NCBI GenBank assembly: GCA_020348445.1
Contig: CP070751.1
Span: forward strand, 1,204,823-1,223,202
Length of the DNA: 18,380 nucleotides
Direction: 5' to 3'
DNA from: Thermoplasmata archaeon
GTDB taxonomy: Archaea; Thermoplasmatota; Thermoplasmata; GCA-020350865
Part shown: positions 1 through 18,380 of the stretch, one piece after another
How the letters are laid out: each line of letters opens with the position of its first letter
Position numbering within the stretch: position 1 is the first letter of the stretch
Translations under genes and position numbers: made by a program
Notes under the pieces: generated by a model
What the model saw: only the letters and a program-made list of their open reading frames with translations
What the model was told of the DNA's origin: nothing
Databases searched by the model: none

Positions 1-30
1 AATGATATGTAGCAAATTATCTAAAATAAT

Positions 31-40
31 AAGAAAAAAA
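31..40 (-). terminator. Possible archaeal oligo-T terminator downstream of the small PC4-like gene
   Basis: Minus strand reads TTTTTTTCTT about 30 nt after the TAA at 70-72. Archaeal intrinsic terminators are T-tracts, but the region is AT-rich. Confidence 0.35.
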
Positions 41-69
41 TATGGAACCTCAACCGGACTTGCTCAGTT

Positions 70-297
70 TTACAGTTCCAATATGCTCTGTGCCACAAAT
101 TTCTTTATGTCCTCATCATCCGGTATTGTGAGCGATTTTTTAAATCTCTCGCTGCCGTCAGGCAGAAAATACCCTCTTGATACGGATATAAACTCGTTTT
201 CTCCATCATCGGTTATTGCTTTCTTTCTTGCGACTTCTAAGAAGTTGTTCCTTCCAAATTCCTTTTTTTCCGATTTTAGCGTTTCGAAGTTTACCAT
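70..297 (-). CDS. Small conserved archaeal protein (75 aa), putative PC4/SpoVG-like nucleic-acid-binding fold
   Basis: The ORF track gives 70..399, but the ATG at 297 (MVNFETLKSE...) has a clear SD (GAAAGGTGAAAAA-ATG) and a TATA-like run about 50 nt upstream. The segment EFISVSRGYFLPDGSERFKKSLTIP followed by a C-terminal helix resembles PC4-type proteins (recognised by eye). CDS is confident; function is tentative. Confidence 0.7.
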   Translation of the reverse strand: MVNFETLKSEKKEFGRNNFLEVARKKAITDDGENEFISVSRGYFLPDGSERFKKSLTIPDDEDIKKFVAQSILEL

Positions 298-347
298 TTT
301 TTCACCTTTCCTTTGTTTAGGGTATTTGCGGGGAAGTCTTTGTACAG

Positions 348-356
348 TATATATAT
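348..356 (-). promoter_or_regulatory. TATA-box candidate for the small gene at 70..297
   Basis: TATATATA run between the valS stop and the SD/ATG at 297. Confidence 0.45.
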
Positions 357-417
357 GTTTCGAAACCAGAATCGCCCTCGAATAGGGTTTTTCTGGCACT
401 TTTTATGCAAAAAACCG

Positions 418-3048
418 TCAATTCCCTATGAGGACCATGATATCACCCACTGTCAGGGTGTCCATTTTTCTACCATGGACTGAATAGGCCCTCTCGATGT
501 CCACAAATTCGCCGGTAATAGGTATTATCTCCCCACTTTTGAGGGTAATTTGATATCCCTCACCCTCCATGGCAAAAGAGACTTCTTGGGCATTGGCATT
601 TTTCAGAATATCAGCTATTTCACCGCTTTTTTCCTTGAATTTGGGGCCCAATTTCGCGAAATTCGGCTTTACGACCACAGGTTTTTCTTCAATGTCGATT
701 TTATCCACGACTTTAAGTTCTTTAATTCTGATCGTGCTTACAATGTCCTTTTGGATTTCTGAAAACAGCCCTTTTCTATCTCCTGCTGCAATCTCAACAA
801 GAGCTACTTTGGAATTCAGAGGCAAACCCTTTTCTGATTTCCAATTTCGAAGTGCTGCAGTGATATCCTTAGCAAGTTCGCCCTTAACAATGGCATCCTC
901 ATCCTCCAAAACAGGATCCGGCCAGCCTGATAGGTGTAGGCTTCTTTTACCGTCTAAATCCTTGAAATAGATATGATAAACCTCCTCTGTAATATGAGGC
1001 AGGAAGGTGGCGAACATCTTGGCCATCCCCAATCCTATGGTGAAGAGGGTGTATTGCGCTCCTTCATCCTTTTTATCATATATCCTATACTTCACAAGCT
1101 CGATGTAGTGATCAGCAAGCTCATGCCATAAGAAATTCTCCATAGCCCTCATTGCCCTGTCGAATTGATATTCGTCCAAATGGGTAGTGACCTCGGAAAG
1201 AACCTTTGAATATCTTGAGAGGATCCACTTGTCAATTGTGCTGAGACTCGATCTGTCAAATTCCTTCTTGCCCTCAATTGCCTTGCCTATGAATGACTCT
1301 AAATTCCAGAGCTTGGTTGTCAATCTCACTCCACGTTTTATGTCCCTCATCCTAAAAGGATTGTCCATTCCAAGGGCGCAGGTTGCGGCATAGTAGCGCA
1401 TGGCATCAGAGCCGTACTCATCGAGAATCTCAATTGGGTCCACTGCATTGCCCTTGGAGGCGTGCATGGGTGTGCCGTCCTCTGCAAGGATATAGGCCCC
1501 GATCATGATATCGTCCCAGGGCTTTTGGTCCACAAGAAGATGCTCCCTTATTATAGTGTAAAATGCCCAGGTCCTGATGATGTCCTGGGCCTGGGGTCTA
1601 AGGGACATGGGGTACAGCTTCTTGAACATGTTCTCGTCCCTTTTCCAGAAGGTGTTGAAAAGTGGGGATATACTGGAATCCATCCAGGTGTCGAACACAT
1701 CCTCGCATCCCTTTAATTCCCCACCGCACTTTGGGCAGGAATCAACTGGAGGGGGCGTTATTGTGGGATCAATATAGCACTGCTCCTCCTTGGCCACAAC
1801 GATTCCATCACATTTTGTGCATTCCCAGAGTGGAATCGGGGTGGCAAAATACCGCTGCCTGGAAATCACCCAATCCCAGGTTAAGGAATTTACCCAGTCC
1901 TGAAGACGGATTTTCATGAACTCAGGGAACCATTTGACTTCATCGGCAATCCTGAGTACGTCCTTTTTAAAATCCAGAAGCTTCAAGAACCACTGGGGAA
2001 CCTGTAAGAACTCGATTGGTGTCTTGCATCTCCAGCAGGAACCCACACTCTGGTCAAGCTCCTCCTGTTTTATCAGAAGGTCCTGCTCTTTCATGTCGTT
2101 TATGATGGCCTCCTTGGCATCTGCAATGCTCATGCCCTTATATTTTCCTGCTGCTTCTGTCATCTGGCCGTACTCATCAATACCCTTTTCGATTGCCAGG
2201 TTATAGCGGAAAATCCATTCAAGATCGTCCTTGTCACCTATTGAGCATATCATCACTATGCCTGTTCCGAATTCTGAAAGAACTTTATCGTCTTCCACAA
2301 CTTCAACTGCCCTGTTATACACAGGAGTTAAGAGCATCTTCCCGGCAAGTTCTCCTGCTCTGTCGTCCCTGGGATTTATTGCTACCAACTGACATGTGCA
2401 GAGTAGCTCGGGCCTTGTGGTAGCTATTATGACATCCTCGTCCCTATCACTGATTTTGAACTTGATATAGTTCAATTTAGTCTTTCTGTCCTGATACTCA
2501 ACCTCGGCATCAGCCAAGGCTGTCATGCATCTTGGACACCAATTCACAGGGTGCTCGCCCTTGTAGATCAGGCCCTTGTTAAAGAGCTCGATAAAGGAAA
2601 TTTGGGTGAGCCTGCGGTAGTGCTCGGCATCTGTCTGATAATAGATACTGGGATCCATGCTCTCCCCAAGGATCTTGAACTGCCTTGTCATCTCAGCGAT
2701 GTTGGCATTGGCAAATTCCCTGCAGAGTTTGATAAATTCCTGTCTGTCTATGTCCTTTCTCGTGATACCCAATTTTCTTTCCACCCTTTCCTCAATGGGT
2801 ATACCGTTGGTATCAAAACACAAGGGAAAGAACACATTGTACCCGCGCAGCCTTTTGTATCGTGCTGCAAAATCTATATGAGTATAATGCACGGCATGGC
2901 CAACATGCAAACCACCAGAGGCGTATCTGGGTGGATTGTCAACACTGTAAATTGGCTTATCGGACTCAGGATCGAACCTGAATAACTCGTTCTCGTCCCA
3001 GTAATCCTGCCATTTCTTCTCGATTTCCTTTTGATTTAAATTGGGCAT
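418..3048 (-). CDS. valS: Valine--tRNA ligase (class Ia), archaeal type, 876 aa
   Basis: HIGH motif HVGH (2896..2907) within DNPPRYASGGLHVGH; editing-domain motifs TTRPELL and GTGIVMIC; DWVISRQRYFATPIP; DVFDTWMDSS; QAQDIIRTWAFY; Zn-knuckle CxxC pairs; degenerate KMSKS (PMHASKGN); C-terminal anticodon-binding helices. Confidence 0.96.
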   Translation of the reverse strand: MPNLNQKEIEKKWQDYWDENELFRFDPESDKPIYSVDNPPRYASGGLHVGHAVHYTHIDFAARYKRLRGYNVFFPLCFDTNGIPIEERVERKLGITRKDIDRQEFIKLCREFANANIAEMTRQFKILGESMDPSIYYQTDAEHYRRLTQISFIELFNKGLIYKGEHPVNWCPRCMTALADAEVEYQDRKTKLNYIKFKISDRDEDVIIATTRPELLCTCQLVAINPRDDRAGELAGKMLLTPVYNRAVEVVEDDKVLSEFGTGIVMICSIGDKDDLEWIFRYNLAIEKGIDEYGQMTEAAGKYKGMSIADAKEAIINDMKEQDLLIKQEELDQSVGSCWRCKTPIEFLQVPQWFLKLLDFKKDVLRIADEVKWFPEFMKIRLQDWVNSLTWDWVISRQRYFATPIPLWECTKCDGIVVAKEEQCYIDPTITPPPVDSCPKCGGELKGCEDVFDTWMDSSISPLFNTFWKRDENMFKKLYPMSLRPQAQDIIRTWAFYTIIREHLLVDQKPWDDIMIGAYILAEDGTPMHASKGNAVDPIEILDEYGSDAMRYYAATCALGMDNPFRMRDIKRGVRLTTKLWNLESFIGKAIEGKKEFDRSSLSTIDKWILSRYSKVLSEVTTHLDEYQFDRAMRAMENFLWHELADHYIELVKYRIYDKKDEGAQYTLFTIGLGMAKMFATFLPHITEEVYHIYFKDLDGKRSLHLSGWPDPVLEDEDAIVKGELAKDITAALRNWKSEKGLPLNSKVALVEIAAGDRKGLFSEIQKDIVSTIRIKELKVVDKIDIEEKPVVVKPNFAKLGPKFKEKSGEIADILKNANAQEVSFAMEGEGYQITLKSGEIIPITGEFVDIERAYSVHGRKMDTLTVGDIMVLIGN

Positions 3049-3070
3049 GTGCCATTGGGAAACACTTGGT

Positions 3071-3079
3071 TAAATAAAA
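3071..3079 (-). promoter_or_regulatory. TATA-box candidate for valS (near-leaderless transcript)
   Basis: Minus strand TTTTATTTA ends about 23 nt upstream of the ATG at 3048, with no SD in between. Confidence 0.45.
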
Positions 3080-3181
3080 GGTTTTTGCGGTTTTTATCGG
3101 TCTTGTTCCATCTCCAAATTAAAGTTTATCTATTCTTTAATGCATAACTAACTGATTCTTTTCATTAAAACTTTTAGAGAA

Positions 3182-4168
3182 TCATCTGGTCCAAGCTCTG
3201 AATTTAAACTCCGAACCTTTCTCAATAAGAGATCCCAAGAAATATCCTGCGATGACAAGATACAGTAAACCTAAGACGCCAATCACTCCAATTATATCGA
3301 TAATAAGCAGCGGGCCCAAAATCCATGTTAGGGTCATATCAAGGATCATGCTCTTTACCCAATCACTTCTTCTGCGCATTCTAAATAGATTCCTTATCAG
3401 ATATCCCTGGGTGGGAATTCCGAATATCAAAAACAATATGAAATAAATTGGAGATACAAGATGAAATAGAAGGGGCAATAGGTAAATACCGTAAAATATG
3501 AACTTCAGGCACAATGCATAAAGAATAAGGGGATCCTTTAACTTTAATTTCTTACCAAGAGTGTAATTCAATCTGCTGGCCATAGATGGTATATTCAACA
3601 TTCTATCTGTATCCACATCCTTCATCTCATTCTGCCACTGATTAAATACCAAAGCCAACAATATACTGATAAAAACTATCCAGGATATGGGTGTGGGATG
3701 TCCAACGGCAAAGACCCCGAAGAACGAATAAAGTGCATATCCAAACGGAAATGTGATTTCGAAAGCTATGGGAACGTATTTTGCTTTGAAGCTGTATAAG
3801 GCTACAACAGCATATGAAATCACGAATACCAAGGCTGCTTTGGTTGGGAAAAAATACACTATTAGAAATAGGTTGAAAAATAGGCCAAAGAGGACAAATG
3901 CATAAGCCTCTATGGTACTAATGGCTCCTTTAACAAGAGGTTTTCCTGATAATCCCGGGACCTTGGAATCCAACTTCTTATCGCAGATTTCATTTAACGC
4001 GGCACCTGAGGAATGCGAGAAGAAGCCGATGACGATCAATAATATAATATCCCGGGGGGGAACATTTCCGCAGGCCGTATATGCACCCAAAATCGAAACT
4101 GCAGCAGTTGTGGAGGCACCCTGAATCCTCCCTAAGCCCATGTAATATCTGAATTTGTCAAATGTCAT
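3182..4168 (-). CDS. UbiA-family prenyltransferase 1 (integral membrane, 328 aa)
   Basis: Two Asp-rich motifs, NEICDKKLD (3968..3994, followed by KPLVKGAIS) and NEMKDVDTD; many hydrophobic segments; SD-like GGCGGAG 8 nt upstream of the ATG. Confidence 0.88.
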   Translation of the reverse strand: MTFDKFRYYMGLGRIQGASTTAAVSILGAYTACGNVPPRDIILLIVIGFFSHSSGAALNEICDKKLDSKVPGLSGKPLVKGAISTIEAYAFVLFGLFFNLFLIVYFFPTKAALVFVISYAVVALYSFKAKYVPIAFEITFPFGYALYSFFGVFAVGHPTPISWIVFISILLALVFNQWQNEMKDVDTDRMLNIPSMASRLNYTLGKKLKLKDPLILYALCLKFIFYGIYLLPLLFHLVSPIYFILFLIFGIPTQGYLIRNLFRMRRRSDWVKSMILDMTLTWILGPLLIIDIIGVIGVLGLLYLVIAGYFLGSLIEKGSEFKFRAWTR

Positions 4169-4224
4169 TATGTATTCTCCGCCATTTTTCTCTTACCCAT
4201 TACTTCCAACCTTCGATCACCAAT

Positions 4225-4247
4225 AACTATAAAGAACTATAAATATA
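4225..4247. promoter_or_regulatory. Divergent promoter region with tandem AACTATAAA repeats / TATA boxes
   Basis: AACTATAAA at 4225-4233 and 4235-4243 (10-bp period), running into TATAAATATA. It lies in the 97-bp gap between divergent UbiA 1 and the radical SAM gene. Confidence 0.5.
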
Positions 4248-4265
4248 TCCAAATAATTTGATACA

Positions 4266-5756
4266 TTGGCAATCGAAATAATTCTTTTAGAGCAATTGCC
4301 CTTGGCTGAGGGGACAAACCTGTTTGACAGGATGACCACAAATCCGATAGGTCCAGGGCTTTTACAACTGGAAGCTGTTTTGGAAAAGGAAGGTTACAAG
4401 GTAGGACTCGGCAGTGTAAAGGATATAAAAGATATTGATAAGATTCTCACACGCCAACCAAATACAGGTATAGTTGGAATTTCCTGCATCACGGCAAACT
4501 GCCAAGACGCATATTATGCTTTGGATCACATAAAAAAGAATTACGAATTGCCCACTATAATTGGGGGCTGTCACGTTACTTTTCTTCCCGAGGAGGCTTT
4601 GAATCATGCCGATGTTGTTTTCGTGGGTGAAACAGAAATTTCCCTCCCCGAATTCCTAGGAGAAGTAGAGCAAAAGGGCTGGCCAAAGAAAAAAATGGAT
4701 AGAATCCGAGGTGCGATTATCGATGATAACGGAGTCAGAATAAATCCCAGGTACATGGTTAAGGACTTGGACTCACTTCCCCACATAAAATACACTTACA
4801 CAGTTGTCAAAACAACATCCACTCCATTGGATGGATTTCTTGCCAAGGTATCAGCAAAAGCACGACTCTCCACCTCCAGAGGATGCCCCTTTGCCTGCGA
4901 GTTCTGCCAGAGCTCAAGAAAGGAAGGCATGAAATGGAGGGCGAACAGTGCAGAGTATGTTGTGGACTCCATGGAACTTTTCGAAGAGAAAGGTGCCAAC
5001 ATGATACAGTTTGTGGACGATAATTTCTCCTTGGATGCAAAACGCATTGAAAAGATATGCGACTTGATCGAAAAAAGAGGATTGGATGTATCCTGGGCAT
5101 TTTTCGGGAGATTGGATTGGATTGCAACCCATCCAAATCTCTTTCACAGGATGGTTGAGAATGGATGTATGTCCATATTTGTTGGGATAGAGAGCGGATC
5201 TCAGAAAGTGCTTGACGGCATGAAGAAAAAGCTGACAGTGGACCAAATAACAAAAGGTTTTGAGATAATCCATTCCGAAAAAGCAGTTTTCAGTACAGGA
5301 TCCATGATAATTGGTGCTTATGATGATACAGAGAAGACAATTGATCATTCAATTGATTTTGTAAAGAAGCTGAACCCTCACTTTGCGCTATTTACAATGA
5401 TGACTCCCTACCCTGGGGCGCCATTATATGATAGATTGGTAAAGGAGAATAGAATAAACACATACGACTGGAGCAAATACACTGGTGAAAATCTGGTATT
5501 CGATCACCCATTTATTGATAATGACTTGGTTCAGTACAAACTCTACGAGGTGTACAAGGAATATTATTCAAGGGAGGAATGGCAGGATAAAATCAATAGT
5601 TGGGATGTTCCTTCAGATATGTTACCTTCGCTTCCCCAATTCATTAAAAATTGGCTTTTCAGGCGGGTGATCTCCAACGTTAAGAAGAAAGGTTTCAAAT
5701 ACTGGTCCAAGGTTTTAGAGGATTACGAGGTAGAAATGGGACGAGATGTGTCTTAA
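4266..5756 (+). CDS. Cobalamin-binding radical SAM enzyme (class B-like), 496 aa, TTG start
   Basis: N-terminal B12-binding domain pattern (IEIILLE...PGLLQLEAVL...GISCIT...IIGGCHVTFLPEEAL...DVVFVGETE); CxxxCxxC = CPFACEFC at 4884..4907; FVDDNF; GIESGSQKVLDGMKK; TPYPGAPLY. The TTG start is supported because it keeps the first beta-strand of the B12 domain. Confidence 0.92.
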   Translation: MAIEIILLEQLPLAEGTNLFDRMTTNPIGPGLLQLEAVLEKEGYKVGLGSVKDIKDIDKILTRQPNTGIVGISCITANCQDAYYALDHIKKNYELPTIIGGCHVTFLPEEALNHADVVFVGETEISLPEFLGEVEQKGWPKKKMDRIRGAIIDDNGVRINPRYMVKDLDSLPHIKYTYTVVKTTSTPLDGFLAKVSAKARLSTSRGCPFACEFCQSSRKEGMKWRANSAEYVVDSMELFEEKGANMIQFVDDNFSLDAKRIEKICDLIEKRGLDVSWAFFGRLDWIATHPNLFHRMVENGCMSIFVGIESGSQKVLDGMKKKLTVDQITKGFEIIHSEKAVFSTGSMIIGAYDDTEKTIDHSIDFVKKLNPHFALFTMMTPYPGAPLYDRLVKENRINTYDWSKYTGENLVFDHPFIDNDLVQYKLYEVYKEYYSREEWQDKINSWDVPSDMLPSLPQFIKNWLFRRVISNVKKKGFKYWSKVLEDYEVEMGRDVS

Positions 5757-5768
5757 GTTATTTTTGTA

Positions 5769-6794
5769 TTATTCCATGTATTTCCCAAATTTCAGTTCTG
5801 CCCCATGCTGCAAAAAGGATCCAACAAAGTATCCCAAGACAATATATAAAATGAGATACAAGATTATGGCCCATCCAACGATGTCAATGATCAATATCGG
5901 CCCTAGGATCACCGTGGACTCTACATCCAAAACCAATATTTTCACCCATCTTCCCCGAGTATGCTTCCCGAAGAGCAGGTATATCACGTAAGCCTGGGTT
6001 GGAAGGCCCACCACCAAAAATATAAAGAAGTAAAGAGGCAAGCCAAATAAGGATAATGGGTATATATCTGTTGGAGGAACAAGATCAAATAATATGGGTA
6101 AAAAATAGACAATAAGAAATGCAAATTTAAGGGTCAGAGCATAGATTATCAAGGGATTGGTTAGGGTAAGTTTCTGACCAAACCTGTACTTTAAAAGATA
6201 AGGCACACTCTTTATCCCAAATCTCGAATCTGTATCAACATCTTTCATCTCGTTAATCCATTGATCAAAAACAGTAGCTATGAAAATTACAGCTATCATT
6301 ACATAGCTTATTGATGTGGGTTGCCCAATTGCATAAAGCCCATATATTGTATAAAACACACCATTTAAAGGGACCATGACCTCGCAGATTCCTGGTGTGC
6401 GTTTCAGTTTTAAATTGTATATTGCGATGACTCCTCCCGACAATAAAAAGAATATCGTAGCCATCAAAATCGGATAGAGGTAGATAGTAAGAACTGTACT
6501 TAGCACGAGCATTGCCATTGACAAAGAAAGAGCTGTTTTAGGGGAAATGGTACCTGTAACCAAGGGTTTGTCTTTCAGGGTGTCAACAGTTACATCTAGC
6601 TTCATATCGCAGTATTCATGAAATGAGGCTCCGGCCATATGCGCAAAAAATGCGATTACAGTGAAATAGATCCAGTCGATAGGCTCAACAGATCCAGTTG
6701 ATGTGTATGCACCGATCAGTGCAACTCCTGCAGTAAGGGATACACCCTGAACCCTGCCTAGGTCCATATATGCTCGGAATTTCTCCAATGCCAT
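5769..6794 (-). CDS. UbiA-family prenyltransferase 2 (paralog of 3182..4168)
   Basis: Motifs HEYCDMKLD (6594..6620, followed by KPLVTGTIS) and NEMKDVDTD. Gap-free alignment with UbiA 1 gives 46/84 identities over the N-terminus (hand count). Start placed at ATG 6794 by alignment to the paralog; alternatives are ATG 6797 and GTG 6806. Confidence 0.88.
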   Translation of the reverse strand: MALEKFRAYMDLGRVQGVSLTAGVALIGAYTSTGSVEPIDWIYFTVIAFFAHMAGASFHEYCDMKLDVTVDTLKDKPLVTGTISPKTALSLSMAMLVLSTVLTIYLYPILMATIFFLLSGGVIAIYNLKLKRTPGICEVMVPLNGVFYTIYGLYAIGQPTSISYVMIAVIFIATVFDQWINEMKDVDTDSRFGIKSVPYLLKYRFGQKLTLTNPLIIYALTLKFAFLIVYFLPILFDLVPPTDIYPLSLFGLPLYFFIFLVVGLPTQAYVIYLLFGKHTRGRWVKILVLDVESTVILGPILIIDIVGWAIILYLILYIVLGYFVGSFLQHGAELKFGKYME

Positions 6795-7031
6795 CATATA
6801 ATCCACGCCATTTAGACAGATAGCAATTTTTCAATACTAAAACAAGATAATAACCCTGGGTCATAAACCTGTTGCTTACCATGTAAAGTAATCCTATATG
6901 AAATAACAATTATCATCAATTTACATGTTAACGGCCAATACTATATATTGAAATGCTATTTATACTAGATATAGAACTGTAATTTACACTGAGGAATCCA
7001 TAGTCTTTAGGCTCTTGAAGGAGAAAAGCCC

Positions 7032-7949
7032 ATGGGAGATTGGGGACAACGAATTATCGGGCATATAAAATTAACAAGACCCCCTGCAGTAATCTGGTTG
7101 GACTTTATTCCGGCTGTCACATTTTTTGTGGTAATTACCCATCATCTCCCATCATATTTCTATCTTCTTTTCATCCTTGGGATAATGTGCTTTGATATGA
7201 CCTCAAGCACTGTAAATGACATAGCCGATTTTGAAAGCGACAGAAGAAGCATCGAGCCCAATAGAAAACACAGGCCCATTGTTATGGGTGTCATCTCAAA
7301 GAAGGCGGCATCTTACAGGACCATATCACTCTTTGTTGTCGGTTGCATAATATTCGTATACCTGTCCTTTTACAGTTCCCCTTTGATTTTCCTGTTTGCA
7401 TTGTTACTTGGACTTTTGGGATTACAGTACTCCCTTCCACCATTGGAAATGGGAGCTCGTCCCATGCTTTCTACAATTTTTTGGCCTTTTTTATGGATTA
7501 TCTACTATTTAGCGCTCATATCATATATTGGATTGGAGAAGGTGGAATCAGGTTTACTATTTCTTGGATCAGTAATATTATTTATGGGACTTGCAGAGCC
7601 TCTTGCAAAGGACATCCGGGATGTCGACAACGACAAAAGAGGAGGAAAGATAACAACAGTTGTGCGCTTTGGAGTTCCAAGATCTGCAATAGCGAGTTTC
7701 ACTCTTTCTATAATGGGAAGCTTGATGTGGATTTATTCTTTGTATGTCATTTCAACTAACAATTACTACATTCTTTTAATTCTGTTGATGGTCTTTGTTC
7801 TTTGGAATGGATACTGTCTAGCTCTTACGAGGCGTTTAATTTCTTCTTATCAGAAAAAGGATGGAAGGAGTATGCATCTAGGATACATCCTGACTTTCAC
7901 TGTGGCCAATTTTCTTACCATCGCCTTCTTTTTAGCCAATAAACTATAA
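7032..7949 (+). CDS. UbiA-family prenyltransferase 3 (DGGGP-synthase/ChlG-like motif pattern), 305 aa
   Basis: NDIADFESD...RPIVMGVIS and KDIRDVDNDKRGGKITTVVRFG; multiple TM segments; SD GAAGGAG upstream. Subfamily not resolved by eye. Confidence 0.87.
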   Translation: MGDWGQRIIGHIKLTRPPAVIWLDFIPAVTFFVVITHHLPSYFYLLFILGIMCFDMTSSTVNDIADFESDRRSIEPNRKHRPIVMGVISKKAASYRTISLFVVGCIIFVYLSFYSSPLIFLFALLLGLLGLQYSLPPLEMGARPMLSTIFWPFLWIIYYLALISYIGLEKVESGLLFLGSVILFMGLAEPLAKDIRDVDNDKRGGKITTVVRFGVPRSAIASFTLSIMGSLMWIYSLYVISTNNYYILLILLMVFVLWNGYCLALTRRLISSYQKKDGRSMHLGYILTFTVANFLTIAFFLANKL

Positions 7950-8021
7950 ATTGCGACCAACATATACGGGTTTTCATATCAAGACTCATCTATCTAAAGG
8001 ATGTTCCTTACGATGAACCTC

Positions 8022-8031
8022 TATATATAAA
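8022..8031 (+). promoter_or_regulatory. TATA box for the guaAA / release-factor transcript
   Basis: TATATATAAA about 30 nt upstream of ATG 8060; GGGAG SD-like at 8052-8056. Confidence 0.55.
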
Positions 8032-8059
8032 CATCTATGCTTGATTACATTGGGAGACG

Positions 8060-8629
8060 ATGATTTACATGAGAGTGTATGTCGTTGACAACGGCGGCCA
8101 GTGGACCCACAGAGAATGGCGAGTTCTAAAGTACCTTGACGTGGATACCAAGATAATACCCAATACCACGCCCTTTGAGGAACTTGAAGTGGATGGTCTC
8201 GTTCTTTCAGGTGGAGCAGGCAGTACCGTAGGTGATTCCGTTCCTGGTAAAATCGATGATTACCTTGAGAAAGCTGATTTTCCCATTCTCGGAATATGCT
8301 TTGGCCATCATTACATGTCTTTGCATTTTGGTGGGAAGACAGGAACTGCCCAAACTCCCGAATTCGGAAGGACCGAGATTCTCGTGGATGATGAAGACGA
8401 GCTGTTTTCGGGCCTGCCAAATAAGTTCAATGCATGGGAATCCCATAACGACGAGGTAAAGGAACTTGGAGAGGATTTTAAGATACTGGCCCACTCAGAG
8501 AGCTGCAAAGTTCAAGCCATTAAGCATACAAAGAAGCCCTTATATGGTGTGCAGTTTCACCCTGAAGTTGAACACACAGAACATGGATACGATATCTTCA
8601 AGAATTTTCTGAAACTATGTGAGAAATAG
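8060..8629 (+). CDS. guaAA: GMP synthase (glutamine-hydrolysing) subunit A, class I glutamine amidotransferase
   Basis: VVDNGGQWTHREWRVL N-terminus typical of archaeal GMP synthase A; LVLSGG; nucleophile GICFGH; AWESHNDEV; QFHPEVEHT catalytic His-x-Glu. Alternative start ATG 8069. Confidence 0.9.
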   Translation: MIYMRVYVVDNGGQWTHREWRVLKYLDVDTKIIPNTTPFEELEVDGLVLSGGAGSTVGDSVPGKIDDYLEKADFPILGICFGHHYMSLHFGGKTGTAQTPEFGRTEILVDDEDELFSGLPNKFNAWESHNDEVKELGEDFKILAHSESCKVQAIKHTKKPLYGVQFHPEVEHTEHGYDIFKNFLKLCEK

Positions 8630-8652
8630 ATTTTAGGATTGGGGGAGGACAA

Positions 8653-9750
8653 ATGCTGGAAAAAATTGACTTACGAGAGTTATCAGAGATAAGCGATACA
8701 AGACCATCTTTTGTTAGTGTCTACTTGAATGCAATGGATGACCGCACTGAAAAATTCCTTAACAAAAGAGAAAGGGATTGCCTCAATGCATTGAAACAGG
8801 AGAGGGAATTAAAAGAGATATTTAAAAAGAACATGGAAAAGGTCCGGGAATTTCTAAAAACCGGGAAGACTGGAGGAGCAAAATCATATGCCATATTTTC
8901 ATCCTCACCTAAGAACTTCTTTTATGGCTACGAGCTGCCTTTAGAGGTGGAAAACCAGCTCATAGTTGATACCTCACCCTACATTCGACCCTTGGCCATG
9001 TTGGAGGAGGAATGGGAATCCATGGCAATAGTTCTTCTTGACCACAGCAATGCAAGACTCTACATGATATCTTCTGCAATGATCCAGGATACAAAGAAGA
9101 TGCACAAGGACATAATGAACAAGCACAAAAAAGGCGGCTGGTCCCAGATGAGATTTCAAAGGCTCAGAAAGGGCGCAATAGATCATTTCTTCAAGGAGGT
9201 CTCAGAGTACCTGGAGGGCTTTTTGGAGAAGGAGAATGTGAGAAGGATCATCTTGGCAGGTCCAGGTTCTGCAAAGAAGGAGTTTGCAGAGTACCTACCT
9301 GAACCGACCCAAAAAAAGGTCATAAGTATAATCGATGAGGATATAGATGTTCCAGAGGGGCAGCTTCTTTCAGATTCATTTGAAAATTTCTTTAAGAAAG
9401 AAAGGGAAGAGGAAAATGAGATGGTGGCAAATCTAAGGGCCGAGATTCTAAAAGGCGGCCTCGTGGCCTATGGAGTAGACGATACTTTGGCTGCCGTAAC
9501 AGAGGGAAGGGCAGAGCTGCTTCTCATAAACATGGGAAAAAGGGCAGTTGGTTGGAAATGCGAGTTATGCAAGATATTTAAACCCGGTTCTGCAGAGACA
9601 TGCGAAAGCTGTGGAAAGCCAGTATTTAATGTAGATCTTGTGGAGGAGTTGGTTGAGGCAGCAAAGAGCCTGGGAACCACCCTGGAGTTCGTAAAGGACA
9701 ACGAATTTTTAGATGAGCTGGGAGGAGTGGCTGCGTTTTTGAGGTTCTAG
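8653..9750 (+). CDS. Non-canonical aRF1/eRF1-superfamily protein (baeRF/VLRF1-like), 365 aa
   Basis: RNase H-like middle domain with HKKGGWSQMRFQRLR loop; ILAGP motif; C-domain GLVAYGVDDT...AELLL; Zn-knuckle CELC...CESC; terminal GGVAAFLRF. No NIKS or YxCxxxF motif. SD GGAGG upstream. Confidence 0.85.
   Translation: MLEKIDLRELSEISDTRPSFVSVYLNAMDDRTEKFLNKRERDCLNALKQERELKEIFKKNMEKVREFLKTGKTGGAKSYAIFSSSPKNFFYGYELPLEVENQLIVDTSPYIRPLAMLEEEWESMAIVLLDHSNARLYMISSAMIQDTKKMHKDIMNKHKKGGWSQMRFQRLRKGAIDHFFKEVSEYLEGFLEKENVRRIILAGPGSAKKEFAEYLPEPTQKKVISIIDEDIDVPEGQLLSDSFENFFKKEREEENEMVANLRAEILKGGLVAYGVDDTLAAVTEGRAELLLINMGKRAVGWKCELCKIFKPGSAETCESCGKPVFNVDLVEELVEAAKSLGTTLEFVKDNEFLDELGGVAAFLRF
9706..9750 (+). 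repeat. Direct repeat copy 1 (attL-like), the 3' end of the release-factor gene
   Basis: TTTTTAGATGAGCTGGGAGGAGTGGCTGCGTTTTTGAGGTTCTAG; the 25-bp core 9714-9738 is identical to 10838-10862. Confidence 0.92.
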
Positions 9751-9770
9751 TTAATAGGACCAATAAATTA

Positions 9771-9825
9771 TTAGGCCCTACCCTTTTTCTTTAAAGCGAA
9801 ACATTTATAATAAAGTAGGGCCTAA
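9771..9825. promoter_or_regulatory. fic promoter (BRE/TATA 9793-9811) flanked by two TAGG-N-CCTA palindromes forming an 11-bp inverted repeat
   Basis: TTAGGCCCTAC (9771-9781) and GTAGGGCCTAA (9815-9825) are exact reverse complements. AAAGCGAAACATTTATAAT lies between them, with the TATA about 23 nt upstream of ATG 9834. Confidence 0.7.
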
Positions 9826-9833
9826 CTACTATT

Positions 9834-10811
9834 ATGGTGTATCATAAGATAAAGAAAATCAAAGGGAGAACCTACAATTACCTAATCGAAAGCTTCAAGT
9901 TCAGGGGGAAGGTTCACCAGATCCAAAAGTACCTGGGAACCAAAAAAATGAAGAGGATTGAAATAGAAAATGCCAAGGAAAAACATAGAGATTGGTTCCG
10001 TTATGAGACTATCAAGAAGAAAGCCTCCTTTTCAGCCTTGGAATATAAGTCTGCTATCCTTTCATCCAAACAACTTACACAACTCGAGACCATCCGTTAT
10101 ACCTTTCGTAAATTTAAAAGAAACTTGCATCCCAATGAAATAGAGAGACTTGAGAGGGATTTTGATATCGGTTATGTTTATTCTACCACTTCAACTGAAG
10201 GGAACACATGCACGCTCTCTGAGGTTACACGAATTTTGGAAAATCATTTAACTCCTAAAGGAAGATCCCTAAGAGAAATATATGAAATTAGGAACTTTGA
10301 GGAGGTACTGAGATTTCGGAAGGGATATAAAGGTGACCTCTCAAAGAAATTCATACTAAAACTTCATGAGCTTGTTATGAAAGATATCGATCTATATACC
10401 CTTGGTAACTTTCGGAGAATAGAAGTGGCTATATTAGGAAGCGATACCACTCCTGTGCCTGCTATCTTTGTGGAGGAAGAGATTGACAAACTCCTTAAAT
10501 GGTATCACAAGAACAAGGGTAAAATTCATCCATTGGAACTTGCATGCGAATTTCATGTGCGATTCGAAGCAATTCATCCTTTCACCGATGGTAATGGAAG
10601 GGTGGGAAGGGAGATTTTTAATTTCATGATAACCAGATCAGGTTTCCCTTCATTCAATTTCAATGTAAAAAAGAGGGATGAATATCTTGATGGCCTTGAA
10701 ATGGGACAGAAGGGAGATTTGAATCCTATCATGGACTACATCATGGATAATTTTATAAAACAGATGAAGGTAAGACTCAAAAATAATCCTTTGATGAAAG
10801 TCTTTGATTAA
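9834..10811 (+). CDS. Fic-domain protein (325 aa) with N-terminal basic domain and internal inhibitory motif
   Basis: Canonical Fic motif HPFTDGNGRVGR at 10575..10610; (S/T)xxxE(G/N) inhibitory motif TTSTEGN at 10185..10205; basic N-terminus KIKKIKGRTYNYLIESFKFRGKVHQIQKYLG. Confidence 0.93.
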   Translation: MVYHKIKKIKGRTYNYLIESFKFRGKVHQIQKYLGTKKMKRIEIENAKEKHRDWFRYETIKKKASFSALEYKSAILSSKQLTQLETIRYTFRKFKRNLHPNEIERLERDFDIGYVYSTTSTEGNTCTLSEVTRILENHLTPKGRSLREIYEIRNFEEVLRFRKGYKGDLSKKFILKLHELVMKDIDLYTLGNFRRIEVAILGSDTTPVPAIFVEEEIDKLLKWYHKNKGKIHPLELACEFHVRFEAIHPFTDGNGRVGREIFNFMITRSGFPSFNFNVKKRDEYLDGLEMGQKGDLNPIMDYIMDNFIKQMKVRLKNNPLMKVFD

Positions 10812-10830
10812 AGCAAATAGATTTGAAACT

Positions 10831-10874
10831 TTTTTAGTGAGCTGGGAGGAGTGGCTGCGTTTATGAGGTATTAG
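10831..10874 (+). repeat. Direct repeat copy 2 (attR-like), orphan 3' end of a release-factor gene
   Basis: TTTTTAG-TGAGCTGGGAGGAGTGGCTGCGTTTATGAGGTATTAG matches copy 1 at 41/45 positions (1 indel, 3 substitutions) and translates as ELGGVAAFMRY*. Confidence 0.92.
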
Positions 10875-10881
10875 AGACCTC

Positions 10882-13800
10882 TTAGAGCTCCCTGTTCTCT
10901 GTATCCTCGATTTCTTCTGTTTTACCTTCAGGCTCATCATCGAGTTCTGTAGGGCCTTCATCATCAAGCTCCTCGGTTACTATTTCTTCTTCAGGTCTTA
11001 GGTCCTCGTCATAGACTTCCTCTTCTATGACCTCCTCTTCTAGCGGTTCCTCTATTTCCTCGTAACCTTCTTCTCCCACCAGTTCCTCTTCGACCTCTTC
11101 TTCACCATAGCTTTCTTCGATTTCCTCTATTTCTTCAGGAGCTTCTTCTCCTGCAACTTCCTCTTCTCCTTCAGCAAGGCCTTCTTCCACTTCTGGGATC
11201 TCCTCTGCTTCCTTTTTCTTTCTGGTGAGCAGGAAGAGCAATATGACGATGATTATGATCACCACTATGATAATGAAGGGCAGGACATTCATCTCCTCTT
11301 CATCCTCTTTTTCAGCAGTTCCTATGGTAACAGAATAATCATCACTTATGAAGGGATTTCCTGCAGTATCTGTGACCTCGAAGTAGTAATGCAGAGTCCC
11401 GCTTTCTTCGGGGGTGATTGAGCCTGAATACGTACCTTCCGATTCTTCAAGGGTCAGGGGCTTTTTCTTGGACTCATCATCACCGAACCAGTACCATACC
11501 TTAACCTCTGAGACACCTATGTTATCTGAGACATCGATTTGGAAGCGGAATTCTTTCCCCTTCTCACCGGATGTATCGGAAGCTGGATTGGATATGCTTC
11601 CGGGATCGTCATCAGTAACAGTAATGACGGTTGATGTTGCCGTATTCGGGTTGTTGGCACTGTCATTGAACACAACAAAGTATGTGATGCTTGCCAGGCT
11701 GTCTGAGGGTATGTGGATGGTGTAGTTGTAGTAATCGCCGTCCTTGACCAAATCATATAGTGTGCCATCGATGCTGATTTTGTAGTAAGTTATACCGACA
11801 TTATCTGTTGCGTGGAGGCTTACAAGCAGGGAGTCGCCAGTTGTTCCTGCATTTGGATGTAGGACCCAGTCGAACTCGGGCTGCTCGCTATCAGTGGGAA
11901 GGGTCACAGTTATCACGGTGTCATCAGTTGTTATAGGATTACCAGCAGCGTCTTTGAATGTAACGTCGTATGTGATGCTGGCGGAACTTCCAGGTGGAAT
12001 ATTGATCGTATAGTTGAAGTAGTCCCCATCTTTGATCATGTCATAAGTTGTTCCATCGATATTGATTTTATAGTAAGTAACTCCGATATTGTCTAATGCC
12101 GTGAGGCTTACCAGAACCGATTCTCCTGCCGTGCCGGTTGAGGGATGCAGGACCCAGGTGTATGAGGGAGAATCATCGTCCGTGACAGTTATTGTGGTGT
12201 CATCGGTTATGTTATCGTTGCCCCACCAATCACTGAATGTTATATTGTAGGTTATACTGGCCGTGCTGTCACTTGGAATATTGAGGGTGTAATTGTAATA
12301 GTCACCATCCCGGCTCATTTCGTGAAGAGCTCCATCTATAATGATCCTATAATATGTGATGCCAGTATTATCTGTAGCCAGGAGACTTATAAGCACGTGT
12401 TCGCCCGTTGTACCTGTGGTAGGCCGTAAGACCCAGGTATAGGTGGGTTTTTCATCATCTGTGCTGGTTATTGTTAATACGGTGTCCTCAGTGGTAATGG
12501 AGTTACCCTCATTATCTTTGAATGTGACATTATACGGTATATCCTCCGTACTTTCAATCGGAATATTGAAGGTATAATTATAGTAATCACCATCCTTTAC
12601 CATATCGAAGGTTGTTCCATTGATGGTGATGGTGTAATTCGTGACTCCTATGTTATCTGTCCCTATCAGGCTAACAGTAAATGTACCTCCTGCCAAACCG
12701 GTAGTGGGTTGTAAAACCCAAGTGTAGGTGGGCTCGTCGTTATCCGTGACCGTGATTGTGGTACCAGGTATTGTATTTGGGTTGTTCGCGCTATCATTGA
12801 GAATGATAGAATAGATGATGTCTGTAATGCTGTCAGGCGGAATATCAATGGTAAAGTTGTAGTAATCACCATCCTTATCAAGATCATAGAGCATGCCATC
12901 GACATCGATCTTATAATAGGTAATCCCGATATTGTCTGTTGCCTGGATGCTCACCAAAACGAATTCACCGGTAGTTCCACCCATTGGCTGAGAGACCCAT
13001 ACAAATGTTGGTGCATCGTTATCTGTGATAGGCACGGTTGTTGGTGTGGTGTTCACCCAGAATCCACCTGAATCAACTGCGGTGAAGTAATATTCTATTA
13101 ATCCGACATAGTCAGAAAGCATGTCTTCGTAGAGCCAGTACGGGCCTGTTCCATTCATTGTTAGATTCTTGTACATTACCACGCCTTCAGGGCGGTAATT
13201 GACATGGACGCTGACGATTCCCATGTTGTCTGATGCATTGATCTCGAAATAAAAGGGATCACCTGTTGTGCCTGAGGTATCAGAATTGTCTGAAAATATG
13301 GTGGGAGGAATATTGTCGATAAGTGTGATAATGACGAGTTGTGTATGGTCCATTGTAGGATTGGGAGTCGCAACTCCAAAGGCTCCTGATTTGGTGGCAT
13401 TTGCAGTATAGTCATTGAAGTTCTTGATGATCCCGGTAATATTCTCCTGATATTCCATGCAGATAATGAAGAAAGCCTGTCCGTCTGAGTTAGCGGTTGA
13501 ATTGAATATCTCGGTTTTATCCACATCGGCAACTGCAACTATGGCTTCGGGAACAGGTAGGGCGACCTGACTCTGCACTAGGACGTTCATGAACCATGCA
13601 ACTTCAAGAAGTGAATCGTAGTCCTCGAAGAACACACTTGCATTATTAAATGTGGAATTAATCATGAAGAGGTACGAGGCTGAGTAAAGACTGATGTCCA
13701 AAACTGCACAGTTAGCAATCGAACCATTGAGCATATGGTGTACAACAGAATTGTTGGAATATATTCCGTAATCGAAAGTATCTATGGTTAATTGGGTGGC

Positions 13801-16800
13801 AAAAACATCGGTTATATTGAAGAGTAACAGGCCTTTGGAGCCTGCAGATCCCCCGATGATATCGCATTCGTTTATATGGAACACAGGCTGTTGGACAGTT
13901 GGGTCTGGATTCTGCCATTCGAAGAGCATGCCAAAGAGTCCCCCGTCGAATGTGTTTCCTTGGATGATGACATCCCCCACCAGTAAGGTCGGGGTGCCTG
14001 TCACACCCCTTGGTGTATCAACAGTTGTATAGTTGAAGGCACTGAATGCAGAATCAACCAAGTTATCAACAATCATCATGCCAGGGAAAACCACTGTAGA
14101 GTTGTCCATTATGTTAATGCAGCGGTCCAAAACGATGTCGATTCCGGTTATACTCGCGGTTATCGTATTTTGTTTTAAATGGATATCTTCAATGGACAAC
14201 CTTGAATCATTATGGATATTGTAGGCGTTGTCAATGATGTAGCATTTGATCCCTGTTCCGTTTGTGCAGGTGATGTTGTTCTTCTCTATGACAACCGGAC
14301 CCATATTAGCCTGAGATTCATTCCATAAGTTGTAACCGAAATATTCCATTCCAAAATAGATCCCATAGTCAAATGCGGTGATGGTATTGTTCGCGATAGA
14401 TATACCTGTGGCGTTCACTGATGCGAAATCCATGAGCTCTTCGGCGACATCGTATCCATAGAAATAGATGCCAGTACCTTGGGGGACAGTGATAATGTTG
14501 CTTTCCAACCTTATCTCACCAACCTCAACTACTGCCCGGCATTCGGATAAGCCTAAAACATCGAGATAGAATCCGATTCCCTCGTAATAGAAGTATATGC
14601 CATAACTTCCATTGGAAAAAATGTTGTTATTTGACACTATGTAATCTCCAAAATGTGCCTGGGATTCGTCAGAGACATAATTCCCCGAATAATAGGGGCC
14701 AGTATAGATCCCGTAATGCGTGGGGGACCAGGATGTGATATTGTTGAACATGATGTAACAGCTGCCCACCTCGAAGTAAGAATAGTCGTATATGTGACTA
14801 CCGAAGTTCTCCCACCACCATGACTCTATGCCACTCCCTCCTGTTGAGTTCAGTGTGTTGTGCATTATCTCGTTCTTGCCAAAATGTGCACTTGAATTGC
14901 CATACATGTATGAACCAAAATACGTTGGCTGAAAGTATATTCCATTATTACCGGCGGTGATTGTGTTGCCTATGAAGCTGAAGTCGCCAATGGTGAAGGT
15001 TGCACTATCGTACATGTAATATGCCCAGTTGTATGGTTGGAAATCGATTCCATCTGCCAAAGAACCAACAATGATCTCATTGCCGTTGAATTCGAAGTAC
15101 CCTAGCTCTGCATGGCTCTGGTCGTACATCTGGTATCCCACATATCGGGGTTGATCGAAACTGATACCGTCGGAACCAAGATCCGTGGTATTTATTACGT
15201 TGTTGTTTATCAAGAAGTTCCCAAAGAACACCATGGAATCATTGTGCAGATCTGCCGCTAAGTCATGGAAGGACGCAAAGCGTATCCCCCAATCCTTTGA
15301 TGTGATATTGTTACGGAGGAACTCGAAATCCCCGAAGTGAGCACTGGAGCCGTTGTACATCTGATAACCCAACCAGTAGGCTGAAACCTCAAAACCAAGC
15401 CCGTTCACACAGTATATGATGTTGTCATTCATTTGAACATGTCCCATATTGAAAATGGAGCCGTCATACATGCTCGAACCTAGCTTATCCAAATATAATT
15501 CGATACCAGCATAATAACCTCCATTGAAAAGTAACACATCATTATCGTTCAGCTGGATACTACCCATGGTGACGGATGAATTACCCAAGGTATAATAACC
15601 GATCTCGCCTATTTCAATGCGCATCCCATCATTGTAAGCTTCAATGATGGTGTTATCATTGAATAGGAAGTTACCATATGAGGCCGTGTTTTCGCCATAC
15701 AAATAATTACCCAAATTGTAGATATCACAGAATATTCCTTCATCCCCATCGGTGGTGTTTACTGTATTTCTGCAGACCTCTATGTTCCCGTTCATTGTGA
15801 ACGTTGCGGTGTCATACATATTTGCACCATAGTTGGATATCCAGTTTATATGAATACCATTTGCATGGGTTCCGGTTCCAAAGATTACTGTTACAGTATT
15901 GTCGTTAACCAGTATGGGCCCCACAATGGCCTGTGATTCATTATACATCTCGTAACCGACATATTGGGTTAGGAAGAGAATTCCGTAACTGTCCACAGAA
16001 GCAGGATCCTGACCGGAAGTTATCGTATTGTTCAATACAATTATACTTCCCATTTCGAATGTGGACATATCATGCATATCGTAACCTGCGTACTCAAACT
16101 GGCAATAGATACCCTGATTTTGTGATTCGATGATGTTGTTTGAAACCGATAAATCCCCAAAGGTTGCGCTTGCGGTTCCTGTCATAGTGTAGGCCAATTC
16201 GTAGGCATTGATATAGATACCGTGAGAATCATCACAGGTGATGTTATTATCATTTAATTGGATGTGGCCCAAATTAACTGAGGAGTTCCCAAACATCTCG
16301 TAACCGTTCTCATAGAAGAGGAAATAGATACCTTTATAAAAGCCACTGGGAATGGATCCGGCGATTATCTCGTTGCGGTTGACCTCGATATTTCCAAAGG
16401 TCGCTAATGAATTGTTATGGACATCAGAGCCCCAGTATAGGATGGCATTGATGTTAATACCGTGACCTGTGGAATTAACTATATTGTCACTGAACAGGAA
16501 ATTACCAAAGTGGACTTCTGCATTATCATACACTCTCCAGGCCCATGAATCCATGTATATATAGATACCATAAAAACCAATTGTGCTTATGCTATTCCCT
16601 GCAATTTCAAAGTCTCCCATAGTAAATACTGATTGGCCGTAGATTTGTTTCCCCATATCATACCAGTCGCCAAAGTCTATACCATAGCCATTCGAGTTGT
16701 TTATTATGTTGTCATTTAGGAAAAAGTGTCCAAATGTAACTTGATTATCTCCCCTGAGATAATTGCCCCAATACCCCATGTTACTCATTATGATGCCCCC

Positions 16801-18380: not shown

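Follow-up and report, generated by a model that had tools for sequence, protein, structure and literature searches.

A valS-guaAA island that joins three UbiA-family prenyltransferases to a B12-binding radical SAM enzyme in a Thermoplasmata archaeon: a candidate cassette for an isoprenoid membrane amphiphile

Archaeal membrane lipids serve as environmental and palaeoclimate biomarkers, and many of the structures observed are without assigned genes. Among radical SAM (rSAM) enzymes of class B, which carry a B12-binding domain, C-methylation is the commonest reaction, and members that act on archaeal lipids can also cyclise, desaturate or cross-link; methylation is one of several chemistries documented for the class. 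Studies since 2019 have shown that B12-binding rSAM enzymes account for much of archaeal lipid diversity. GrsA/B, Gmm, Cgm, Pgm and Ted act on unactivated isoprenoid-chain carbons in archaeal membranes and are widespread in several archaeal groups, and the preprint that describes them makes no mention of UbiA or prenyltransferases (10.1101/2025.10.20.683597). The locus analyzed here, from an uncultured sediment archaeon, lies within a window of 18,380 nt, the whole stretch of contig CP070751.1 that was analyzed, where three UbiA-family genes and one gene for a B12-binding rSAM enzyme stand between valS and guaAA (Table 1). The four ORFs, their order and their orientation agree with the initial annotation, and their products match Pfam families above cut-off. 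A full-text literature search brought up no account of a gene set of this kind. With a probability of roughly 0.55, we read the four genes as one accessory cassette that would build and radical-tailor an isoprenoid membrane amphiphile, both substrate and chemistry being putative.

Table 1. Features of the locus and of two comparable loci; positions are those of the window unless given as genome positions.
Feature	Position	Strand	Remarks
valS, left flank of insertion site	418-3048	-	NF009687, 961 bits (cut-off 738)
Inserted island, all four genes	3098-7935		~4.9 kb
UbiA-a	3182-4168	-	P0001, 328 aa, subfamily UbiA-X1
Divergent intergenic region UbiA-a/rSAM	4169-4265		TATA-like elements present
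TATA-like element	4236-4249	+	AACTATAAATATAT; ~17-30 nt upstream of rSAM start codon
rSAM	4266-5756	+	P0002, 496 aa, class-B (B12-binding domain) radical SAM enzyme
T-rich 12-nt spacer	5757-5768		GTTATTTTTGTA; between convergent rSAM and UbiA-b
UbiA-b	5769-6797 (ATG) or 5769-6806 (GTG)	-	P0003, 342 or 345 aa, UbiA-X1
Divergent intergenic region UbiA-b/UbiA-c	6807-7031		225 bp, candidate promoter region
UbiA-c	7032-7949	+	P0004, 305 aa
guaAA (GMP synthase subunit A), right flank	8060-8629	+	NF001975, 256 bits (cut-off 198)
Locus B	genome 3.113-3.116 Mb		MenA-like UbiA, UbiA-X2 and B12-rSAM in a tight operon, gaps of 0 and 21 nt
Locus D	genome 4.322-4.324 Mb		Convergent rSAM/UbiA-X2, short spacer

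The cassette reading draws first on how the genes arrived. In three genomes of the same genus (G001, G002 and G003), valS and guaAA are adjacent, with spacers of 137, 189 and 92 bp, and in this comparison only the genome studied (G000) has the four genes between them, which indicates an insertion en bloc. The flanking genes are close to those of the relatives (valS 92% identical to that of G001, guaAA 81-83% in all three). Homology with the relatives' spacers stops near 3097, returns at 7936-7951 over 16 matching nt and is unbroken from 8067; the right edge of the island is uncertain, between 7935 and 8066. As expected of a genomic island, close relatives have an empty site; mobility genes and repeats are missing, with no recombinase, integrase or transposase in the island's ORF list and no terminal repeats at its ends. 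The GC content of the island (0.37-0.43) is near that of the genome (0.415). Versions of the island genes with 76-91% identity occur in close metagenomic relatives, and equal sizes of their source sequences suggest that the genes stay together there: rSAM, UbiA-a-like, UbiA-c-like and valS genes are placed on one 260,170-bp contig, rSAM and UbiA-a-like genes share sizes of 5925, 12575, 6584 and 5056 bp, and an rSAM fragment shares 7415 bp with UbiA-b-like and UbiA-c-like genes. This co-occurrence is documented in close relatives only, and via matching sequence sizes only, which counts against the cassette.

Transcription also counts against it, since the island genes are four separate units of alternating orientation with no operon. 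Both divergent intergenic regions had been annotated as promoter regions, and both contain TATA-like elements, in the longer one as several tracts at ~6940-6975; their promoter role is putative, as is that of the single element upstream of rSAM. UbiA-a has a ribosome-binding site of GGAG type 8-10 nt 5' of its ATG, and a GGAG stands ~10 nt upstream of the UbiA-c ATG. For UbiA-b, the ATG at 6797 is the likelier start because orthologues measure 341-342 aa, and the TTG start of rSAM is supported by the conserved N-terminus of its orthologues. The T-rich spacer is probably a terminator shared by rSAM and UbiA-b.

UbiA-a and UbiA-b, which are 44% identical, are members of a distinct, unnamed DGGGPS-like subfamily, here termed UbiA-X. 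All three island prenyltransferases belong to the UbiA superfamily (PF01040; UbiA-a 94, UbiA-b 88 and UbiA-c 90 bits vs. a cut-off of 34.2), as judged also from Asp-rich and Y...K motifs, with the substitutions given below, and from a polytopic helical fold with multiple transmembrane segments by hydropathy. At the sequence level, catalytic motifs are intact in all four island proteins, except for a His in UbiA-b and a missing motif-2 Lys in UbiA-c. UbiA-a has N59-x3-D63-x3-D67, Y125...K130 and K-D184-x3-D188, and orthologues P0128, P0129, P0131 and P0137 group with it in the tree. In UbiA-b, motif 1 reads H63-E-Y-C-D67-x3-D71, where His replaces Asn and the Asp residues are kept; the His is common to orthologues P0125 and P0126, the other 24 aligned UbiA-X proteins have Asn, and the loss of this conserved residue counts against the cassette. 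UbiA-a and UbiA-b branch outside the in-class X1 group, indicating that neither arose by local duplication of the X1 gene native to the genus. UbiA-X comprises 339 clusters among 1.84 billion representatives, mostly from uncultured archaea, and occurs in 17 of 401 class genomes; adjacent pairs are seen in G001, G006, G020, G031 and G177, and fused double-UbiA proteins also exist.

The closest described relative of these proteins is the lipid synthase DGGGPS. The model of UbiA-b (pLDDT 91, all-helical) matches only UbiA-family structures at E<=1e-3, and shares its fold best with MjDGGGPS (6M31/7BPU, target-normalised TM 0.80-0.81), although the margin over AfUbiA and ApUbiA is modest, which weakens the argument. 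DGGGPS motifs 1, 2 and 3 are common to UbiA-X (PMC9385802). UbiA-X nevertheless forms a clade apart from the genome's probable DGGGPS and runs 40-70 aa longer, and the position equivalent to N62 of DGGGPS is a His in UbiA-b. The best NCBIfam model for all three island UbiAs is the DGGGPS-like archaeal NF009523. Their scores on the DGGGP synthase equivalogs NF009521 and NF009522 stay at or below 57.5 bits (~57 and 50 vs. 296 and 353), and the genome's probable DGGGPS is a different, 278-aa UbiA beside PcrB/GGGPS at 3.915 Mb (245 bits). Similarly, they reach at most 55 bits on UbiA (TIGR01474, cut-off 275) and at most 43 on MenA models (cut-offs 264-346). None of the four island genes attains the curated cut-off of any named NCBIfam equivalog.

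The clustering of UbiAs with a B12-rSAM gene, to which the initial annotation had drawn attention, exceeds chance. Four B12-rSAM genes lie <=3 kb from a UbiA gene vs. 0.28 expected (~14-fold, P ~1e-4, 20,000 random placements) in the 5.16-Mb genome, which holds 18 UbiA and 11 full-length B12-rSAM genes. A B12-rSAM stands directly beside four of the genome's five UbiA-X genes, and recurrent neighbours of UbiA-X are B12-rSAMs, geranylgeranyl-reductase (GGR) homologues and another UbiA. Loci B and D, like the island, pair UbiA-X with a B12-rSAM; locus B likewise includes a third, non-X UbiA, and locus D repeats the convergent rSAM/UbiA arrangement with a short spacer. Unlike the island, these loci carry X2-type UbiA-X, and the rSAMs linked to UbiA-X elsewhere fall in a different clade of the tree from that of the island, which counts against the cassette. 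The rSAM/UbiA-X2 pair of locus D is conserved across the genus (G001-G004), whereas the island is not, and a GGR-UbiA-X1 operon is conserved in G001, G002 and G004. Other B12-rSAM paralogues adjoin GGGPS and DGGGPS, and Tes, the last being bona fide (628 bits vs. a cut-off of 450). Family f16 has a larger cluster, in which X1 and X2 stand on either side of genes for a third UbiA, a nucleotidyltransferase, a sulfotransferase, a GT1/GT28-like transferase and a CrtI/CrtD-like flavoenzyme (PF01593).

The last of these clusters raises the idea that UbiA-X proteins act like lycopene elongases (LyeJ/CrtEb), as C5 elongases that would extend the ends of polyene or other isoprenoid chains for the rSAM to tailor. 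X1 and X2 flank both the flavoenzyme and a GT1-type glycosyltransferase in f16, a layout that we take to resemble C50-carotenoid clusters, and in G000 a phytoene/squalene synthase gene follows a CrtI-like gene beside another UbiA at 4.086-4.091 Mb. However, PF00494 had no match in G001 or in any of the three f16 genomes (80-93% complete) that carry the UbiA-X cluster, the NCBIfam matches include no family with a lycopene-elongase label, and the lineages are anaerobic and come from sediment, making this idea very improbable in our judgement.

The island rSAM matches PF04055 (64 bits) and PF02310 (46 bits, cut-off 32), both above cut-off. Sequence and fold place it in class B, with the cluster motif and radical core preceded by an N-terminal B12-binding Rossmann domain; C207-x3-C211-x2-C214 shows no variation across 56 homologues, and GGxH (G100, G101, H103) almost none. 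Its likeness to GrsA/B, Gmm, Cgm, Pgm and Ted is at the level of this class, whose members combine a B12-binding domain with a radical SAM core, and no Grs, Gmm, Cgm/Pgm or Ted model is among the NCBIfam matches listed for it. Models for bacterial class-B enzymes of isoprenoid or tetrapyrrole pathways, namely HpnJ (136 bits, cut-off 578), BchE (116, cut-off 481) and the ladderane lipid rSAM TIGR04072 (106, cut-off 360), are among its best-scoring ones, yet fall 3- to 5-fold short, and HpnR gives 78 bits vs. 650; near-equal scores across models of unrelated function point to class-level similarity only. The model (pLDDT 89) has the architecture of its top PDB matches MgmA (9CCB), AprD4 (6FD2), OxsB (5UL4) and TsrM (6WTE), with query-normalised TM of 0.60-0.68 but just 14-17% identity. 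MgmA methylates protein, AprD4, the second-best match, dehydrates a 1,2-diol instead of methylating and carries a B12 domain but is not known to use cobalamin, OxsB contracts a ring and TsrM methylates non-radically; given this variety, the reaction is not predictable from the fold. Hydropathy reveals no transmembrane segment. The strongest amphipathic window (467-484, muH 0.63, net +6) lies within model helix 458-490, and similar basic windows occur in P0007 and P0008, which with P0009 and P0138 are distant orthologues.

Some of these features would also suit genes that share no pathway, being either a chance assembly of paralogues from expanded families or an rSAM that modifies an unrelated protein or peptide. 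The best structural match is a protein methylase, NCBIfam matches include the RiPP enzyme ApyD, and the alternating, separate transcription units would fit as well. The nearest non-orthologous relatives of the rSAM (32-34% identity) adjoin SPASM rSAMs, a GT2 or an LpxL-like gene, and loci of its relatives in other organisms have a UbiA nearby in one of ~100 cases, from the same genus; both observations count against the cassette. Against chance stand the arrival en bloc and retention in close relatives, the ~14-fold UbiA-rSAM adjacency, the origin of UbiA-a and UbiA-b outside the genus's own gene and the lack of any precursor-peptide-like ORF in the island. We therefore regard an absence of shared function as quite improbable.

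The initial annotation had further proposed that butanetriol and pentanetriol tetraethers (BDGT/PDGT) could result from methylation of the tetraether glycerol backbone by the rSAM, with UbiAs dedicated to the modified backbone. The BDGT methylase is left unassigned in a 2025 preprint (10.1101/2025.10.20.683597), sp3 carbons are within the methylation range of B12-rSAMs, and the presence of Tes implies that the genome makes tetraethers. A sister genome is labelled Methanomassiliicoccales by NCBI; the host genus that bears this label is non-methanogenic and sediment-dwelling. Archaeal lipid-tailoring rSAMs are widespread, in contrast to P0002, for which 5.8 billion proteins yield only five orthologues, the distant ones at 48-52% identity, and none found in four sister genomes or 400 class genomes. 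Neither the rSAM orthologue nor UbiA-X occurs in any of the 63 sampled class genomes that are McrA-positive, which stand for the methanogenic Methanomassiliicoccales, the cultured BDGT producers, and the studied genome itself is without McrA. Labelling work reportedly places backbone methylation after tetraether formation, which would leave no role for three prenyltransferases. We give this proposal almost no probability. The broader suggestion of one undescribed isoprenoid lipid or quinone pathway is partly supported, by the single inserted block, the lack of equivalogs and the recurrence of UbiA-X beside B12-rSAM and GGR genes, and loses its backbone-methylase detail.

The choice between lipid and quinone also involves UbiA-c, which resembles UbiA-a at family level only. 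It has N61-x3-D65-x3-D69 and K-D194-x3-D198 and is sister (SH-aLRT 99, 43-44% identity) to a paralogous UbiA at genome 452477-453412. Together with the MenA-like partner at locus B, UbiA-c hints at aromatic acceptors, against a lipid cassette. In a quinone-like scheme, the product would be a variant prenylated aromatic membrane compound: UbiA-c would prenylate a shikimate-derived ring, the rSAM would C-methylate either this ring or its side chain, and a second prenyl would be added or remodelled by the two UbiA-X enzymes. The affinity of UbiA-c to its paralogue and the operon at locus B agree with this scheme, and the GGR-UbiA-X1 operon would suit a side-chain prenyl reductase. However, the island holds no gene for ring synthesis or other quinone tailoring, all three UbiAs score best on NF009523 and below MenA and UbiA cut-offs, DGGGPS is the nearest fold to UbiA-X, and the sugar and sulfate decoration genes of f16 are typical of glycolipids. 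Moreover, the C-methylases known to act on menaquinone, MenK/MqnK, belong to the HemN-like class C and are not B12-type. A quinone-like product is thus unlikely. The lipid reading is favoured because a lipid-type toolkit (GGGPS/DGGGPS, Tes and the f16 genes) surrounds these families and because the UbiA-b model lies nearest to MjDGGGPS.

The block, then, entered the valS-guaAA site in a single lineage of the genus. For the cassette, we envisage that the three UbiA enzymes ionise prenyl diphosphates and transfer the prenyl chains onto a polar acceptor, with UbiA-a and UbiA-b probably acting as a pair, as the adjacent pairs and fused proteins of UbiA-X suggest, and UbiA-c probably using the acceptor class of its paralogue. 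The soluble rSAM may dock at the membrane surface via its basic amphipathic C-terminal helix and there modify an unactivated carbon of the product by radical chemistry. This reading rests on the en bloc insertion with apparent retention in close relatives, the non-random UbiA/B12-rSAM linkage with its conserved rSAM/UbiA-X2 and GGR-UbiA-X1 units, the pairing of UbiA-X, and a +6 helix in an rSAM that has no transmembrane segment. A bolder version, conceivable but doubtful, is that UbiA-X pairs, a further UbiA and a B12-rSAM make up an archaeal pathway, so far unrecognised, for membrane lipids of a new class, and that in this lineage the complete pathway moves between genomes as a self-contained ~5-kb cassette. 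Example products of such a route would be multiply prenylated and C-methylated or cross-linked amphiphiles not built by GGGPS/DGGGPS.

The locus is a compact four-gene test case, bounded by an empty site in sister genomes, and ties an unnamed subfamily of DGGGPS-like prenyltransferases to a rare B12-binding rSAM. If its expression yields nothing, the locus would be a further product of the genus's strong UbiA, GGR and rSAM expansion. If expression yields a new lipid, UbiA-X, with its 339 clusters, would gain a function, UbiA enzymes would be shown to use a new class of acceptor or to act in pairs, and lipid-tailoring capacity would be shown to travel as a small cassette.

In the current study, we analyzed the four genes that lie between valS and guaAA in the window. 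The best-supported reading, to which we assign slightly better than even odds (about 0.55), is that they form an accessory cassette that assembles an isoprenoid membrane amphiphile and tailors it by radical chemistry. The initial annotation had described three UbiA-family genes and a radical SAM gene with a B12-binding domain (rSAM) at this site, and the ORF positions together with the Pfam and NCBIfam scores bear this out (see the table). The three UbiA ORFs scored 88-94 bits against PF01040, for which the Pfam cut-off is 34. None of the four island genes reached the curated cut-off of any equivalog in an NCBIfam search; the top model was HpnJ for rSAM (136 bits vs. a cut-off of 578) and an archaeal DGGGPS-like model for the UbiAs (62-79 bits vs. 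269). UbiA-a and UbiA-b are paralogues with 44% identity, and the similarity of UbiA-c to both is at family level only. The TTG start of rSAM, preceded by a TATA-like element at a distance of 17-30 nt, is supported by an N-terminus that is conserved among orthologues. The start preferred for UbiA-b follows from the length of its orthologues (341-342 aa). A scan for sigma-70 promoters and terminators, uninformative for an archaeon, stayed at background level, and no RiPP precursor candidate was found at the island.

Genes of the island, its flanking genes, and other loci of the same genome (G000) at which B12-domain radical SAM genes adjoin isoprenoid-lipid genes
Feature	Position	Strand	Remarks
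valS	418-3048	-	left neighbour of the island
UbiA-a (P0001)	3182-4168	-	PF01040
B12-domain radical SAM, rSAM (P0002)	4266-5756	+	PF04055 and PF02310, both passed
UbiA-b (P0003)	5769-6806	-	PF01040; likelier start, ATG at 6797
UbiA-c (P0004)	7032-7949	+	PF01040
guaAA	8060-8629	+	right neighbour of the island
Locus B	3.113-3.116 Mb (genome)		operon of MenA-like UbiA, UbiA-X and rSAM; gaps of 0 and 21 nt
Locus D	4.322-4.324 Mb (genome)		convergent rSAM/UbiA-X pair, kept in 4/4 sister genomes
Locus C			rSAM convergent to GGGPS and a probable genuine DGGGPS (245 bits)

The island is an insertion. The genome is a single contig of 5.16 Mb, and in three genomes of the same genus (G001, G002, and G003), whose valS is 92, 82, and 88% identical to that of the window, valS and guaAA are direct divergent neighbours with spacers of 137, 189, and 92 bp, respectively. 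The accessions of valS and an eRF1-like gene in G001 are two apart, which fits guaAA alone between them. The match to the sister-genome spacer ends near window position 3097 and is continuous again from 8067, and a 16-nt match (CAACAAACTATAAAT, 7936-7951) lies ahead of the continuous homology. The break and resumption of spacer homology therefore indicate that ~4.9 kb with exactly four genes was inserted. No recombinase gene is present in the island, no terminal repeats of it were found, and its GC content is near that of the genome. The insertion seems to have displaced the old guaAA promoter. The 16-nt match corresponds to the TATA-containing element upstream of guaAA in the sister genomes and coincides with the end of the UbiA-c reading frame, its final codons plus the stop; guaAA of this genome has another TATA-like tract nearer its start. 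Farther right, window positions 8653-10811 encode an eRF1-like protein (baeRF family 10, 84 bits), with weaker matches to mycobacterial ribosome-hibernation-factor models, and then a Fic/DOC-domain protein; the eRF1-like gene, annotated as hypothetical in G001, adjoins guaAA there as well. A giant ORF of 2481 aa at 10882-18327 (minus strand) probably encodes a surface protein; apart from a Big_7 Ig domain and a weak match to DUF5707, it gave no Pfam signal.

Linkage of UbiA and B12-domain radical SAM genes recurs in this genome, which encodes 18 UbiAs and 11 full-length B12-rSAMs. Four B12-rSAMs lie within 3 kb of a UbiA, where 0.28 would be expected by chance (P about 1e-4). The tree of all 18 UbiAs places UbiA-a and UbiA-b in a five-gene clade (SH-aLRT 99), an unnamed DGGGPS-like subfamily that we term UbiA-X. 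Four of its five genes abut a B12-rSAM, and the fifth is located 4 nt downstream of a geranylgeranyl-reductase (GGR) homologue. Counting the loci with UbiA, GGGPS/DGGGPS, or Tes, 5/11 full-length B12-rSAMs thus adjoin isoprenoid-lipid enzymes. The Tes locus (L149, genome positions 3342322-3347811) has a GT4 glycosyltransferase gene divergent from the gene for a bona fide tetraether synthase, Tes (628 bits, cut-off 450), and, convergent with Tes at 1.15 kb, a BchE-like B12-rSAM that is the best in-genome paralogue of rSAM. This protein, which scores 233 bits with the BchE model and falls short of its cut-off, is a candidate GDGT-tailoring enzyme. UbiA-c is sister to a UbiA at genome positions 452477-453412 (SH-aLRT 99). 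This relationship, together with the MenA-like UbiA in the locus B operon, keeps a prenylated aromatic a serious rival as the cassette's product.

When relatives were added, the UbiA-X tree split into two subclades, X1 and X2, and UbiA-a, UbiA-b, and the metagenomic protein P0130 grouped together, as sisters of the X1 genes from three families of the class (f1, f3, and f5). Recent in-genome duplication as the source of UbiA-a and UbiA-b was rejected, since their position outside this X1 group means that they are not recent copies of the genus's own GGR-linked X1 gene. In the sister genomes, Ras/Roc-family small GTPase genes adjoin the rSAM/UbiA-X2 pair of G001 (L141:5994-6488) and a UbiA-X2 gene of G003 (L144:5110-5988). 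In G001, three to four UbiA-X2 genes also stand in tandem (L140:5510-8599); one is broken by an in-frame TGA, and an IS200-like/Mrr-like ORF lies just upstream of the array.

Beyond the genus, an exhaustive profile search of 1.84 billion proteins yielded 339 representative UbiA-X clusters at E<=1e-30, three of them fused double-UbiA proteins. These (P0271, P0272, and P0306; 616-642 aa) have two tandem UbiA domains, the N-terminal half being X2-type and the C-terminal half divergent; such fusions suggest that UbiA-X genes found in pairs function as a single unit. UbiA-X was found in 17 of the 401 class genomes (f1, 4/4; f2, 1/1; f3, 3/3; f5, 1/1; f16, 7/44). X1 and X2 are adjacent in G006, G020, and G177, whereas G001 and G031 have tandem arrays. 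In a cluster conserved among five f16 genomes (L180-L184; G121, G114, G076, G142, and G177), X1 and X2 flank a third, DGGGPS-like UbiA gene along with genes for a sugar nucleotidyltransferase, a sulfotransferase, a GT1/GT28-like glycosyltransferase, and a CrtI-like flavoenzyme (PF01593); next to these lies a UDP-sugar dehydrogenase gene. This gene set is that expected for a decorated isoprenoid glycolipid and looks like a pathway to a sulfated isoprenoid glycolipid. We rejected the idea that X1, X2, and UbiA-c form a fixed triad, as the third UbiA varies among clusters: it is DGGGPS-like in f16 and MenA-like at locus B, and in the window it is UbiA-c, sister to the UbiA at 452477-453412. A carotenoid or other polyene is generally unlikely as the UbiA-X substrate; searches for phytoene/squalene synthase were positive for G000 but found none in G001 or in three f16 genomes, which weakens the idea. 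Elsewhere in G000 (L185, 4086166-4090868), genes for a CrtI-like flavoenzyme (128 bits) and a phytoene/squalene synthase (164 bits) lie together with a UbiA gene from the MenA-like clade; such a polyene or squalene cluster is unexpected in an anaerobic sediment archaeon.

The rSAM itself is rare. Among 5.8 billion proteins it has five orthologues (91, 82, 52, 50, and 48% identity), after which the next match falls to 33%. Searches of the four sister genomes and of 400 class genomes found no orthologue; the sole match among the class genomes scored 243 bits vs. 975 for the window's own gene. A genome-contig scan with P0002-specific peptide patterns returned relatives of <=32% identity only, and ~30% paralogues were among the matches listed for a metagenome scan with more general patterns. 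Co-location in relatives was deduced from encoding contigs of identical size among cluster members. An rSAM, a valS, and genes resembling UbiA-a and UbiA-c have the contig size of 260,170 bp in common; an rSAM and a UbiA-a-like gene share those of 5925, 12575, 6584, and 5056 bp; and a C-terminal fragment of an rSAM shares that of 7415 bp with genes resembling UbiA-b and UbiA-c. These shared sizes suggest that several close relatives (76-91% identity) have retained the whole island. In the rSAM tree, the island enzyme and its orthologues P0007-P0009 form a separate clade, and the locus B and locus D enzymes group as sisters; UbiA-X is thus linked to B12-rSAMs of at least two lineages. At ~100 loci of other organisms with rSAM relatives of 25-34% identity, a UbiA was nearby at only one, in the same genus, and the closest such relatives neighbour SPASM rSAMs, a GT2 gene, or an LpxL-like gene. 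Our substrate proposal consequently rests on the island partners and not on the rSAM clade. The closest non-orthologous relatives (32-34% identity) directly adjoin SPASM-domain radical SAM genes in two class genomes (L012 in G017 and L013 in G038) and on a metagenome contig (L030), where an LpxL-like acyltransferase then follows; these pairs look like a separate recurring two-rSAM module.

The motifs of MjDGGGPS (N62, D66-x3-D70, Y125...K130, and a third Asp-rich motif; PMC9385802) have intact counterparts in UbiA-X. At the Asn position, UbiA-b and its two orthologues have His and all 24 other aligned UbiA-X proteins have Asn; a pattern search of 148 UbiA-X representatives, with the motif resolved in all but 59, found no His there. 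The UbiA-b model (pLDDT 91) matched MjDGGGPS best (target-normalised TM 0.80-0.81), followed by AfUbiA, ApUbiA, UBIAD1, and DPPR synthase. The rSAM model (pLDDT 89) has class-B architecture, with MgmA, AprD4, OxsB, TsrM, CysS, and TokK as top matches at 13-18% identity. Searches of PDB sequences gave nothing for UbiA-b and weak matches only for rSAM and UbiA-c, and a protein atlas search gave generic UbiA clusters only. No transmembrane segment was detected in rSAM. Its strongest amphipathic window is C-terminal (467-484, muH 0.63, net charge +6), within a long terminal helix that may serve as a membrane-interface anchor; P0007 and P0008 have similar basic amphipathic windows.

For the isoprenoid amphiphile cassette, our analysis documents the insertion, the recurrent linkage, the intact motifs, and the lipid-type surroundings, and we infer the acceptor, the UbiA pairing, and the rSAM chemistry. 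UbiA-a and UbiA-b would act together, the third UbiA would add or prepare another prenylated part, and rSAM would act on the lipid at the membrane surface. The initial annotation's more specific suggestion, a backbone methylase for butanetriol or pentanetriol tetraethers, is not supported for the butanetriol lipids: 63 of the 401 sampled class genomes are McrA-positive, none of these 63 has rSAM or UbiA-X, and McrA is absent from G000. A 2025 preprint on archaeal lipid B12-rSAMs lists Grs, Gmm, Cgm, Pgm, and Ted and makes no mention of UbiA or other prenyltransferases (10.1101/2025.10.20.683597), and our full-text literature search found no description of a UbiA and B12-rSAM cluster in archaea. 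Neither the enzyme superfamilies nor the general logic by which isoprenoids are tailored is new; the cassette, the UbiA-X subfamily, and the pairing of that subfamily with B12-rSAMs have not been described before. Although narrow in distribution, the island offers a clean, small, and testable unit with a predicted function.

Follow-up and report, generated by a model that had tools for sequence, protein, structure and literature searches.

Behind the 3' end of an eRF1-like gene (RF) in an uncultured archaeon lies a fic gene that is bracketed by two copies of the RF tail. We read this direct repeat as the scar of an additive recombination that brought in DNA of a related lineage, with homology in the RF tail as its anchor and a microhomology as its closing point, rather than as the attachment site of a dedicated element, and we give this reading about an even chance of being right. 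The window analysed, 18,380 nucleotides (18.4 kb), is one complete contig of a metagenome-assembled genome (MAG; G000) of 5,156,303 bases (5.16 Mb), in which 354 contigs are joined with runs of 100 N and which is 81.66% complete with 3.77% contamination. All open reading frames of the window could be assigned (ValRS, three UbiA, rSAM, GATase, RF, fic and a giant repeat protein gene; Table 1), and no flanking repeats were found at the UbiA/rSAM block. The contig ends inside the giant gene and cuts its 5' end; this end and the N-terminal half of DeoC were sought in the MAG and neither was found, DeoC being present as its C-terminal half, from residue 140, at a contig edge. L041, a candidate for the DNA upstream of the giant gene, was rejected, as it is a separate contig past a 100-N run. 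The history of the locus rests on four genomes, G000 and its close relatives G001, G002 and G003, and on two metagenome contigs, L065 and L066.

Table 1. Features of the fic locus in the window, in order of position.
Feature	Positions	Strand	Basis or content
RF, eRF1-like paralogue, 365 aa, intact	8653–9750	+	Pfam baeRF_family10, eRF1_2, eRF1_3
Copy 1 of the repeat	9714–9750	+	25-bp core 9714–9738, then 12-nt tail TTGAGGTTCTAG (LRF*)
Left joint, 20-nt spacer + TTAG, common to G001	9751–9774	+	alignment
fic block, unit also present at fic in G003 (78% nt) and G002 (72% nt)	9771–10837	+	blastn
Inverted repeat GGCCCTAC / GTAGGGCC flanking the fic TATA-like box	9772–9824	+	alignment, kept in 4/4 genomes
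fic, 325 aa	9834–10811	+	Pfam Fic PF02661, E = 1.7e-20
Right joint, microhomology TTTTTTAG-TGA	10827–10840	+	fic native 3' flank against RF pre-core TTTTTAGATGA
Copy 2 of the repeat, non-coding RF-tail remnant	10838–10874	+	core 10838–10862, then ATGAGGTATTAG (MRY*)
Giant repeat protein gene, at least 2,498 aa, convergent	10882–18378	-	5' end cut by contig end; homologues abut RF in G002, G003, L065, L066

An earlier note on this DNA had taken the target gene for the release factor, but it is an eRF1-superfamily paralogue. RF carries GGWSQ at residues 165–169 in place of GGQ and a CxxC...CxxC zinc knuckle, the NIKS and YxCxxxF motifs are absent from it, and its score against TIGR03676 (117.6 bits) lies below the equivalog cut-off of 234.7. 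Motifs and score together rule it out as the canonical aRF1, for which a separate aRF1-like gene exists elsewhere in the genome. Orthologues of RF occur in G001–G003, L065 and L066, and its tail is conserved across lineages; among the more distant orthologues L012–L016, adjacency of RF to fic was seen in none.

A repeat search of the window recovered the 45-nt direct repeat that had been described (9706–9750 and 10830–10874, spacing 1124, 39/45 identities, ungapped). The repeat is real, but RF accounts for no more than the final 37 nt of copy 2. The TTTTTTAG that precedes them is fic's own 3' flank (compare CTTTTAG in G003 and TTTTCTGG in G001), and what had been seen as a 1-nt deletion 5' of the core in copy 2 is actually the junction with this flank. 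The perfect 25-mer core, TGAGCTGGGAGGAGTGGCTGCGTTT, was confirmed and occurs exactly twice in the assembly with up to three mismatches permitted. By our own estimate, the chance expectation for exact 25-mers no more than 20 kb apart in a genome of this size is about 1e-4; the pair is included in the 93 short, isolated direct repeats of a genome-wide scan, the majority of them members of other repeat families. The repeat search found no inverted-repeat arms around the core, and the core is absent beyond RF tails in the genus and from the viral-contig and genome-contig collections searched. As had been reported, the encoded tails differ (FLRF* in copy 1, FMRY* in copy 2), and 7 nt separate the end of copy 2 from the stop codon of the giant gene (10882–10884). 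Copy 2 lies in the frame of fic, but TAA, TAG and TGA intervene; its nearest relative is copy 1 (34/37), followed by the G002 tails (32/37).

The sole open reading frame between the repeat copies is fic, and no recombinase was found in the window, just as the earlier note had stated. The protein has the Fic/DOC active-site motif HxFx(D/E)GNGRxxR (HPFTDGNGRVGR, residue 248) and a (S/T)xxxE(G/N)-like TTSTEG at residue 118. Blastn bounds the homologous block at 9771–10838 against G003 and at 9793–10833 against G002, and in these two genomes its left context is different, fic there following a giant-gene promoter. The arms of the inverted repeat upstream of fic are altered in G002 and G003, yet their pairing is mostly retained, while the repeat search found no inverted repeat at the 3' end of fic. 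Between G000 and G001, synonymous divergence (NG86 dS) is 0.50 for fic against 1.31 for ValRS, 1.97 for RF, 3.29 for GATase, 1.98 for ADH and 1.19 for DeoC, and identical residues use the same codon in fic more often than in the pooled genes (0.76 vs 0.57; Fisher p = 1.4e-9), with the signal highest at the 5' end of fic. The block also has a lower GC3. Bounds, dS and codon identity agree with fic being a discrete block that is younger than its flanks. It is not a free-standing cassette, as had been supposed: fic is resident in the same neighbourhood in all three close relatives, each time upstream of DeoC. The MAG, 81.66% complete, yielded no second fic and the viral contigs no relative of it, and relatives outside the genus share 31–41% identity.

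Each side of the insert has a joint of its own. On the left, G001 (CP070739.1) has the identical RF–20 nt–fic joint and lacks copy 2; over the copy-1 tail and the next 24 nt (9739–9774), the two genomes are identical at 31/36 positions. The 3' end of this spacer resembles the RF'–giant gene spacer of G002 (AATTTATTAG), the stop codon of the giant gene included, and homology to the fic locus of G003 begins at 9771. On the right, a microhomology of 9–10 nt (TTTTAG/TGA) joins the native 3' flank of fic, for which CTTTTAGTAA of G003 and TTTTCTGGTGA of G001 were used, to the RF sequence just ahead of the core.

Empty-site alleles, proposed earlier as a check, do exist: in G002, G003, L065 and L066, RF is directly convergent on a giant gene without fic, which bears out the view that copy 2 is the older RF end, its link to the giant gene preserved, and that fic and a replacement gene end lie between the copies. 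The fic–DeoC spacer of G001 is native and colinear with that of G003. The latter contains TTTGAGGTA where an ancient RF-tail remnant behind fic, common to all relatives, would be expected, although local alignments reach p ~0.03 at best in 24 uncorrected tests. A comparable scar is seen in G002, where two giant genes in tandem have a 106-nt RF-tail remnant between them. Over its first 74 nt, this remnant is identical to the L065 RF at 63/74 positions (85%) and to the RF of G002 itself at 47/74 (64%), whereas its last 37 nt match the genome's own RF at 35/37. Its 5' part came from a foreign, L065-like lineage, and the remnant is independent of the G000 repeat. It is joined at a microhomology (GGTGGAGnAGATGG), and identity continues past the tail into the 3' end of the giant gene, as in gene conversion or homologous exchange. 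On the additive reading, foreign-lineage DNA was added at the RF locus at least twice.

The anatomy of the locus, its empty sites, the microhomology, the younger fic and the parallel scar in G002 would fit the following order of events. The ancestral order would be that of the relatives: ValRS leftward, GATase and RF rightward, the giant gene or genes convergent on RF, and fic and DeoC, both rightward, on the giant genes' far side. One lineage would then have lost the giant gene(s) that separated RF from fic, giving RF, 20 nt, TTAG and fic, an arrangement seen in pure form in G001. A segment of this kind (RF 3' part, spacer and fic) may have been taken into a chromosome of the G000 lineage in which RF tail and giant gene were still joined, one end by homologous recombination in the conserved 3' region of RF, the other by illegitimate recombination at TTTTAG/TGA, from the fic 3' flank to RF just before the core. 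This could have happened by homology-facilitated illegitimate recombination (HFIR) of a linear fragment or, equivalently, if a fragment of 1,124 bp was first circularised at the microhomology and then inserted by a single homologous crossover in the core. In either case RF would be left intact with a replacement end (LRF*), fic would be served by a promoter of its own, the recipient's final 37 nt (MRY*) would persist as a dead remnant with the giant gene still attached, and the 25-bp identical core would be the stretch between both exchange points. The enzymes would be the host's general recombination and repair machinery; as general recombination accounts for all observations, an integrase is not needed.

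Some observations count against an additive recombination. Both copies carry synonymous states specific to G000 (GGA GGA GTG), but they differ at 3/12 of the following nucleotides and their spacers are unrelated, which calls for a donor very closely related to G000 or for gene conversion at a later time. Furthermore, the switch from foreign to own sequence in the G002 remnant lies within ~12 nt of the RF-derived start of copy 2, and such a shared start is simpler with a defined site than with chance. Under the additive reading a second fic is also predicted next to DeoC, beyond the contig end in the giant gene, and the MAG preserves DeoC only from residue 140, at the start of a contig.

A purely local rearrangement in the G000 lineage we consider unlikely, if the least so of the alternatives. 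Unequal exchange of the RF pre-core (TTTTAGATGA) with the fic 3' flank (TTTTAGTGA) would have duplicated in tandem the segment of RF tail, giant gene, promoter and fic, the first giant gene being deleted later at a TTAG microhomology, and G001 would be a collapse by fic–fic recombination. Both joints do have microhomologies, tandem duplication of giant genes has occurred at this very locus in G002 and G003, a collapse would restore the native fic–DeoC spacer of G001, and the spacer after copy 1 ends like the RF'–giant gene spacer of G002, with the giant stop codon. This scheme leaves the low dS of fic (0.50, against 1.2–3.3 in the flanks) unexplained, however, and predicts that tail and spacer of both copies start identical, while they are unrelated past the core. 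An event before the split of G000 and G001 would also need gene conversion to keep the core perfect, and the second fic that is predicted was not found in the MAG (81.66% complete). An assembly or binning artefact, in which two strain variants (RF–fic–DeoC and RF–giant gene) were merged or a small circle was looped in via the 25-mer, is in our view very improbable. The evidence does come from a single contig of a fragmented and partly contaminated MAG, the joint of fic to copy 2 is seen in that contig alone, and the bin misses half of DeoC and the 5' end of the giant gene. Neither parental arrangement holds the fic/copy-2 joint, though, so the reads must contain it; the RF–fic joint is independently confirmed in G001, G002 has its comparable remnant, and the 25-bp core falls short of the final k-mer lengths that common assemblers use.

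The earlier note had favoured a true attachment site in the RF-tail core, with fic as integrase-free cargo, moved in the form of a small circle by a recombinase whose gene lies elsewhere; in G002, a giant gene would be such cargo too. As a whole, this view is partly supported, and we judge it improbable. The final structure is the one expected from a crossover in the core. Also in favour are a perfect core with diverged arms, a replacement gene end on the attL side, empty sites, two genomes with cargo between RF-tail repeats whose switch points fall in the same ~12 nt, and a discrete, younger insert of lower GC3. The same MAG even holds another single-ORF insert, absent from relatives and bracketed by a perfect 62-nt repeat of the 3' part of a tRNA-like gene; an Rfam scan of it gave no match. 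Yet G001 has the attL-like joint without an attR-like copy and with native fic–DeoC linkage, the left edge of copy 2 is the native flank of fic joined by microhomology, and in G002 identity runs beyond the tail into the giant gene. Other cargo or recombinases beside the core, which the note had suggested looking for, were not found: in the genus the core is confined to RF tails, it is present only twice in G000, it has no inverted-repeat arms, and the viral and genome contig collections hold no copy of it, nor the viral contigs any fic relative. The ends of the resident IS200-type element are unrelated as well. G000 has five Y1 transposase genes and two identical 661-nt IS200-type copies, and mobilisation in trans by an IS200/IS605-type (HUH Y1) element was rejected: the ends of the IS copies are unlike those of the fic block, TTAG is not found at the IS flanks, and a lone hairpin stands upstream of fic in place of subterminal hairpins at both ends. 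By the repeat search and the gene content of the window, an integron cassette, which calls for a folded attC-type site at its 3' end and an intI/attI platform, does not fit either: the 3' end of fic has no inverted repeat and the window no integrase. Were the last ~25–37 nt of RF nonetheless a reusable site in the genus, at which a recombinase from elsewhere inserts or exchanges integrase-free cargo between lineages (fic in the case of G000, a giant gene of 7.7 kb for a surface protein in that of G002), which we doubt just as strongly, it would be a trans-mobilised cassette system that targets a protein-coding translation-factor paralogue.

On the reading of the repeat as an additive scar, an uncultured archaeon may gain an accessory gene beside a conserved gene, which stays unbroken, without dedicated mobile-element machinery. 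The conserved RF tail marks one edge of a hypervariable locus with giant surface-type genes and fic. Such scars mimic attachment sites in their perfect core, in arms that have diverged and in the existence of empty sites; hence repeat-based prediction of integrated elements in MAGs needs comparative checks.

Among known systems, tyrosine-recombinase elements that use the 3' ends of tRNA or protein genes are alike in that direct repeats with an identical core bracket the insert, the incoming arm restores the target and relatives have empty sites. They differ in that the locus described here has no recombinase nearby, no binding-arm symmetry, no reuse of the core in the sequences searched and no co-occurrence of attL and attR in the relative that shares its left joint, and its cargo is a long-standing neighbour with one joint formed by microhomology with its own native flank. 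The orphan 3'-end or immunity-gene arrays of T6SS/Rhs loci, for which additive insertion downstream of a conserved part of a gene has been given as the explanation (PMC5361080), share the logic of a conserved gene end as repeated anchor for the variable cargo of relatives, with the old end left downstream, and this logic is seen twice here, in G000 and G002. At our locus, an eRF1-like translation-factor paralogue takes the place of the toxin gene as anchor, the cargo codes for a Fic enzyme or for a giant protein of surface type, and the remnants measure tens of bases, not whole genes. The proposed event has its counterparts in HFIR, studied in bacteria (de Vries & Wackernagel 2002; Prudhomme et al. 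2002, as cited in PMC5361080) and proposed as a model for module addition behind a conserved gene end (PMC5361080), and in Campbell-type single-crossover insertion, in which the crossover of a circularised fragment leaves part of the homologous locus in two copies (PMC3240628). As in these processes, a conserved homologous gene takes up one end of the insert and a microhomology the other, DNA is added and not swapped, the homologous locus is partly duplicated, no dedicated recombinase is needed, and the ancestry of the insert is different from and more recent than that of its flanks (fic dS; G002 remnant compared with L065). In contrast to the bacterial work, the event in this uncultured archaeon is reconstructed by comparative anatomy alone, and the duplicated stretch measures 25–37 nt compared with 109–950 bp in the E. 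coli experiments (PMC3240628).

The end of RF, the eRF1-like gene, recurs downstream of fic as the earlier note had described, and the coordinates, the 25-mer core and the two protein tails (FLRF* in copy 1, FMRY* in copy 2) are all borne out. Two occurrences of the core, and no more, are present in the 5.16-Mb assembly of the source MAG (G000) even with three mismatches tolerated, against an estimated ~1e-4 exact 25-mers within 20 kb by chance in a genome of this size. Copy 2 ends 7 nt from the stop codon of the convergent giant gene (2,498+ aa) and shares the frame of fic, from which it is separated by one TAA, one TAG and one TGA (region 10809-10874), so fic translation does not extend into it. 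In the related genome G003, fic is three codons longer and ends at the TAG. The G000 "genome" consists of 354 MAG contigs, sorted by size and joined via runs of 100 N into a single 5.16-Mb "contig", and neighbours across the window ends are not real adjacency; the window is one complete MAG contig, with no linkage past the 5' end of the giant gene. Its closest relative, G001 (CP070739.1), is likewise N-joined.

Features of the RF-fic locus and of comparable loci in related genomes
Feature	Position	Description	Basis
RF	8653-9750 (+)	eRF1-superfamily paralogue	Pfam baeRF_family10, eRF1_2, eRF1_3
fic	9834-10811	canonical HPFTDGNGRVGR motif	Pfam and motif check
Direct repeat (copies 1 and 2)	9706-9750 and 10830-10874	spacing 1,124 bp	repeat search of the window
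Perfect 25-mer core	9714-9738 and 10838-10862	inside the direct repeat	
RF remnant in G002	L039 11669-11779 (G002:C13)	106 nt, between two tandem giant genes	
Tandem giant genes in G003	L072 (G003:C257) 1098-1216	head to tail, 119-nt spacer	

Four arrangements of the RF/fic/giant region were found among the relatives. In the genomes G002 and G003 and the metagenome contigs L065 and L066, the order is ValRS (reverse), GATase and RF (forward) and the giant gene (reverse), without fic between the last two. These are the empty sites that had been sought, and they show that copy 2 preserves the older junction with the giant gene, in agreement with its proposed status as the ancestral gene end. The fic orthologues of G002 (73% aa) and G003 (79% aa) lie between the promoter of a divergent giant gene and DeoC; fic is a resident gene of the neighbourhood. 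In G001, RF, fic and DeoC follow one another in the same direction on a single contig, without giant gene or copy 2, and in G000 the order is RF, fic, copy 2 and the convergent giant gene. The unit common to the fic loci of G000 and G003 runs from 9771 to 10838, so its right-hand limit coincides with the start of the copy 2 core. Further upstream, three UbiA prenyltransferase genes and a B12-binding radical SAM gene (3182-7949) lie between ValRS and GATase in G000 only, ValRS being followed directly by GATase in G001, G002, G003, L065 and L066; a search for direct repeats flanking this block found none.

On the left of fic, the RF stop codon is followed by 20 nt, TTAG and the fic upstream hairpin. 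This joint recurs in G001, with 31 of 36 nt identical over tail and spacer (9739-9774), and the spacer's end resembles the G002 spacer running into the stop codon of a giant gene (AATTTATTAG). Judging from this stretch of ~10 nt, the left joint would fit the loss of one or more giant genes at the TTAG microhomology. On the right, the native 3' flank of fic (G003 GAAATCTTTTAGTAA, G001 GAAATTTTCTGGTGA) meets the RF pre-core sequence (GAATTTTTAGATGA) at TTTTAG/TGA. What had been taken for a 1-nt deletion 5' of the copy 2 core thus proves to be a junction, and 37 nt or slightly less of copy 2 derives from RF. Since the fic-DeoC spacers of G001 and G003 are colinear, fic was never parted from DeoC in the G001 lineage, and hence the RF-fic joint of G001 cannot be an attL from circle integration there.

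RF belongs to the eRF1 superfamily but is not the canonical aRF1 that the name release factor suggested: it scores 117.6 bits against the aRF1 model (cut-off 234.7), carries GGWSQ where GGQ is expected, and lacks the NIKS and YxCxxxF motifs in a motif check of its sequence. baeRF branches of this kind have been described (PMC6514570), and a distinct aRF1-like gene is located elsewhere in the G000 genome. The TATA-like box of fic is surrounded by an inverted repeat (GGCCCTAC/GTAGGGCC, 9772-9824), which is retained in all four aligned genomes, with altered arms and mostly preserved pairing in G002 and G003; an operator or an RNA stem are possible roles for it.

Between G000 and G001, NG86 dS is 0.50 for fic, compared with 1.31 for ValRS, 3.29 for GATase, 1.97 for RF, 1.98 for ADH and 1.19 for the C-terminal half of DeoC. 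Where the residue is identical, the same codon is used in 76% of cases in fic and in 57% across the flanking genes taken together (Fisher p = 1.4e-9), and GC3 of fic lies below that of its neighbours in both G000 (0.40 versus 0.46-0.54) and G001 (0.42 versus 0.48-0.61). Taken over windows of 30 codons, third-position identity starts at ~0.4 in the 5' half of RF, rises to ~0.6 in the 3' half, reaches 0.87-0.90 over the first 90 codons of fic and is back at ~0.6 at the fic 3' end, a profile resembling a recombination tract with its centre at the RF-fic joint. Altogether, these contrasts imply that the RF-spacer-fic arrangement was exchanged between the two lineages after their split.

G002 carries a second scar: RF and a convergent giant gene (giantA) are followed by an RF remnant and the 3' end of a second giant gene (giantB), whose 5' end sits with fic and DeoC on another contig. 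The first 74 nt of the remnant match the RF of L065 at 63 positions (85%) versus 47 (64%) for G002's own RF, whereas 35 of the last 37 nt match the latter. As all flanking genes of G002 and L065 are saturated at synonymous sites, the foreign 5' part came from a lineage nearer L065; judged by these identities, the remnant is evidence of other-lineage DNA at the locus. Its joint with the giant-gene promoter is another microhomology (GGTGGAGnAGATGG), and high identity in G002 extends beyond the RF tail into the 3' ends of the giant genes. G003 likewise has tandem giant genes, with no clear RF remnant in the spacer between them. The tree of the giant genes pairs giantB with the G003 gene next to fic, with the G000 gene as outgroup to both.

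The simplest account covering all these observations, to which we give about an even chance, is additive recombination anchored by homology in the conserved RF tail. One end would have formed by homologous exchange in this tail and the opposite end by closure at microhomology, either through homology-facilitated illegitimate recombination of a linear fragment or through circularisation of a fragment at TTTTAG/TGA and one crossover in the core, both of which are documented in bacteria. RF would stay intact with a replacement end, fic would keep its own promoter, and the 37-nt remnant would be dead. Two points are poorly explained by additive recombination. One is that the RF-derived part in G000 starts within the same ~12 nt in which the G002 remnant switches from foreign to own sequence; the most conserved stretch (ELGGVAAF) is where homologous exchange between diverged copies should cluster, but the coincidence would also fit a defined site. 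The other is that both G000 copies share the lineage-specific synonymous states GGA GGA GTG (GGC then GGC/GGT/GGG in other lineages), yet differ at 3 of the 12 nt after the core and have unrelated spacers, a combination that needs a donor very near G000 or core-limited gene conversion.

Local tandem duplication followed by deletion would account for the microhomologies and for the collapsed form in G001, but is at odds with the low fic dS and with the unrelated tails and spacers, and we consider it unlikely. The integrase-free fic cassette with attL/attR-like duplication proposed in the earlier note, read as a true att site with a recombinase supplied in trans, fares somewhat worse and appears improbable, although it keeps some weight. 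In its favour are an att-like pattern, the bracketing of cargo in both G000 and G002, the discreteness of fic and a further 707-bp single-ORF insert in G000, lying between perfect 62-nt repeats and missing in relatives; yet the window genes include no recombinase, the core has no arm symmetry, attR is missing in G001 and the right joint is a microhomology with the native flank of fic. Nor is the 25-mer reused beside other cargo in the G000 assembly, the genus genomes, viral_contigs or genome_contigs. The earlier note's observation is confirmed and its interpretation borne out in part: empty sites, bracketing repeat and discrete fic stand, whereas circle-made attL, core reuse and a free-standing cassette find no support. 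An assembly artefact is the least probable, as the fic/copy-2 joint is found in neither parental arrangement and RF-fic is independently confirmed by G001.

The 62-nt direct repeat (G000:C1:328858-328919 and +707 nt; L074 about 2859-3630) is the 3' part of a tRNA-like gene with a CAT anticodon region, apparently intron-bearing and not called by ARAGORN or Rfam. It brackets one 193-aa ORF without Pfam match, and G001-G004 match the tRNA-like part only; this is another integrase-free insert between duplicated gene 3' ends. G000 also holds two 100% identical 661-nt IS200-type units (G000:C1:2860419-2860769 and 3339079-3339429; L083, L084), both encoding a Y1 transposase and bearing tight hairpins at their ends, and the MAG has five Y1 transposase genes.

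The structure in G000 is most likely the recombination scar of an additive insertion, of a known kind and here at a hypervariable locus of an uncultured archaeon. The addition of modules behind a conserved gene end has been proposed earlier on the same logic (PMC5361080). In bacteria, a single crossover of a circularised fragment duplicates part of the homologous locus (PMC3240628), and a partial duplication of this sort is likewise left in G000.
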